Positions 1 through 64,000 of a stretch of DNA of 64,000 nt are shown piece after piece. A model generated the notes under the pieces. The model saw only the letters and a program-made list of their open reading frames with translations. It was not told the origin of the DNA and searched no databases. The first letter of the stretch is position 1. Each line of letters opens with the position of its first letter. This stretch comes from Syntrophorhabdaceae bacterium (lineage in GTDB: Bacteria > Desulfobacterota > Syntrophorhabdia > Syntrophorhabdales > Syntrophorhabdaceae), in contig CAXXUO010000010.1 in the NCBI GenBank assembly GCA_963666485.2, positions 1 to 64,000 of the forward strand. Direction: 5' to 3'. The position numbers and the translations under genes are program-made.

Positions 1-223
1 GCGGGGGTTTGCTGACGGTCGGTACGCCATCATAGAAATAGCCAAGGTCGGTGTGGCATACGCCGCAACCGGCGATCTCGACGAGAACTTCACCGGCTTT
101 CAGTTCCGGAACCGGGACTTCTGCGATCTCGAGCTTACCAGGTGTGGTTTCCTTGGTCTCTCTGTTAAATACAGTCGGTTGAACCATCTGCCACTGCTTT
201 ATTGTTTTCGGCACTTCTCCCAT
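1..223 (-). CDS. had: 6-hydroxycyclohex-1-ene-1-carbonyl-CoA dehydrogenase (Zn-dependent MDR alcohol dehydrogenase), 5' part only; runs off the window edge
   Basis: Manual translation from ATG 223 (GGAGG at 231-235): MGEVPKTIKQWQMVQP...EVLVEIAGCGVCHTDLGYFYDGVPTVSKPP. GCGVCHTD Zn motif followed by YFYDGVPT is typical of Had/BamQ. Not in the ORF track. Confidence 0.8.
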   Translation of the reverse strand, partial: MGEVPKTIKQWQMVQPTVFNRETKETTPGKLEIAEVPVPELKAGEVLVEIAGCGVCHTDLGYFYDGVPTVSKPP

Positions 224-275
224 TACAATACCTCCTTATATAATTGAGTGAAACGCTACGTCACCTCCTTGATTC

Positions 276-1028
276 TTACGTCATTCCGTAACCGCCGTCG
301 ACGCACAGAAGCTGGCCCGTAATATAGCGGGCGTCATCGGAAGCGAAGAATATGAACGCCGGTGCAACGTCTTCCGGGTCCGCATATCTTCCGAGAAGGA
401 TACGCTTCGTATAGATCTCTTTCAGTTTTTCATCGGTCGATATCGTGTGGGTCATTTCTGTCGTAACGATACCGAGTGATATGACGTTGGCTGTGACATT
501 GAATTTCGCAAGCTCCCTGGCCATTGATTTGGTCATGGATATAACCCCGCCTTTTGCGGCGCTATAGTTGATCTGGCCGATCGTACCGACGACACCGGCA
601 ACCGATGTGACGTTCACGATCCGTCCGTAGTTCTGCTGCATGAAATACTTCGATGCGGCCTTGGCCATGAGCCACGGGCCCCTCATCTGAACGTTGACGA
701 CCTCGTCCCAGGTCTCGACGCTCATCTTGTGCATCATCGACGGTTTGGAAATACCGGCGTTGTTGATGACGATATGGACGGAGCCGAATGCCTCGGCGCA
801 GGTCTCGACGATCTTCTGCGCGTCCGCCTCTGTTCCGACATCGCCTTTCACCGCGACTGCCTTTCTTCCCATCCCCTTGATGATCTCGACTACCTCATCC
901 GCGGCTTTCTGGTTGCCGGCATAATTGATGACCACATTCGCTCCCTCCTGTGCGAATGCGACACTGATCGCCCGGCCTACGCCTCTTCCACCGCCCGTTA
1001 CAATTGCGTTCTTGCCCTCTAACTTCAT
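276..1028 (-). CDS. Short-chain dehydrogenase/reductase (FabG-like 3-oxoacyl/3-hydroxyacyl-CoA reductase)
   Basis: TGGGRGVG Rossmann motif, NNAG, catalytic YSAAK; SD upstream. Confidence 0.9.
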   Translation of the reverse strand: MKLEGKNAIVTGGGRGVGRAISVAFAQEGANVVINYAGNQKAADEVVEIIKGMGRKAVAVKGDVGTEADAQKIVETCAEAFGSVHIVINNAGISKPSMMHKMSVETWDEVVNVQMRGPWLMAKAASKYFMQQNYGRIVNVTSVAGVVGTIGQINYSAAKGGVISMTKSMARELAKFNVTANVISLGIVTTEMTHTISTDEKLKEIYTKRILLGRYADPEDVAPAFIFFASDDARYITGQLLCVDGGYGMT

Positions 1029-1102
1029 AACGGCCTCTCCTTTTCGTCATTTTTAAAACCAAAGACTTCAAAGAACTTCAATTGTGAAAATTTTTATAAA
1101 CC

Positions 1103-1155
1103 TAATATTATCTTTGAGACAGTATCCATGTCAAGATAAAAGTCTTAATATTAAG
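1103..1155. promoter_or_regulatory. Sigma70-like promoter for the SDR-had operon, overlapped by two TAATATTA palindromes (candidate operator)
   Basis: TTGACA on - strand at 1134-1129 and TAATAT at 1110-1105; TAATATTA at 1103-1110; CTTAATATTAAG at 1144-1155. Confidence 0.45.
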
Positions 1156-1307
1156 GAAGTTCGCTTACATTGGCGCCGCTTTAGCGAGCGGCCCGCAGAA
1201 CACCGTTAACCGCCGTATGAAAAAGGTGAATTGTTTCCACGAAGAAGATATACCGGAGATGATTTAGGCTTGAAAAATGGGGCTGAATGGGAAAGACTAA
1301 AGATACA

Positions 1308-1391
1308 GGCGATGGGCAATAGGCGATGGGCAATAGGAAACCGGATCTTTTGGTTTTTTACCTGTCGCCTGTCGCCTATAGCCCATCGCCC
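1308..1391. repeat. Inverted pair of 7-bp tandem repeats (GGCGATR/GGCAATA family, copy 1)
   Basis: ggcgatgggcaataggcgatgggcaatagg ... cctgtcgcctgtcgcctatagcccatcgccc; related copy at 52568-52668. Confidence 0.85.
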
Positions 1392-1411
1392 AGTTTCTTC
1401 AGGAGGTTTTT

Positions 1412-2167
1412 ATGTCAGTTGTGCTGGAATCCGTAAAAGATGACGTCTTCACGATAACGCTGAACAGGCCGGACAAGAAAAATGCGATGGACTATGATCT
1501 TCTGGCCGGCCTTTATGAGTCAATGAAGAGTGCGGCCCGCGAAAAATCGCCCTTTGTCGTGATACGGGGCTCCGGCGGGGCGTTCTGCTCCGGCGGGGAT
1601 ATTATGGCGTTTCGGGACTCCGAGGACGCAGAGGCGCTGATCGACGCGGAAGCGGGGGTCCTCAATGAGAGCATCAAGCTCATACGCAACATCCCGGCCG
1701 TTGTCATTGCGGTCATGGAGGGGGTTGCCGTCGGTGCGGGGGTAGGGCTCGCGCTTGCCTGCGACCTCTCGATCGCGACAAAAAAGACCATTATGAACAT
1801 GGGTTATCGGCGGATAGGGCTCACACCCGACGGCGGCGGAAGCATCTTCCTCCCGAGGCTCGTCGGCGCGAAACTCTTCGGCGAGATGTACCTCCTGTCC
1901 CGGAACATCACCATGGATGAGGCCAAATCCTTAGGGCTCGTGAACATCGTGTGCGAGGATTCGGAGATTGACGGCAAACTCGATCAGCTTATCGGGTCTC
2001 TCAGGGCCCTGCCGATGGAAACTATCGCGAATTACAAGGACCTTACCAACCGTTGCCTTTTCTTCGGCCTCGAGACACATCTCGACCGGGAGCGCCGGTA
2101 TGTTGCCGAATTTGCCTCGAAGCCGCTTTTTAAACAGAGACTGGACGAATTTTTCAGCAAAAAATAA
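1412..2167 (+). CDS. Enoyl-CoA hydratase/isomerase (crotonase), PaaG-like subfamily
   Basis: LNRPDKKNA, AFCSGGD, GAGVGLALACD, GLTPDGGGS; SD AGGAGG. Confidence 0.9.
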   Translation: MSVVLESVKDDVFTITLNRPDKKNAMDYDLLAGLYESMKSAAREKSPFVVIRGSGGAFCSGGDIMAFRDSEDAEALIDAEAGVLNESIKLIRNIPAVVIAVMEGVAVGAGVGLALACDLSIATKKTIMNMGYRRIGLTPDGGGSIFLPRLVGAKLFGEMYLLSRNITMDEAKSLGLVNIVCEDSEIDGKLDQLIGSLRALPMETIANYKDLTNRCLFFGLETHLDRERRYVAEFASKPLFKQRLDEFFSKK

Positions 2168-2188
2168 GCACAGGGATCGCCCTCAACC

Positions 2189-3544
2189 ATGAACGGCCTT
2201 TATCTCGCAGCTATAGCGGCATACATCGCCATCCTCTGGATGACGGGGATCCTCGTGACGCGCAGGTCGCGGTCATCCGATGCGTACCTCGTCGCCTCGC
2301 GCGGCCTTTCCGTCCCGTTTATCGCGGTCCTGATAGCCGGCACGTGGATAGGCGGGGTGTCCATAGTAGGCATGGCACAGGGGTCTTTCATCCACGGCCT
2401 GTCGGCCCTGTGGTTCCAGGCAGGGATCTGGATCGCCATGTTCGTGACGGCCGCGCTGCTTACCCGCGTGCTCGGCGGGAAAAAGACATATTCCATCCTC
2501 GATGTCGTGGGCGGCCTGTATGACCGGAAAACCACGAGGCTTGCCGGCCTCCTCCAGCTCGTATTCTCGATCTGGATCGTCACCATGCAGATCGTGGGAG
2601 GCGGCGCGATCCTTTCCGTGCTGACGAAGGGCGCGATATCGTACAACCAGGGCATGGCGCTTACAGCAGTCGTGTTCACCCTCTACAATGTCATGGGCGG
2701 CTTCGTCGCGACAGCCTATACGAACCTGATCCATATCTGCGCGATCGTCTTCGGGATCTTTCTCGGGGGCATATATGTCATTTGTTCGAGCGGGGGTTTG
2801 CAGGCGATGGCGCAGACGGGCCATTACTACACGGTCTTCGGTGATCTCGGCGCATCCCAGGCCTTGAGCTGGTGCTTCATCAACTTCACACTCGGCGTCC
2901 TCGCGCAGCCTGTCATCAACACGGCATCGTCCGCGAAGACATTGGCCGAGGGAAAGAAGGGGATCATAATAGGGAACCTCATCGCGATCCCCGTGGTCAT
3001 CATGGCGGCGCTGTGCGGGATAATAGCGAAATATCTCTTTCCCGGGATCAAATCGATCGCCGCCCTGCCGTCGCTCCTTGCGATCGTGCCCCCCTTCGTC
3101 GCGGTGTTCTTTCTTATCGCCATGTGGGCACCTCTCATGAGCTCCGGCTCCCCGTTCCTCATGGGGGCGACGACCCTCGCAGTCAAGGGATACCTGGCGC
3201 CCCTGCTCAAGGTCGAGAACGACCGGCGGGTCCTTCTCCTGTCGCGCATTACGACGCTCGTGATAGGCGGTTTGTCGCTCGTCCTCGGGTTCTTCGTGCG
3301 GGAGATCCTGCGCGAGGTGACATGGCTTGCCGTGTTCTTGAGCTCAATAGTCTACATAGTCTTTGCGGGGTGGTTCATTAGGGGCATGAAGAGCGCCTTC
3401 GCGTTCGCGGCGCTTTTGGGAACGGTCATTATCATCGGGGTTTCATTCATCTTTGGTCTCCATAAGATCGTTCATCCGTTGTGGCCTGTCACCGCTTATA
3501 TAATCCTCGTCATGGCCGCCGGCTTTTTCACACGCAAGAAATGA
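2189..3544 (+). CDS. Sodium:solute symporter family transporter
   Basis: About 13 hydrophobic segments; YLVASRGL, GG..ATAYTNLIH motifs of the SSS family. Confidence 0.85.
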   Translation: MNGLYLAAIAAYIAILWMTGILVTRRSRSSDAYLVASRGLSVPFIAVLIAGTWIGGVSIVGMAQGSFIHGLSALWFQAGIWIAMFVTAALLTRVLGGKKTYSILDVVGGLYDRKTTRLAGLLQLVFSIWIVTMQIVGGGAILSVLTKGAISYNQGMALTAVVFTLYNVMGGFVATAYTNLIHICAIVFGIFLGGIYVICSSGGLQAMAQTGHYYTVFGDLGASQALSWCFINFTLGVLAQPVINTASSAKTLAEGKKGIIIGNLIAIPVVIMAALCGIIAKYLFPGIKSIAALPSLLAIVPPFVAVFFLIAMWAPLMSSGSPFLMGATTLAVKGYLAPLLKVENDRRVLLLSRITTLVIGGLSLVLGFFVREILREVTWLAVFLSSIVYIVFAGWFIRGMKSAFAFAALLGTVIIIGVSFIFGLHKIVHPLWPVTAYIILVMAAGFFTRKK

Positions 3545-3662
3545 TCAGGACTGCCTGATACAAGAATAAAAAGGGTATCCCGAAGAGTTATTTTCTTCTT
3601 GTCATTCTTCTGTATAACGATTACAATCCCATACATAATCCAAAAAAATCAGGGAGGGTGGT

Positions 3663-4007
3663 ATGAGTCCAAACATCACCGAAAAAACATCAACCGGGAT
3701 GCAGGCGAATGTAGAAGGGCTTTTGTGTTACCTCGTCGGTTTTGTTACCGGGATCGTATTCATGATCATCGAAAAAGAGAGTAAGTTTGTGCGGTTTCAT
3801 GCCATGCAATCGATCTTTGTGTCGGGCGCCCTGTTCGTTATACAGATCATTCTTGGGTTTGTCCCGTATGTCGGGTGGATCATAAGCATACTGGTGAGCC
3901 TCCTCGGACTGATTCTCTGGATAATCTGCATGCTCAAAGCGTACCAGGGCGAATTGTTCAAGCTCCCTGTGATCGGTGATATAGCGGAAAAACAGATCCA
4001 GAACTGA
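3663..4007 (+). CDS. DUF4870-type small membrane protein
   Basis: GLLCYL, FVRFHAMQS, KAYQGE.FKLPVIG motifs. Confidence 0.8.
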   Translation: MSPNITEKTSTGMQANVEGLLCYLVGFVTGIVFMIIEKESKFVRFHAMQSIFVSGALFVIQIILGFVPYVGWIISILVSLLGLILWIICMLKAYQGELFKLPVIGDIAEKQIQN

Positions 4008-4020
4008 AGACATGAATATG

Positions 4021-4054
4021 AAAAGGCTCCCGGACCACAGGGAGCCTTCTTTCT
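4021..4054 (+). terminator. Rho-independent terminator
   Basis: aaggctccc-loop-gggagcctt followed by T-rich tail. Confidence 0.6.
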
Positions 4055-4086
4055 TACCCATATCTTAAGCTCCTCAAGGACAGGTC

Positions 4087-4671
4087 ATGAATCTTTTCTG
4101 GCATCGTATTGTCAACATCATTTTCAAACCAGGCAAAACATGGCTGGAAATAAGAAATGAGAAGATGCCCGCAAAAGAATTGTTTTCAACCTATGCCCTG
4201 ACAGTAGCCATAATACCGGCCGCAGTCCAGTTCCTGAAAATGTCCGTTATAGGCACGGCTTTGTTAGGGTTTCATTTTCGGTTCCCGATCGTGTCGGGAC
4301 TGATCCATGCTTGTTTCTACTATGTTCTCTGTATTGTCGGGGTTTTTGTGGTCGCCGGCCTGATCTACTTCTTGGCCCCTTCCTTCGGTTCGCGAAAGGA
4401 TTTTGATCTTGCTGCGAATTTGGCCCTGTTCTCCGTGATGCCCGTATGGGTGGGCGAGGTCCTGATACTGGTGCCGTATGTCGAGTTCATGTTCCTGTTT
4501 GCGGCGCTCTACGGGATCGTCCTTTTGTATCTTGGACTTCCCGTGTTGATGGAAACCCCCCGCAACCAGGTCCTGATGTATTTTATCGTCATAATGGTAA
4601 CGGGTTTTATCGTTGTCCCTCTCGTGTCGATCATTCCCAACCTGTTTTTTCCACGCCTCCCGGCCTTATAA
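4087..4671 (+). CDS. Yip1-family membrane protein
   Basis: IIFKPGKTW..I..E N-terminus, LAPSFG, five TM segments, LLYLGLPVLM. Confidence 0.8.
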   Translation: MNLFWHRIVNIIFKPGKTWLEIRNEKMPAKELFSTYALTVAIIPAAVQFLKMSVIGTALLGFHFRFPIVSGLIHACFYYVLCIVGVFVVAGLIYFLAPSFGSRKDFDLAANLALFSVMPVWVGEVLILVPYVEFMFLFAALYGIVLLYLGLPVLMETPRNQVLMYFIVIMVTGFIVVPLVSIIPNLFFPRLPAL

Positions 4672-4715
4672 GCCTGCATCCATTGTTTATGAGGCTGCAG
4701 CGCAATCCGGAACTC

Positions 4716-4871
4716 CGTCATTCCGCCGGCTTTTGCGGCGGAATCCAGTGTCTTTGGTCTTTTTTGCAGGCGACTGACGATAGTTCGGTTAAAGTGCACT
4801 CGTCATATCGAGCTAATATTATCGAAGAAAAGAGAATTAAAGGCGCTGGATCCCGGCAAGCCGGGATGACG
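4716..4871. repeat. REP-like inverted hairpin pair, copy 1
   Basis: cgtcattccgccggcttttgcggcggaatccag ... ctggatcccggcaagccgggatgacg. Confidence 0.85.
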
Positions 4872-5024
4872 ACGTGATGGTTTATTGCGGCGTTTTGTAC
4901 ACCTCCATTAAGCAGTTTCCATGACGGGTTTGCCGGCCCTGCGCGGCATTAAGGCCCCCGGATTTGCTCTTTTTCCCGTGTTGGGATATGATTATGCGCC
5001 TTTAAGAATGTTTCGGCGCGGATC

Positions 5025-6878
5025 ATGCTAATCGTCAATAACCTTTCAAAATCGTACGGCACCCAGACCCTTTTCCGGGAGGCGAGCTTTACCGTCGGTA
5101 CGGGTGAGAGGCTCGGCCTTGTCGGGCGCAACGGTACGGGCAAGACGACGCTTTTCCGGATGATACTGGGCGAAGAGGAACCGGATGCAGGGGAGATAAT
5201 AATCCCCCGGGGTTATTCGATCCGCCATCTCTCCCAGCATATCTCGTTCAGCAAGGCGTCGGTGCTTGCGGAGGCGTCTGCCGGCCTGCCGGTCCGCGAT
5301 GACGGCCGGGACGAGTCGTATAAAGCAAAGACTGTTCTCGCAGGCCTTGGTTTCACTGAAGCAGACCTTGACAGCGACCCGCGAAAATTGAGCGGCGGTT
5401 TCCAGGTGCGGCTCAACCTCGCCAGGATCCTCATCGCGGAACCCAGGATGCTCCTTCTCGATGAGCCGACGAACTACCTGGATATCGTTTCCATCCGGTG
5501 GCTCGTCCATTTCCTTAAAGGGTGGAAAGGGGAGATGGTCCTGATCACGCACGACCGTGATTTCATGGACTCCGTGACGACCCACACGATGGCCATCCAC
5601 CGCATGCGGATGCGCAAGATACCGGGATCGACCCACAAATTATACGAACAGATCATCGAGGAAGAGGAGATCTACGAGCAGACCCGCATCAACGAGGAAA
5701 AGAAGCGGAAGGAGGTAGAACTCTTCATCAACAAGTTCCGGGCGCAGGCGACACGGGCCCGTTCCGTCCAGTCGCGCATACGCCAGCTCCAGAAAAAAGA
5801 GAAGATGGAGAAGCTTTCGACGCTCGAGAACCTCGAATTTTCCTTCAATGCGGCGCCTTTTCCCGGCCGGTGGCTCCTCGAGACGGACGGGGTGAACTTT
5901 TCCTACCCCGGGGGGCCCGACCTTATCCGGGGCCTGACTGTAGCCATAAAGAAACGCGACCGGATAGGCGTCATCGGGAAGAACGGCAAAGGCAAGACGA
6001 CGCTGCTCAACATCCTGGCCGGTGCGCTGAAACCCGTCGACGGCACCATCACGTACAGCCAGAACCTCAAATTGGGATATTTCGGGCAGATGAACGTCGA
6101 CCGGCTCGACCCGAACATAACAATAGAGGACGAGATCTGGAGTGTCGAGCCTTCCCGCAGCAAAACCGCCGTCAGGAACATCTGCGGGGCGATGATGTTC
6201 GACGGCGACAGGGCCCTGAAAAAGATAGGTGTCCTGTCAGGGGGTGAAAGAAGCCGGGTGCTGCTCGGCAAGATCATCGCCGAACCGGCGAACCTCCTGC
6301 TTCTCGACGAACCGACCAACCATCTCGACATGGAATCGATCGATTCGCTCATCGAAGCGATAGACGATTATGCAGGGGCGGTCATAATCGTGACGCACAG
6401 CGAGATGATACTCGATGCGGTGGCCGAGCGGCTTATCGTGTTCGACGGCCACAGGGCGGGCGTCTTCGACGGCAATTACGAAGATTTCCTCTCCCGGGTC
6501 GGCTGGGAGGACGAAGCCGAACGGGAAGCCGCCGATGCCGACAGGGAAGAGACGCCGGCCAAAAGCGCCCTGAAAAAAGAGTCAAAGAGGATCCGGGCCG
6601 ATATCATCAATGAACGTTCCCGGGCCATGTCGCCGCTCAAGAACAGGATAAACGAGATAGAATCAGCCATCACCTCGGCGGAAAGGCAGCTCGCCCGGGA
6701 CAATGAATCGCTCGTCGCCGCGTCGCGCCAGGGGGACGGAAAGGCCATCATGAGTTTCTCGGTCGCCATCCACGACGCAAAGAAACAAATAGACGACCTT
6801 TTTGACGAACTGGAAGTCATCACCGTCGAGCACGACGCGCTGGCACGGGAGTTTGAAGAAAAGCTGCGGAACGTCTAA
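5025..6878 (+). CDS. ABC-F family ATPase (YheS/Uup-like, ribosome-associated)
   Basis: Two NBDs (GRNGTGKT, LSGG, LLLDEPTN; GKNGKGKT, LSGGE, LLLDEPTNHLD), no TM segments, C-terminal coiled coil. Confidence 0.95.
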   Translation: MLIVNNLSKSYGTQTLFREASFTVGTGERLGLVGRNGTGKTTLFRMILGEEEPDAGEIIIPRGYSIRHLSQHISFSKASVLAEASAGLPVRDDGRDESYKAKTVLAGLGFTEADLDSDPRKLSGGFQVRLNLARILIAEPRMLLLDEPTNYLDIVSIRWLVHFLKGWKGEMVLITHDRDFMDSVTTHTMAIHRMRMRKIPGSTHKLYEQIIEEEEIYEQTRINEEKKRKEVELFINKFRAQATRARSVQSRIRQLQKKEKMEKLSTLENLEFSFNAAPFPGRWLLETDGVNFSYPGGPDLIRGLTVAIKKRDRIGVIGKNGKGKTTLLNILAGALKPVDGTITYSQNLKLGYFGQMNVDRLDPNITIEDEIWSVEPSRSKTAVRNICGAMMFDGDRALKKIGVLSGGERSRVLLGKIIAEPANLLLLDEPTNHLDMESIDSLIEAIDDYAGAVIIVTHSEMILDAVAERLIVFDGHRAGVFDGNYEDFLSRVGWEDEAEREAADADREETPAKSALKKESKRIRADIINERSRAMSPLKNRINEIESAITSAERQLARDNESLVAASRQGDGKAIMSFSVAIHDAKKQIDDLFDELEVITVEHDALAREFEEKLRNV

Positions 6879-6882
6879 CGGC

Positions 6883-7004
6883 GTTCCGCATTCCAGGTTC
6901 CACGTTCCACGTTCCACGCTAAAAAATAAAAGATAAAATTCCAAATAGGACCTTGACTGGAAACCGGATGTATTGTTGCAATCCTTTGCGTGGAACGTGG
7001 AACC
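6883..7004. repeat. Inverted GTTCCAC heptamer arrays, copy 1
   Basis: gttccacgttccacgttccacgctaaaaa ... gcgtggaacgtggaacc. Confidence 0.85.
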
Positions 7005-7070
7005 AGAAACGCTTTTCTTCAAAGCAGCTATATCGAATGTGATATATTTAACGTGTATTTCTTGTAGCGT

Positions 7071-7096
7071 TGAACTTTGAACTTTGAACCTTGAAC
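7071..7096. repeat. TTGAACY heptamer tandem array
   Basis: ttgaactttgaactttgaaccttgaac. Confidence 0.75.
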
Positions 7097-7111
7097 GTTT
7101 CCGGAGGAAAC

Positions 7112-7750
7112 ATGCCTCTCGCTTTTAACTCTCTGAGCCATGGACAGATCGCATTCGGTTTCTTCAACATCGAAACGGACATGCTGCTTCTCGACATTCA
7201 TTTCTTTTTTGCCGACAGTTTTTGCCGGGCTGTGAGTGAGCTGGCACAGGGCCCCGATGTTATGCCCCCGACGGTCCGGCCCATGAGCCGCCGTGCACAG
7301 GGCCAGGGAGATATACCCCTTACGGTCCGGCTGGATGCCTATACGCTCGAGCCGTCCCGGATCGGCAATCTTATGGGTTCGATTCACGGGATAGACTTTA
7401 GGGGTTTCATCGGAGAGGTGTACAGGCTTTATCCCTTTCCCGCCGAAGAAGAGAAGTTTCGTCAGCAGCCGGAAGGCTTCGGCAACCGGGAGGTGATCGA
7501 GAGAATCATCGTGAAATATGCGAAGAAGGAACCGATCGGTATAACATTCGATCCCGCCGATGGTTTCGTGGATATCGGCGGCTATGTATTTGAACGGGGT
7601 GAATTCCAGCGCCTTATCCTGTACGTCTGGGCCGGGGGGTATCCCCGCTGGCGCGATGGTATTCGCCCGGGGTATGTCATGGATATGAAGCGGGCGATCG
7701 AAAGCTCGTCGAACGCGCTCTTTGCCGGTTTGGAGTTTGGGACGGAATAA
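7112..7750 (+). CDS. Conserved hypothetical protein
   Basis: GGAGG SD before ATG 7112; MPLAFNSLSHGQIAFGFFNIETD...GGYPRW; protein-like composition. Confidence 0.75.
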   Translation: MPLAFNSLSHGQIAFGFFNIETDMLLLDIHFFFADSFCRAVSELAQGPDVMPPTVRPMSRRAQGQGDIPLTVRLDAYTLEPSRIGNLMGSIHGIDFRGFIGEVYRLYPFPAEEEKFRQQPEGFGNREVIERIIVKYAKKEPIGITFDPADGFVDIGGYVFERGEFQRLILYVWAGGYPRWRDGIRPGYVMDMKRAIESSSNALFAGLEFGTE

Positions 7751-7820
7751 ACGGGAAGGGCGGCCCTTTTTCTCTGTTTTTACTGTTTACTGTTCACCGT
7801 TTTACCCGTACAATAGGGTC

Positions 7821-8012
7821 ATGGACGAAAAGAAAAGCAAGGAAGAAAGATATAATGAGGCGCGTATCCTCCATAAATCGCTCGACGAAAAGCTCCAGAT
7901 GCTGCAGGCTAAACCCTGGCTTTCCGAGGATGAAGAGCTTGAGGTGAAGCTTCTCAAGAAAAAGAAGCTGTATTTCAAGGATATGATGGAGCGCATCAAG
8001 GAAGAAGCATAA
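7821..8012 (+). CDS. DUF465/YdcH-like small coiled-coil protein
   Basis: H..LD.....L...E..LKKKKL.FKD motif; TACAAT 6 nt before ATG 7821. Confidence 0.8.
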   Translation: MDEKKSKEERYNEARILHKSLDEKLQMLQAKPWLSEDEELEVKLLKKKKLYFKDMMERIKEEA

Positions 8013-8048
8013 CCCCCCCCGGCAGTCGCAAAAGGGTATGCCTGTCAA

Positions 8049-8064
8049 TGGCACGAGTATTGCT
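8049..8064 (+). promoter_or_regulatory. Sigma54 (-24/-12) promoter
   Basis: TGGCACGAGTATTGCT exactly matches TGGCACG-N4-TTGCW. Confidence 0.75.
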
Positions 8065-8089
8065 CTATCTTCTGATGGAGGAACGGGCA

Positions 8090-8212
8090 GTGCTCGACAG
8101 AACGATCTTGAAAGAGATAATAGGGATATTGATGGGCAGCGTCTTTTACCTGAGCCTGTCGGTCCGCGAGCGACTGGACATGGTCAGGCACCTGATGCGG
8201 TTCATGTCGTAA
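8090..8212 (+). CDS. Small 40-aa hypothetical protein under sigma54 control
   Basis: GGAGG at 8077-8081, GTG 8090; MLDRTILKEIIGILMGSVFYLSLSVRERLDMVRHLMRFMS*; below ORF-track cutoff. Confidence 0.65.
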   Translation: MLDRTILKEIIGILMGSVFYLSLSVRERLDMVRHLMRFMS

Positions 8213-8316
8213 ACAGATCCCACCCTTCGAAAAACAGGCCTGTGTGCCCCTGAGGCGATCGACTGCCGCTTGAGGCCTGTCTCAAAAAATAAGACTTTTC
8301 CGAAAAAATGGGACTT

Positions 8317-9042
8317 TCAGGACCGCGATATGAACTCTTCGATGGACCTGTTGACCTCGGCCGGCCTTTCGATCATGACCATGTGCCCGGCGCCTTCGAT
8401 AAGCACGAGCCCCGCCCCCGGTATCGTGTCCGTCAGGTAGTGGGAATATTTTACCGGTGTGAAGCGGTCTTCTTTGCCGCATATGACGAGTGCCGGCACG
8501 GACAGGGAGCCGAGCTGTCCCATGACGTTAAAACCGTCGCAGGCCGTAAAATCGTTGAAGACGGTCTTCGCGTCATTCTTCATGTATTCGGTGAACACCT
8601 TTTCCTTCAATTTTTCGGGAAAAGCAGGAGAAAAGGCGGTGTCGATTATCATGCGCGCCGTTTTTTCCTTATCTTTGACAATGCCTTCCAGGATCTCGGG
8701 ATATACCTTCAGGCGGGCGCCGGTCCCGATAAGGACAATGCCCCTTACGAGGGCAAGATACCGCATGGCGAGGTCGATGGCGACCGCCCCTCCCATCGAG
8801 TGCCCCACGATAAAAGCCGCCGGCACTTTGTTGAACGTGAGTGCATCCTTCAGGGCGTCGGCGTAGCCCCCTACTGAATCACAAGAGGGGCCTTCCGAAT
8901 TTCCGTGGCCCGGCAGGTCGGCGAGGATAACCTGGTAAGACCCTTCGAAGTGCGGTCTTTGGAAAGCCCATGACAATGTCGAGCCCCCGGCGCCGTGGAT
9001 AAAGACCAGGGGTATGCCGCTGCCATATCTTTCTATGTTCAT
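8317..9042 (-). CDS. Alpha/beta-fold hydrolase
   Basis: HGAGG, DLPGHG, GHSMGG nucleophile elbow, GAGH; start reset to ATG 9042 (SD AGGAG). Confidence 0.9.
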   Translation of the reverse strand: MNIERYGSGIPLVFIHGAGGSTLSWAFQRPHFEGSYQVILADLPGHGNSEGPSCDSVGGYADALKDALTFNKVPAAFIVGHSMGGAVAIDLAMRYLALVRGIVLIGTGARLKVYPEILEGIVKDKEKTARMIIDTAFSPAFPEKLKEKVFTEYMKNDAKTVFNDFTACDGFNVMGQLGSLSVPALVICGKEDRFTPVKYSHYLTDTIPGAGLVLIEGAGHMVMIERPAEVNRSIEEFISRS

Positions 9043-9188
9043 GTGTATGACTCCTCTTTTTTGAAACATTATAGATGAACGACCACGAGATGCCAAGCAG
9101 AGGATTGTTGCTACCCTGTTCTCCAAGGCGCAACATGAGCCCCATTGCCGCCCGGCACCCGGGAAGTTGTGTCGCAATTCCCCAACCC

Positions 9189-9347
9189 CGTCATTCCGCC
9201 GGCTTTTGCGGCGGAATCCAGCGTCTTTAATCATAATTATTACCAGTTGACAATAGGAGCAATTCAAAATAGGCATGTCACACCTTGTGAATAATATTGA
9301 AGAAAGGTCAAGCAAAGACACTGGATTCCCGCTTCGCGGGAATGACG
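9189..9347. repeat. REP-like inverted hairpin pair, copy 2
   Basis: cgtcattccgccggcttttgcggcggaatccag (identical to the copy 1 arm) ... ctggattcccgcttcgcgggaatgacg. Confidence 0.85.
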
Positions 9348-9494
9348 GAAGCGGGAGGGGGGATGACGGGTAGCGGAACAGTCGTGCATGAAACCGAGCG
9401 CAGACGTACTGCAGATTTTGGTAGCAATTCCCCGTGCCATTTGTTACTAAATAGCTTATATCCCGCATCTGCAATTATTAGAATGGAGGCTTGC

Positions 9495-10421
9495 ATGAAG
9501 GCTCTCTTCTGGGGCACACGGGGTTCACTGCCGGCAGCGGCCGACACTTTGAACCTTCGGCAAAAGATAATAGACCGTATTGCGGCGTTGCGGGATGGAC
9601 AGGGCCTTGAAGGCGTCATCTCAGGAGACGGGCATGAGGTAGCCCGATGGGGTTATTACGGGACGAACACCTCGTGTGTCGAGATCGCCGGGGGAAGCGA
9701 GTACGTGATCTGTGACGCCGGCTCGGGGATCCAGGACCTTTCCCGCAAGGTCATGGCCGCCGGCGGGCAGGGCCTGACATTCAGCATTTTCCTGTCACAT
9801 CTTCACTGGGACCATATACAGGGTTTCCCGTTCTTCATCCCGCGCTACATAGCCGGGAATAAGATAAAGATCTACGGCGGCCATCCCGATATCGAGGCAC
9901 GTTTTGCCTACCAGCAGGAATGGTCCAACATATCACTGCCGGACAGGGCCGACATTACATTCGAAACACTCGAGCCCGGCCGGGCCTACGATATCGCCGG
10001 TTTTTCCGTAAGTATGATGCCGCAGAACCATCCCGGCCATTCATTCGGTTACCGTTTTGAAAGAGAAGGCAAGAGCATAGTCTATTCCAGTGATTGCGAG
10101 CACCTTCCGCCAATTTTTGACGACTATCCGTTTATCGATTTTTTCAGAAGTGCGGACCTCTTGATCATCGATGCCCAGTACGATGCCAAAGACGCATTTG
10201 GGGCTAAAGAAAATTGGGGACATTCCAGCAACACCGTCGTTGCCGAACTCGGCGCGCAGGCCGGGGTTAAACGCTTGTGCATGTTTCACAATGAACCGAC
10301 AATCGATGACACCGGCCTTGACAACTTTCTCGCGAAGACCCGCCGGTACCTGCAACTCACCGAACCCGACAGCACAATGAAAATTGATCTGGCGTACGAC
10401 GGATTAATAATCGAAATCTGA
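9495..10421 (+). CDS. MBL-fold metallo-hydrolase (phosphodiesterase-like)
   Basis: FWGTRGS, GTNTSC, DAGSG, HLHWDH, WGHSS; start ATG 9495 with GGAGG. Confidence 0.9.
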   Translation: MKALFWGTRGSLPAAADTLNLRQKIIDRIAALRDGQGLEGVISGDGHEVARWGYYGTNTSCVEIAGGSEYVICDAGSGIQDLSRKVMAAGGQGLTFSIFLSHLHWDHIQGFPFFIPRYIAGNKIKIYGGHPDIEARFAYQQEWSNISLPDRADITFETLEPGRAYDIAGFSVSMMPQNHPGHSFGYRFEREGKSIVYSSDCEHLPPIFDDYPFIDFFRSADLLIIDAQYDAKDAFGAKENWGHSSNTVVAELGAQAGVKRLCMFHNEPTIDDTGLDNFLAKTRRYLQLTEPDSTMKIDLAYDGLIIEI

Positions 10422-10425
10422 CACG

Positions 10426-10538
10426 GTTCCACGTTCCACCGTTCCACGTTCCACGAAAAAACCCCCGCTCAAAAAATGACCATTCCGGCATTTTGTTCTG
10501 TCTTTAGCGTGGAACGTGGAACGGTGGAACGTGGAACC
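10426..10538. repeat. Inverted GTTCCAC heptamer arrays, copy 2 (between convergent genes)
   Basis: gttccacgttccaccgttccacgttccacg ... cgtggaacgtggaacggtggaacgtggaacc. Confidence 0.9.
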
Positions 10539-10543
10539 TTTTT

Positions 10544-11230
10544 TTACAGGTAGTAATGTTTCACCGGCGCCAGATCATTCGTGAACTCGTAAACGAGCGG
10601 CTTCCCGGTCGGTATCTCGAGTGTCGGTATCTCTTCATCCGATATGTTGTCGAGGTGCTTGACCAGTGAGCGCAGGCTGTTGCCGTGCGCCGCAATGACG
10701 ACCTTCGCCCCGCGGGCGAGTATCGGGACGATCGTGCTCTCCCAGTAGGGCAATACACGGATGCCGGTGTCCTTCAGACTTTCTGCAAGGGGAACTTCTT
10801 CCGGCGCCAGGGCATCGTACCGGGGGTCGTTTCCCGAGAACCTTTCGTCGGTGCGTTCAAGGGGCGGGGGCGGGACGTCGTAGCTCCTGCGCCAGAGCCG
10901 GACCTGCTCCTGCCCGTATTGCTCGGCTGTCTCCGCCTTGTTTAAGCCCTGCAGTGCGCCGTAATGCCTTTCATTGAGCCGCCAGCTTTTCCGCTGCGGG
11001 ATCCACATCCGGTCCGTCTCTTCGAGGACGATCCACAGGGTCCTTATCGCCCGTTTCAGGACGGAGGTGAACGCCACATCGAATACAAAGCCGGCCTCTT
11101 TGAGCGCCCTGCCGGCGGACCGTGCCTCCTCGACACCTTTTTCCGACAGGTCTATATCGGTCCAACCCGTGAACCTGTTCTCGAGGTTCCATTGACTCTC
11201 GCCGTGTCGCAGCAATACCATGCGTATCAT
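10544..11230 (-). CDS. gpmA: 2,3-bisphosphoglycerate-dependent phosphoglycerate mutase
   Basis: [34 protein letters not shown]. Confidence 0.97.
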
Positions 11231-11246
11231 AAGAAGTTCTCCTTAT

Positions 11247-12137
11247 CTACAGTTGGTCGACCCTGAAGCCTTCCTTTTTGAGAAGCTCGACGATACCTTC
11301 ATCCCCGACGAGGTGACCGGCGCCGACGACGACAAATACCCGCCCGCCGGACCTAAGGTGTACGGCGATCTTTCGTGTCATGTTCCGGTTCCTGTCGGTC
11401 ATTATCTTTTTGTAGACAGCCTTGAGCCTGTCATCATTCTCGAGAGACTTTGTAAGAATAGACGCGATGGTGCCGCCATCACCTCTTCCCCAGGCCGCCA
11501 TCAGGGCGTCAACCTGTTCACCCGTTGACTTCAGGTCCTTCACCGTGTACAGGAGGAACGATTCCTGTTCCCCGTCAGGCAGACCGGAAAGCAGGTTGAT
11601 CTGGTACTGCAGGCTTTCGAGTTCGACTATCTTTTTCTTCCCCGACGCCCTGGTCAGGAAATATTTGTCGATACCGTAATTGGGGTCGTAACCCAGCCGC
11701 ATGAGTTCGAGGGACGATACCGTTATCCCGAGAAACCATGGCCTCTGACGATTGACCGCACCTGCCGGCAAACCGAGGGTTGCCGCCTGTTCGATGACAT
11801 ACGAGTAGGTTTGCGCCGAAATGTGGCTGACGAGCGAGTCGCCGGGCGCGTAGAAGGCAGCCTGGCGCAGCGCCTGAAGCGTCCCGGGCGCGACGTTGGT
11901 AATATCCGCCTCGACCGCAAGGGTTTCGCACGTTTCGAAGGCATCCTCGATAACCCCGGCCAGCGGATATGCATCTTTTTTCATGAAATGCACGGAGCCG
12001 AGTATGTACACGGTCGCCGAATTCGTCGTCGCACGCCAGAGAAAATGTTTGTCCGCGGTATGTCCCGCCCCGGGCGCGACAAGGCATGCAAGGAAGACGA
12101 ATATAATGATGAATGATCGATAACGGCTTATTCTCAT
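11247..12137 (-). CDS. TraB/GumN family exported protein
   Basis: Signal peptide, FLW, YILGSVH, GID, RN..M, VVGAGHL; SD before ATG 12137. Confidence 0.9.
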   Translation of the reverse strand: MRISRYRSFIIIFVFLACLVAPGAGHTADKHFLWRATTNSATVYILGSVHFMKKDAYPLAGVIEDAFETCETLAVEADITNVAPGTLQALRQAAFYAPGDSLVSHISAQTYSYVIEQAATLGLPAGAVNRQRPWFLGITVSSLELMRLGYDPNYGIDKYFLTRASGKKKIVELESLQYQINLLSGLPDGEQESFLLYTVKDLKSTGEQVDALMAAWGRGDGGTIASILTKSLENDDRLKAVYKKIMTDRNRNMTRKIAVHLRSGGRVFVVVGAGHLVGDEGIVELLKKEGFRVDQL

Positions 12138-12202
12138 GACCTCTCCGGAGCGGATGTTCACCCATTATAGCAGATGATGCCTTGCCGGGGAAGAGATCCG
12201 CT

Positions 12203-13255
12203 CTACGACCGGCCCGGTTTTTGTGACGCCTGGTCGAGTTTTTTCAGCTCTTCGATACGCTTTACCGTCTCGGGATGTGTCGAAAACACCCCGAGCTTCA
12301 AGTTTTGCGGATGTTTCGCATCCATTTTGCGCAGGACATTCTGAAAAGGCCCCGTCCCCTTTCCCAGGCTTATCAAGAGTGACCCCGCCTCGCGATCGGC
12401 CTCACGCTCGAAATCACGTGAATATCCGTTCTCGATGAGCAAGGCGGGGAGAAATGAGGCGAAATTGGCGATGGATGTGATATCGCCGGTGAGCAGCGTC
12501 ACGAGGAAGAACACGCCGGTGCTCTGGAGGATGCTTCTTAATGCGTGCCGTTTCTTGACGTGGCTTATCTCGTGGGCGAAGATCGCCATGAGCTCGTCAT
12601 CATTGTCGGAAAGCGCCACGAGCTCATCGGTGATGACCACGATGCCCGACGGGAGTGCGAAGGCGTTCGCACCGATCTTCATGCCTTTCCGGAACACGAT
12701 GGTATAACTCGCGGCGTGCGCCGGGTCTATCCTGGATACCGTCTGGACGAAGACATTCATTATTTCCTGCTTGCGCGCGAGATCCAGGCCGCTCGGCCTG
12801 AAAAAACGCTGGTCGAACATCTGGAGCGTCTGCTTGCTCGCCGAACTCGTCACATGCAGGGGGACGTTCCGGGCGGTGTAGCTTGCCGCATAGGGGATCG
12901 CGTAATAAACGATCCCGAACAGTGCCGCAACGACCATGATGACGCAGGCCATGACCGCCTTCCAGCGCGTCTCGAGATAATGCACCCAGTTCCATGACCG
13001 GTTTATTCCCGTCGCTGCCTCGATAGCGTCGACCGCCGCGCGATCATCTGTCTGCAGGAGCGATCCGTTGGGAAGCCGGATCGACCGTTTTGTCCGGCCG
13101 AGAGCGGGGTCGATCTCGAGCGCGCCCGGCCGCGCACTGTAGAAATTCTCCTGCATGTCGTCGGACAGGACGAGCGACGTCCCGTCAAACGTCACCCTGA
13201 CAGGGTACGCCCGTGATGTTCTGCCATCAAAATAGTCGGCGGTGAAATATGTCAT
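12203..13255 (-). CDS. M48 family metallopeptidase
   Basis: YFDGRTS N-terminus, NAFALP, HEISH, YSRDFEREAD, FSTHP. Confidence 0.9.
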   Translation of the reverse strand: MTYFTADYFDGRTSRAYPVRVTFDGTSLVLSDDMQENFYSARPGALEIDPALGRTKRSIRLPNGSLLQTDDRAAVDAIEAATGINRSWNWVHYLETRWKAVMACVIMVVAALFGIVYYAIPYAASYTARNVPLHVTSSASKQTLQMFDQRFFRPSGLDLARKQEIMNVFVQTVSRIDPAHAASYTIVFRKGMKIGANAFALPSGIVVITDELVALSDNDDELMAIFAHEISHVKKRHALRSILQSTGVFFLVTLLTGDITSIANFASFLPALLIENGYSRDFEREADREAGSLLISLGKGTGPFQNVLRKMDAKHPQNLKLGVFSTHPETVKRIEELKKLDQASQKPGRS

Positions 13256-14418
13256 AGCCCGATCTCTATCCCGATAAAATCGGTCGCTGCGTCGCCGAGA
13301 GCGCTCAGGTCAGCTTCCGGCGCTCCGTGAAACGTGTTGAGGTCCTGCGTCGAAACGATGCTCAGATTGTCCATAATATACTTAAGGCGCCGTATCTTCG
13401 CCCAGGGAACGAGAAGCCCCAGGGAAAAGATGACCGCAAGGATGTTCGATATCCTGATCCAGACCAGCCGGCGTGTCGTGAACGTGCTCTTGAATTGCAG
13501 GCTCCCGAAGCGGGTCTCGGACCAGCAATGGTTCATTGTCATCGAATATATGGCCGCCTGCAGCGTGTAAAGGATGGCTGCCGCCAGGAAGGAACTGAAG
13601 AAGACCGTATAGAGCATGCTGAGCATACCGGACGGCGTCCCCGAAACGATCGATATCCGGTTGAACCAGTATGACGAGACCCAGGTGAAAAAGAGAAATG
13701 TGGCAACACCCAGCAGGGAAGCGAAAAAATAAGCCTTGTAGAAAGGCCCTTTCCGCCCGGAAAAAGCACTCCGCGTCGTGCCGTAAGCCAGGTTGTTGAA
13801 AAAATATTTCTTCTTGTAGAATTGCCACGCGGGAAAGAAGATGAAAAATGTGCACGGAAGGATCCCCGCAAAGAGGAGGTACGTTTCATAGCTGTCTTTC
13901 AGCCGGCCCAGGAACCGGAAGCGGATGTTCCTGTAAGACGTGTTGTGCGCGTTGAACCTCAGTGATTTGTACACGAGGAAGGGGAACACGAAACCGAAGA
14001 CAAGGAACAGGCCCCCCGCAATGACAGGCTCGAATTTTTTCAGCGCAATGTAGAAGATGAATATTGCCGCAATGATCAGGTTCCCTTTCAGTATGGCTGA
14101 GGGCTTCCCGTGAAAAGAAAAAGGATGGCCGGCCAGGCTCGTATTCGCCCAGATATAGCGCCGGGTCCGCACCTTTGCCCAGGCCGCATAGACGCCGAAG
14201 GTGATTATCGTGAGAAAGAGATTGACGATCCAGATCCTGAAATATTCGCCGGCCGACGCCGTAAACTCGAAGCCGTACCTTTTCGGTGAGGCGAGGGCCT
14301 CGTCCGACACGAGGGCGAGCGGTGAACCGCACCGGGGACAGTAGGCAGGCTGGTCCCCCGGTTCCGAATACGGGAACGCAACATTGCATCTGCCACACAC
14401 CATTCGCTTCACGTTCAA
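13252..14418 (-). CDS. YjgN/DUF898 inner-membrane protein with N-terminal zinc ribbon
   Basis: EYFRIWIVNLFLTIITFGVY..WAKVRTRRY motif; CGRC...CPRC at N-terminus; coupled to the M48 gene. Confidence 0.85.
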   Translation of the reverse strand: MNVKRMVCGRCNVAFPYSEPGDQPAYCPRCGSPLALVSDEALASPKRYGFEFTASAGEYFRIWIVNLFLTIITFGVYAAWAKVRTRRYIWANTSLAGHPFSFHGKPSAILKGNLIIAAIFIFYIALKKFEPVIAGGLFLVFGFVFPFLVYKSLRFNAHNTSYRNIRFRFLGRLKDSYETYLLFAGILPCTFFIFFPAWQFYKKKYFFNNLAYGTTRSAFSGRKGPFYKAYFFASLLGVATFLFFTWVSSYWFNRISIVSGTPSGMLSMLYTVFFSSFLAAAILYTLQAAIYSMTMNHCWSETRFGSLQFKSTFTTRRLVWIRISNILAVIFSLGLLVPWAKIRRLKYIMDNLSIVSTQDLNTFHGAPEADLSALGDAATDFIGIEIGL

Positions 14419-14514
14419 TGACCTGACTGACTATTATAAACGCCGGAAAGAGAAATAGAAAGGGGTTTGACAATCAGCGGTTTCATGCATATGTAACGGT
14501 AATAAGGAGTCTTT

Positions 14515-15285
14515 ATGCCGCCGCGCGCGATATGGAAAGGCCGGCTTCAATTCGGGCCGTACACGATACCCGTCAAGCTTCACACCGCCGTCAGGGAGCA
14601 GCGGATACAGTTCCATCTTTTGCACGGCAATGACCACGTGCGGCTCAGGCAGCAGATGGTATGCGCGTATGAACACATTCCCGTCCCCCGGGAGGAACAG
14701 GTCCGGGGTTTCGAGATCGAAGAGGGCAAATTCGTTATTGTCGAGGATCAGGAACTGGAAAGGATCGAACCGGAAGAAAGCCGGACGATCGAGGTCCATG
14801 AATTTGTCCCGGCCGGCGAGATCCATCCCCTGTACCGGGAAAGGGCGTACTATCTCGGGCCCGATGCCTCGCAGAAGGAATACGCCGCCCTCGCCCGGGC
14901 ACTGTCGGACACGGGCGTGGAGGGTATATGCACCTTCACCATGAGGAGGAGATCATATTTCGGCTCTGTATGGTCGTTGAAAGGAATGATACGGCTTACG
15001 ACGCTGCGCCATGCCGAAGAGGTCATCGCCGTGGGATCGCTCGATCTTCCCCGGGTCGCACTGTCCGAAAGGGAGCTGAAAGTGGGGGCGGACCTCGTTC
15101 GGGCCCTGACCGGCCCCTTTGAGCCCGACAGGTTCGAGAATGAGCACCAGAAGAAGCTGCAGGAGATGATCGACAGGAAGGCGGCCGGCGAAAAGATCTC
15201 GATCCTGCGCCCGAAGAAGAAGAAGGCAACTGCGCCCGACCGGCTCCTCGAGATGCTCGAGGCAAGCCTGAAAAAGGTCGGCTGA
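14515..15285 (+). CDS. ku: NHEJ DNA end-binding protein Ku (paralog 1)
   Basis: RAIWKG...IPVKL, FHLLH, VRGFE, YYLGP, LLEMLEASL C-terminus. Confidence 0.9.
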   Translation: MPPRAIWKGRLQFGPYTIPVKLHTAVREQRIQFHLLHGNDHVRLRQQMVCAYEHIPVPREEQVRGFEIEEGKFVIVEDQELERIEPEESRTIEVHEFVPAGEIHPLYRERAYYLGPDASQKEYAALARALSDTGVEGICTFTMRRRSYFGSVWSLKGMIRLTTLRHAEEVIAVGSLDLPRVALSERELKVGADLVRALTGPFEPDRFENEHQKKLQEMIDRKAAGEKISILRPKKKKATAPDRLLEMLEASLKKVG

Positions 15286-15296
15286 GGGAGGCGCCT

Positions 15297-16082
15297 ATGG
15301 CCGGGGCACATGCGATCTGGACGGGGACTGTCAGCTTCAGCCTCGTCGCCATTCCCGTACAACTCGTGACGGCTGTTACGGCAGGCCGGGTACCGTTCCG
15401 GATGCTCCACGCGAAGGACAACTCACCCCTTTCCCGGGCGATGTTCTGTCCGGGCGAAGAAAAGATCGTACCGCCGGATGAGATCGTACGCGGTTTCGAG
15501 ATCGGCCCCGACACGTATATCGTCATGACCGGCGAAGAGCTCGAATCGGTGTCACCCGGGCGTTCGCGGGCGATCGAGATAACCGATTTCATCGACGTCA
15601 ACGACATCGATCCGGTCTACTATGACCATCCCTATTATCTTGTCCCGGCAAAGGGGGGCGAAAAGGCCTACTGCCTTCTCGTCGAGGTCATGCGTCAGAC
15701 CGGCCGGGCAGGAATAGCGAAATTTGTCCTCGGGGAGAGGGAATACCCGGTCATTGTGCGCTCGACAGGGAAGGCCCTTTCTCTCATCACGCTCCACTAT
15801 CATGACGAGATCTTCCCGGAAGAAGGCATCGTGCCCGGGGATGCCGGGACGTCCTCCCGGGATGCAAAGGGAATGATGGACGTGATAAAGAGTATGACGT
15901 CCTCTTTCAATCCCGGGAAATATACGAATGAGCGCAGGAAAAAAATAACCGCCCTCCTTAAAGAGAAGGCAAAGGAACATACGGTTCAATCCCCCGTAAC
16001 CGGTGAAGAGGCGCCTGAAGGGCCCGAAGACCTCGTTTCCGTGCTCCAGGAAAGCGTGCGCAAGGCGAAGGCGGCCCGATGA
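15297..16082 (+). CDS. ku: NHEJ DNA end-binding protein Ku (paralog 2)
   Basis: AIWTGTVSFSLVAIPV, IDPVYYDHPYYLVP, EKAY.LL, DLVSVLQESV. Confidence 0.92.
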   Translation: MAGAHAIWTGTVSFSLVAIPVQLVTAVTAGRVPFRMLHAKDNSPLSRAMFCPGEEKIVPPDEIVRGFEIGPDTYIVMTGEELESVSPGRSRAIEITDFIDVNDIDPVYYDHPYYLVPAKGGEKAYCLLVEVMRQTGRAGIAKFVLGEREYPVIVRSTGKALSLITLHYHDEIFPEEGIVPGDAGTSSRDAKGMMDVIKSMTSSFNPGKYTNERRKKITALLKEKAKEHTVQSPVTGEEAPEGPEDLVSVLQESVRKAKAAR

Positions 16083-16984
16083 AGAAGTCGACTGCCCGGA
16101 TCGGCGAGAGGAACCTGTCGCTGTCAAACCTGGACAAGGACCTCTATCCTTCATTCGGCTTTACAAAGGCGCAGGTCCTGGAATACTATCGAAGGATATC
16201 GCCGTACATCCTTCCCCACCTCAAGGACCGTGCGTTGACGCTCAAGCGGTACCCCAACGGTGCGGACGGGGATTTCTTCTTTGAAAAGCGGTGCCCCCGC
16301 TATCGTCCCCCGTGGATAAAAACGGCGGACATATCCCGGACGGGCGGAGAGCGCATGACGGTATGCCTTGTTAACGATCTCGACACCCTGATGTGGGTCG
16401 GGAACCTGGCATCGCTCGAACTGCATGTCCCCATGGCACGCGCCTCGAGCCCGGGTATACCGGATTTCATGGTCTTCGACCTCGATCCCGGCGAAGGGGC
16501 GAACATCCTCGATTGCGCCCATGTCTCGTTCATATTGCGCAACGTGCTTGCCGACCTCAAACTTACGTCTTACCCGAAGACGTCCGGGAAAAAGGGCCTC
16601 CACGTTTATGTGCCCCTGAACAACAAGAAGGTGACGTTCGACGATACGAAGAGATTTTCGCGCACGGTAGCGGAGGTCATGCAGCGCAATTATCCTGACA
16701 GCGTGACCGCTGTCGTGGCGAAGGGCATGAGAAAAAAGAAGGTATTTATCAACTGGGCGCAGAACGGCACCTCAAACACGACCGTATGCGTGTATTCTCT
16801 TCGCGCTGCCCCGAAGCCGACCGTGTCGTCGCCGCTTTCGTGGGATGAGGTTGACAGCCTCGCAATGCAGGGAAACCCCGATGGATTCCTGTTCCTCTTT
16901 TCACAGGTAATAGACCGGGCCGAAAAACACGGCGACCTGTTTGCCGATGTCCTGAAACTCAAGCAGAAACTTCCCTATCTCTGA
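16079..16984 (+). CDS. ligD: LigD polymerase (primase-polymerase) domain, standalone
   Basis: LSNLDKDLYP, LKRYPNG, FFEKRCP, VFDLDPG, KTSGKKGLH, YSLRA. Confidence 0.92.
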   Translation: MKKSTARIGERNLSLSNLDKDLYPSFGFTKAQVLEYYRRISPYILPHLKDRALTLKRYPNGADGDFFFEKRCPRYRPPWIKTADISRTGGERMTVCLVNDLDTLMWVGNLASLELHVPMARASSPGIPDFMVFDLDPGEGANILDCAHVSFILRNVLADLKLTSYPKTSGKKGLHVYVPLNNKKVTFDDTKRFSRTVAEVMQRNYPDSVTAVVAKGMRKKKVFINWAQNGTSNTTVCVYSLRAAPKPTVSSPLSWDEVDSLAMQGNPDGFLFLFSQVIDRAEKHGDLFADVLKLKQKLPYL

Positions 16985-16985
16985 T

Positions 16986-18617
16986 ATGGGTCTTAAAGAT
17001 TACACAGAGAAGCGAAAATTCGGTCAGACACCCGAGCCCCCGCCCGGGCTCCCGCGCAAACACCCAAGGCTGATCTTCGTTGTTCATAAACATGCCGCGC
17101 GCGCTTTGCACTATGATCTCAGGCTCGAACTTAACGGTGTCCTCAAAAGCTGGGCGATCCCCAAAGGACCCTCGCTCGACCCGACGGTGAAAAGGCTCGC
17201 AATGATGGTCGAAGACCATCCCTACGAATATAAGGATTTCGAGGGCGTCATACCGGAAGGCAATTACGGAGCGGGAAATGTGATTATCTGGGATAAGGGA
17301 TACTGGCGTCACCCGGACGACGAGGCAGGGACAGCGAGCGAGGCGCTTCTCGAAGAAGGATTGGACAAAGGCAACCTGAAATTCGTCCTCGAAGGTGAAA
17401 AGCTGCATGGGAGCTTTGCCCTGGTGAGGACGAGCAGAGACCCCCGGTCATGGCTCCTCATAAAGAAAAAGGACGCCGGGGCGGTCGGCGGAAACATCGC
17501 GGAGGACAGCCGTTCCGTTGTCTCGGCGAGGTCGCTCGAAGACGTGTCGCGCGACGACCCCGAAACAGCCTCCAAGCGTAAAAAGGTGGAACGCATCCGC
17601 AAGGCTGAGGCCTCGGAAAAGGTCGACCTCTCCGACGCGCCCGCCGCGGATATGCCGCACCACGTAAAACCCATGCTGGCCACGCTCGTCAAGGAACCTT
17701 TCAATGACGACAACTGGATCTTCGAGGTCAAGTGGGACGGCTACCGTGCGATCGCCGAGGTGAAGGGCGCAGACGTGTCCCTCTATTCCCGCAACCTCCT
17801 GTCCTTGAGCGACAGGTTCGTCCCCGTCTATGAATCGCTCAAGAAAATGCGCCTCGAGGCCTTGCTCGACGGAGAGATCGTCGTTGTCGACGATGCAGGT
17901 TATCCCGATTTTCATATGCTGCAGGACTACCGGCGGTCAAAAAAAGGGCATCTTTTTTACTACGTTTTCGACCTCATCTATTTTGACGGGCACGACCTGA
18001 CCCGGCTGCCGCTCATCAGGAGAAAAGAGATACTGAAGCAGGTCCTCCCGTCCCTTCCCGCGATACGGTACACGGACCATGTCGTGCGGGACGGCGTGGT
18101 GTTCTTCGATGTCGTGAAGGAAAAAGGCCTCGAGGGGATCGTCGCCAAGGATTCGCACAGCGTGTACCGGATGGGCAAAAGGAGCCTTGAATGGCTCAAG
18201 GTGAAGGCACGAATGACCCAGGAGGCTGTCATCGGGGGGTTTACCGAACCGGGAGGCGCGCGCAGGCATTTCGGCGCGCTCGTCCTGGGCGTTTATGAGA
18301 ACGGGCATCTCGTGTATATCGGCCATGCGGGCGGGGGATTCAGCGAGAAGACGCTCGCGGAGATCGGGGCCAAACTGAAACCGCTTGTCCGCGCAACCTC
18401 GCCTTTTGCAACAAAACCTAAGACGAACAGTCCTGTCACATGGGTCGAGCCCGGGCTTGTGTGCGAGGTATTTTTCCACGGTTGGACGCCCGACGGCCTC
18501 ATGCGCCAGCCCACCTTTGTGGGGCTCAGGGAAGACAAATCCCCGCGCGAGGTGGTCCGTGAGAGGCCGGTTGTCAAAGACGGCGAACGCGCCGCAGGCC
18601 ATGATGAAGAGAGTTAA
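16986..18617 (+). CDS. ligD: LigD 3'-phosphoesterase + ATP-dependent ligase
   Basis: FVVHKH..RALHYDLRLE (PE domain), EVKWDGYR adenylation motif, LEGIVAK, MRQPTF.GLREDK. Confidence 0.95.
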   Translation: MGLKDYTEKRKFGQTPEPPPGLPRKHPRLIFVVHKHAARALHYDLRLELNGVLKSWAIPKGPSLDPTVKRLAMMVEDHPYEYKDFEGVIPEGNYGAGNVIIWDKGYWRHPDDEAGTASEALLEEGLDKGNLKFVLEGEKLHGSFALVRTSRDPRSWLLIKKKDAGAVGGNIAEDSRSVVSARSLEDVSRDDPETASKRKKVERIRKAEASEKVDLSDAPAADMPHHVKPMLATLVKEPFNDDNWIFEVKWDGYRAIAEVKGADVSLYSRNLLSLSDRFVPVYESLKKMRLEALLDGEIVVVDDAGYPDFHMLQDYRRSKKGHLFYYVFDLIYFDGHDLTRLPLIRRKEILKQVLPSLPAIRYTDHVVRDGVVFFDVVKEKGLEGIVAKDSHSVYRMGKRSLEWLKVKARMTQEAVIGGFTEPGGARRHFGALVLGVYENGHLVYIGHAGGGFSEKTLAEIGAKLKPLVRATSPFATKPKTNSPVTWVEPGLVCEVFFHGWTPDGLMRQPTFVGLREDKSPREVVRERPVVKDGERAAGHDEES

Positions 18618-18634
18618 GCATGTACGTGTGACGT

Positions 18635-19291
18635 ATGCCGCCGATCCATCTCATAGCAATATTATCCTTTGCCGTCTCCAGCAATTTTGACAATGTCGGG
18701 GTCGGTGTTGCGTACGGGATCAGGGGAGCGTGCATCCCGTTCCTTGCCAATTTCATCATCGCTTTGATCAACAGTTCCGGGACGGTCGTCTCGATGATCG
18801 TCGGGACGACTGTCGCCCGGGTCCTGGCGCCGCACATCGCCGGGACACTGGGCGGGGCGATCCTGGTATCGATCGGGGTATGGGTCATCGTTCAGGGCAT
18901 GCGGCACCTCAACCGGAGCATGCCGATAGAGGACGAATTGCGTGAGAGGCTCGATCGTTTGTCGGGGATGTCCGCGCCGATGAGGATCTGGCAAATGATC
19001 AGCAATCCCTTCGTGACGCACCCCGACTGCAGGGATGCGATGGGCCCGGCAGAGGCATTCGTCGTGGGTGTCGGGCTCACGATGACGAACGTTGTCACCG
19101 GTTTTGCGGCGGGCATGATGGGGCTCAACATCGTCCTGCTCACGCTTGTTACGATGCTTTTCAGCGTCCTTGCCATATGGTTGGGGAGGGGCGCCGGGAA
19201 TTCGCGCGCTTTCCGCTGGATAGGGAGATACAGCAGCACAGTTTCGGGCCTGCTCCTCATCGGCATAGGGGTGCTCGAGATATTCGTATGA
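18635..19291 (+). CDS. MntP/YtaF-family membrane protein
   Basis: AVSSNFDNVGVGVAYG; two three-helix repeats; SGLLLIGIG. Confidence 0.75.
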   Translation: MPPIHLIAILSFAVSSNFDNVGVGVAYGIRGACIPFLANFIIALINSSGTVVSMIVGTTVARVLAPHIAGTLGGAILVSIGVWVIVQGMRHLNRSMPIEDELRERLDRLSGMSAPMRIWQMISNPFVTHPDCRDAMGPAEAFVVGVGLTMTNVVTGFAAGMMGLNIVLLTLVTMLFSVLAIWLGRGAGNSRAFRWIGRYSSTVSGLLLIGIGVLEIFV

Positions 19292-19354
19292 AACATTTGC
19301 CTTGCGGCGGCCAATACCACTATAATCAGGTATGCAAAAGCCGGTTGCTCACTC

Positions 19355-21763
19355 ATGATCAAACTCAGGAAAATGTTGAACCCCGGGGCAGTCGCGCTCA
19401 TCGGCGCCACAGACCGGGAAGATTCACATGGTTACGCCGTCCTTAAGAACCTCCTGAAGGCCCCTCAGCGGACGCTTTACCTCGTCAATCCCGCGAAGCC
19501 CGAGGTCATGGGAATGAAATGCTTCCCGTCGGTACGGGATGTGCCCGCGCCGGTCGACCTTGCGGTCATCGTCATCCCGGCCCCCGGTGTTCCCCGCGTG
19601 GTCGAGGATTGCGGACGGGCGGGGGTGAGCGGCGTCATCATCCTGTCGGCGGGGTTCTCGGAATCGGGACCCGACGGAAGGGCGCTCGAAGACGAGATCG
19701 ACAGGATCAGGAAACGGCACGGGCTCAGGGTCATAGGCCCCAATTGCCTCGGCGTCATCGTCCCGCGCCTCAAGCTCAACGCAACGTTTCTCTCCGTAGA
19801 TGTCAAACCGGGCAAGATCGCCCTCATATCCCATGCGCTCGGAGAGGAGATACTGGAAGTGGGGGGGACGGTCGGTATCGGCTTCAGCATGTTCGCATCC
19901 CTCGGGTCCATGATCGATGTCGAGTTCGGCGACCTCATAGATGTTCTCGATGATGACTTCAACACGCGCAGCATCATGATATACATGGAGCATATAAAGG
20001 ACCCGCGGCGCTTCATAAGCGCGGGCAGGGGATTTGCGCTCACGAAGCCCATCATTGTGCTCAAACCGGGCAGGTCGGAAAAAGGCTCCCGGATGCTCGC
20101 CGAGCGGACGGGAAGGCCCATGGGGGACGACCGGGTGTATGATGCCGTGTTCAGGAGGATCGGCATGATGAGGGTAACGGAGGTCAGGGACCTCTATAAC
20201 CTCGCCGAGGTCCTTGATTCGTACCATCTACCCCGAAGTCCCCGGCTCGCGGTGATCACGAACGACGGCGGGGTCGGCATTATAGCGGCAGATGCACTCG
20301 AGGAACGCGGCGGGGAATTGGCGGACCTTCCGGCAGGCCTCAAGGAAAAGCTGAAAGAGATGCTGCCGCGGCACTGGCTGGCGGACAACCCGGTAGACAT
20401 CATGGCGGACGCGGACACCCGCCGGTACAAGGACGTGCTTCGGGCATGCCTTGCTGAAGGTGAGATCGACGGGGTGCTCGTGATATATACCCCCCGCTCG
20501 GCGTCCGATGCGGTCGATGTCGCGAATGCCGTTATCAGCCTGTACCGCAGCACGCAGAAACCGGTCATAGCCGTCTGCATGGGCGGAAAACGCGCGGCAC
20601 GGGGAAGGCGCAGGCTGCTTGCCAATAATGTACCGGCCTATGCCACGCCGGAAGAGGCCGTAAAGACGTATCTGTACATGTACGGTTACCGGCGCAACAT
20701 CGAACTCCTGTACGAGACCCCTTCCGAAGTGGTCGAGACCGACTCTCCCTTCAGGGAAGTCATCAAGTCTGCGATCCAGGAATGCACCGATGTCGGTGAG
20801 CTGCAGCTTGAAGGCAAGTATGTCCTTGTGCTGCTCAAGCATTACGGGGTCCCGATCATCGAGGGCCACGCTAAAGGCCTTACGTTGAAGCTCGGATCGT
20901 ACCGGGACCCGGAATTCCGCTCGGTGCTTGTCCTCGGGGAAGGCGCCAACGGGCCCGAAGGGCCGTCGATCGGTCTGCCGCCGCTCAACCGCACCCTTGC
21001 CCGGCGCGTTATAGACGATATGCCGATGACAACACATGTCAGGGATGCTCTCTATGGCAATCCGGATACCCTGCAGAACCTTGAAGATATCCTTGTCAAT
21101 TTTTCAAATATAATAGTCGATTACCCGGAGATAGAGGCCATGGATATCGGCCTTAACCTCGACGCGCCGGATATCCATGCATCCGGCGCAACAGCGCGGC
21201 TCTCGCAGGGTTTTCGACAGGCGGGGTCATACGACCATCTCGTCATTTCCCCTTATCCCTCTCACCTCGTACGGACAATGCAGCTGCCGGACGGGACGGA
21301 GGTCCTTTTGAGGCCGATGCGGCCGGAGGACGAGTCCATGGGCCGTGAAATGCTGACAGCGCTATCGGAAGAGACGCTCAGGACCCGGTTCTTCGGCGTG
21401 CCGCGGATCGACCATGATCTTCTCGTGCGTTTCTGCAATGTCGACTATGACCGCGAGATAGCGATCCAGGCCCAGGTCGAGCGGGACGGGAAGGGTATGA
21501 TCATCGGCGGTTTCAGGCTGGTGGCGGAAGCAGACCCCGAGACCGCCCAATTTGCCATACTCGTGCGCGATGACTACCAGAAAATGGGGATCGGAAGGCG
21601 CTTGATGCTTGTCATGATAGATGTTGCCCGTGAAAAGGGATTCAAGGAAATATTCGGGATCGTTCTCAGCGACAATAAAAAAATGCTGGCCATGTGCCGG
21701 GGCCTGGGTTTTACAACGAAACGCGAACCCGAAGGGATCACGCGGGCATTGTTGTCTCTGTAA
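19355..21763 (+). CDS. Acyl-CoA synthetase (ADP-forming)-like domain fused to GNAT acetyltransferase (Pat-type)
   Basis: CoA-binding AVIGA, GPNCLG, NPVD; C-terminal LRPMRPED, VDYDREIA, YQKMGIG. Confidence 0.88.
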   Translation: MIKLRKMLNPGAVALIGATDREDSHGYAVLKNLLKAPQRTLYLVNPAKPEVMGMKCFPSVRDVPAPVDLAVIVIPAPGVPRVVEDCGRAGVSGVIILSAGFSESGPDGRALEDEIDRIRKRHGLRVIGPNCLGVIVPRLKLNATFLSVDVKPGKIALISHALGEEILEVGGTVGIGFSMFASLGSMIDVEFGDLIDVLDDDFNTRSIMIYMEHIKDPRRFISAGRGFALTKPIIVLKPGRSEKGSRMLAERTGRPMGDDRVYDAVFRRIGMMRVTEVRDLYNLAEVLDSYHLPRSPRLAVITNDGGVGIIAADALEERGGELADLPAGLKEKLKEMLPRHWLADNPVDIMADADTRRYKDVLRACLAEGEIDGVLVIYTPRSASDAVDVANAVISLYRSTQKPVIAVCMGGKRAARGRRRLLANNVPAYATPEEAVKTYLYMYGYRRNIELLYETPSEVVETDSPFREVIKSAIQECTDVGELQLEGKYVLVLLKHYGVPIIEGHAKGLTLKLGSYRDPEFRSVLVLGEGANGPEGPSIGLPPLNRTLARRVIDDMPMTTHVRDALYGNPDTLQNLEDILVNFSNIIVDYPEIEAMDIGLNLDAPDIHASGATARLSQGFRQAGSYDHLVISPYPSHLVRTMQLPDGTEVLLRPMRPEDESMGREMLTALSEETLRTRFFGVPRIDHDLLVRFCNVDYDREIAIQAQVERDGKGMIIGGFRLVAEADPETAQFAILVRDDYQKMGIGRRLMLVMIDVAREKGFKEIFGIVLSDNKKMLAMCRGLGFTTKREPEGITRALLSL

Positions 21764-21840
21764 AGTGTAGATAAGAACCGGGACGTAATGGACGTGTCAC
21801 TGTCGCCGTCACCCCTGGGCAGAGATTGCGTCACAATCCC

Positions 21841-21875
21841 CGTCACCCCGGCGCAGGCCGGGGTCCAGTGTCTTT
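21841..21875. repeat. REP-like hairpin, single arm
   Basis: cgtcaccccggcgcaggccggggtccagtgtcttt. Confidence 0.75.
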
Positions 21876-21902
21876 GTTTTTGTTTTTTACTTTAGACTTA
21901 AA

Positions 21903-22262
21903 TCAGCCACTGCTTTTCCGGATCTCATACGACTTCTTTTTGAAAAGCCTGGTCGAATATTCCTCGATCACGACCTCGCTTCCGGACGGTTTTTCCTTTT
22001 CCGGCACGGCGATCTCGATCTCCTCGCCGCCCTCGAGCCTTATTTTATAGAGCATAGACCCCGGCTGCTGGCTCGATCTCTTGATCTCGAGGACGCTGCC
22101 CCTCATCACTTTGCCCGTCGGTTTCGGGGAATCAAGGGCGGAAGCATACACGCCAATGATGACAAGACAGATAAGCGGTATCCACAGGTAGAGGAACCGC
22201 TTCGTGCGCGATCTCTCCGCGTCCGTCTTTCTGGCAGGCTGCCTGGCCTTCTTCGATCCCAT
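21903..22262 (-). CDS. Hypothetical single-pass membrane protein
   Basis: MGSKKARQ...FLYLWIPLICLVIIGVYA TM then small beta-rich domain; start reset to 22262 to avoid overlap with pxpA. Confidence 0.65.
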   Translation of the reverse strand: MGSKKARQPARKTDAERSRTKRFLYLWIPLICLVIIGVYASALDSPKPTGKVMRGSVLEIKRSSQQPGSMLYKIRLEGGEEIEIAVPEKEKPSGSEVVIEEYSTRLFKKKSYEIRKSSG

Positions 22263-22349
22263 GGTATCAAAAGATAGCAAAACGCCGGTCGGATGTAAAG
22301 TGATGTCCCCGGGGATGACGGGACCGGGAAAAGATGCTAGAATGTCGCC

Positions 22350-23120
22350 ATGCTGACAATCGATCTCAACTGCGATATGGGAGAATCGTTCGGTGCGTAT
22401 ACGATCGGCAGTGACGCCGAGGCTGTAAAGTATATCACATCGGCGAACATTGCCTGCGGGATGCATGCGTCCGACCCGTCGGTAATGAAAAAGACGGTGC
22501 GCCTGTGCAGGGAGCATGGTGTGATGGTGGGCGCCCACCCCGGCTATCCGGACCTCGCAGGGTTCGGCCGGCGCCAGGTCGCTATGGCGAACGATGAGAT
22601 CATCGACAGCGTTCTGTACCAGACGGGGGCACTGAAAGCATTCACTGACCATTTCGGGATGCGCCTCCAGCACGTCAAGCTGCATGGCGCCCTGTATCAT
22701 CATACCCTCGAAAGGGAAGACCTTTTCGTGGCTATTGCACAGGCAATATGCAAGGCATTCGGTGAGATCACCTTCTTCACGCTCGCAACACCGGGGTCCG
22801 CCACTTTGAAAGAGTCGTGCGCTTCACAGGGTATCCGGCTTGCGCTCGAGGCTTTTCCCGACCGGGCATATACGGATGAGGGGATGCTCATGCCAAGGAA
22901 CAACCCCGGGGCCGTGATCGGCGATGCGGAAACGATAGCACGCCGCGCGGTGAAAATGGTCATTGACCGGGGGGTCACGGACCCGAATGGCCGCCTCATC
23001 GGGCTCGAAATAGATACACTGTGTACCCATGGGGATAATGACGCAAGCGTGAGGGCCGCCCCGCTTATCCGGGAATATGCCCTGAGCGGCGGGATAACGA
23101 TAAAGGCCTTCGGTGCCTGA
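22350..23120 (+). CDS. pxpA: 5-oxoprolinase subunit A (LamB/YcsF)
   Basis: DLNCDMGES, SANIACGMHA, GAHPGYPD, HVKLHGALY, CTHGD. Confidence 0.93.
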   Translation: MLTIDLNCDMGESFGAYTIGSDAEAVKYITSANIACGMHASDPSVMKKTVRLCREHGVMVGAHPGYPDLAGFGRRQVAMANDEIIDSVLYQTGALKAFTDHFGMRLQHVKLHGALYHHTLEREDLFVAIAQAICKAFGEITFFTLATPGSATLKESCASQGIRLALEAFPDRAYTDEGMLMPRNNPGAVIGDAETIARRAVKMVIDRGVTDPNGRLIGLEIDTLCTHGDNDASVRAAPLIREYALSGGITIKAFGA

Positions 23121-23128
23121 ATAGATAT

Positions 23129-23770
23129 ATGACCAGGGAACGGTATGGAGAGTCGGGTATCAGGATCGTCTTCGGGGAGGGCATCGACGAGGCAGCCCAC
23201 GAGATGGTCCGGAGGTTCTTCCTTCATTTTCGGTCAGCCGGCATACCCGGCGTGATCGATATCATCCCGTCCTTCCGGACATGCCTTATTCACTTCGACA
23301 ACGAACGGGTGCGGTACGATGATGTCTGCGAATATATAGATTACGCCGGGGCCGCCTGGCAGGACATGGCGTTGCCCGATGCCGCGCGGATAGAGATCCC
23401 CGTACATTATGGCGGTGACTACGGTCCGGACATGGATTTTGTCTGCTCCTATTCAGGACTTTCCCCGGAGGAGGTCATCGAGATCCACTCGGCGCCCCTG
23501 TACCGCGTCTTTGCGGTAGGTTTCATGCCGGGTTTCCCGTACCTCGGCCCTGTCGACAAGCGGCTTTACGTGCCGAGGCAGGCTACCCCGGTCCTGAAAG
23601 TGCCGAGAGGGTCGGTCGGTATCGCACAGCTTCAGACGGGGATCTATCCTTTCGACTCGCCTGCCGGCTGGCGCATTATAGGCAGGGCAATGGTCCGGCT
23701 CTTCGATCCGGCGACGCCCCCGTACAGCACCCTCAATTTCGGGGATACGGTGAGGTTCGTCAGGATATGA
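23129..23770 (+). CDS. pxpB: 5-oxoprolinase subunit B
   Basis: IPVHYGG..GPD, GFMPGFPYL, GSVGIA, SPAGWRIIG. Confidence 0.93.
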   Translation: MTRERYGESGIRIVFGEGIDEAAHEMVRRFFLHFRSAGIPGVIDIIPSFRTCLIHFDNERVRYDDVCEYIDYAGAAWQDMALPDAARIEIPVHYGGDYGPDMDFVCSYSGLSPEEVIEIHSAPLYRVFAVGFMPGFPYLGPVDKRLYVPRQATPVLKVPRGSVGIAQLQTGIYPFDSPAGWRIIGRAMVRLFDPATPPYSTLNFGDTVRFVRI

Positions 23771-24714
23771 TAACCGTCATCAATCCCGCCTTTCTCTCAC
23801 TGATCGTTGACAATGGCAGGTTCGGCCACGGTCACATCGGCGTCCCGCCATCTTCGGGGCTCGACCGCTTTGCCGTGAACATGGTCCGCACCATCCTCGG
23901 GAACCCCGACGATGCCCCGGTCCTCGAGGTCATGGGCAATGACCTTTCCCTGTCGTTCTCTGAGACAATGACGTTCGCCCTGACCGGGGCGCGGGTTAAG
24001 GCAACGCTCGACGGCGAGGCTGTTAATGCGTGGTCGGCGGTCCGGGCGCCGAAGGGCAGCGTCCTCAAGGTGCTGGAGGTCCTGGAAGGTTTTCGTTACT
24101 ATGTCGGGTTTTCAGGGACCATTGCAGTCGACCCGGTTATGGGCAGCTGCACGACAAACCTGGAATGCGGTTTCGGGGGGTTTCACGGCAGGCCCCTCAT
24201 GAAGGGGGACGTGCTCACGTTGCGCGATATGTGTGAACCCGGGGGGCTTTCTGCCATCCCCGGTGAAGTGATCCCCTCCATGAAGGAACCCCATGTCCTC
24301 AGGATGCTTCCCGGACCGGAGGCCGACCGTTTCGAACCCGACTCGGTGAAGTTCCTGTCCGGCAGGGATGAGGCGCTTGTCTTCCGGGCATCGGCGCGCC
24401 TGAACAGGACCGGTATACGGCTCGAAGGGCCCGCCCTTCAGTTCCGGGACAGGGCAGAACAGAGCATCATATCGGAAGGGATCCTTCCGGGGACTGTCCA
24501 GGTGCCGGCAGACGGGCTGCCGATCATAAACTGCGTCGAGAGAACGATAGGAGGCTATGCGCGGCTCGGCACCGTAATTGACGTCGATCTCGACAGGCTT
24601 GCCCATATCAGGCCGTTCGACCGGGTGGCCCTGAGCGTGACCGACAGGGAAGAAGCGTCCCGCCTGTCGCGGGCGCGCAAGGACAGCGTCGTATTCTCCG
24701 TGAAAAAACAGTAA
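23767..24714 (+). CDS. pxpC: 5-oxoprolinase subunit C
   Basis: DNGRFG...GVP.S..D, RTGIRL, GTVQVP.DGLPII, TIGGY. Confidence 0.9.
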   Translation: MITVINPAFLSLIVDNGRFGHGHIGVPPSSGLDRFAVNMVRTILGNPDDAPVLEVMGNDLSLSFSETMTFALTGARVKATLDGEAVNAWSAVRAPKGSVLKVLEVLEGFRYYVGFSGTIAVDPVMGSCTTNLECGFGGFHGRPLMKGDVLTLRDMCEPGGLSAIPGEVIPSMKEPHVLRMLPGPEADRFEPDSVKFLSGRDEALVFRASARLNRTGIRLEGPALQFRDRAEQSIISEGILPGTVQVPADGLPIINCVERTIGGYARLGTVIDVDLDRLAHIRPFDRVALSVTDREEASRLSRARKDSVVFSVKKQ

Positions 24715-24793
24715 GTTTCAACTTTCCCCTTAATTTTGCGCCTCTAGATACGATAACACCTTTAACAGAGCATTCCACTGTGGAGGGGTTAAG

Positions 24794-26377
24794 GTGAAAA
24801 CATTCATGGACAAATTTTCAATCGGTCAAAAGGCGTTTTTTGCTCCCATTGCGGCGGCGGCGTTCTTTGTAGCTGCCGGCATTGTATCCATGGGCTCCGG
24901 ACCGGGTACGGCCTTCTTCGTCCTTCTCGGAGCAGGGATCGTTGTGACGCTGGCCACGGGTTATCTTACCGCGAGCGCCATGCGGGCCCCGTTGAAACAG
25001 CTCGAAAAATCGTTCGAGGGCCTTTCACAGGGCGACCTGACAAAGCGCATGGACGAGGCGTCCGCGGGGGAGTTCGGGGTGATGGGCAAGAACTTCAACA
25101 CCTTCGTGGACCGAGTCAGCACAGCCCTGTCAGGGGTGGCCGATTCGAGCAGCCAGATATCTTTCGCGGTCAACACCCTCGATGCCACCGCGACCCAGAT
25201 GGCAAAAGGGACCGATATCATCGTGACCGAGATCACGTCGGTGGCGACGGCGAGCGAGGAGATGTCGGCGACGGCCAACGAGATAACGAACAACTGCATC
25301 GCCGCGGCGAGGAGTTCGGAAATTGCCAACAACTCCGCGATGACCGGTGAAAACATCATCCAGGAGATCATCCGCAGCATGGGACGCATAGATGAAAGCG
25401 TCAAAGAGTCGGCGCTCATGATCCAAAAGCTCGGCGAGCGCTCCGACCAGATCGGCGAGATCGCGGGCATCATCAACGACATTGCCGAGCAGACGAACCT
25501 CCTTGCATTGAACGCCGCGATCGAGGCCGCCCGCGCCGGAGAGCACGGACGCGGGTTTGCCGTCGTAGCGGACGAGGTCCGCAAGCTGGCGGAAAGGACC
25601 ACCGGGGCGACAAAACAGATCGGTGAAACGATACAGACGATGCAGAGCGAGATGAAGAATGCCGTCGTTTCGATGGAAGGCGGCGTCAAAGAGGTGGAGG
25701 TAGGAAATAACGAAACGGCGAAGTCGGGGGATGCCCTGAAGGAGATCCTGCACCAGATCAACACCCTGGGATCGCAGATCAACCAGATCGCCGTCGCGTC
25801 GGAAGAGCAGAGCGCTACCACGAGCGAGATCAACAACAACATCCAGAAAATATCGAAGATAGTCGAGAACGCGGCGAAGAGCATCGCCGAAAACGCGGAA
25901 GCGTCATCGAATCTATCGAGCCTCTCGGTCCAGCTCACGAAGCTGGCGAACGAATTCAAGATACAGGACACCAGGTCGTCGGACCGGGCTTCGTCCACAA
26001 AGGAAGACGTTGTCACCTTCGTTGAAAAAGCTGCGGACTATCTGAAAAACTCTCGCGACAAGCAAAAGGCCTATAATGAAATGTCCGATCCGCACGGCCG
26101 TTTCGTGAAGGGTGAGCTGTATGTTTTCATCAACACCATTGAAGGGTACACGGTCGCCCACGGGCAAAACCCGAAACTTGTCGGAAAGTTCATGCTTGAC
26201 CTCAAAGATGCCGACGGCAAGCTCTTCATGCGGGAAATAACGGATATAGCGAAGGCAAAGGGAAGCGGTTGGGTCGAATACAAGTGGATGGACCCCGTCA
26301 CCAGCCGGATCATGGTGAAGATGACGTACTGTAAACGGGTGGGAGATGTTTATATTGGGTGCGGGATATATAAGTAA
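24794..26377 (+). CDS. Methyl-accepting chemotaxis protein with C-terminal Cache domain
   Basis: TM hairpin, HAMP, IAEQTNLLALNAAIEAARAGEHGRGFAVVADEVRKLAE; C-terminal GELYVF...AH..NPKLVG...DADGK...GSGWVEYKW. Confidence 0.93.
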   Translation: MKTFMDKFSIGQKAFFAPIAAAAFFVAAGIVSMGSGPGTAFFVLLGAGIVVTLATGYLTASAMRAPLKQLEKSFEGLSQGDLTKRMDEASAGEFGVMGKNFNTFVDRVSTALSGVADSSSQISFAVNTLDATATQMAKGTDIIVTEITSVATASEEMSATANEITNNCIAAARSSEIANNSAMTGENIIQEIIRSMGRIDESVKESALMIQKLGERSDQIGEIAGIINDIAEQTNLLALNAAIEAARAGEHGRGFAVVADEVRKLAERTTGATKQIGETIQTMQSEMKNAVVSMEGGVKEVEVGNNETAKSGDALKEILHQINTLGSQINQIAVASEEQSATTSEINNNIQKISKIVENAAKSIAENAEASSNLSSLSVQLTKLANEFKIQDTRSSDRASSTKEDVVTFVEKAADYLKNSRDKQKAYNEMSDPHGRFVKGELYVFINTIEGYTVAHGQNPKLVGKFMLDLKDADGKLFMREITDIAKAKGSGWVEYKWMDPVTSRIMVKMTYCKRVGDVYIGCGIYK

Positions 26378-26408
26378 CGGCTAACGGCGTACGGCTAACG
26401 GCGTACGG
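26375..26408. repeat. TAACGGC/GTACGGC heptamer array
   Basis: taacggctaacggcgtacggctaacggcgtacgg, starting on the MCP stop codon. Confidence 0.8.
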
Positions 26409-26435
26409 AAAAGCGAAGCGGCATCCTGAATGAAA

Positions 26436-26473
26436 AAACAAAAGAGCAAGCATTTCAGCTTGCTCTTTTGTTT
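26436..26473. terminator. Bidirectional hairpin between MCP and TPR-CHAT genes
   Basis: aaacaaaagagcaagc-loop-gcttgctcttttgttt. Confidence 0.6.
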
Positions 26474-26498
26474 CTTTGGATTTTCGCTGTTGCCGTCC

Positions 26499-29400
26499 CT
26501 ATTCCCCATACATGACGAACGCCGACCAGAAGAACGGGTGGTTGTATGCGCCGGGCTTTGTATCTTTAAGAAGGGACAGCTTGGCGGCGCGCAGGGCTTC
26601 GAGCTTTGTTTTTTCTTTGTGTATCAGTCCGTCATAAAAGGCGGTCATGAGGTCGCGGGTTGGCTCGTCGGCAACAGACCAGAGACTTACCAATGCTGCC
26701 GGGCTCCCGGCGTACATGACGGCGCGCGTCAGGCCGGTGACGCCCTCCGCATTGCTCAACTCCCCGAGGCCTGTCTCGCATGCGGAAAGGACCACAAGGC
26801 GCGCGTTGAAACGGGTATTCATTATTTCACCTAAGGTCAGGAAGCCGTCTTCTTTGTCGGACGGTATCTGGCTTAAGGCAATGGCCTGAAACCCCGGCTG
26901 CAGGATCCCGTGCGTCGAAAAATGTATATAGGAATACTGGGCCATGTCCGGGGATTTCGCTTTTTCCTCGCGGGCATCGATCCTCAGGTATACCTGGTGC
27001 TTCGCGCCGGTCTTTTCGTATATGGAGTGGATCGCTTCGATCTCCTCGGCCGTGCCCTTGAGGCGCGTCAGTGTTCCGCCCGACCTGAGGTATTCCGTCT
27101 TCATGAACACGGTACCCGGCGACGGGTCTCGGGGCGCTGCCATCTTCTCTTCCGCCGGCCGGCCTTCTTCGGTATTTTCCTTAGCAGCCGCATCTTTTTT
27201 GTCCACGCCGGTCTCGGCGATATATTCCTTGAAGTCATATACGGGGTCTCCGAAACCGACGAAGCCGCCCCGCGTGTTTTCCGTGCTGTGCTGGCTCCGC
27301 AGCACGCCGAGGACGGTGCCCGATTGAATATATGCCAGGGGATATTTCTCGATCATGAATATCTTCCCGCCGTCCTTCCCCGTGGTCATGAGGGCCTCGA
27401 ACGGGAGATATGCGAGGATTCCCTGCGGCACTATTATCAAAGTCTTTCCGTCAATGTATTCCTCGACCGGCTTTACAAGCATGTCGTAGAGTTCGGCTGA
27501 CAGATCATTGCGGAGGCGCTCTCCCCGCTGGATACCCCTCATATTGCCGAGCATTTTCTGCACGCGGCTGGTAAGCTCCCCGTACTGCGCCGGAAGTTTG
27601 ACGATGTTGAGCCCGTTTTTCCCGATGACAAGACACCAGACGCCTTTTTTTGCCATGAAATACTCGAGCAGGACCTCATTTTCCTTAAGGACAGTGTCCT
27701 GCAGCTTTTTCGCTAAGATCGGCTGAGGGTACTCGACAGAGGCATAAAGCGGGTTCTTGTAGCGGATGTCGCGCCTGAGGGCGTCGAGCTTTTCCTGCGC
27801 CGCGTTTGCATCGCTCCTGAGTTGTTCGATCACTTTTTTATCGGGAATCTTTGCCTGGTTCTCTTCGGCGAGGCGCCTGGTCAGCATGACGATCTGGTTC
27901 TCGAGCAGGTCACGCTCTTTTTTTACGTCAGCATCGACGCCTTTTTCGAGGTCAACGCGCGCCTCGGCAAGCTGGTCGAGGAACATCCTGGCCTTCATCG
28001 CTTCAATATACTGGAGGGCCTTTTCGGCCCGGTCCTTTTCGATCACATAGAGGGCTGCACCTTCGTAATGATCATATATTTTTTCCATGTAGCTTCTTTT
28101 CAGCTCTGAAAAAGCGGCCTGTGACCGGACCTGTTCAAATTTTGCAAGCCCGGCATCATAAAGGCGTATCGCCTCCTCGACATCATCTTTCCGGGCGGCA
28201 ACGGAGGCTTTTTTCAGAAGGACGACGCCTTGTGACTCCATGTCCTGCATCTGTCCGTAGAGACCGAGGGCCAGGTTGTAATTCTGGTCAGCCTGTTCGA
28301 AGTCACCCGCCGACAGGAAGACATCGCCTATACCCTGGTATGCATGTCCCTGGTCAACGAGCGAGTTCGCGGCAGTGACAAGGCGAAGCGCCTCCCGGAA
28401 CATGTCGAGCGCGCCCATTCTATTTCCCCTCTCCAGGTAGATCTCGCCGAGCGTCTTGTAGATGTCGCCCTGTCCGATGGGTTCACGTATCTTCTTGTAT
28501 ATGGCCATTGCAGAATTGAACATTGCGAGGGAGTGATCGATCTTTTTGAGCCTGAGATATGCCTCACCCATCGTCCGGTAGGTATTCGCCTGTCCCAGCG
28601 GGGAATTTGCTCTTGTATATAACCTCAGTGCATTCTCATAGTACTGCAAGGCCCGCGGGTAGTCCCCCGCGTAAAAATAGATATCACCGAGGGAGCGCTG
28701 GACATTGCCCTGGCCTAAAGGCTCGTTCGCGCTCACATAGAGCGGCAGGGCCCTGTCGTACATCTCCAGGGCCCGCGAAAAATTGCGGTTGTAATAGCCG
28801 ATGTCTCCTAACCCCTTGTAGATATCCGCCTGGCCCACGGGCTCTCTCGACTGGCGATAGATGGGAAGGGCGGTCTCGTATGCCTCCGACACGGCGGCCA
28901 CATTGCCTCTTCTCAGGCTGAGCTGGCCCATGCGCCGCAGCGTGTCCGCCTGTCCGAGCGGATACCCGGCCGACCTGAACATCTCGAGCGCCTTCTTGTA
29001 TGTTTCCAGCGCTTCATCGTTGTTGCCGGAAAAATAGGCAATGTCCGCGAGCCCTTTCAGGGTATAGGCCTCCCCGACGATAAAGCCGGTCTTTTTGTAG
29101 AGCGCCAGGGCGTTCTTGTAATGTTCCCGGGCATCTTCGACCTCCCCCGTCTTGAGGTCGATATCCCCGGAAGCGCGGTATACATCCGCCTCGCCGGCCT
29201 CATATGACGCGGTTTTGTACCGGGCGAGAGCCAGCTCCAGGGCGCCGCGCGCCGTCTTGTTGTCGCGCAGGCGCATGGCTGCATATGCCATGCTGCGGTA
29301 GACATGCCCTTCTTCCCGGGGCGATTTTTCCCGTGATATTATCTTGAGGGACGAATCGATAAGCTTTTGCGCCGTCGCCCCGTCACCGATCTGGCTGTGG

Positions 29401-30050
29401 ACATCGGCGATCTTTCGTTCGATGATGCCCCGGTGTATGCCCGGCTTTGTCCGCGAATATATCTCGGCCGCCCGGTTGTACATGAGCAGGGCGTTCGTCG
29501 GGCTGCCCTGGTAGAACGCCGTGTCGCCGTTTCCTTCATACGAGCCGGCTATGAGAACATCGTCCTCAGACTCGCGGGCGAGAGGCATGGTGGCTTCGTA
29601 GAGCTTGAGCGCCTCACCCGGCCGGGACGTAAAGAGGAAATAGGCGCCGGCGCGGAGCATCATCCGGGTTAATGCCTTGTCATCCTTTCTTTTGCGTGCA
29701 CCTTCGAGGACCATGTTAACCAGCACGTCATCGCGCCCCCGTATTGCGTCTTCCAGTACCTTCTCCAGAATGGGCGCATTGATCTTTTCCTCATTTTCCG
29801 CGAAGACGGTCCAGAAGCGGCCCCCTTCTTTATGCGCGCTGACAAGCGAATTCGCGATGCGCGCCTCCTCATCCCCGTCGGAGAACGTGTCGCCTGAACG
29901 GGCATAGCCGCTGATGATGAGAAAACATGACAGTACGGAAATGAGAATGAGAGATACACGTCTGAATGTGGTCATAGGGCCCGGGACCTTCTTTTTATGA
30001 TGTATTCGGTACAGCGCTGCCTTAAACCGTTGCCGGCGGCGCGTATTCAC
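26499..30050 (-). CDS. Exported TPR-repeat + CHAT (caspase-fold cysteine protease) protein
   Basis: Basic N-terminus + hydrophobic segment; about 13 40-aa TPRs (GQADIYKGLGDI...); CHAT motifs IVPQGILAYLPFEAL, IHFSTHG, LVVLSACETG, SLWSV.D, HPFFWSAF. Alternative start ATG 29975. Confidence 0.92.
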   Translation of the reverse strand: MNTRRRQRFKAALYRIHHKKKVPGPMTTFRRVSLILISVLSCFLIISGYARSGDTFSDGDEEARIANSLVSAHKEGGRFWTVFAENEEKINAPILEKVLEDAIRGRDDVLVNMVLEGARKRKDDKALTRMMLRAGAYFLFTSRPGEALKLYEATMPLARESEDDVLIAGSYEGNGDTAFYQGSPTNALLMYNRAAEIYSRTKPGIHRGIIERKIADVHSQIGDGATAQKLIDSSLKIISREKSPREEGHVYRSMAYAAMRLRDNKTARGALELALARYKTASYEAGEADVYRASGDIDLKTGEVEDAREHYKNALALYKKTGFIVGEAYTLKGLADIAYFSGNNDEALETYKKALEMFRSAGYPLGQADTLRRMGQLSLRRGNVAAVSEAYETALPIYRQSREPVGQADIYKGLGDIGYYNRNFSRALEMYDRALPLYVSANEPLGQGNVQRSLGDIYFYAGDYPRALQYYENALRLYTRANSPLGQANTYRTMGEAYLRLKKIDHSLAMFNSAMAIYKKIREPIGQGDIYKTLGEIYLERGNRMGALDMFREALRLVTAANSLVDQGHAYQGIGDVFLSAGDFEQADQNYNLALGLYGQMQDMESQGVVLLKKASVAARKDDVEEAIRLYDAGLAKFEQVRSQAAFSELKRSYMEKIYDHYEGAALYVIEKDRAEKALQYIEAMKARMFLDQLAEARVDLEKGVDADVKKERDLLENQIVMLTRRLAEENQAKIPDKKVIEQLRSDANAAQEKLDALRRDIRYKNPLYASVEYPQPILAKKLQDTVLKENEVLLEYFMAKKGVWCLVIGKNGLNIVKLPAQYGELTSRVQKMLGNMRGIQRGERLRNDLSAELYDMLVKPVEEYIDGKTLIIVPQGILAYLPFEALMTTGKDGGKIFMIEKYPLAYIQSGTVLGVLRSQHSTENTRGGFVGFGDPVYDFKEYIAETGVDKKDAAAKENTEEGRPAEEKMAAPRDPSPGTVFMKTEYLRSGGTLTRLKGTAEEIEAIHSIYEKTGAKHQVYLRIDAREEKAKSPDMAQYSYIHFSTHGILQPGFQAIALSQIPSDKEDGFLTLGEIMNTRFNARLVVLSACETGLGELSNAEGVTGLTRAVMYAGSPAALVSLWSVADEPTRDLMTAFYDGLIHKEKTKLEALRAAKLSLLKDTKPGAYNHPFFWSAFVMYGE

Positions 30051-30274
30051 CCGCTATTGCCGTACGCTGCATTTCTCCGGCCTGTAGCCGGGCGGCACAA
30101 GAACACGGTTTCAGGAAGTGCCCTCGAAAGGTTCCCGTCTATGAACGTCGGCACGGCGGGTGGATCGGGAGGGTCACGAGGCGGAGGACGTCCGGTGTCC
30201 TCGTTCGCGAGACAAACGCCAACGGATACTGCCAGTGATAACACGAGAAGCAGGATAAGAAAAAACCGTTTCAC
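30047..30274 (-). CDS. Small secreted Pro-rich peptide (75 aa, DPPDP motif)
   Basis: 23-aa signal peptide ending GVCLA; RPPPRDPPDPPAV; stop overlaps CHAT start (GTGA). Confidence 0.7.
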   Translation of the reverse strand: MKRFFLILLLVLSLAVSVGVCLANEDTGRPPPRDPPDPPAVPTFIDGNLSRALPETVFLCRPATGRRNAAYGNSG

Positions 30275-30306
30275 AATATGCTATGCCCGCACTGCCTTCC
30301 GTCCCT

Positions 30307-30435
30307 TTAATAGGGCGCGGTGATCGTTGTCCCGACCGCTTCCGGCGGTTTTGGATCCGGAGGATCGGCGAAACACATGCCAGTCACGGAAAGCATGACA
30401 ATCGCCGAAACGATGATCTTTACGACCAGTTTCAT
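30307..30435 (-). CDS. Small secreted Pro-rich peptide (42 aa, DPPDP motif)
   Basis: MKLVVKIIVSAIVMLSVTGMCFA|DPPDPKPPEAVGTTITAPY; GGGGG SD 5 nt before ATG 30435. Confidence 0.7.
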   Translation of the reverse strand: MKLVVKIIVSAIVMLSVTGMCFADPPDPKPPEAVGTTITAPY

Positions 30436-30478
30436 TACTACCCCCGTTCTGCTGCCTGTAAAACCATGCCTTGGAACA

Positions 30479-30507
30479 AGAATAGTAAAAAGGACGGGAA
30501 TTGTCAA
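30479..30507 (-). promoter_or_regulatory. Sigma70-like promoter for the peptide-peptide-CHAT operon
   Basis: TTGACA (30507-30502), 17-nt spacer, TATTCT (30484-30479). Confidence 0.55.
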
Positions 30508-30788
30508 TATGCCATATTGCATTGATAATAAAGGACGTACGCGTTCGTAATCCAGGTCACAATGCTGTAAGGCCAGATTGTGATTTAACTCCCAATTTTT
30601 TTTCTTTATCTGTGACTCGAGTCATTTCGGGCCGCTGCGTTTGCCGGTATACTTTCGACAGTATGGGACGAGTGGTGATCAAAAGTAAATTTTATTTCAT
30701 CGAAGCAAAGGATTTGCTTCTGAATTATCCGGATGCGCGGCACTTCGGGAATTGGGGCGGCCGGCGCACAAAAAAGGAGGCAAATACA

Positions 30789-30980
30789 ATGATACGGGAA
30801 ATAAGGTTTATTGTGACCGGTGAAGTGAAGAAACCAAAAACAGGCGACTGGTTCCTTAACTCTAATAACCTTCCCATTTGTGCAGCCCACGATTTCAATG
30901 TTACCAAGTTCCGCATGCTTAAAATGGAAGCGATCGATGAAGAGGGCCGGGCGGTAAGGACAAGCCGGGTGATCTTCTAG
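30789..30980 (+). CDS. Small hypothetical protein (63 aa)
   Basis: AAGGAGG SD before ATG 30789; MIREIRFIVTGEVKKPKTGDWFLN... Confidence 0.7.
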   Translation: MIREIRFIVTGEVKKPKTGDWFLNSNNLPICAAHDFNVTKFRMLKMEAIDEEGRAVRTSRVIF

Positions 30981-31111
30981 AAGGAGCATGGGGGGGAGGC
31001 TGTCGGGCGGCCTGTCACGAACGGCCGCCCCAAACCTCCTCGCCGGCTTCATTTTTCCTGTGGTAATCATACCCCGTGTCGGGTAATATTAACGTTAAAA
31101 GGGACGTACAG

Positions 31112-31543
31112 GTGAAACTCGAGCACATAGGTTTTGTCGTTGAGAAGATCGAGGAGTTTGCACGGGTGCTGAAGGCGATAGGGTTCGGTGCAATGACCCG
31201 CCCGGTGGCGGATCATAACAACAACGTCTACGCGTCGTTCGTGCCTGTCGGCGGCAATGACGATGTGTATCTCGAGGTCTTGGAGCCGGTCGACGACACG
31301 TCGGTCGTCTCGGGCTTCCTGAAAAGGACAGGCGGCGGCCTCCATCATTTATGCTTTGAAGTGGACGATATAGAAAAAGCCTCAAAGGAACTCGCAGGGC
31401 TCGGCTTTAAAATGGTGTCCGGCCCGGCCCTGTGCCCGGCGTACGACGAAAATCTGGGACGTACATGCGAAGGCGTCACAAAGATATCCTTCTTCCTTTT
31501 GCCGAACCGGCTGCTCATCGAGCTATTGGAAAAAGGACGGTAG
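31112..31543 (+). CDS. VOC/glyoxalase family protein (methylmalonyl-CoA epimerase-like)
   Basis: LEHIGFVV, YLEVLEP, GGGLHHLCFEVDDI, LIELLE. Confidence 0.85.
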   Translation: MKLEHIGFVVEKIEEFARVLKAIGFGAMTRPVADHNNNVYASFVPVGGNDDVYLEVLEPVDDTSVVSGFLKRTGGGLHHLCFEVDDIEKASKELAGLGFKMVSGPALCPAYDENLGRTCEGVTKISFFLLPNRLLIELLEKGR

Positions 31544-31556
31544 GAGGAAGCTGCCC

Positions 31557-32114
31557 GTGACACGGGACGATGCCGAAAGATTACTGAAACAGTATGTCAA
31601 GAACGACAGGATGCTCAATCATTGCTATGCCTCCGAGGCGGTCATGCGGTCGCTTGCGCGAAGGCTTGGAGAAGATGAAGAAAAATGGGCCCTGGCAGGG
31701 CTTCTCCATGATATCGACATCGAGGTGACAGATGCGGACCTGAGCCGCCACGGGCTCGAGGCGCAGAAGATACTGGCGCAGAACGGGGTCGATCCCGAGA
31801 TCGTCGATGCAGTGCTCATGCACAACGAACGTGCAGCCGGCGGCAGACAAAGGGAGACCCGCTTCCAGCATGCGCTAGCAGCCGGCGAGACAATAACGGG
31901 CCTCATCATCGCGACGACCCTCGTGTACCCGGACAAAAGGCTTGCCAGCGTGAAGACAAAGTCCGTTGTCAAGCGCATGAAGGAAAAGGCATTCGCTGCC
32001 TCGGTGAACCGGGACATAATCATGGAATGCGAGATGATCGGCATTCCCCTCAACGAGTTCGCCGAGCTGTCCATCGCTGCGATGCTCGAGATAAGCGATA
32101 CATTAGGGCTTTGA
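31557..32114 (+). CDS. HD/HDIG-domain phosphohydrolase
   Basis: NHCYASEAVM, GLLHDID, KEKAFAASVNR. Confidence 0.88.
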   Translation: MTRDDAERLLKQYVKNDRMLNHCYASEAVMRSLARRLGEDEEKWALAGLLHDIDIEVTDADLSRHGLEAQKILAQNGVDPEIVDAVLMHNERAAGGRQRETRFQHALAAGETITGLIIATTLVYPDKRLASVKTKSVVKRMKEKAFAASVNRDIIMECEMIGIPLNEFAELSIAAMLEISDTLGL

Positions 32115-32182
32115 ACGGTGCAACGGGGACCCTTCCCGGAAATCCTGCCCGAAATAAATATTCACCAACGAGATAGAACCGG

Positions 32183-33466
32183 ATGAATGGCGTATCGACG
32201 AACGGCACAGTGCTGGCGAAAATAAAGAATTCACCTTACGTGCAGGCCTTTGCAAGCTACCGCATGATCGTCATGGTCATTCTCGGTTTCGCTTCCGGCC
32301 TGCCGCTGCCGCTCACGTCAGGCACGCTCCAGGCGTGGCTGACCACGGCGGGCGTCGACATAAAGATGATCGGCATCTTTTCCATCGTCGGTCTTCCTTA
32401 CACGTTAAAATTTCTCTGGTCGCCTTTCATGGACAGGTTTGTGCCGCCGTTTCTCGGCAGGCGCAGGGGGTGGATCGTCTTGACGCAGGTCGCCCTCCTT
32501 GCCGGTATTGCGGTTATGGCCTTTATGTCGCCTCAGAGCATGCCCCTCGCGCTCGGCATCATCGCCCTGTGCGTCGCATTTTTTTCCGCTTCGCAGGATA
32601 TCGTCGTCGATGCGTACCGGACGGACGTCCTGCCGACACAGGAGAGGGGCACCGGGGTCGCAGTTTTTATATTTGGCTACAGGATAGCGTTTCTCGTTGC
32701 AGGCGCCCTGGCCCTCATGATGGCCGACAGGGTGGGATGGCAGAAAACATACATCTTCATGGCATCGCTCATGATCCTCGGTATGCTGGGCTCCTTCGCC
32801 GGGCGCGAACCGGATGGGAAGATAGTTCCGCCGCGAAGCATGGGCGAAGCCGTCTGGGGCCCCTTGAAGGATTTCTTTTCGCGGAGATCGGCCATCGTCA
32901 TATTGCTTTTCATCATCCTCTACAAACTCGGCGACGCGTACGCCGGGGCGCTGACAACGGCATTCCTCATCCGCGGTGTGCATTTTTCTTTAAGTGAACT
33001 GGCGATCATCAATAAATTGATAGGGATCGTCGCGACGATAGTCGGGGCCCTCTTTGGCGGGACCCTGATGGTGAAGATGGGCCTTTTCCGCTCCCTCTGG
33101 TGGTTTGGCATCCTGCAGACAGTATCGAATTTTTCCTTTATGGTACTGGCCGTTATCGGAAAGAGTTATACCGCGGCCATCGTTGCGGTCGCGTTTGAAA
33201 ATATCACCGGGGGTATGGGCTCGACAGCGTTCGTGGCCTTTGTCATGGCCCTGTGCAACAAGCGTTTCACAGCGACCCAGTTCGCCCTTTTGTCGTCTCT
33301 TGCCGTCCTGGGGCGCGTCGTGATATCCCCGACATCGGGATATATCGTGACCTATGTCGGATGGGCGATATTCTTCCTGTTCACGGTCATTGCGGCTCTG
33401 CCCGGTTTGGCCCTCCTTTTGTACCTGAAAAAGGAGATAATTTTGCTCGACAAGAGTGCGTCGTAA
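32183..33466 (+). CDS. ampG: Muropeptide permease AmpG (MFS)
   Basis: LGFASGLP, LKFLWSPFMD, GRRRGW, SASQDIVVDAYR, LYKLGD, ATQFALLSSL. Confidence 0.93.
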   Translation: MNGVSTNGTVLAKIKNSPYVQAFASYRMIVMVILGFASGLPLPLTSGTLQAWLTTAGVDIKMIGIFSIVGLPYTLKFLWSPFMDRFVPPFLGRRRGWIVLTQVALLAGIAVMAFMSPQSMPLALGIIALCVAFFSASQDIVVDAYRTDVLPTQERGTGVAVFIFGYRIAFLVAGALALMMADRVGWQKTYIFMASLMILGMLGSFAGREPDGKIVPPRSMGEAVWGPLKDFFSRRSAIVILLFIILYKLGDAYAGALTTAFLIRGVHFSLSELAIINKLIGIVATIVGALFGGTLMVKMGLFRSLWWFGILQTVSNFSFMVLAVIGKSYTAAIVAVAFENITGGMGSTAFVAFVMALCNKRFTATQFALLSSLAVLGRVVISPTSGYIVTYVGWAIFFLFTVIAALPGLALLLYLKKEIILLDKSAS

Positions 33467-33538
33467 CCCGTTTTTGCCTTATTTTTCATGCACTTCATTT
33501 TTATCAAAAGTTTTATTAAAGTTTTTTCATAAATTTCA

Positions 33539-33567
33539 TTGACAGGTTTTTGATACTATGGGATACT
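33539..33567 (+). promoter_or_regulatory. Sigma70 promoter of the cold-shock gene with long 5' leader
   Basis: TTGACA-17-GATACT, about 110 nt upstream of ATG 33683. Confidence 0.5.
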
Positions 33568-33682
33568 GACAAACGAAGTTTCGGAAGTCGCTGTCAGTAG
33601 TGCTGAAGTGCCTTTAAGTACATCAACATCCACGACGCAGTTCCGTAATCTTCAAAAATATTTTAAGGAGGGTTTTAGTAAG

Positions 33683-33883
33683 ATGGCAAAAGGAACTGTG
33701 AAGTGGTTTAATGAGTCCAAAGGTTTTGGTTTTATAACGCAGGATGACGGTGTGGATGTTTTCGTTCACTACTCAGCGATCCAGGACTCCGGTTTCAAAA
33801 CCCTTGCGGAAGGCCAGGAAGTGAATTTTGACGTCGTGAAAGGTCCCAAGGGGCTTCAGGCGGCGAACGTAACAAAACTCTAA
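33683..33883 (+). CDS. csp: Cold-shock protein (CspA family)
   Basis: [31 protein letters not shown]. Confidence 0.97.
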
Positions 33884-33941
33884 AACTTAAAATAAAGGGG
33901 CCCGGTCCGTGCCGGGTCCTTCAATACATTTTATCTCAGGT

Positions 33942-34694
33942 TTAGCCGTGGAAGATCTCGAACTGGAACGTTTGGGGTCTTAACACCACGACGCCGGGTT
34001 TTTCTTTTATATAATTCACCAACAACTGGTCAGTGACTTTACGGTATGCTTCGGCGGATGAGGCGTGGCGCAGGTACGTGCCGCCATCGTGCTTGATGGC
34101 GATGCCGACATGGGAGACATCGAGGCCGTCCGTCTCCGTGTACATCCCGATATAATCGCCCGTATCGAGGGCCTGCAAGATCTCCTCATCGATCGAGGAC
34201 GAAGGGATATAGTCTATCATGCGTTCTACAACGGGGAGCCCGTCGAGAAACAGCGATCCGCCAGACGTGAGATTGAGCGATTTCAAAGTTGCCCGGGTCC
34301 TGTCTCCGCCAATCTCGCGGGTGATGTCCACTATGGACCCGCCGCTGTATTCCCGCCAGTCAGTGAAGAAATGGTTGCGCATTTGAAAGGAAACGATACC
34401 CGATCTATACCGCACTTTTTTGAGTTTCCCGAGAAAATCGGTGAATGAAGTAGAGCGGCGCAGCGACTCCACGTAATCGAGGAATGTGAAGCAGTCTATC
34501 CCGGAAAGGTCCACAACGAATTCTTCATCTGTGGCTGCACTGCCGATGAGTGTTGATTCCCTGTACGGGACCTCCAGAAATTTCCCCGACAGATACTGGA
34601 TGCGCTCATCGACATCGTGAAGGCATTGTGCGCTGGAAAGCATCAGGTCGATGTCCGATTCCGTCCAGTTTCCGAGTGATATTTTTGCACACAT
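33942..34694 (-). CDS. DUF1460 NlpC/P60-like N-acetylmuramoyl-L-alanine amidase
   Basis: PY..STL.G, DCFTFLDYV (catalytic Cys), RNHFFTDW, GLDVSHVG, RHASS. Confidence 0.85.
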   Translation of the reverse strand: MCAKISLGNWTESDIDLMLSSAQCLHDVDERIQYLSGKFLEVPYRESTLIGSAATDEEFVVDLSGIDCFTFLDYVESLRRSTSFTDFLGKLKKVRYRSGIVSFQMRNHFFTDWREYSGGSIVDITREIGGDRTRATLKSLNLTSGGSLFLDGLPVVERMIDYIPSSSIDEEILQALDTGDYIGMYTETDGLDVSHVGIAIKHDGGTYLRHASSAEAYRKVTDQLLVNYIKEKPGVVVLRPQTFQFEIFHG

Positions 34695-34848
34695 GGTTTG
34701 TTATTCTAGCACAAAAACGAACGCGATGTCCCCTGTATGCCACATGGCCAAAACGGGTCGTGTCACCATTAACTTCTGCCTGAACACCCAAAAAGCGAGG
34801 ATAAGACCTCTGCCGTCAGTCCACGGCAAACCGGACGAAACTCTCCGC

Positions 34849-35173
34849 CGTCATTCCGGCGAAGGCCGGAATCCAGAGTCTTTGATGTTATATATCTTCT
34901 ATAATCTTACCGATATGCAATAGTTAATATCGAAAATTGCACGCTATATTAACGTGCCAGGAAAGGCAAAAGATACTGGATCCCGGCCTTCGCCGGGATG
35001 ACGGACCTGGGCGAATTGCAACATGGCATCTCTGCCCGGAATGACGGACGGGAAGGGTTAATGTTTACGGAATACCTTCACCATTCTTGCGACAAACCTG
35101 CTATAATCGGTCCATGCCCTTTCACTCAATCATGAAAAGAAAAGACACTGGATTCCGGCAAGCCGGAATGACG
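34849..35173. repeat. REP-like hairpin cluster (inverted pair plus extra right arms)
   Basis: cgtcattccggcgaaggccggaatccag ... ctggatcccggccttcgccgggatgacg; ctggattccggcaagccggaatgacg. Confidence 0.85.
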
Positions 35174-35229
35174 AATTTAGTATTGCAAGCTAATCCTATG
35201 AACTTTGATATTCAGGGATAGTGTTCGCA

Positions 35230-36099
35230 ATGCGCGTAACAGACATTCATGTTCACGGTTTCGGGACTTACGACACGCTAACGGACGACGCGGACGACAT
35301 CCTCGCGATGGCCCGGCTTCATCATGCGTCCGGTGTTGACGCCATAGTCCCGACGGTTTACCCGTCATCTGCTGATGCGATGAGACGCAGCATGGCAGCC
35401 GTGAAGGCGGCGATGGAATGTCAGCGAAAGGACGGGCAAGGTGATGCGGCCGCTATCCTCGGCATCCATCTCGAGGGCCCTTTTCTCAACCCGGCCATGG
35501 CCGGCGCACTCGACAAAGGCTCTTTCCGTCAGCCGACGGTCGACAACTATCTTCGCCTCGTCGACGGTGTCGGTGATGCGGTCAGGATCGTTACGATCGC
35601 GCCGGAACTCGACGGTTCGCTCGAATTGATGAGGTTCCTGGCGGCCAACGGTATAACCGTCAGCATGGGCCATTCCGACGCTACTTTTGCCGAGGCTGAA
35701 GAAGGACACAGGGCCGGTGCGCGGGGCGTCACGCATATCTTCAACGCGATGCGCCCGATGCACCACCGGGAACCGGGGATTGCCGGCTTTGCCCTGATGT
35801 CCCCGGACGTGTATGTCGAAGTTATCGCCGATCCCTATCACCTGTCCGACCGGCTCATCGATTTTATATTCCGGGTAAAGAATCCTGAACGGATCATGCT
35901 TGTCTCCGACATGGTGCGATCGGGACCGGTAATCCCCGGGGACGGGGCCGCGCGGGACGCAACGGGAAGACTTGCCGGCGGTTCCCTGGTAATCACGGAG
36001 GCGGCGGCGCGTCTTAATGCCCTGGGGATCGACCGCAGCCTGACCGACCGGGCCATCCGTGAAAATCCGGCACTGTACCTGGGCCTCGACAATGACTAG
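35230..36099 (+). CDS. nagA: N-acetylglucosamine-6-phosphate deacetylase (short form)
   Basis: DIHVHG, PT, GIHLEGPF, TIAPE, GHSDA, THIFNAM, IAD..H, LVSD, LAGG. Confidence 0.88.
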   Translation: MRVTDIHVHGFGTYDTLTDDADDILAMARLHHASGVDAIVPTVYPSSADAMRRSMAAVKAAMECQRKDGQGDAAAILGIHLEGPFLNPAMAGALDKGSFRQPTVDNYLRLVDGVGDAVRIVTIAPELDGSLELMRFLAANGITVSMGHSDATFAEAEEGHRAGARGVTHIFNAMRPMHHREPGIAGFALMSPDVYVEVIADPYHLSDRLIDFIFRVKNPERIMLVSDMVRSGPVIPGDGAARDATGRLAGGSLVITEAAARLNALGIDRSLTDRAIRENPALYLGLDND

Positions 36100-36233
36100 A
36101 CGCGTGCACGTTCGCCCCGCCGCGGCCAAAAGACGTTATGTTCTTTTGTGCAAAATGAGCCATATTTTGCCGGACCATGGACGGATAGTTTGTATTACAT
36201 TGTAATGAGTGGTGGGTAACCCCTTAATTAACA

Positions 36234-36262
36234 TTGACTATCCGGGTGAATTCCATTAGAAT
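36234..36262 (+). promoter_or_regulatory. Sigma70 promoter of the ffh operon
   Basis: TTGACT-17-TAGAAT. Confidence 0.65.
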
Positions 36263-36277
36263 ATACCCCTATAAGCT

Positions 36278-37609
36278 ATGTTCGAAAAGTTACAGGAAAG
36301 ATTTGAATCGACCTTCAAGAAGGTTCGGGGATACGGGAAGCTTACCGAAACCAACATCAAGGACACGCTGCGCGAGGTGAGAGTAGCGCTTCTGGAAGCT
36401 GATGTCAATTTTAAGGTAGCGAAGGATTTCCTCGAAAAAGTGAAGGAAAAGGCAATGGGCGAGGACGTGCTTTCGAGCATCACGCCCGGGCAGCAGTTCG
36501 TGAAGATCGTCTACGATGAGCTGTGTGACGTCCTCGGCAGCGCAAACAAGCCGCTCGACGTCGCCGCCACTCCGCCCGTTCCGGTTATGCTTATCGGCCT
36601 GCAGGGTTCCGGCAAGACGACGACCTCGGCAAAGCTCGCGATCCTGATCAGGAAGATGGGGCGCAAGCCGCTGCTCGTACCTTCCGACATATACCGGCCG
36701 GCAGCGATAGACCAGCTTGTCAAGCTCGGAAAGCAGATCAACGTCGAGGCGTTCACGATGGATGTCGTGAAAGACCCCGTCACGATCTGTAAAGAAGCGA
36801 AGATCTACGCCATGCGCAACGGCTACGATACCCTGATCATCGACACGGCGGGCCGGCTGCATATCGACGACAACATGGTGGGCGAGCTCGTCGAGCAGAA
36901 AAAAGCGCTCAACCCGAAGGAAACCCTTCTCGTTCTCGACGCAATGACCGGCCAGGATGCCGTGAGCATTGCCACCGTTTTTAACGAGAAGCTTGGCATA
37001 GACGGCATCATCCTGACGAAGCTCGACGGCGATACCCGCGGTGGTGCGGCCATATCGATAAAGGCCGTGACCGGCAAGCCGATCAAGTTCATCGGTGTCG
37101 GCGAGAAGCTCGATGCACTCGAGCCGTTCTTTCCCGACCGGATGGCATCGCGCATCCTCGGCATGGGAGACGTCGTTTCCCTCGTCGAAAAGGCGCAGGA
37201 CATCTATGACGAAAAACAGGCCCGGGAGCTCGAGCGGAAGTTCCGCAAGGACGAGTTCACCCTCGAGGATTTCCGTGACCAGATACGCCAGATGAAGAAA
37301 ATGGGGTCGCTGGAATCGATCATCGGCATGATCCCGGGAATGGGCAAATTAAAGGGTGCAATAAATTTCGCGGAAGCGGAAAAGGATATAAAAAAGACAG
37401 AGGCGATCATCAATTCCATGACCACGAAGGAACGGGCGAAGCCCAACATCATCGACGGGAGCCGGCGGCTGCGCATATCGAAGGGAAGCGGCACGCAGGT
37501 GCAGGATGTCAATGATCTCCTCAAGAAATACATGGAAACAAAAAAACTGCTGAAGAAATTTACCAAGGGAGGCGCCAAGGGCCTCCAGAGACAGCTTTTC
37601 ATGAAATAA
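36278..37609 (+). CDS. ffh: Signal recognition particle protein
   Basis: ALLEADV, GLQGSGKTT, DTAGR, TKLDGD.RGG, RMASRILGMGD, M domain. Confidence 0.98.
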   Translation: MFEKLQERFESTFKKVRGYGKLTETNIKDTLREVRVALLEADVNFKVAKDFLEKVKEKAMGEDVLSSITPGQQFVKIVYDELCDVLGSANKPLDVAATPPVPVMLIGLQGSGKTTTSAKLAILIRKMGRKPLLVPSDIYRPAAIDQLVKLGKQINVEAFTMDVVKDPVTICKEAKIYAMRNGYDTLIIDTAGRLHIDDNMVGELVEQKKALNPKETLLVLDAMTGQDAVSIATVFNEKLGIDGIILTKLDGDTRGGAAISIKAVTGKPIKFIGVGEKLDALEPFFPDRMASRILGMGDVVSLVEKAQDIYDEKQARELERKFRKDEFTLEDFRDQIRQMKKMGSLESIIGMIPGMGKLKGAINFAEAEKDIKKTEAIINSMTTKERAKPNIIDGSRRLRISKGSGTQVQDVNDLLKKYMETKKLLKKFTKGGAKGLQRQLFMK

Positions 37610-37621
37610 GGAGGTGGGATT

Positions 37622-37876
37622 TTGGCTGTAAAATTTAGATTGTCGAGGTTTGGAGCAAAGAAGAAACCATTTTACCGTATTGTCGTGGCGGACGAACGCT
37701 CCCCGAGGGACGGGAGGTTCATCGATAAGGTCGGGTTTTATGATCCACTCAAGAACCCGGCGCAGATAAGCCTCGACAAAGAAAAGATCAAAACGTGGTA
37801 TGAAAAAGGGGTAAGGCCCACGAGGACCGTTGAGAGTCTGTTCAAGAGAGAGGGGGTTCTGAAGGAGCTTTCTTAA
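37622..37876 (+). CDS. rpsP: 30S ribosomal protein S16
   Basis: G.KKKPFYRIVVAD.RSPRDG. Confidence 0.97.
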   Translation: MAVKFRLSRFGAKKKPFYRIVVADERSPRDGRFIDKVGFYDPLKNPAQISLDKEKIKTWYEKGVRPTRTVESLFKREGVLKELS

Positions 37877-37894
37877 ATCCTACGGAGGTGGATC

Positions 37895-38128
37895 GTGTTG
37901 AAAGAGTTGATCGAGTACATTGCGAAGGCATTAGTTGACAATCCTGATTCTGTGCGGGTCTCCGAGATCGAGGGGGAAAAAACATCGGTAATCGAGCTCA
38001 ATGTTGCCAAAGATGACCTTGGGAAAGTCATCGGGAAGCAGGGCAGAACCGCCCGGGCCATGAGGACGATATTGAGCGCGGCCTCGACGAAGGTCAAGAA
38101 GAGAGCGGTCCTCGAGATCATCGAATAA
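37895..38128 (+). CDS. khpA: KH-domain RNA-binding protein
   Basis: [18 protein letters not shown]. Confidence 0.95.
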
Positions 38129-38625
38129 TGAAATGGGTCCCTGTCGGCCGCGTCGTGTCGACAAGCGGCCTTAAGGGTGAAGTAAAGTTTTACTACTACA
38201 ACGAGGTGAAGGAAGAATTTTTCGACTACACCTCGTTGTTTGCCCTTAAAGGTGATGACTATTTAGAACTGAAGCCTCAAGAGGCAAAGTACCGGAAGCA
38301 TTTTTTTTATCTCTCATTTCGTGGGCTTTCAACAATTGAGGAGGTCTCTTTCCTGGTGACGAAAGAACTGTTCGTCCGGGAGGAAGACCTCCGGCCGTTA
38401 GATGACGGCGAGTATTACGAGTACCAGCTTATAGGGCTCGACGTGATAAACGTCGACGGCAGGCGGCTCGGTACCGTCCGTTCGATCATGCATACCGGCG
38501 CGAGCGATATCCTCGACGTGGCGGGAGACCGTGAGTACCTTATCCCGATGGTGGAAGGGTTCATCACTGCCGTAAGCAGAGAAAAAGGCATGGTAGAAGT
38601 GGACATACAAGGATTGGCCGAATGA
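38128..38625 (+). CDS. rimM: Ribosome maturation factor RimM
   Basis: GLKGEV, EYY..QLIG, TGASD, LIP; gene order. Confidence 0.93.
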   Translation: MKWVPVGRVVSTSGLKGEVKFYYYNEVKEEFFDYTSLFALKGDDYLELKPQEAKYRKHFFYLSFRGLSTIEEVSFLVTKELFVREEDLRPLDDGEYYEYQLIGLDVINVDGRRLGTVRSIMHTGASDILDVAGDREYLIPMVEGFITAVSREKGMVEVDIQGLAE

Positions 38626-39356
38626 AATTTTCGATACTGACGCTTTTCCCCGGCATGTTCGAACAGCCGCTCAAGGAGAGCATCCTGGGAAAGGCAGCTG
38701 ACAAAGGGCTTGTCAATTTCGACATTGTCAATATCCGTGATTTTGCGGACGAGCCCCACCGGTCGTGCGACGACACGCCCTACGGCGGGGGCCCGGGGAT
38801 GGTCATGAAGGTCGAGCCTATCTACCGGGCCATAGAGCACGTGAAGGCAACAAGCGGCAGGGCGAAGGTCGTTCTCATGACGCCGCAGGGGCGCCGGTTC
38901 GACCATTTCACTGCAGAGCGTTTTGCCCGGTCACCGCACATATGCGTCGTGTGCGGACGGTACGAAGGTGTCGACGAACGGGTCCTCGAGTATATAGACG
39001 AAGAGATCTCGATCGGTGATTACGTTACGTCCGGGGGTGAATTCCCGGCGCTTGTTCTCATCGACGCCGTTGCCCGCTTCATTCCGGGCGTTCTCGGGAA
39101 CGATGCCTCGATGCATTCCGAGAGCTTCAAGGAACCACTCCTGGAATATCCCCAGTATACGCGGCCGGAAACATTTATGGACCTTGCGGTCCCGCCGGTC
39201 CTGCTTTCGGGGAACCACGAGGAGATACGCAAGTGGCGGCGCAAAGAGGCGATCCGCAAGACGTTCCTGAGGCGGCCGGACCTTCTCGAGGGATTTCAGG
39301 CCACTGACGAAGACAGGCGGTTCATGCGCGAGGTAATGGAGGAGATCCCTGAATAA
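38622..39356 (+). CDS. trmD: tRNA (guanine-N1)-methyltransferase
   Basis: DDTPYGGGPGM, CGRYEGVDER, SIGDYV, YPQYTRP, LLSGNH. Confidence 0.97.
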   Translation: MKFSILTLFPGMFEQPLKESILGKAADKGLVNFDIVNIRDFADEPHRSCDDTPYGGGPGMVMKVEPIYRAIEHVKATSGRAKVVLMTPQGRRFDHFTAERFARSPHICVVCGRYEGVDERVLEYIDEEISIGDYVTSGGEFPALVLIDAVARFIPGVLGNDASMHSESFKEPLLEYPQYTRPETFMDLAVPPVLLSGNHEEIRKWRRKEAIRKTFLRRPDLLEGFQATDEDRRFMREVMEEIPE

Positions 39357-39357
39357 C

Positions 39358-39930
39358 GTGAGCATCGGGGTTGTCCATTATCCCGTTTACGACAAGCGCG
39401 GCGATATCGTGGCGACGAGCCTGACGAACCTGGAAATACACGATATGGCAAGAACATGCATGACTTTTGGTATAGACCTGTGCTATATTGTGTCACCTCT
39501 CGCGAAACAGCGCGAGATTGCGGAAAAACTGATCCATCACTGGGTTTCAGGATACGGGGCGACATACAACCCGAAAAGGGGACAGGCGCTCAGGAAGGTG
39601 AGGATCAGACAGGATATCGATGCGATGATCGCCGATTATGGCGACGGCCCGAGGCCTTTCATCGTCGGTACGTCTTCCCGGGTGCGGGAAGGGAAAATGA
39701 TGTCCTGCGGTGATTTCTACGACATCATCCAAGAGGGGCTCAGGCCGGCTCTTGTACTCTTTGGGACCGGTTGGGGCCTGGCCGAAGAGGTCGTGGAAAG
39801 ATGCGACAGAATGCTGGAACCCATCAGCGGCGCCGGTGATTACAATCACCTTTCCCTGCGCGTCGCACTGGGTATTATACTGGACAGGATCTTTAGTTTA
39901 AGAGGAGGGAACCATGAACGAGATGGTTGA
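39358..39930 (+). CDS. SPOUT-class RNA methyltransferase (TrmD-associated in Desulfobacterota)
   Basis: [29 protein letters not shown]. Confidence 0.85.
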
Positions 39931-40261
39931 CATGCTTGAGAAAGAACATATGAGGCTCGACCTCCCCGAGGTCGGCATAGGCGATAATGTTAAAGTCTAT
40001 ACACGGATCTTTGAAGGGGACAAGGAAAGGATCCAGGTGTTTGAAGGTGTCGTGATACGCAAAAGAGGCGGCAACACCCGGGCGACGTTCACCGTTCGCA
40101 AGGTATCGTACGGCGTAGGCGTAGAAAAGACCTTTCCCATTCATTCACCGCTCATCGACCGGATCGAGAGGGTCTCGAAGAGCAAGATCAGGCGTTCAAA
40201 ACTCTACTTCCTGAGAGAACTCAGGGGAAAAGCGGCAAAGCTGAAAGAAAAAAGGGATTAG
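39914..40261 (+). CDS. rplS: 50S ribosomal protein L19
   Basis: [33 protein letters not shown]. Confidence 0.97.
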
Positions 40262-40269
40262 AAACATAT

Positions 40270-40851
40270 ATGATCTGCCGGCTGACAGGCCTTGTGGGAG
40301 GGATAGACGAGGCCGGGCGGGGCCCGCTCGCAGGCCCGGTTGTTTCGTCCTGTGTTATCTGGGAAAAAGTGCCGGAAACGAAAAATGGTGTGACCGACTC
40401 GAAGCTCCTGACAGAAAAGGAGCGAGTCGGTCTTTTTTCGTGGATCATGGACAATGCGCTGAGTATCGGGATCGGCATGGCAACCCACGAGGAGATAGAC
40501 AGCCTCAACATCCTCAATGCCACCATCCTTTCCATGGAACGCGCCTTCCGTGCCGCTGGTGTTGAGCCGGACATCCTGCTTGTCGACGGCAACCGGGGAT
40601 TGACCAACTACCCGAAAGCCCGGCCGATCGTACGCGGTGACCGGAAATGCTTCTTCATGGCAAGCGCGTCCATCGTGGCCAAGGTCACTCGTGACCGGGC
40701 CATGGATGAATACGACAGGGTTTATCCTCCGTACAATTTCAAGACCAATAAAGGGTACCCGACCGCTGAACACCGCGCTGCCATAAAGGAGTACGGGGTA
40801 ACGCCCATCCATCGCAGGACCTTCAAGGGTGTCAGGGAATACTGTGGATAA
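40270..40851 (+). CDS. rnhB: Ribonuclease HII
   Basis: GIDEAGRGPLAGPV, DSK, ASIVAKVTRD, KGYPT, HRRTF. Confidence 0.96.
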   Translation: MICRLTGLVGGIDEAGRGPLAGPVVSSCVIWEKVPETKNGVTDSKLLTEKERVGLFSWIMDNALSIGIGMATHEEIDSLNILNATILSMERAFRAAGVEPDILLVDGNRGLTNYPKARPIVRGDRKCFFMASASIVAKVTRDRAMDEYDRVYPPYNFKTNKGYPTAEHRAAIKEYGVTPIHRRTFKGVREYCG

Positions 40852-41197
40852 CAGAAAACTGACGGGAAGGGAAGGCGAGGACAGGGCGGCGGCCGTCCTT
40901 AAAAAACAGGGATATAAAATTCTCCAGAGGAACTTCAAGAGCCGGTTCGGTGAGATCGATATTATTGCAGAGGACGACGATTTCCTGGTCTTCGTTGAAG
41001 TGAAGAGGAGGTCCGGACAGAGTTTCGGGACGTCCCTCGAGGCGATCAACCCCCGGAAAAAGCTCCATATAATTCGCTCGGCCGAGACCTATCTCAAAGC
41101 GAACCATTGCCTCGGCCGGAGGATAAGATTTGACGTTGTCGGGATAGACGGCGATAATGTAAAGGTGATAAAGCATGCATTCGGGGATGACAGATGA
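40844..41197 (+). CDS. yraN: YraN/UPF0102 endonuclease-like protein
   Basis: G..GE..A, RNF....GEIDII, LVFVEVK, RFDVV. Confidence 0.92.
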   Translation: MDNRKLTGREGEDRAAAVLKKQGYKILQRNFKSRFGEIDIIAEDDDFLVFVEVKRRSGQSFGTSLEAINPRKKLHIIRSAETYLKANHCLGRRIRFDVVGIDGDNVKVIKHAFGDDR

Positions 41198-41937
41198 TCG
41201 ATGAAAAGGTGATCGAGCTTTTGAGCGCCGTTGCCGAGGGGAAGCTCTCCGTCGCGGATGCGTATGAGGGTCTGCGGCACGTTCCGTACGACGACATCGG
41301 GCACTCGAAGATCGACCATCACCGGCTCCTGCGCAAAGGGGTGCAGGAGGTCGTTTTCGGGCAGGGTAAGACCCTACCGCAACTCCTCGATATTGTCGGT
41401 TCGTTCCGGCAGAAAGACCTCGATGTCCTTGTTACCCGGATCGACGCCGATCACGGAGCTGAACTCGTCCGTGTATACCCCGAAGGAAAATACCACGCTG
41501 ATGCGCGTTGTTTCATCATACGGAAAGATCGTGCTTCTGAAGGAAAGGGCGTAGTCCTTGTTGTCTCCGCCGGGACAAGTGATGCAAAGATCGCCGAGGA
41601 GGCCTATGAGACATCGCTCTTCTTCGGCAATGAGACGGAAAAACTCTACGACGTCGGCGTGGCGGGGATCCACCGCCTTTTTCACAACATGGAAAAATTA
41701 AGGCGCGCGCGCGTTATCATCGTGGCGGCCGGCATGGAAGGGGCGCTGCCGTCCATCATTGCAGGCATCGTCGGGGTACCCGTGATCGCCGTTCCGACGA
41801 GCGTCGGGTACGGCGCGAGCTTCTCGGGCCTCACCGCCCTTCTCGCAATGCTGAACTCGTGCTCCACGGTCGCGGTCTTCAATATTGACAACGGGTTTGG
41901 CGCCGCCTATTACGCGACATTGATAAACCGGTTATGA
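41194..41937 (+). CDS. larB: Nickel pincer cofactor biosynthesis protein LarB
   Basis: DHHR..R.G..EVVF..GKT, AGTSD, DVGVAGIHRL, AGMEGALPS, PTSVGYG. Confidence 0.93.
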   Translation: MIDEKVIELLSAVAEGKLSVADAYEGLRHVPYDDIGHSKIDHHRLLRKGVQEVVFGQGKTLPQLLDIVGSFRQKDLDVLVTRIDADHGAELVRVYPEGKYHADARCFIIRKDRASEGKGVVLVVSAGTSDAKIAEEAYETSLFFGNETEKLYDVGVAGIHRLFHNMEKLRRARVIIVAAGMEGALPSIIAGIVGVPVIAVPTSVGYGASFSGLTALLAMLNSCSTVAVFNIDNGFGAAYYATLINRL

Positions 41938-43085
41938 AGATAATCTTCCTGGACCCCATTTTTGGAATAAGCGGCGACATGACGGTCAGTGCGCTTATCG
42001 ATGCCGGTGTCCGGTTCGACGACCTTCAGAAGATCCTGAGCAAGGTCCCCGATATCCCTCCCACGAAACCGGTCCCCATGACACAGGGCATCTTGAGGGG
42101 AATCCATCTCGAGATCGGACGGTCGGCGCGCCATTTCTCCGTGGCGGAAATGGAAGGGATCATCGGCGCCCTCGATGTCGAAGAGGGCGTGAAGAAGGAC
42201 GCGCTCGGGATGCTCGCCATCATAGTGAGCGCCGAGGCAAAGGTCCACGGGGTATCGCGCGATGAGGTGCATTTCCACGAGCTCTCCCATATCGATACGA
42301 TAATTGACCTTGTATCTGTTGCGTACGGGATGCGTTCCATCGGCGCGGATGCTGTTTATTGCGGCCCCGTCCCCTGCGGGAGTGGTACCATCAACACGTC
42401 GCACGGCGTTCTCCCGAACCCGCCTCCCGTCACGCTCGAGATCTTAAAGGGCCATGAGCTCATCTTCTATCCCGAAAACCTCGAATTGACGACGCCCACG
42501 GGCGCGGCAATCGTCGCGTACTACGCCCGCAAGCAGAGTGCCGTTCCGCCCTTCAGGGAGCTGGCCATGGGGTACGGCATCGGCACATATCAGTCGTCCC
42601 GCCCCGATGTCCTGAGGATATTCGTCGGCGAGTCTTCAGGCCCGGATCATGATGAAGAGGTTTTCGTGATCGAGGCCGATATCGACGACATGGAAATGGA
42701 ATACCTCGGCGCAGTGGTGGACCGTATAAGAAAAGCAGGAGCCATCGATGTCATTCATTTTCCCGTGTCGATGAAAAAAGGCAGGACAGGCATACGGATC
42801 AGCGTGACCGCCGATGCCGCGCGGTTCGATGACATCGTTGAAACGATATTTTCTGAAACGACAACATTCGGTCTGCGCTGGCACAAAAGCGCACGGCGCG
42901 TTTTACGCCGCGAAGAGATAACGATAAACACTTCACTCGGCCCCGTCCGCGTAAAGAAGGGGTTTGACCGGTCCAATAAAGTTATCAAGACGCATATCGA
43001 ATTTGATGATGTGAAGGCAATTGCGGACGAAAGGAATATTCCTTACCGGGAAACATTGGAAAAAATAAAGAAAGAAATAGCGTAA
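41934..43085 (+). CDS. larC: Nickel insertion protein LarC
   Basis: GISGDM, AEAKVHG, VHFHE, ELTTPTGAA, MKKGR, ETTTFG.R. Confidence 0.93.
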   Translation: MKIIFLDPIFGISGDMTVSALIDAGVRFDDLQKILSKVPDIPPTKPVPMTQGILRGIHLEIGRSARHFSVAEMEGIIGALDVEEGVKKDALGMLAIIVSAEAKVHGVSRDEVHFHELSHIDTIIDLVSVAYGMRSIGADAVYCGPVPCGSGTINTSHGVLPNPPPVTLEILKGHELIFYPENLELTTPTGAAIVAYYARKQSAVPPFRELAMGYGIGTYQSSRPDVLRIFVGESSGPDHDEEVFVIEADIDDMEMEYLGAVVDRIRKAGAIDVIHFPVSMKKGRTGIRISVTADAARFDDIVETIFSETTTFGLRWHKSARRVLRREEITINTSLGPVRVKKGFDRSNKVIKTHIEFDDVKAIADERNIPYRETLEKIKKEIA

Positions 43086-43103
43086 GGCGATCACCCACCC
43101 TGT

Positions 43104-43372
43104 CGTCATTCCCGCGAAGAGACCGTGTCGCAATCATCCAAGTCCGTCATCCCTTCGCACTCGCCGTCATCCCTTCGCACTCGCCGTCATCCCTTCGCAC
43201 TCGCCGTCATCCCGGGCTTGACCCGGGACCCAAGGTTTTTCTTCTTGAACCCATTTCAAAACTTTGACACCAAAAATAATAATAAAAACCAAACCTTGGG
43301 TCCCGGCTCGGAGGCCGGGATGACGGCGAGGTAGATGTCGGGATGACGGCGAGGTAGATGTCGCGATGACGA
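43104..43372. repeat. Compound REP-like element with tandemly amplified ends (20-bp x3 left, 23-bp x2+ right)
   Basis: (cgtcatcccttcgcactcgc)x3 + cgtcatcccgggcttgacccgggaccc ... gggtcccggctcggaggccgggatgacg + (gatgacggcgaggtagatgtcg[g/c])x2. Confidence 0.85.
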
Positions 43373-43395
43373 CGCTTTATGGGACGTCTTGCGTT

Positions 43396-43704
43396 TTACG
43401 GTTTTAAAAAGAACCGTACATCCTTAACCGCTTCCTTCTCCAGCACCTCGGTGATCTTGGCCTGCATGTCGGCCTTCATGTACCGTACCTGCGCGAGCCA
43501 GATGGGGTCATCCACCTCAACGTAGAGTATTCCACGGTCCACACGGACGGGCTGGCAGTGGGAGGCGAGCTTTTCCCCTGCTATCCGGTCCCAGAGCGCA
43601 AAGATCTTTACCGACTCGAGGTCCTTGATATTAAATCCCCTGAGGACCTTTTCGAGGGTCTGCTGGATCGGGGTGAACCCTCTTTGTCTACGCGGTTTCT
43701 TCAA
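43396..43704 (-). CDS. dciA: DUF721/DciA-family protein
   Basis: W..IAGE.LA.HC.P....GILYV.V.DP.W motif. Confidence 0.8.
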   Translation of the reverse strand: MKKPRRQRGFTPIQQTLEKVLRGFNIKDLESVKIFALWDRIAGEKLASHCQPVRVDRGILYVEVDDPIWLAQVRYMKADMQAKITEVLEKEAVKDVRFFLKP

Positions 43705-45220
43705 TGCGGGGGAATACCGGCGGTATTTTATCGATGTCGGCTGTATCCGACGGGGTATAGAACCTCATTTCCTCGTCCCAGGCCGATGCCTCGATCGACG
43801 TGCCGATGCCGAGGGCCTTCCAGATGGCCTGCGACTTCGTGGGCATGAAGGGATTGAGGAGCATCGCCGCGATGCGGATGCCGTTCCAGAGATTGTACAT
43901 CACCGTCTTGACGCGTACGTCATTCTCCTTGGCGAGCTTCCACGGGGCCTCGGTATCGATGTATTTATTCAGGATGGCCATTATCTCGAAGACGTTATTG
44001 AGCGCCTTGTGGAATGCGAGGACGTCCATCTCTTTTTGATATTCTTCGATGAGCCGCATCGTCGTCTCTTTGACGGTATCGTCCATGCCGCCCGACTTTT
44101 CGGGCTCTGTGATCTTCCCTTTAAGGAACTTGCCGATCATCGTTACGGTCCGGCTCGTCAGGTTGCCAAAATCGTTCGCCAGGTCACCGTTTATACGGTG
44201 GACAATAGCCTGTTTTGAAAAGTCGCCGTCAAGGCCGAAGGGGACCTCCCGGAAAAGGAAGAACCGGAACTCGTCGACACCGTACGTGTCGACCACTTCG
44301 TGGGGATTGATGACATTGCCCATGCTTTTTGACATCTTCTGCCCTTCGCGCGTCCACCATCCGTGTGCGAACACGTGTTTTGGCGGCTCAAGGCCGTATG
44401 ACATGAGAAAGCTTGGCCAATAGACGGCATGGAACCGCAGGATGTCCTTTCCGATGAGGTGCACATCACATGGCCAGAAGGTGTTGAATTCCTCATCATT
44501 CTCGAGAAAACCTATGCCCGTGAGATAATTCGTCAGGGCGTCGAACCAGACATAGACGACATGCCTCTCGTCGGACGGCACCTTGATTCCCCAGTTGAAA
44601 CTGGTCCGGCTGACGGAAAGGTCGCGCAGCCCGCCTTTGACGAAGCTCGCGACCTCGTTGTAGCGGATCTCGGGCATGACAAAATCGCGGTGCTGCTCAA
44701 GGAGGTCAAGCAGGGGCTGCGTGTATTTTGACATACGGAAAAAATAGCTTTCTTCTTTGAGCTTTTCGGGTTTTCTGCCGCAGTCGGGACACAGGCCATC
44801 CTTGAGCTGAAGCTCGGTATAATATCCTTCGCACGGGACACAGTACCAATCCTCGTATTCACCGAGATAAATATCGCCCTTCTCGCGCACCTTCTGGAAT
44901 ATGTGCTGGACGACTTTCCTGTGGCGCTCCTCGGTTGTCCGTATGAATCCCGTGTGTGTAATATCAAGTTTTTGCCAGAGCTCGATGAACCGGTTCACCA
45001 TGAGGTCGGCGTGTTCTTTCGGGTGTATGCCGGCCGCCGCCGCCGCTTTTTCCACTTTTTGCCCGTGTTCGTCCGTGCCGGTCAGAAAGAAGACGCGATA
45101 ACCCATAAGCCTTTTATAACGGGCCATGATATCGCCGGCAATTGTCGTGTAAGCGTGGCCTATGTGAGGAACGTCGTTGATATAATAGATCGGCGTAGTG
45201 ATGTAGTATTTTTTATCCAT
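43688..45220 (-). CDS. metG: Methionyl-tRNA synthetase (short form, no C-terminal dimerisation domain)
   Basis: TTPIYY, HIGH, GTDEHG, KMSKS. Confidence 0.97.
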   Translation of the reverse strand: MDKKYYITTPIYYINDVPHIGHAYTTIAGDIMARYKRLMGYRVFFLTGTDEHGQKVEKAAAAAGIHPKEHADLMVNRFIELWQKLDITHTGFIRTTEERHRKVVQHIFQKVREKGDIYLGEYEDWYCVPCEGYYTELQLKDGLCPDCGRKPEKLKEESYFFRMSKYTQPLLDLLEQHRDFVMPEIRYNEVASFVKGGLRDLSVSRTSFNWGIKVPSDERHVVYVWFDALTNYLTGIGFLENDEEFNTFWPCDVHLIGKDILRFHAVYWPSFLMSYGLEPPKHVFAHGWWTREGQKMSKSMGNVINPHEVVDTYGVDEFRFFLFREVPFGLDGDFSKQAIVHRINGDLANDFGNLTSRTVTMIGKFLKGKITEPEKSGGMDDTVKETTMRLIEEYQKEMDVLAFHKALNNVFEIMAILNKYIDTEAPWKLAKENDVRVKTVMYNLWNGIRIAAMLLNPFMPTKSQAIWKALGIGTSIEASAWDEEMRFYTPSDTADIDKIPPVFPRIEETA

Positions 45221-45241
45221 GAGATCCGCGCACCTTTCGTA

Positions 45242-46240
45242 TTACCTGTTATTTCCTTTATTGCCGGTACTGTTATTGTTTTTCGATCTATCGCTTTCGC
45301 CCCGGTCGGCTGACTGTTTTTCCTGGCGTTGGGGCGGCCGGTGGTTTTCATTGCCCTGCCTTGGCCTGTCCCCCTGGTGCCTTTCCCTTCCCTGGGGTTT
45401 TTCGCCGTCAGCCTTTTTTGTTTTATCAACCTGGCTTTGCTGCGGGGGATTCTTTGACGGGTCAACCAGGGAGACCTCGTTGAAGGCGAGGGTTATCTCC
45501 TTTCCTTCATCGAGCTGAACGGAAACGGTCCCGGTCAGGGCGTTGTGCTTTACCACCTTCCCTTCGCCCTGCGGTGTCTTCACCCTTTTACCGACGCGGG
45601 GGAAGTTCTTCTTCAGGGCGAGGTATGTCTCGTATTCATACGCGAGGCAGCACATGAGCCGCCCGCAGATACCGGATATCTTGGCAGGGTTCAGTGCGAG
45701 CCCCTGTTCCTTGACCATCTTGATGGAAACGATCGAAAAATTATTGAGGAACCTCCTGCAGCAGACGGCATTCCCGCAATTGCCGAGGCCTCCCACGATC
45801 TTCGCCTCATCGCGGACACCGACCTGCCGAAGCTCGATCCTGATCTTGAATTCCTTGGCGAGTTCCTTGACCAGTTCGCGAAAATCGACCCGGTTCTCTG
45901 AAATGAAATAGAAAAGAAGCTTGGTGCCGCCGAAGAGGTATTCGGTTGACAAAAGCTTCATGGGCAGCGCCATCTCCAGGATCTTTTTCTTGCAAAAATC
46001 GAAGGCGTACTTCTCTTTCTCCTTCAATCCCTGGTGATCGCGTATCTCCTGGTCCGTGGCCTTTCGCGATATCTTCGCAAGGCCCTCACGTTCTGTTTCC
46101 GCCGGGTCCGTAACAACGGTGCCGAGGCATGTCCCCTTGTCGAGGTCGCTGATAATGACGTCCCCGGCCTTTATATCATCGATGGCCTCCAGCTCGACAA
46201 CCCCGGTCAGCCTGTCGATATTGACGTAACAACTTTTCAT
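45242..46240 (-). CDS. ricT: PSP1/RicT (YaaT) Fe-S regulatory protein
   Basis: RVDFRELVK, RIELRQ.GVRD, G.CG..CC, GICGRLMCCL.YE. Confidence 0.92.
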   Translation of the reverse strand: MKSCYVNIDRLTGVVELEAIDDIKAGDVIISDLDKGTCLGTVVTDPAETEREGLAKISRKATDQEIRDHQGLKEKEKYAFDFCKKKILEMALPMKLLSTEYLFGGTKLLFYFISENRVDFRELVKELAKEFKIRIELRQVGVRDEAKIVGGLGNCGNAVCCRRFLNNFSIVSIKMVKEQGLALNPAKISGICGRLMCCLAYEYETYLALKKNFPRVGKRVKTPQGEGKVVKHNALTGTVSVQLDEGKEITLAFNEVSLVDPSKNPPQQSQVDKTKKADGEKPQGRERHQGDRPRQGNENHRPPQRQEKQSADRGESDRSKNNNSTGNKGNNR

Positions 46241-47202
46241 TGCCTGTTCCCCGTAATCTGTATCAGAAGGTTCTCAAAAACGAGCCAACGGTTTACATTA
46301 TACCTCATTATACGAACGCTTTCCTGTATTCTTTTTATGGAGCGTTCCACCCAGTCCGGATCGTATCGTGTTGCATCGAGCTCGTCGATGAGATCGGTGT
46401 TGACTATACGCGACTCCTCGCCCGTTTCGTGCCTCACAAAAAGGTCCCGGAAAAAAGAGAGGAGGAAAGCGAGGTACATCGCCGCAGTCCTGTCGGTCCG
46501 TGACGCCATTTCGGCAACCCAGGAAGACGCGACGAACCCTTTTACCTGTCCCGACAGGATCCCGGCGAGTTTGAGCCTCAACGAGAAATTGTCATCATCG
46601 AGCCAGAAAAGCCCGCTGCCGATGCTCCCGAAAGATATTGCGGACAAAAGCGACGCCTTCTGCCCGTCGATGCTTTTCCTGCCGCTAAAGTATTCTTCAA
46701 GCTGGGCCGGCGACAGAAGCGAGAACGGCACGCGGGAGCACCGTGACCGTATGGTCATGGGTATGTCCCGCTCGGATGATGTTATGATAAAGAAATGATT
46801 GTAGGGTGGAGGTTCTTCGACCGTTTTCAGAAGGGCGTTCGCCGCTTCCGTGGTCATCGTCTCCGCGTTGTCGATTATGATGACCCTTTTTTCCGCCTCA
46901 AAGGGATGTTCGGATATCTCTTTTGATATAAGGCGCGAATCGTCTATACCGATCGATCCTTCGTTCTCGATGACGACAAGGTCGGGGTGGCTCCCTCTGT
47001 CGAGCTTGATACACGGCCGGCAGGTGCCGCACGCGTCGCGGGTCTCGCAGAAAAGATGCCGCACGAACTCGCGGGCCATTCTCTTCTTGCCGATACCTTC
47101 CTGCCCGCAGAATAAGAAAGCGTGGGGAATGTTCTTGTTTTCCAGGAAAAACTTCAGAAAACGCTTTTGCCTGTCATGTCCGATGATATCTTCAAATGCC
47201 AT
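46237..47202 (-). CDS. holB: DNA polymerase III delta' subunit
   Basis: HAFLF.GQEGIGK, CGTCRPC, HPD, AANALLKT.EEPP, TIRSRC. Confidence 0.93.
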   Translation of the reverse strand: MAFEDIIGHDRQKRFLKFFLENKNIPHAFLFCGQEGIGKKRMAREFVRHLFCETRDACGTCRPCIKLDRGSHPDLVVIENEGSIGIDDSRLISKEISEHPFEAEKRVIIIDNAETMTTEAANALLKTVEEPPPYNHFFIITSSERDIPMTIRSRCSRVPFSLLSPAQLEEYFSGRKSIDGQKASLLSAISFGSIGSGLFWLDDDNFSLRLKLAGILSGQVKGFVASSWVAEMASRTDRTAAMYLAFLLSFFRDLFVRHETGEESRIVNTDLIDELDATRYDPDWVERSIKRIQESVRIMRYNVNRWLVFENLLIQITGNRQ

Positions 47203-47812
47203 AACTTTTCAGCGTATTGTTCACTTTTGCTCTGATGAGGTCGTGTATCGCTTCGACCTTCAGGCTCGCATCGACGACGAAGAACCTTTTGGGGTCGGCC
47301 TTCGCCCGCTTTTCATATTCACTCCTGACCCTTTGATGAAATGATATGTCCTCTGCTTCTATCCGGTCCATGTCCGAAGAGGCGGCCCTTCGTTTCAGGC
47401 CTTTTTCTACCGCGATGTCGAAAAGGACCGTGAGGTTGGGCCGGACACCCCGGGTGACCATGGTATTGAGCGTATCGATAACGCCTGTATCGATCTTTCT
47501 TCCTGATCCCTGGTAGGCGTACGTCGCATCGGTAAACCGGTCGCACAGGACGATGCGCCCATCTTTCAGCGCCGGCAGGATGACCTCGTCCACGTGCTGG
47601 GCCCGCATTGCCATGAATATCATGAGCTCGCACAGGGGATCGACGTGCATACCTTTTTTCAGGAGAAGTTCCCGCAGGGCTTCACCGAACGGTGTGCCTC
47701 CGGGCTCGCGCGTCCTGACAACAGAATAACCCTGCCGGGTCAGATAATCCGCCAGGAGTTCGATCTGGGTTGTCTTGCCGCACCCCTCGATGCCTTCGAA
47801 CGTGATCAGCAT
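47192..47812 (-). CDS. tmk: Thymidylate kinase
   Basis: ITFEGIEGCGKTTQ, TREPGGT, CDRF. Confidence 0.96.
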   Translation of the reverse strand: MLITFEGIEGCGKTTQIELLADYLTRQGYSVVRTREPGGTPFGEALRELLLKKGMHVDPLCELMIFMAMRAQHVDEVILPALKDGRIVLCDRFTDATYAYQGSGRKIDTGVIDTLNTMVTRGVRPNLTVLFDIAVEKGLKRRAASSDMDRIEAEDISFHQRVRSEYEKRAKADPKRFFVVDASLKVEAIHDLIRAKVNNTLKSYGI

Positions 47813-47819
47813 GGGGTTT

Positions 47820-48383
47820 TTATTTCACGCGCTCGATGTATTGGCCGGTCCTCGTGTCCACCTTGATCGTATCGCCTTCTTCGACAAAAAGAGGGACCTG
47901 AACCGTGTATCCCGTTTCGAGGACGGCAGGTTTCGTTGCGTTCTGGGCAGTATCTCCCTTGATCCCCGGTTCCGCCTGGGTGATCTTGAGGCTGACGAAA
48001 TTCTGGATGTCGACGCCGATCGTTTTCCCTTTGAAAAAAAGAACTGTTATGACCATGCTTTCCTTGAGGTAATTCTTTGCATCCCCGAGACTCACTTCGT
48101 CTATGAAGATCTGGTCGTATGTGGCCTCATCCATGAAGTGGTACTGCGTTCCTTCCTTATACAGGAACTGCATCTGTTTCTCTTCGACATCGGGGACCTC
48201 CGCCTTGTCACCGGACCTGAACGTCTTGTCGAGGACGTTCCCCGTGATGAGGCTTTTCAGGCGGGTCCTGACAAACGCGCCGCCTTTGCCCGGTTTCACA
48301 TGCTGAAATTCCACGATCGTAAAAGGCTCGCCATCCTGGATGATCCTCAAGCCTTTCCTGAATTCCGTTGTATCGACGATCAT
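47820..48383 (-). CDS. efp: Elongation factor P
   Basis: HVKPGKGGAFVR, KGDTA, VPLFV, VDTR. Confidence 0.97.
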   Translation of the reverse strand: MIVDTTEFRKGLRIIQDGEPFTIVEFQHVKPGKGGAFVRTRLKSLITGNVLDKTFRSGDKAEVPDVEEKQMQFLYKEGTQYHFMDEATYDQIFIDEVSLGDAKNYLKESMVITVLFFKGKTIGVDIQNFVSLKITQAEPGIKGDTAQNATKPAVLETGYTVQVPLFVEEGDTIKVDTRTGQYIERVK

Positions 48384-48410
48384 AATTTTCCTCCTAAATA
48401 AAACTGATCA

Positions 48411-48516
48411 GTAAGGAGTAAGGAGTGAGGAGTAAGGAGTAAAAAAATAAATCTAAAAATGTCTCCTATTCTACTCTTCTGTTTTTTCTTTAACTCCTTA
48501 CTCCTTACTCCTCACT
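48411..48516. repeat. Inverted GTAAGGA/GTGAGGA heptamer arrays
   Basis: gtaaggagtaaggagtgaggagtaaggagt ... actccttactccttactcctcact. Confidence 0.85.
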
Positions 48517-48519
48517 ATT

Positions 48520-49599
48520 TCAAATCTTCATCATATCTTTTCTAATGCGAGTTAAGATCTGCGGTGCGCCTTCCGTTATTAGTATCATATCTTCCAGCCG
48601 TACGCCACCGATATTCGGCAGGTATATGCCGGGCTCGATCGTTATCACCATGTTCTCTTCGAGGATCCCTTTCGCCTGGGTGTTTACCGCCGGCGCTTCG
48701 TGTACGGCTATCCCGACGCCGTGGCCGACGCCGTGGCGGAAATAATCTCCGTATCCTTTTTCCTCGATGTATCCCCTGACAATGGCATCGAGCTGCCTTG
48801 TCGAGGTCCCTGCTGTCGCTTTTTCGATGCCGAGTTTCCGCGCGTCATCGACGACCGTATATATTTTGGCCAGCTCGTCGGGGATGTCCCCGATACAGAT
48901 GGTCACCGTCTCATCACTGCAATAGCCCGATACGTTTGCCCCGAAATCGATGATCACCGTCTCGCCCGCCTGAAGTTTCCTGCTGCCGGGCTCCGCATGG
49001 GGAAGGGCGGCGCGCGGGCCTGACGCGACGATGGTATCAAATGACGGCCCCCGGGCGCCGCGCCTGCGCATGATATGATCGAGTTCGCCGGCTATATCAC
49101 TTTCGACCGCACCGGGCTTCAACATTCCCATAATATCGTTAAAAGCCCCGGTAGCAATGGTTATGGCATCCATGATCGCCGCGACTTCCCCGGCGTCCTT
49201 ATTCTTGCGGATCTCCTCAATGGACGAATTCATCGGCACGACACTGATGCCCGTGAGGGTCTCCGTCCACGTGCTGTACGTATTGTAGAAAACATGTGTC
49301 CCGTCGAACCCGAGTTTGGAGACCTTGTATTTTGTGCACAGGTCATTGAGTACGTCATACCCCGGCCGCATCTCCTCGATATGAATGCCGCCGGCTACCT
49401 CGCGTGCATGCGTTATATAGCGGAAATCAACGATGAGCACCACATCGCCCCGCGTGACGAAAAGCATGCCCTCCGAGCCCCTGAAGCCCGTGAGGTAGAA
49501 GATGTTGTCCATCCCCTTGAGAACGCAGCCGTCGAGGCCCGTCTCCTTAAGCAGCTCCTGCAGCCGTTCTATGCGTGATCCGTCTCTTGTCATTTCCAT
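48520..49599 (-). CDS. Xaa-Pro aminopeptidase (M24B)
   Basis: YLTGF.GS, DFRY, DFG...GYCSD, HGVGHGVG..VHE, EPGIY, GVRLED. Confidence 0.93.
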   Translation of the reverse strand: MEMTRDGSRIERLQELLKETGLDGCVLKGMDNIFYLTGFRGSEGMLFVTRGDVVLIVDFRYITHAREVAGGIHIEEMRPGYDVLNDLCTKYKVSKLGFDGTHVFYNTYSTWTETLTGISVVPMNSSIEEIRKNKDAGEVAAIMDAITIATGAFNDIMGMLKPGAVESDIAGELDHIMRRRGARGPSFDTIVASGPRAALPHAEPGSRKLQAGETVIIDFGANVSGYCSDETVTICIGDIPDELAKIYTVVDDARKLGIEKATAGTSTRQLDAIVRGYIEEKGYGDYFRHGVGHGVGIAVHEAPAVNTQAKGILEENMVITIEPGIYLPNIGGVRLEDMILITEGAPQILTRIRKDMMKI

Positions 49600-49799
49600 A
49601 ATTTCTTGAAAGTGTTCAGAACGCCTTTCTTCCGGCTTGCCTTGAATTGTTTTTTCAGCTGGGAAAGGCGGCCGGCATACGTTTTATTACCGGGCTCGCG
49701 ACGCACAAGCTCGGCATAGATCTGGATCGACATCTCGATGTACCCCTGTTCGAGATATATCTCAGCCAGCGTGACGGACGCTATCACCGGGGTTTCCAT
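49590..49799 (-). CDS. Small TPR-like protein
   Basis: SVTLAEIYLEQG...IY..L...P; start ATG 49799. Confidence 0.7.
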   Translation of the reverse strand: METPVIASVTLAEIYLEQGYIEMSIQIYAELVRREPGNKTYAGRLSQLKKQFKASRKKGVLNTFKKLWK

Positions 49800-49845
49800 A
49801 AGGCATAAATATATGATTATATTGGAAAAAAAGCAAGGGAAAAGA

Positions 49846-49962
49846 ACGGCGTACGGCTGACGGCGTACGGCGTACGGCGTACGGCTAACGGTAAAAAGAA
49901 AAAAATTCACTCGGCGTCTTTTTATGCTTTTTTCCGTACGCCGTCAGCCGTACGCCGTCAGC
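49846..49962. repeat. Inverted GTACGGC/TGACGGC heptamer arrays
   Basis: acggcgtacggctgacggcgtacggcgtacggcgtacggctaacgg ... ccgtacgccgtcagccgtacgccgtcagccg. Confidence 0.85.
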
Positions 49963-50666
49963 CGATACCATATTCCCTTCTCCGCCGCCGCGATCACCCC
50001 GTCCGTTATCCCCGTCTGCTCCATTATTTGTTTCATGAGAACGGCGGCCATGTGGCGGTGGGGGTATGCGTCGTATTTGTTGAGGACGATGGTCCTGGTC
50101 ATTCCTTCGGTCCCTTTGAGCAGGGCGTCACCGGAGAACATGCGGAGAAATATATCGGGGTATACCAGGCGGGGATCGAGGCCTGTCTGCTCGCGAAAAA
50201 GGTGGCTGCGAAAGACGGCATCATCGAAAGGTTTGAAGAGGGCATCCATGCCAGCGACAATAAACACCCTGTCAGTGTAAGGCATAATAACGGGCTCGTG
50301 GGTCGCCGGGAACTTTAGGGGGCATCCTTTCGCGCCATCCGCCTCGACGAGCACGACGTCGTAGACGGCGCCGAGCGATCGTACCTCGTCGGGGGTGAGG
50401 CCGGTGAGCTTACCGTCCTCAACCGTCTTTCCTATACGGGCGAAGGATGCATCCGGCCCTTTCTTTTTCCAGTCGGCAAATGTGATAAATGGTTCAACTG
50501 CGACGATCTTGGCCGTTGTCGCGATTGCGACTGTTTTCATGCGCGCGAGACAGGATTGTGCCAGGCGCTCCGTGAGGGTCGTCTTTCCGCCGCCGCCGGT
50601 GAAGGCAGCAAATTTAACACCCTCGATCAGGTGATAGGGGTCATTCGTCCTTTGAATATACAACAT
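49944..50666 (-). CDS. yqeC: YqeC, accessory protein of selenium-dependent molybdenum hydroxylases
   Basis: GGGGKTT, VLVEADGA...PLK.P..HEPVI. Confidence 0.85.
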   Translation of the reverse strand: MLYIQRTNDPYHLIEGVKFAAFTGGGGKTTLTERLAQSCLARMKTVAIATTAKIVAVEPFITFADWKKKGPDASFARIGKTVEDGKLTGLTPDEVRSLGAVYDVVLVEADGAKGCPLKFPATHEPVIMPYTDRVFIVAGMDALFKPFDDAVFRSHLFREQTGLDPRLVYPDIFLRMFSGDALLKGTEGMTRTIVLNKYDAYPHRHMAAVLMKQIMEQTGITDGVIAAAEKGIWYRLTAYG

Positions 50667-50895
50667 AAGGAAGGCTTCTGATCCGTTTTATTATATCCAG
50701 GACGCGGTCTTTGTCATTTTCCTGTACAAAAAGGGACGCGTACCCTTTTTGCAGAATGAACAGGCCGTCGTAAGCCGTATCGCGATGTTCCTTGATTGTG
50801 TATGGTATTCCCTCGGTATCGAGAGCATCCTTGATCATGTCCATCTCAAAGATGCTCTCTATGGTGTGCACATTGAGCTGTCTATTTCGTTCCAT
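50641..50895 (-). CDS. DUF2007-like small protein
   Basis: FE..MIK..L..EGIPY, DTAYDGLF..QKG. Confidence 0.7.
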   Translation of the reverse strand: MERNRQLNVHTIESIFEMDMIKDALDTEGIPYTIKEHRDTAYDGLFILQKGYASLFVQENDKDRVLDIIKRIRSLPYVVYSKDE

Positions 50896-51349
50896 CCGTG
50901 GGGCCTGGTTTTGGCATAGACCCCTTGTCCGCGGGCCCGACCCAGATTTCAAGCTCGGTCTGGAATGCCCCGCGGGAGATCTTGATATTGCATGTCTTGT
51001 CGTCCTTCATATAATTGAGCACGATATCTTTGTACCTGAAGCTGTTTATATATCTCCAGCCGTTCTTCGACATGTTTATTTTAAAGTAATTCTCGAGCGA
51101 CGCAGGGTCAACGTTCCCGCTGAAGACGACGACGCCGGCTTTAAAACTGGGGGTTTCGTACACGAAGCTGCGCTCGTTGACTATCTCAACTTCTTTCGGG
51201 ACCGGGACATCAGGGAAGCCATAAAACTGCTGATTGAACCCCTGCGCCTTTGACGGCGCCTGGGTGTCGGAGGTTCCCTGTTTCTGAAAAGCCGCACACC
51301 CGACGCATATCAAAGACAATGCAAAGCAGATCACTATCAGTTTCTTCAT
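50882..51349 (-). CDS. Lipoprotein, unknown function
   Basis: Lipobox CVGC; FPDVPVP motif. Confidence 0.75.
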   Translation of the reverse strand: MKKLIVICFALSLICVGCAAFQKQGTSDTQAPSKAQGFNQQFYGFPDVPVPKEVEIVNERSFVYETPSFKAGVVVFSGNVDPASLENYFKINMSKNGWRYINSFRYKDIVLNYMKDDKTCNIKISRGAFQTELEIWVGPADKGSMPKPGPTDGTK

Positions 51350-52155
51350 GTGTTCCCTCCCTTTTTATCTCTTTCAAGGTATGCATACGCACTGTGATTG
51401 TGTATGCTCTCAAAATTTTCCGCCTCGATCGAAAACCAGCGGACATTATTATCCAGAGATAACTTCTCCGCAATGTCCCGTACGACATCTTCGACAAACT
51501 TGGGGTTGTCGAATGCATGCTCGGTTATGTATTTTTCGTCCTCCCTTTTCAGGATCGAATATATGTCGCTGCTGGCGCTCCCTTCGATTATCGAGATGAG
51601 GTCTTCTATCCAGAAGAACCTCTTCGTGTTGACCTCGACCCGGGTGATCCCCCGCTGATTGTGGGCGCCGTGCTCGCTGATCTCCTTCGAACAGGGACAG
51701 AGTGTATTTATGGGAACCGACACAAAGACGATAAACTCCGTCATTGTGTCGTCCGCGTCCAGTGAACCCCGAAAACCGCATTGGTATTCCATGTAGCTCG
51801 GTGTTTTTGAGACCGGCGCTTCTTTTTTGATGAAGTAAGGAAAACTGACCGACATATGCGCCGCTTCGGCATCGAGCCGCACCTTCATTTCCCTCAGGAT
51901 GTCAGGGAAATTTTTCATGTTGATCATGTCCTTGTATTCATGCAGGATCTCCACGAAGCGGCTCATGTGCGTGCCCTTGTAGTGATGCGGCAGGTTGACG
52001 TACATGTCGATCGTTGCAATAGTGTTCTGGTGGCCGTTCGCCCTGTCGAGGACCACGATCGGGTACTTGACATTCTTCACGCCTACCTTGTCGATCTCTA
52101 TCTCGCGGCCGTCGTACATGCTCTGGACGTCCGCCATTTCGGTTTTATCTTTCAT
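51346..52155 (-). CDS. folE2: GTP cyclohydrolase IB
   Basis: KGTHMSRF, TLCPCSKEIS..GAHNQR, LKREDEK, PKFVED, ESIH.H. Confidence 0.95.
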   Translation of the reverse strand: MKDKTEMADVQSMYDGREIEIDKVGVKNVKYPIVVLDRANGHQNTIATIDMYVNLPHHYKGTHMSRFVEILHEYKDMINMKNFPDILREMKVRLDAEAAHMSVSFPYFIKKEAPVSKTPSYMEYQCGFRGSLDADDTMTEFIVFVSVPINTLCPCSKEISEHGAHNQRGITRVEVNTKRFFWIEDLISIIEGSASSDIYSILKREDEKYITEHAFDNPKFVEDVVRDIAEKLSLDNNVRWFSIEAENFESIHNHSAYAYLERDKKGGNT

Positions 52156-52513
52156 ACGATGCTGAGGCCCTGTCTGATTCCCATACCGTGACCTTTTTCA
52201 CGGACACCCGGCCGCCGCCTGTACGCTTTTCCAATTCCGAAAAAACGTACATTGCGATATACTCGGCGGAGCTTGCGTGTTCCGAAAAAAAGGGTATGTC
52301 GTTGATGTATTTATGATCGAGAACATCGAGGACCTCATGCAGGTGGCTTTTGAGAACGGTAAAATCTATCAGCATCCCGTCATCCTGGAGCTCATCCCCT
52401 GCAACGCAGACCTCGACGGTAAAATTATGCCCGTGCAATTCCTCGCACTTTCCCTTGTAGCCGACGAGCCGGTGCGCCGCGGCAAATGAGTCCTTAACAC
52501 ACAATGTGAACAT
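52145..52513 (-). CDS. queD: 6-carboxy-5,6,7,8-tetrahydropterin synthase
   Basis: FAAAHRL..Y.GKC..LHGHN, DF, LDH, VWE. Confidence 0.93.
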   Translation of the reverse strand: MFTLCVKDSFAAAHRLVGYKGKCEELHGHNFTVEVCVAGDELQDDGMLIDFTVLKSHLHEVLDVLDHKYINDIPFFSEHASSAEYIAMYVFSELEKRTGGGRVSVKKVTVWESDRASASYER

Positions 52514-52567
52514 GCCATACTGTATCGTTTGGGAGGGGATAAAGTCAAGAAGATGGGTACGGGAACA

Positions 52568-52668
52568 GGCGATAGGCGATAGGCAATAGGCAATAGGAAA
52601 ATCGTGCCTGCTACCTCATATTGAAGCAACATCTTTCTATCGCCTATCGCCCATAGCCCACTGCCTGT
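52568..52668. repeat. Inverted GGCRATA heptamer arrays, copy 2
   Basis: ggcgataggcgataggcaataggcaatagg ... ctatcgcctatcgcccatagcccactgcc. Confidence 0.85.
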
Positions 52669-52673
52669 TCCAA

Positions 52674-52700
52674 TAAAAAAGCCCCGCTTAAGCGGGGCCT
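52674..52700 (-). terminator. Rho-independent terminator of rplC
   Basis: gccccgc-ttaa-gcggggc followed by T6 on the - strand. Confidence 0.75.
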
Positions 52701-52718
52701 GTAATTGTACAAAGTTCT

Positions 52719-53369
52719 TTATTTCGCCGATTTCTTGATCGCGCGCCTGATGACCACGTATCCCGTTGTGGGACCGGGGATCGCTCCCTCGATGAGGAGG
52801 AGGTTGACGTCGCCGCGAACGTCCACGATCTTGAGGTTCTGGACGGTCACTTTCTTGGCGCCCATATGGCCGGGCATCTTCTTTCCCCGCATGGTGCGGC
52901 CGGGAGTCATGTTCTGCCCTATTGAGCCGCCATGTCTGAAAGCTTCGTGGGAACCATGCGTGGCAGGAGCGCCACCAAATCCGTGACGTTTCATAACGCC
53001 GGCAAAACCCTTGCCTTTTGAGGTTCCCGTGATGTCCACAAAATCGCCCGGTTCGAAGATGTCGACCGAAAATACCGAACCGACCTCATTTGTCTCGAGG
53101 TCTTCAGGCTCAACCTTAAATTCTTTCAAGATCTTGGTAGGGGTGAGGTCTGCTTTTTTGAAATGCCCGGTCTCAGGTTTGTTTACCCGCTGGACCTTGA
53201 TGACCTCGTCGAAACCGATCTGTACGGCATTATAGCCTTCTTTTTCAGCACTTTTCTTCTGGACAACATAGCAGGGACCAGCCTTTATGACCGTAACAGG
53301 AATGACATTCCCGTGTTCGTCAAATATCTGTGACATACCGAGTTTCTTGCCAATGAGACCTAACGCCAT
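52719..53369 (-). CDS. rplC: 50S ribosomal protein L3 (orphan, outside an S10 operon)
   Basis: GLIGKKLGMSQ, PVTVI, GY.AVQ.G, SKGKGFAG.MKRH, GSIG, GKKMPGHMG; SD GGAGGTG. Confidence 0.97.
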   Translation of the reverse strand: MALGLIGKKLGMSQIFDEHGNVIPVTVIKAGPCYVVQKKSAEKEGYNAVQIGFDEVIKVQRVNKPETGHFKKADLTPTKILKEFKVEPEDLETNEVGSVFSVDIFEPGDFVDITGTSKGKGFAGVMKRHGFGGAPATHGSHEAFRHGGSIGQNMTPGRTMRGKKMPGHMGAKKVTVQNLKIVDVRGDVNLLLIEGAIPGPTTGYVVIRRAIKKSAK

Positions 53370-53468
53370 GATAGACACCTCCGAAAAATTGTAACATAAT
53401 AGTCGAAAACTCCCCGAAAGTCAACATGAAATCGGCTGCCCGCCCGCCTCCGGGCAGGATACTTCCCC

Positions 53469-54344
53469 GTGAGTGAGAAAAGAAAAAACTTAATGGAATA
53501 TCCTTATGTCCGAACACTACTATATATGCCCAGCGCAAGCACTATACCACGGGAGCATTTAATAAGTCGGGCAAGCGAGATCAAGATGATACCGACGCTG
53601 CACACAGTTGCGGACAAGGTGTTCGGTGTTCTCGACAACAGCAATTCATCTTTCAATGATCTCTCGGACGTTGTCAGGTATGACCAGGCCATCACATCGA
53701 AAATAATCAGCATCGCCAATTCCGCATATTACAGCCGGGGCGTTGAGATCTTCAACTTGCAAAGGGCCATGCTCACGATCGGGTTCGAAGAGGTCAGGGG
53801 CATAGTTACCTGCATCCTGCTCATGGAAGGCATCAGGAAATTGCTCAAGCTGAAGGAGGAAGACCTTTTCAGCCTCTGGAAGCACTCGATCGAGGTTGGG
53901 TGCGCGGCCCGCATATTATCGGAACGCCTCATGGTCGAAGACCCGCAGAAGGTTTTCACCGCGTCACTGCTGCATGATATCGGTAGGATAATATTCTATG
54001 CGTTCTCCCCTGAATACAAGGAAATAGAGAACGAGGCAGGCCGGGGTACGGACCTTGCCGCGCTCGAAAGGGAGCGTTTCGGGATAGACCACCAGGAAAC
54101 GGGCCACATCATCGCCGTGAAATGGAAGTTCCCGGCGGATTTTACGAGGGTGGTCGGCAATCACCACAAGGAATCCCCCGATAGCGTTGACGGGCTTCTC
54201 AGGCTGATCACCGCATCGGACCGTTTCTTTACCGGGGCACACAGAGGCAGTTCCACGGAAGGCCTGGTCCTGGACAGGGAACATGACGCCATCATGTTCG
54301 AGGTGCAAAAGATATCGAAGTTCATGCAACTGGATATACCATGA
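53469..54344 (+). CDS. HDOD-domain signalling protein
   Basis: DQAITSKII.IANSAYY, WKHS, LLHDIG, GIDH, WKFP. Confidence 0.9.
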   Translation: MSEKRKNLMEYPYVRTLLYMPSASTIPREHLISRASEIKMIPTLHTVADKVFGVLDNSNSSFNDLSDVVRYDQAITSKIISIANSAYYSRGVEIFNLQRAMLTIGFEEVRGIVTCILLMEGIRKLLKLKEEDLFSLWKHSIEVGCAARILSERLMVEDPQKVFTASLLHDIGRIIFYAFSPEYKEIENEAGRGTDLAALERERFGIDHQETGHIIAVKWKFPADFTRVVGNHHKESPDSVDGLLRLITASDRFFTGAHRGSSTEGLVLDREHDAIMFEVQKISKFMQLDIP

Positions 54345-56257
54345 GCTGGAATAGCGCCCGCAGCGAATCGATGAAGGCCGGATGGAACTTCTATCTGAGA
54401 GCGGTCGACAATTATTCCATTATAATGCGCATCATGGAGCATGAGGAAAAAGATCTCCTTATCGGTGAAGCGCCGCGGATCTTCGTTGAAGAATCGTTCT
54501 TCGACATGTGTACGGTCATCGTCAACGATGACGGTGCTGTCAGGCAGGCTTTCTATGCCCTCGATGATACGTTCGGCCCGATCAGCGCCGGTGATATAGC
54601 GAACCTCAAGACATGGAACGGCAGGTCCAATGTTATAGAGGACTATCTCAATTACGGCACGATCTACATTTACACAATACAACGCAGCCTCGCGACGATT
54701 GGGCATATCGTCCTCGGGAAGCGCTGCCGTATCGACCTGACACCTTCGCAGATACGTGAACTCGAGGTGATCGGGGAATTCTACGGCATGGCATTGATGC
54801 GCGGATCAGCTGTTACCCGCAGATCTGATGATACGGTGCACGAGACCGTTCTCGAGTCCTTCCCTGACCCTCTCATACTCGTGGATGCGAACGGGTACAT
54901 CGGTTACGCGAATACAAAAGCAAAAACACATTTTGAGACGAGCAAGGGTTTTTTTCTCAATGAGCGTGCAGACAAGGCTATACCGGGGCTTCCCGAGGCC
55001 CTCGTCAGGGACCGCACGCCGTTCAGCGGGGAAATAAACTACAGATCGGATAACAATTACAGGGTGTACCGGGTTGAAAGCTTTACTGTTCCCGAGGTGA
55101 ATGGGCCCGGGTGGCTCGCTATAGTTTTCAAGGACATAGTTGAGATAAAAGCGGACGAGGAGGAAAAATTCTTAAGGAAAAGGAATGAAAGCGTCGGCAT
55201 GCTTGCGGGCGGCATCGCCCACGATTTCAACAACATGCTCACGGGCATCCTGGGCTATGCGGCCCTGATGAAAAAAATGATCAGCGATGCGCAGCTCGGC
55301 CGTTACGCGGAAGCGATAGAACACTCCGCCCAGCGCGCCTCGGGGTTGACCAGGCATTTGCTGAACTTTTCCCGCCGCCAGAAAAGATCGGCCGGGCTCA
55401 TGGATATCAACTTGCTTCTCGACGACGTCCTTTTCCTCGTGAATAAAAGCTTCCACAGTATCGAGGTGATACGGAATTTTGAAGATGTGCTGCCCGCAGT
55501 CCAGGGTGATGAGGCCGAGCTTCAAAACGTCTTCCTCAACCTTTTTATCAATGCGCGGGATGCAATGGATGGCAAGGGCACCCTTCGGGTGACAACGTCA
55601 CGCTACGACAGAGGGCATATCTGTATCCAGATAGAGGATACGGGGAAGGGCATCGATGACACGCTCCGTCACAAGATATTCGAACCGTATTTTTCCACGA
55701 AGGGAGATACCGCCAATCTTGGCATGGGCCTGTATCTCGTCGACAAGGTCATGAGAGGGCATGGAGGTTTCATCGAAATAAAGAGCGACCCGGGCAAGGG
55801 GGCCTGTTTTGAACTTTACCTGCCTGTTCCTTCCCGGCAGCCTGCTACCGTATCGAAGCCGCAGCTTAAATTAGCCGAAAAGTCCATAGAAAAGAAGACG
55901 ATTCTCGTCGTCGACGATGAGCCCCTCATACGGGAGCTTCTGAAAAACTATCTTGTGTCCCAGGGGGCGCACCTTCTTGAGGCCGAGAATGGCGAGGATG
56001 CGCTGCGCATATACCGGCAGCACAAAGACTCGATCAACCTGATCGTTCTCGATGTGATAATGCCCGGGATGAAAGGAGACGAAGTTCTCCGCAGGATCAG
56101 GAAAGACCCCGCCAAAACCAAGGTCATCATATCAAGCGGTTTCATGAGCGAAGAGCAGAGGAAGAAGCTCAAGGAACTCAACGTCGACGGTTTCCTGGAC
56201 AAGCCGTTCAAGGATGACGGTGCGCTGTCGATAATAGGGGAAGTGCTCGCTAAATAA
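54341..56257 (+). CDS. Hybrid sensor histidine kinase (PAS-HisKA-HATPase-REC)
   Basis: GGIAHDFNNML, NLFINARDAM, DTGKG, GMGL, ILVVDDE, LDVIMP. Confidence 0.93.
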   Translation: MSWNSARSESMKAGWNFYLRAVDNYSIIMRIMEHEEKDLLIGEAPRIFVEESFFDMCTVIVNDDGAVRQAFYALDDTFGPISAGDIANLKTWNGRSNVIEDYLNYGTIYIYTIQRSLATIGHIVLGKRCRIDLTPSQIRELEVIGEFYGMALMRGSAVTRRSDDTVHETVLESFPDPLILVDANGYIGYANTKAKTHFETSKGFFLNERADKAIPGLPEALVRDRTPFSGEINYRSDNNYRVYRVESFTVPEVNGPGWLAIVFKDIVEIKADEEEKFLRKRNESVGMLAGGIAHDFNNMLTGILGYAALMKKMISDAQLGRYAEAIEHSAQRASGLTRHLLNFSRRQKRSAGLMDINLLLDDVLFLVNKSFHSIEVIRNFEDVLPAVQGDEAELQNVFLNLFINARDAMDGKGTLRVTTSRYDRGHICIQIEDTGKGIDDTLRHKIFEPYFSTKGDTANLGMGLYLVDKVMRGHGGFIEIKSDPGKGACFELYLPVPSRQPATVSKPQLKLAEKSIEKKTILVVDDEPLIRELLKNYLVSQGAHLLEAENGEDALRIYRQHKDSINLIVLDVIMPGMKGDEVLRRIRKDPAKTKVIISSGFMSEEQRKKLKELNVDGFLDKPFKDDGALSIIGEVLAK

Positions 56258-56259
56258 CC

Positions 56260-56364
56260 GTTCCACGTTCCACCGTTCCACGCTAAAAACAAAACGCCAA
56301 ACCTAAAATATCTGCTTTTTGTAATTCCTTTTTCGTGGAACGTGGAACGGTGGAACGTGGAACC
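56260..56364. repeat. Inverted GTTCCAC heptamer arrays, copy 3 (between convergent genes)
   Basis: gttccacgttccaccgttccacg ... cgtggaacgtggaacggtggaacgtggaacc. Confidence 0.9.
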
Positions 56365-56369
56365 TTTTT

Positions 56370-57971
56370 TTATTTGAGGTTCTCTTTTTTTCTCCACCTT
56401 CTATGCGAGGATACGGCGAAGCGGTGGGCTTCATCGCGCATCCTGACGATCTCTTTGTACACGGCAGAGGCGCGGGGAAGGGCCAGGTGATTCTTGCGGG
56501 AGGGGATGTAAATGACATCTTCCATCCGTTTGCGGCCTTCTCCCTTGGCGATGGATATGATGTCGGTCTCGATATCGCGGGACTTTAGTACCTTGTGCGC
56601 TGCCGCGAGCTGTCCTTTACCGCCGTCTATTATGTAGAGGTCGGGCAGGGGGCCGAGTTCCGTGTTGTTCACCCTGCGCGTCAGGACCTCGGTTATCATT
56701 GCGATGTCGTCGAGGGTGTCGTCCCCGCGGATGTGGAATACGCGGTACTGGTCCTTTGCGGGTTTGAAATCTTTAAAGACGGTCATGGCGCCGGTCGGGT
56801 TTTTTCCGCTTATGTGCGAGATATCGTAGATCTCGATGCGCTGCGGGGCATTCTTGAGCCGAAGCGCATCCCTGAACGCCTGGTCGAGCGGCGTCGTCTC
56901 AGTTTCATGAAGGTTTTCGATGGCGAGGCGGACCATGTCCCGGGCTACCCTGTGGCCGGGCCCGAGGATCCGTACCGGCCCCTTCTTCTTTTCCATCAGA
57001 TATTTTTCGAGGATCTCCCGGTCTTCCGGTTCCTCAGATATGATGATCTCATCAGGGATCGGGCGCGCCGAATAATACTGGAACAGGAATGTCATCAGGG
57101 TCTCGCGGGCGTCCTCGGCATAAAAATTTTCTTTGTACAGCCGCCTCGAGAGGAGCACCCCCCCGCGCACCGTGAGCACAACGATGGAGATGACCTTCGC
57201 CCTCTCCGAAAAGGCCCAGACGTCGCGGTTCTTGCCGAAATGCTCGTGGACGTGCTGTTTTTCCATCATCGTCTTGATGGCCAGGTAGCGTTCCTTGAGG
57301 ACCTGTGCCGCCTCGAAATCCCAGGAAGCTATCCTGCCTGAGATATCCGATTCGATGGTCTTCAGGACCTTCTCGTCCCTGCCCGATAGAAAATCCCTTA
57401 CCTGTTCGATGGTCCTGTCATATTCGGCTTTATCGACGGGCATAACGCACGGGCCGGGGCATTTCCCGATCTCGAACAGGATGCATGTCCTTTTCCTGTT
57501 CCGGAATACGGATTCCTTGCATTTCCTGAGCGGGTAAAGCTGCTGCATTAGTTTCAAAATGTCCCGTACCTCCCGGCCGTGGGGGTAGGGGCCGAAATAT
57601 ACCGACCCGTCGTCCACTATCTTGCGTGTAGCGAAAAGGCCGGGATAGTCATCCTTTATGGTCAGCTTGAGCGAAAGGTAGGATTTGTCGTCCTTCAAAA
57701 CGATATTGTATTTCGGCGAATACTGCTTGATCAGGTTGTTTTCGAGAAGAAATGCCTCGGTTTCATTTGCGGTCAGGATAAAATCTATGGTGTCGATGCT
57801 GTCAACGAGCAATCTGGTCTTGGCGTCCTTCACATCGCTGCGGAAATAGCTCCTGACACGATCGCGGATGCTCTTTGCTTTGCCGACATAGATTATGTCA
57901 TCTGCACCGTCCTTGAACAGGTATACGCCCGGCGAATCCGGCAGGCCGTCAAGAACGAATTCCCCGATCAC
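56370..57971 (-). CDS. uvrC: Excinuclease ABC subunit C (no C-terminal HhH domain)
   Basis: PGVY...[47 protein letters not shown]. Confidence 0.95.
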
Positions 57972-59956
57972 AGCGTAAGCTCCGCCTTTTCAAGGGTAAG
58001 GAGCCTGTCCCTGAGTTGGGCCGCCTTTTCGAAGTCCCATTTTTTCGCTGCCTCGGCGATCTCTTTTTTCAGTTTCCTGACCATCCTGGAAAGCTGTTTT
58101 GGCTTGAGCGCCTTCATGTCGAGCTGATCGACAGGGGCCTCGTAGTAGTCCTTTTCATATATGGACGACAGGACGTCGACGATCGATTTCCTGATCCCTT
58201 CGGGCGTGATGCCGTTCTTTTCGTTGTATTCCTTCTGGACGGCCCGCCTGCGTTCGGTTTCGTCTATCGCGCGGCGCATGGAATCCGTCACCGTGTCGGC
58301 AAACATGATCACCCGCCCGTTCAGGTTGCGTGCGGCACGGCCGCATGTCTGGATAAGAGACGTTTGCGACCGCAGAAAGCCTTCTTTATCGGCATCGAGG
58401 ATAGCGACGAGGGAAACCTCCGGCAGGTCGAGGCCCTCGCGCAGGAGGTTTACCCCCACGAGGACGTCGAATTTTCCCATTCTGAGGTCCCTGACGATAG
58501 CGACCCGCTCGAGCGTATCGATGTCTGAATGGAGATACTTGGCCCTGATGCCCCGATCGAGAAGGAAGTCGGTGAGGTCCTCGGCGAAACGCTTGGTCAG
58601 CGTGGTCACGAGGACACGTTCCTTTTTTTCAACCGTCTGCCGAACCTCGGTGACCAGGGACTCAACCTGGTTGGCTGCAGGCTTGAGGATGATCTCGGGG
58701 TCCATAAGGCCGGTAGGCCGTATTATCTGTTCGGCCACATATCCATGGGATTTTGTCAGTTCATACCGGGCGGGGGTTGCCGAGATGTAAAGGACCTGTT
58801 TCTCCCGCGCCTCGAATTCCTCGAATGTCAGGGGCCGGTTATCGAGCGCCGAGGGGAGCCTGAAGCCGTGCTCGACGAGCGTCGTCTTGCGTGACCTGTC
58901 ACCCCGGTACATAGCTGCCAGCTGGGGCATGGAAACGTGGCTTTCATCGATCATTATCAGGGCGTTGCCCGGAAGATAATCCATCAGGGTGGGCGGCGGC
59001 TCGCCGGGGGACCTCCCGGTAAAATGGCGGGAATAATTCTCTATCCCGGAACAGTACCCGAGCTCTGCAAGCATTTCGAGGTCGTACCTGGTCCGCATCT
59101 CCAGCCGCTGGGCCTCGAGAAGCTTGTTCTGCGACCTCAAGAGTGTGAGGTGCTGCTCAAGTTCTTCAGCGATGGACACGATGGCGCGGTCTATTGTTTG
59201 CTGCGGCATGACATAATGGCTTGTCGGAAATATTGTCAGCCTGCGGAACCTTTCGAGGGGTTTCCCCGTCAGGGGATCGAAGCTCGAGATCGATGCGATG
59301 CGGTCATCCTCGTGGACGATCCTGAAGGCCCTTTCCTCTTCGTACGGGGGATAGACATCGATGGTCCCCCCGCGGACGCGGAACTTGCCCCGGTAGAAAT
59401 CAATATCATTGCGTTCATACTGGCACTGGACAAGCTTATTCAATATAGCGTGCCGGTCAATGGATTGCCCGTCCTCGATATTAAGCAGCATGCCGTAATA
59501 CGCCTCCGGCGAACCGAGACCGTAAATGCAGGAAACGCTTGCGACGATAATGATGTCGTCCCGCTCGAAAAGGGCATTGGTCGCGAGAAGCCGCAGCCGG
59601 TCGATCTCTTCATTGATCGACGAGTCTTTCTCGATGAAGGTGTCCGTGGAGGGGATATAGGCCTCGGGCTGATAATAATCGTAGTAGCTCACGAAGAAAT
59701 GGACCTCGTTGCCGGGAAAGAGCATCTTGAACTCGGAATAGAGCTGGGCCGCGAGGGTCTTGTTATGGGAAATGACCAGCGTGGGCCGGTTCACCCGCTC
59801 GACCACGTTGGCCATAGTGAACGTCTTGCCTGACCCGGTCACGCCGAGGAGGACCTGGTGCGGTATACCTTTGATAATATTGGCTGATATCTTGTCTATG
59901 GCCTCGGGCTGGTCACCTTTGGCCTCATAGTCGCTTTCAAGTTTGAACCGGTTCAT
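57968..59956 (-). CDS. uvrB: Excinuclease ABC subunit B
   Basis: [43 protein letters not shown] tail; start ATG 59956. Confidence 0.98.
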
Positions 59957-60200
59957 GGTGTAATAGTTTAATGACCTTTTCAATCTGTGTCAAAGATATG
60001 AAAAAATAAGCCGGAGGCCTAAAGGTTCGGAAAGAAAGAGCGATAAAGTAGGTACAACAGCATGCGCGAAATAATGCCCCAAATGTCAAAAAAGTTTACT
60101 GGAAGCGCTTCCATGAAACAAAAGCTCTTGACATGATGGCATCAAACGTTTAAAGATTTAAGCATTAATATTCATAAAATCTACATAGGAGGAAGGGGTT

Positions 60201-60812
60201 ATGAAAAAGGTTTTATTGTTTGCACTTGTCTTGCTGATCGGCATAGCTTTTGTCAGCACCGGTTTCACCGCCGAGGAGAAGAAACCGGCTCCGGCACCTG
60301 AGAAGAAAGCTCCCGCGCCTGCACCTGAGAAGAAAGCTCCCGAGAAAGCAAAACCCGCCGAAAAAGCAGAGCCGGCGAAGGAAGAAAAACCGGCAGCAGA
60401 TGCAGCAAAACCCGCCGCAGAAAAACCGAAACCAAAACCAGTGGCCGGTTTTGTCGGCAAAGTAACGGTGACCGACTCCGTATTTAAGAGTGTCAGCGTA
60501 CAGCGCGCCAAAGACGTCGTAACATTCGACGTAAGCGACGCGAAATTCAAAGGTTACAAGTCAGCCGATGACATCACCGTTGGCGACAAGATAGCCATGA
60601 AGTATGACAAGAAAGGCAAACTGACGGTCACGAAGATCGCCGGCGCCAAGAAAGAAAAAGCGGCTAAAAAAGAGAAAGTAGCAAAACCGAAGAAAGAGAA
60701 GAAAGAGGCCGCACCGGCGGATGAGCAGAAACCTGCCGAGAAGAAGCCCGCAAAGAAAGCACCGAAGAAAGATGCACCGAAGAAAGAGGAAAAGAAAGAA
60801 GAAGCAAAATAA
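60201..60812 (+). CDS. Exported Lys/Pro/Ala/Glu-rich protein with small central beta domain
   Basis: Signal peptide; EKKAPAPAP repeats; central GKVT.....V...TFDV....GD.I...Y; SD AGGAGG. Confidence 0.8.
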   Translation: MKKVLLFALVLLIGIAFVSTGFTAEEKKPAPAPEKKAPAPAPEKKAPEKAKPAEKAEPAKEEKPAADAAKPAAEKPKPKPVAGFVGKVTVTDSVFKSVSVQRAKDVVTFDVSDAKFKGYKSADDITVGDKIAMKYDKKGKLTVTKIAGAKKEKAAKKEKVAKPKKEKKEAAPADEQKPAEKKPAKKAPKKDAPKKEEKKEEAK

Positions 60813-60829
60813 CCTCTTACGACATAGCG

Positions 60830-60861
60830 AACCCCGCTTCCGGAAGGGAGCGGGGTTTTTT
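60830..60861 (+). terminator. Rho-independent terminator
   Basis: aaccccgcttcc-loop-ggagcggggtt + T tract. Confidence 0.8.
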
Positions 60862-60875
60862 ATTGCCCTGCGGGC

Positions 60876-61008
60876 GGCTAAAGGCTAAAGGCTAAAGGCA
60901 AAAGGCTAAAGGCAAAAGGCTAAAGGCAAAAGGCAAAAGGCTAAAGGCAAAAGGCAAAAGGCTAAAGGCAAAAGGCTAAAGGCAAAAGGCAAAAGGCAAA
61001 AGGCAAAC
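60876..61008. repeat. 19-unit GGC(T/A)AAA heptamer tandem array
   Basis: Counted units from 60876 to 61008, mixing GGCTAAA and GGCAAAA. Confidence 0.95.
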
Positions 61009-61065
61009 GACTCACGGAAAAGGGAAATGTAAACGACGTGAGGCGTAAGGCGTTTTCCGCCCACT

Positions 61066-61193
61066 CGTCATCCCGGCGAAGGCCGGGATCCAGAGGTTTT
61101 TGCTCTTTCCCATACGCTTGCTGTTGTTTTATATAATCGCTTCCATACTACAACCTTAATTAAGACTGGATCCCGGCCTGCGCCGGGATGACG
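61066..61193. repeat. REP-like inverted hairpin pair
   Basis: cgtcatcccggcgaaggccgggatccag ... ctggatcccggcctgcgccgggatgacg. Confidence 0.85.
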
Positions 61194-61336
61194 CTGGGGA
61201 AGATTCCCGCTCTGTGGAAATGTAGGAAGAGATTGTATTGTTAAAGGGTTTTTTTAATCGGGGAACTTGGAATTTGGAGCGATTTTTTAACGGTTGAACA
61301 GTTGAACGGGGTTTTTGAACCTTTAGCCTTGAATCA

Positions 61337-61372
61337 AAAAAAAGGGATGGTCGTTCGACCATCCCTTTTTTT
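61337..61372 (-). terminator. Bidirectional terminator after atpE
   Basis: A7-gggatggtcg-tt-cgaccatccc-T tract. Confidence 0.8.
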
Positions 61373-61385
61373 GTCTTCTCAGTTG

Positions 61386-61718
61386 TTACAGTTTACCAAC
61401 AAAGATAAATGCGATAACGAGAGCGTAGATGACCAGTGACTCGATAAGTGCGAGGCCGATGATCATCGGGGCAAAGATCTTTCCGGAAGCGCCGGGGTTC
61501 CTGGCGATGCCTTCAAGCGCTGCTGCTGCAGCTTTGCCCTGGCCGAGTGCTCCGCCGAGAGCGGCGATACCGATGGCAGCACCGGCACCGATGGCCAACA
61601 TGGCCTTTACGTTGTCGGCTAACGGGGCTTTCGCAGCTTCTTCAGCTGCCAGCACGAAGCCGCAGGATAAAACAAGGATCAGACCGCTGAGCATTAAAAT
61701 GGAGACTACCTTTTTCAT
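61386..61718 (-). CDS. atpE: ATP synthase F0 subunit c (with N-terminal extension)
   Basis: GGALGQG, IARNP, LALIESLVIY. Confidence 0.96.
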   Translation of the reverse strand: MKKVVSILMLSGLILVLSCGFVLAAEEAAKAPLADNVKAMLAIGAGAAIGIAALGGALGQGKAAAAALEGIARNPGASGKIFAPMIIGLALIESLVIYALVIAFIFVGKL

Positions 61719-61757
61719 CACAGATACTCCTTTAGTTTAAGTTTTTTGAAGCGTTTA

Positions 61758-62480
61758 TTAATGCCCTTCGTGTGATACCGCGCCCGCAAAGTAGACCATG
61801 GAGAGCAGGGTAAAGACAAAAGTCTGCACGAAGGCGACAAACAATCCAAGGAACATAAAGATGACCGGCACGAGCAGCGGCACCAGCGCGAAGAAGATCG
61901 CGGTGACGAGGTGGTCACCCGTTATGTTTCCGAAAAGACGAATACCGAGCGACATCGGCCGTGCTATATGGCTGATGAGTTCGATCGGGCACATCAGTAT
62001 GCTGAGGATCACGTTCGCATACCAGGGCATCATGTCGCTGATGAAAACGAACTGCCTGAGGTACTTGACGCCGTGTTCCCTCAATCCGTAATAATGTGTG
62101 AGGACAAAGACTGTCAGGGAACAGGCGAACGTCGTGTTGACGTTGTCCGTTGCCGGGAGGAAGCCCGGGATCAACCCTGAGAGGTTGTTGAACAGGATGA
62201 AGATGGCCAGCGTCCCGATGAGGAGCATGAACTTCGGCCCGTTCTCGCCCATATTTTCCTTGACGAAGCCGCTGATGCCTTCGACCAGGAGTTCGACGAA
62301 ATTCCTCAACGTGAATTTCTCGTCGGGAATGATATTGTCTTCCATCTTTTTTACCTGCTTGTAGCCAAGCAATACCAGGATCAAAAGTACGATCGATACG
62401 ATGATAGCATTGGATACATGCGGTGGAAGGGTCTTGAGGAAAGGAATGTATGACGCCCAGGTGAATGCTTCATGCCCCAT
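61758..62480 (-). CDS. atpB: ATP synthase F0 subunit a
   Basis: GLIPG, RPMSLGIRLFGN, VQTFVF.LL. Confidence 0.96.
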   Translation of the reverse strand: MGHEAFTWASYIPFLKTLPPHVSNAIIVSIVLLILVLLGYKQVKKMEDNIIPDEKFTLRNFVELLVEGISGFVKENMGENGPKFMLLIGTLAIFILFNNLSGLIPGFLPATDNVNTTFACSLTVFVLTHYYGLREHGVKYLRQFVFISDMMPWYANVILSILMCPIELISHIARPMSLGIRLFGNITGDHLVTAIFFALVPLLVPVIFMFLGLFVAFVQTFVFTLLSMVYFAGAVSHEGH

Positions 62481-62866
62481 TATCGTGTCTCCTTTGGTGA
62501 ACTGGAACTGAAACCCGGTAATAACTGGCTTACCAGGATGGATACAAAGACGGTTGAGAGGCCCATGAGAAAGTAAACCGGTTTGATATTCCCATAGACC
62601 ACGATCACGGTGAGTACCCCGAGCAGGAGGAGGAACTTTGCCGGAAGGCTGATAAGAAGGTCCTTCTTGCCTATCTCCTGTTTGAGGACAAGCTTCGCTA
62701 TTATGTTTTTCAGAAGCCGGAAATTAAAGATAACGATGGCGCTGGCAACGGCAAAACTGAAAAAGGCCATGATGTCGCGGACAACGACGGCGACTGCGAT
62801 GGAACCGAGTATGAAAAGCACCAGGTTGCAGCGTTCAACCTGGGTTACGGTTATCTCCCTCATCAT
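62480..62866 (-). CDS. atpI: ATP synthase protein I
   Basis: Four TM segments directly upstream of atpB. Confidence 0.75.
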   Translation of the reverse strand: MMREITVTQVERCNLVLFILGSIAVAVVVRDIMAFFSFAVASAIVIFNFRLLKNIIAKLVLKQEIGKKDLLISLPAKFLLLLGVLTVIVVYGNIKPVYFLMGLSTVFVSILVSQLLPGFSSSSPKETR

Positions 62867-63089
62867 CTTCCTTCTTGAGCCTTGTATATGCCCGGTATAC
62901 CGCCTTGAAAGCCGCGGCCATACCGAACATCATAAAAACTAACGTTAGATAGGGAAATGTGCCCAACCACTTGTCGGCATAAAACCCCGCCGCGAGGCCG
63001 ATAATAACCGAGAAACCCATCTCGAGACCCAAGGCGCTGTAATTGAGCAATGCCTTGTAAATGTCTTTTTTACTGTCCTGGGGGGTCAT
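62835..63089 (-). CDS. atpZ: AtpZ/AtpI-family two-TM protein
   Basis: G...G..IG...G..AD.WLGT.P motif; position. Confidence 0.85.
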   Translation of the reverse strand: MTPQDSKKDIYKALLNYSALGLEMGFSVIIGLAAGFYADKWLGTFPYLTLVFMMFGMAAAFKAVYRAYTRLKKEDDEGDNRNPG

Positions 63090-63291
63090 TACCGTCCCGT
63101 TTACGGCTCTTTTCTTCTATCACAGGGGATGCATGATAGTCAACGTTATTTTTACATTTTATAGACGGAATGTCGTGGCAGGAAGAAGCTGATTATATTG
63201 AAAAATTGATTAAATATCGGGGTTGCTGACCGGGTGCGCGGCCGGTCATTCGAAAGCCCCCGGATGACCGGATACTGTGCCGCTATCACGC

Positions 63292-63699
63292 TCATGTCTC
63301 GGAATAGATCGCGCGGGCGGTTTTTTTCCTGTGGTGCGGCCGCAGGAGACGGCGGACAACCGATTTCAGCTCCGTGAAATCACCCGATTTGACGAGATAG
63401 GCGTCGGCGGCCCAGCTTTTGAAGTCCTTGCGGAAATCTTCATACGAAGAATGCAGGATGACCGGTATGTCCTCATAACTTCGCACGATGGGCCCGAGGA
63501 CTTCCATCCCATCCATAACGGGCATGACAATGTCGAGGATGATCAGGTTCGGTTTTACGTGCCGCAGCATCAGTATGGCCTCGGCGCCATTGCCGGCATG
63601 CCTGACCTCGTATCCCTCGTCGCCGAGTTCCTCCGACATGAGTTTTACAAAAAATTCATCATCATCGATAATGAGAATTATCTTCTTATCATGGTCCAT
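63292..63699 (-). CDS. Single-domain response regulator
   Basis: ILIIDDD, LDIVMP.MDG, WAADAYLVKS. Confidence 0.9.
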   Translation of the reverse strand: MDHDKKIILIIDDDEFFVKLMSEELGDEGYEVRHAGNGAEAILMLRHVKPNLIILDIVMPVMDGMEVLGPIVRSYEDIPVILHSSYEDFRKDFKSWAADAYLVKSGDFTELKSVVRRLLRPHHRKKTARAIYSET

Positions 63700-63754
63700 A
63701 TATAATTACCCCCCGGCCCCATCCATCCTTCGGTAGCGGCCCGCCACAGTGAAA

Positions 63755-63770
63755 AGCAAGATTTGTGCCT
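63755..63770 (-). promoter_or_regulatory. Sigma54-type promoter for the response regulator
   Basis: AGGCACAAATCTTGCT on - strand (GG-N10-GC). Confidence 0.6.
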
Positions 63771-63951
63771 CACCGGTGCGGCCCGGCCAATCCCGGCAAT
63801 ATTTAACCGGATGTCTTTTTTTCGCGGAAAAAATTATTCTTTTTCCAGAAGGGTAAAATGGGATTAATTGCCCCTTCCGTGTAGCATTTAGCCCCGGAAT
63901 CGAGCCGGTTGCGCACGCCCGGGCTGGTTATTGTGCTATAATTTATTCCTG

Positions 63952-64000
63952 ATGACAAAACGGAAAAAAGATCTCTCTACAGCGAAAAGCACCCCGGGCA
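63952..64000 (+). CDS. Possible start of next gene (truncated by window)
   Basis: TGCTATAAT 9 nt before ATG; open to the window end (MTKRKKDLSTAKSTPG). Confidence 0.3.
   Translation, partial: MTKRKKDLSTAKSTPG

What the first reader, a model, noticed from the sequence alone, without database searches (positions are those of the whole stretch)
26499..30507. Candidate new system: two secreted DPPDP peptides co-transcribed with an exported TPR-CHAT caspase-fold protease
Seen on the - strand: a TTGACA-17-TATTCT promoter, a 42-aa ORF (30435-30307), a 75-aa ORF (30274-30047), then the 1183-aa TPR-CHAT gene, whose GTG overlaps the second peptide's TGA by 4 nt. Both peptides have a 23-aa signal-like leader ending G-x-C-x-A (GMCFA / GVCLA) and share a D-P-P-D-P...P-x(0-1)-A-V core (DPPDPKPPEAV vs RDPPDPPAV), so they look like paralogs. 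The protease has a hydrophobic N-terminal segment, about 13 TPRs and an intact His/Cys dyad (FSTHG, LSACETG). Established: CHAT domains are caspase-family proteases typically gated by TPR/partner binding (e.g. HetF, TPR-CHAT of Craspase, gasdermin-activating proteases). Inference: an envelope or extracellular peptide-protease module in which the Pro/Asp peptides act as activating ligands, inhibitors or substrates (signalling or peptide maturation). I know of no described system with this layout.
Basis: partly seen in the sequence, partly recalled or inferred. Interest (0 to 1): 0.85.

Follow-up and report, generated by a model that had tools for sequence, protein, structure and literature searches.

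The report
Secreted peptide-gated caspase-like envelope protease
A group of anaerobic bacteria keeps one or two tiny proline/aspartate-rich peptide genes directly in front of a large caspase-like protease, all predicted to be exported; relatives lacking the peptides also have a broken active site, so the peptides likely bind the protease and switch it, an arrangement not found in the papers searched.

Summary
Real and conserved. Both small ORFs are under purifying selection (core pN/pS 0.17 and 0.10) and sit behind a conserved sigma-70-type promoter. Peptide 2 precedes 16 of 16 orthologous protease genes in the genus, peptide 1 precedes 15 of 16. A paralogue in the same genome and relatives in Smithella/Syntrophales carry their own signal + Pro/Asp peptide: 32 of 35 assessable leaves of one TPR-CHAT clade, against 0 of 68 outside it. 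Corrections: the protease likely starts at ATG 29975, the GTG/TGA overlap is not conserved, and the 'GxCxA' leader is lineage-generic. Predicted groove residues of TPRs 6-11 are near-invariant, basic and aromatic. Both peptide-less orthologues at the same locus have lost the catalytic His and show groove decay. Best reading: the peptide docks in the TPR groove and gates an exported separase/Csx29-like protease. Activation is only slightly favoured over securin-like inhibition. Binding, expression and substrate are untested, and no sigma/anti-sigma output gene is linked. It fails RRNPP, Craspase and DdvA membership. The scan noted related peptide + exported CHAT modules, mostly with ECF sigma factors, on other DNA; this is a stand-alone form.

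The parts
30479..30507 (-). sigma-70-type promoter, TTGACA-17-TATTCT
   Evidence: -35 box and spacing kept in 15 of 15 loci aligned (9 by strict pattern, 6 with TATAAC by eye); function untested
30441..30445 (-). GGGGG ribosome-binding site of peptide 1
   Evidence: a G-run precedes the start in the peptide-1 orthologues listed
30307..30435 (-). Peptide 1 (42 aa): 23-aa predicted Sec signal, mature part starts DPPDP, short beta-like tail
   Evidence: core pN/pS 0.17, signal 0.28
30047..30274 (-). Peptide 2 (75 aa, GTG start, no clear RBS here): predicted signal, core RDPPDPP, unconserved tail (43-80 aa total in orthologues)
   Evidence: core pN/pS 0.10
26499..29975 (-). TPR-CHAT protease, 1158 aa from ATG 29975; predicted cleavable signal aa 1-25
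28119..29681 (-). 13 TPR hairpins (aa 99-619); predicted groove positions of repeats 6-11 near-invariant, Arg/Lys/aromatic
   Evidence: groove positions assigned from the recalled TPR register, not measured on the model
26502..27503 (-). CHAT catalytic domain (aa 825-1158), His1022 and Cys1066 intact
26436..26473 (.). 16-bp hairpin between the CHAT stop and the convergent chemoreceptor gene; likely bidirectional terminator

Best explanation
The two peptides and the TPR-CHAT protease form one conserved unit; all three are predicted to be exported, and the Pro/Asp core of the peptide likely docks in the basic/aromatic groove of the TPR solenoid and likely switches on the caspase-fold active site. 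Shown: conserved genes, order and promoter, purifying selection on the cores, intact dyad, co-occurrence, and joint loss of peptide, dyad and groove conservation. Inferred: co-transcription; Sec export and signal cleavage that leaves DPPDP at or near the N-terminus; groove binding (about 0.7 on its own); allosteric activation as in Csx29; cleavage of a periplasmic or membrane substrate encoded elsewhere (not identified). Peptide 2 is a genus-specific duplicate; either copy seems enough.
For: Peptide 2 before 16 of 16 and peptide 1 before 15 of 16 orthologues. 32 of 35 assessable leaves of one clade carry an upstream signal + Pro/Asp peptide, against 0 of 68 outside with >=500 bp upstream. In 339 genomes of another class, all 6 acidic-Pro peptides (5 genomes) among the hits fetched lie beside a TPR-CHAT. 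Groove positions are 0.94 conserved vs 0.73 for control positions in 12 active orthologues. Groove signature differs between peptide types and from clades without these peptides. The only dyad-broken CHAT of 110 (L055) and a second dead orthologue (L244) are the peptide-less copies at the same PhzF-flanked locus. Dead P0027 has groove 0.42 vs control 0.69. A sister clade has a different groove and a different secreted partner. Csx29 is activated through its TPR domain (PMC10028731, passages). DdvA's periplasmic TPR-CHAT rests inactive awaiting a signal (PMC11506125, discussion part 1). Family cores are diverse and one has a repeated core.
Against: The core is invariant across 17 species of the genus, unlike kin-specific pheromones. 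An activator made from the same promoter into the same compartment would be always on unless it is lost or processed. No substrate, sigma or anti-sigma gene is conserved nearby. Two active CHATs inside the wider clade (L136, L172) lack peptides; they fall outside it in the second tree. L055 and L244 are one genus and may be a single loss, and the DNA context of P0026/P0027 is unknown. Groove and peptide types are shared by kin, so this is not shown co-evolution. Joint loss fits inhibitor and substrate models equally well.
Confidence: 0.4

Rival explanations
1. Securin-like inhibitor: the protease-resistant Pro-rich peptide is made first and in excess, binds the exported protease and holds it off until the peptide is lost (envelope leak, degradation or displacement by a foreign protein).
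For: Peptide genes come first, and peptide 1 has the clearer RBS. A 16-18 bp hairpin lies between peptides and protease in 3 of 11 loci folded. The core is invariant within the genus. Peptide-less orthologues are catalytically dead. Top Foldseek hits are separase, with low TM-scores of 0.2-0.4. Securin is an extended pseudosubstrate and folding chaperone whose FP-to-RE change makes it a substrate (PMC6858450, passages and introduction). DbfQ is a precedent for an adjacent periplasmic small-protein modulator (abstract only).
Against: The characterised bacterial TPR-CHATs rest inactive without an inhibitor. The conserved surface is in the middle TPRs, far in sequence from the active site. The mature peptide 1 is only 19 aa, much shorter than securin's binding segment.
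Confidence: 0.28
2. Substrate: the CHAT matures the peptides into a signal or other product read elsewhere. Peptide 2 would be cut after (D/E)xxR to give the same DPPDPP N-terminus as peptide 1.
For: (D/E)xxR directly precedes DPPDPP in 14 of 15 aligned peptide-2 sequences, resembling separase's ExxR. Peptide loss accompanies dyad loss.
Against: The window's own peptide 2 lacks that exact spacing and L003 has K in place of R. Peptide 1 and most peptides outside the genus have no such site. L124 has only peptide 1. No receptor or modifying enzyme is linked.
Confidence: 0.15
3. Structural cofactor or folding aid, or co-regulated passengers with no direct contact: the groove binds some other ligand, such as a phage or neighbour protein.
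For: No direct binding data. Pro-rich N-termini are common in secreted proteins of this phylum. Dead full-length copies persist, so the protein has some function without peptide or catalysis.
Against: Tight linkage across variable gene neighbourhoods. Acidic-Pro peptides were not found away from CHAT genes in the genomes searched.
Confidence: 0.17

Closest known systems
DdvA-DdvS of Myxococcus xanthus (PMC11506125; abstract and discussion part 1 of 2 read)
   Same: TPR-CHAT outside the cytoplasm with a His-Cys dyad, thought to await a protein signal; structural hit
   Different: DdvA is a transmembrane anti-sigma with a cytoplasmic zinc domain and a cognate ECF sigma, and its signal is unknown. 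Here the protein has only a predicted cleavable signal, no linked sigma, and a candidate ligand encoded next door.
Csx29 / Craspase, type III-E CRISPR (PMC10028731; passages read)
   Same: TPR-gated CHAT with allosteric activation through the TPR domain; structural hits
   Different: Cytoplasmic, gated by Cas7-11 and target RNA, cleaves Csx30. No Cas or Csx30 gene is seen at these loci.
RRNPP peptide quorum sensing of Firmicutes (PMC10075063; passages read)
   Same: Adjacent Sec-exported 10-100 aa propeptide and TPR protein; peptide duplications
   Different: The receptor is intracellular, 250-500 aa and often a transcription factor. Here it is 1158 aa, predicted exported, a protease, in a Gram-negative lineage; the core follows the signal rather than ending the peptide.
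Separase-securin (PMC6858450; passages and introduction read)
   Same: Helical solenoid plus caspase-fold domain (top Foldseek hits, low TM-scores); model for a Pro-containing pseudosubstrate inhibitor
   Different: Eukaryotic and intracellular; securin is about 200 aa and is removed by APC/C. No sequence link to these peptides was tested.

Membership tests
CHAT (Pfam PF12770) / TPR-CHAT proteases | CHAT domain above cut-off with His-Cys dyad, preceded by TPRs | tested here: met
CHAT (Pfam PF12770) / TPR-CHAT proteases | Proteolytic activity | not testable with these tools
   dyad intact in 109 of 110 sequences; no assay
RRNPP | 10-100 aa Sec-exported propeptide adjacent to a TPR gene | tested here: met
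   (signal judged by heuristic); criteria from PMC10075063
RRNPP | Receptor of 250-500 aa, intracellular | tested here: not met
   1158 aa with a signal-like N-terminus kept in orthologues
RRNPP | Mature peptide binds the receptor's TPRs | not testable with these tools
   needs a binding assay
DdvA-type anti-sigma | N-terminal cytoplasmic zinc anti-sigma domain, transmembrane helix, cognate ECF sigma | tested here: not met
   N-terminus is a 25-aa leader followed by helices; no sigma gene among conserved neighbours
Type III-E Craspase | Encoded with Cas7-11, Csx30 and a CRISPR locus | tested here: not met
   neighbours are a chemoreceptor, PhzF-like, 5-oxoprolinase-like and other housekeeping genes
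RiPP precursor + TPR protein (e.g. HaaT type) | Linked modifying enzyme such as radical SAM; NCBIfam score over cut-off | tested here: not met
   HaaT 107 bits vs cut-off 1125; no radical SAM among the neighbours of peptide-bearing loci that were scanned
Separase-securin | Partner blocks the active site as a pseudosubstrate | not testable with these tools
   needs a structure or an assay

The most novel reading that the evidence does not exclude
This is the minimal form of a widespread, undescribed bacterial signalling class: an exported caspase-fold protease whose TPR groove reads a short linear code on a co-encoded secreted partner (DPPDP-type peptides here, a GVRG-ended protein in the sister clade). 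It works either as a peptide-activated protease for cell-cell or envelope sensing in Gram-negative syntrophs or as a bacterial separase-securin pair, and it would supply the kind of ligand still missing for periplasmic TPR-CHATs such as DdvA.
Probability: 0.45. Interest if true: 0.85.

Novelty: new variant of a known kind. Interest (0 to 1): 0.68.

Why it matters
TPR-CHAT proteases are common in bacteria (8 CHAT matches in this genome), but a trigger is known for very few, and the signal of the one solved periplasmic example (DdvA) is unknown. Here a 19-residue candidate ligand is encoded next to the enzyme, natural variants with different cores and matching groove types exist, and natural peptide-less dead copies give controls. 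That makes 'what gates an exported CHAT protease' testable with a synthetic peptide and one purified protein. If the peptide activates, it is peptide signalling in a Gram-negative syntroph and a possible peptide-switchable protease tool. If it inhibits, it is a bacterial parallel of securin.

Tried and rejected
Complex prediction of protease aa 197-1158 with peptide 2 aa 24-60 gave no answer (score 0.01, controls not folded). ESM Atlas search with peptide 1: no usable hit. Pfam and NCBIfam: no family for either peptide. The first tree run did not finish; FastTree was used instead. Search for an output partner: no conserved sigma, anti-sigma or CHASE2 neighbour in the genus (70 chosen neighbour proteins scanned, not all). 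The genome has 11 sigma-r2 and 4 CHASE2 matches elsewhere; none of the 4 sigma-factor regions printed shows a link. No convincing DPPDP-like motif in other long ORFs of the genome. Peptide-profile hits in 400 phylum genomes outside these loci were generic signal peptides in the 29 loci inspected. Rejected: GTG start and translational coupling; GxCxA as a system motif; lipoprotein reading (no lipobox, by eye); RiPP cluster. Ten literature searches listed no paper on a secreted peptide paired with a TPR-CHAT. The library lacks most subscription papers and no supplements were read, so a mention there cannot be excluded. Two papers opened were irrelevant.
Full report
Observation. The window is contig C10:1-64000 of a 3.77-Mb genome. 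Its closest relatives are titled Syntrophorhabdus or Syntrophorhabdaceae in the records returned. On the minus strand lie a TTGACA-17-TATTCT site, a 42-aa ORF, a 75-aa ORF and a TPR-CHAT gene. The predicted structure (pLDDT 87) has 13 TPR hairpins at aa 99-619 and a caspase-type domain; Pfam gives CHAT at aa 825-1158. Foldseek returns separase, DdvA and Csx29, with low TM-scores. The gene likely starts at ATG 29975, not GTG 30050: orthologues start there, some have a stop just upstream, and peptide 2 ends 65-146 nt earlier in the 11 loci measured. The 4-nt overlap is therefore incidental.

The peptides are real genes. 17 of 19 other genomes of the genus have the orthologue: 16 intact at 58-77% identity and one in three pieces; the two without a match are 66% and 94% complete. 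Within 900 bp upstream of the 16 intact copies, peptide 2 was found in 16 and peptide 1 in 15. Signal and core are kept while the tails vary freely. Pairwise pN/pS over 15 sequences each is 0.17 (peptide 1 core), 0.10 (peptide 2 core), 0.28 and 0.52 (signals); the sequences are related, so these are descriptive. The promoter is kept in the 15 loci aligned (9 by strict pattern, 6 with TATAAC by eye). L004 has only peptide 2 behind the same promoter and L124 has only peptide 1, so the two look redundant.

The pairing recurs. A 41%-identical paralogue on contig C4 has its own upstream peptide beginning GDDPPAP; no such peptide was seen in the regions around the other six CHAT genes. A profile of the peptides hits only these three places in the genome. 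A looser pattern finds 15 small ORFs, of which these three are the DPP type. Among loci from genome and metagenome collections (best 80 of 140 and 80 of 359 kept), 116 full-length CHATs were screened for small signal-bearing ORFs (relaxed for 33 of them) and judged by eye. On a 110-leaf tree, one clade of 36 leaves (support 0.91) has upstream Pro/Asp peptides in 32 of 35 assessable leaves; L096 lacked upstream DNA. Outside it, 0 of 68 leaves with >=500 bp upstream do; three have a Pro-rich peptide downstream (L092, L167, L097). Leaves include near-duplicates and kin. In 339 genomes of the class holding Smithella, every acidic-Pro peptide among the hits fetched (6 peptides, 5 genomes, all already known) lies beside a TPR-CHAT; the other hits are a Lys/Ala-rich family sharing only the leader. 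A profile search of 1.84 billion representatives gave 39 hits, about 25 of them short peptides of this kind with diverse cores, one with a repeated core. Their context is unknown, though two have the same longest-contig length as a CHAT homologue. Flanking genes differ between lineages; no sigma, anti-sigma, transporter or modifying enzyme is conserved.

Peptide, groove and catalysis go together. I assigned groove-facing residues from the TPR register (helix A positions 2, 5, 6, 9, 12, 13; recalled, not measured on the model). In 12 active orthologues they are 0.94 conserved over repeats 6-11, against 0.73 for control positions on helix B. They are rich in Arg, Lys, Tyr and Phe, a chemical match for an Asp/Pro peptide. 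Peptide-bearing relatives share part of this signature; clades without these peptides have other signatures. The only CHAT of 110 with a broken dyad is L055 (His to Gln), which sits at the same PhzF-flanked locus with a promoter-like site but no peptides. A second orthologue there, L244, also lacks peptides and both catalytic residues. These two are one genus and sister on the tree. P0027, nested in the genus, has lost the His and its groove has decayed more than control positions (0.42 vs 0.69); P0026 keeps the dyad with groove 0.56 vs 0.61. The DNA context of both is unknown. A sister clade has its own conserved groove and, at 18 of 35 loci checked, a roughly 185-aa secreted neighbour that ends in GVRG in the copies read in full. 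Against: L136 and L172 are active and peptide-less within the wider clade of the first tree, and groove and peptide types are inherited together, so co-evolution is not shown.

Mechanism. Most likely the operon is transcribed as one unit, all products are exported, and the peptide core binds the TPR groove and gates the active site (inferred). I favour activation slightly (0.40) because Csx29 is switched on through its TPRs (PMC10028731, passages) and DdvA rests inactive awaiting a signal (PMC11506125, discussion part 1). Securin-like inhibition (0.28) is close: peptide-first order, an invariant core, a hairpin before the protease gene in 3 of 11 loci, and the securin precedent (PMC6858450). 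A substrate role (0.15) is hinted by (D/E)xxR before the core in 14 of 15 peptide-2 sequences but fails for peptide-1-only loci. The substrate of the protease is not identified.

Comparison and novelty. It is a TPR-CHAT by domain test. It works like an RRNPP pair or a Csx29/DdvA sensor but fails defining features of each (see membership rows; RRNPP criteria from PMC10075063, passages). Ten searches found no paper on this pairing; subscription papers and supplements were not seen. Earlier unchecked notes of this scan describe peptide + exported TPR-CHAT modules in other phyla, mostly with an ECF sigma and anti-sigma; none matched this sequence. They gave me the DdvA, Csx29, RRNPP and CHASE2 leads and are not counted as support. 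Verdict: a real, unannotated, stand-alone peptide-protease module; a new variant of ligand-gated TPR-CHAT proteases; interest 0.68.

Noticed in passing
L059, L060, L061, L062, L075-L077, L079, L083, L105, L106, L126, L130, L131, L133, L151, L157, L161: A sister TPR-CHAT clade is flanked by a ~185-aa secreted protein with no Pfam hit that ends in ...GVRG in the copies read in full, with a B12-radical SAM gene next in at least L059 and L105; its predicted groove signature is distinct and conserved. The ending resembles the FecR-type self-cleavage motif (recalled, not tested).
   Followed up: partly
L055/L243 (G456), L244 (G457), proteins P0027, P0026: Full-length TPR-CHAT copies with lost or degenerate active sites persist in at least two, possibly three, lineages; P0027's groove looks retuned rather than merely drifting.
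   Followed up: partly
L044:1097-1369 (-): A 90-aa signal-bearing ORF with an FNPQPEPP motif lies just downstream of an unrelated TPR-CHAT in G012.
   Followed up: no
L092:7005-7235 (-), L167:6361-6528 (-), L097:4783-4914 (+): Pro/Asp-rich secreted peptides downstream of more distant TPR-CHATs; two are convergent, and L092 has a repeated EDPPPP core.
   Followed up: partly
L128, L082, L087, L093; G000:C1:562136-566480: Other exported TPR-CHATs lie next to CHASE2 membrane proteins and a secreted partner; L128 has both this and two upstream peptides, so CHASE2 proteins are candidate substrates.
   Followed up: partly
L038 (G002:C12:53475-56935): The orthologous protease gene is in three pieces while both peptides are intact; this may be assembly error or recent decay.
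   Followed up: no
L045/L048 (G003:C7): Peptide 1 is deleted, peptide 2's signal end has changed, and the protease shows substitutions near the active site.
   Followed up: partly
L271, L272, L275-L299; G000:C1:1096034: A widespread family of 70-100 aa secreted Lys/Ala/Glu-rich proteins shares the ...TGLCFA leader with these peptides and could be their evolutionary source.
   Followed up: no
window 24794-26377 (+): The convergent chemoreceptor has HAMP-MCP followed by a C-terminal Cache domain and is syntenic with the operon in 16 loci of the genus.
   Followed up: no
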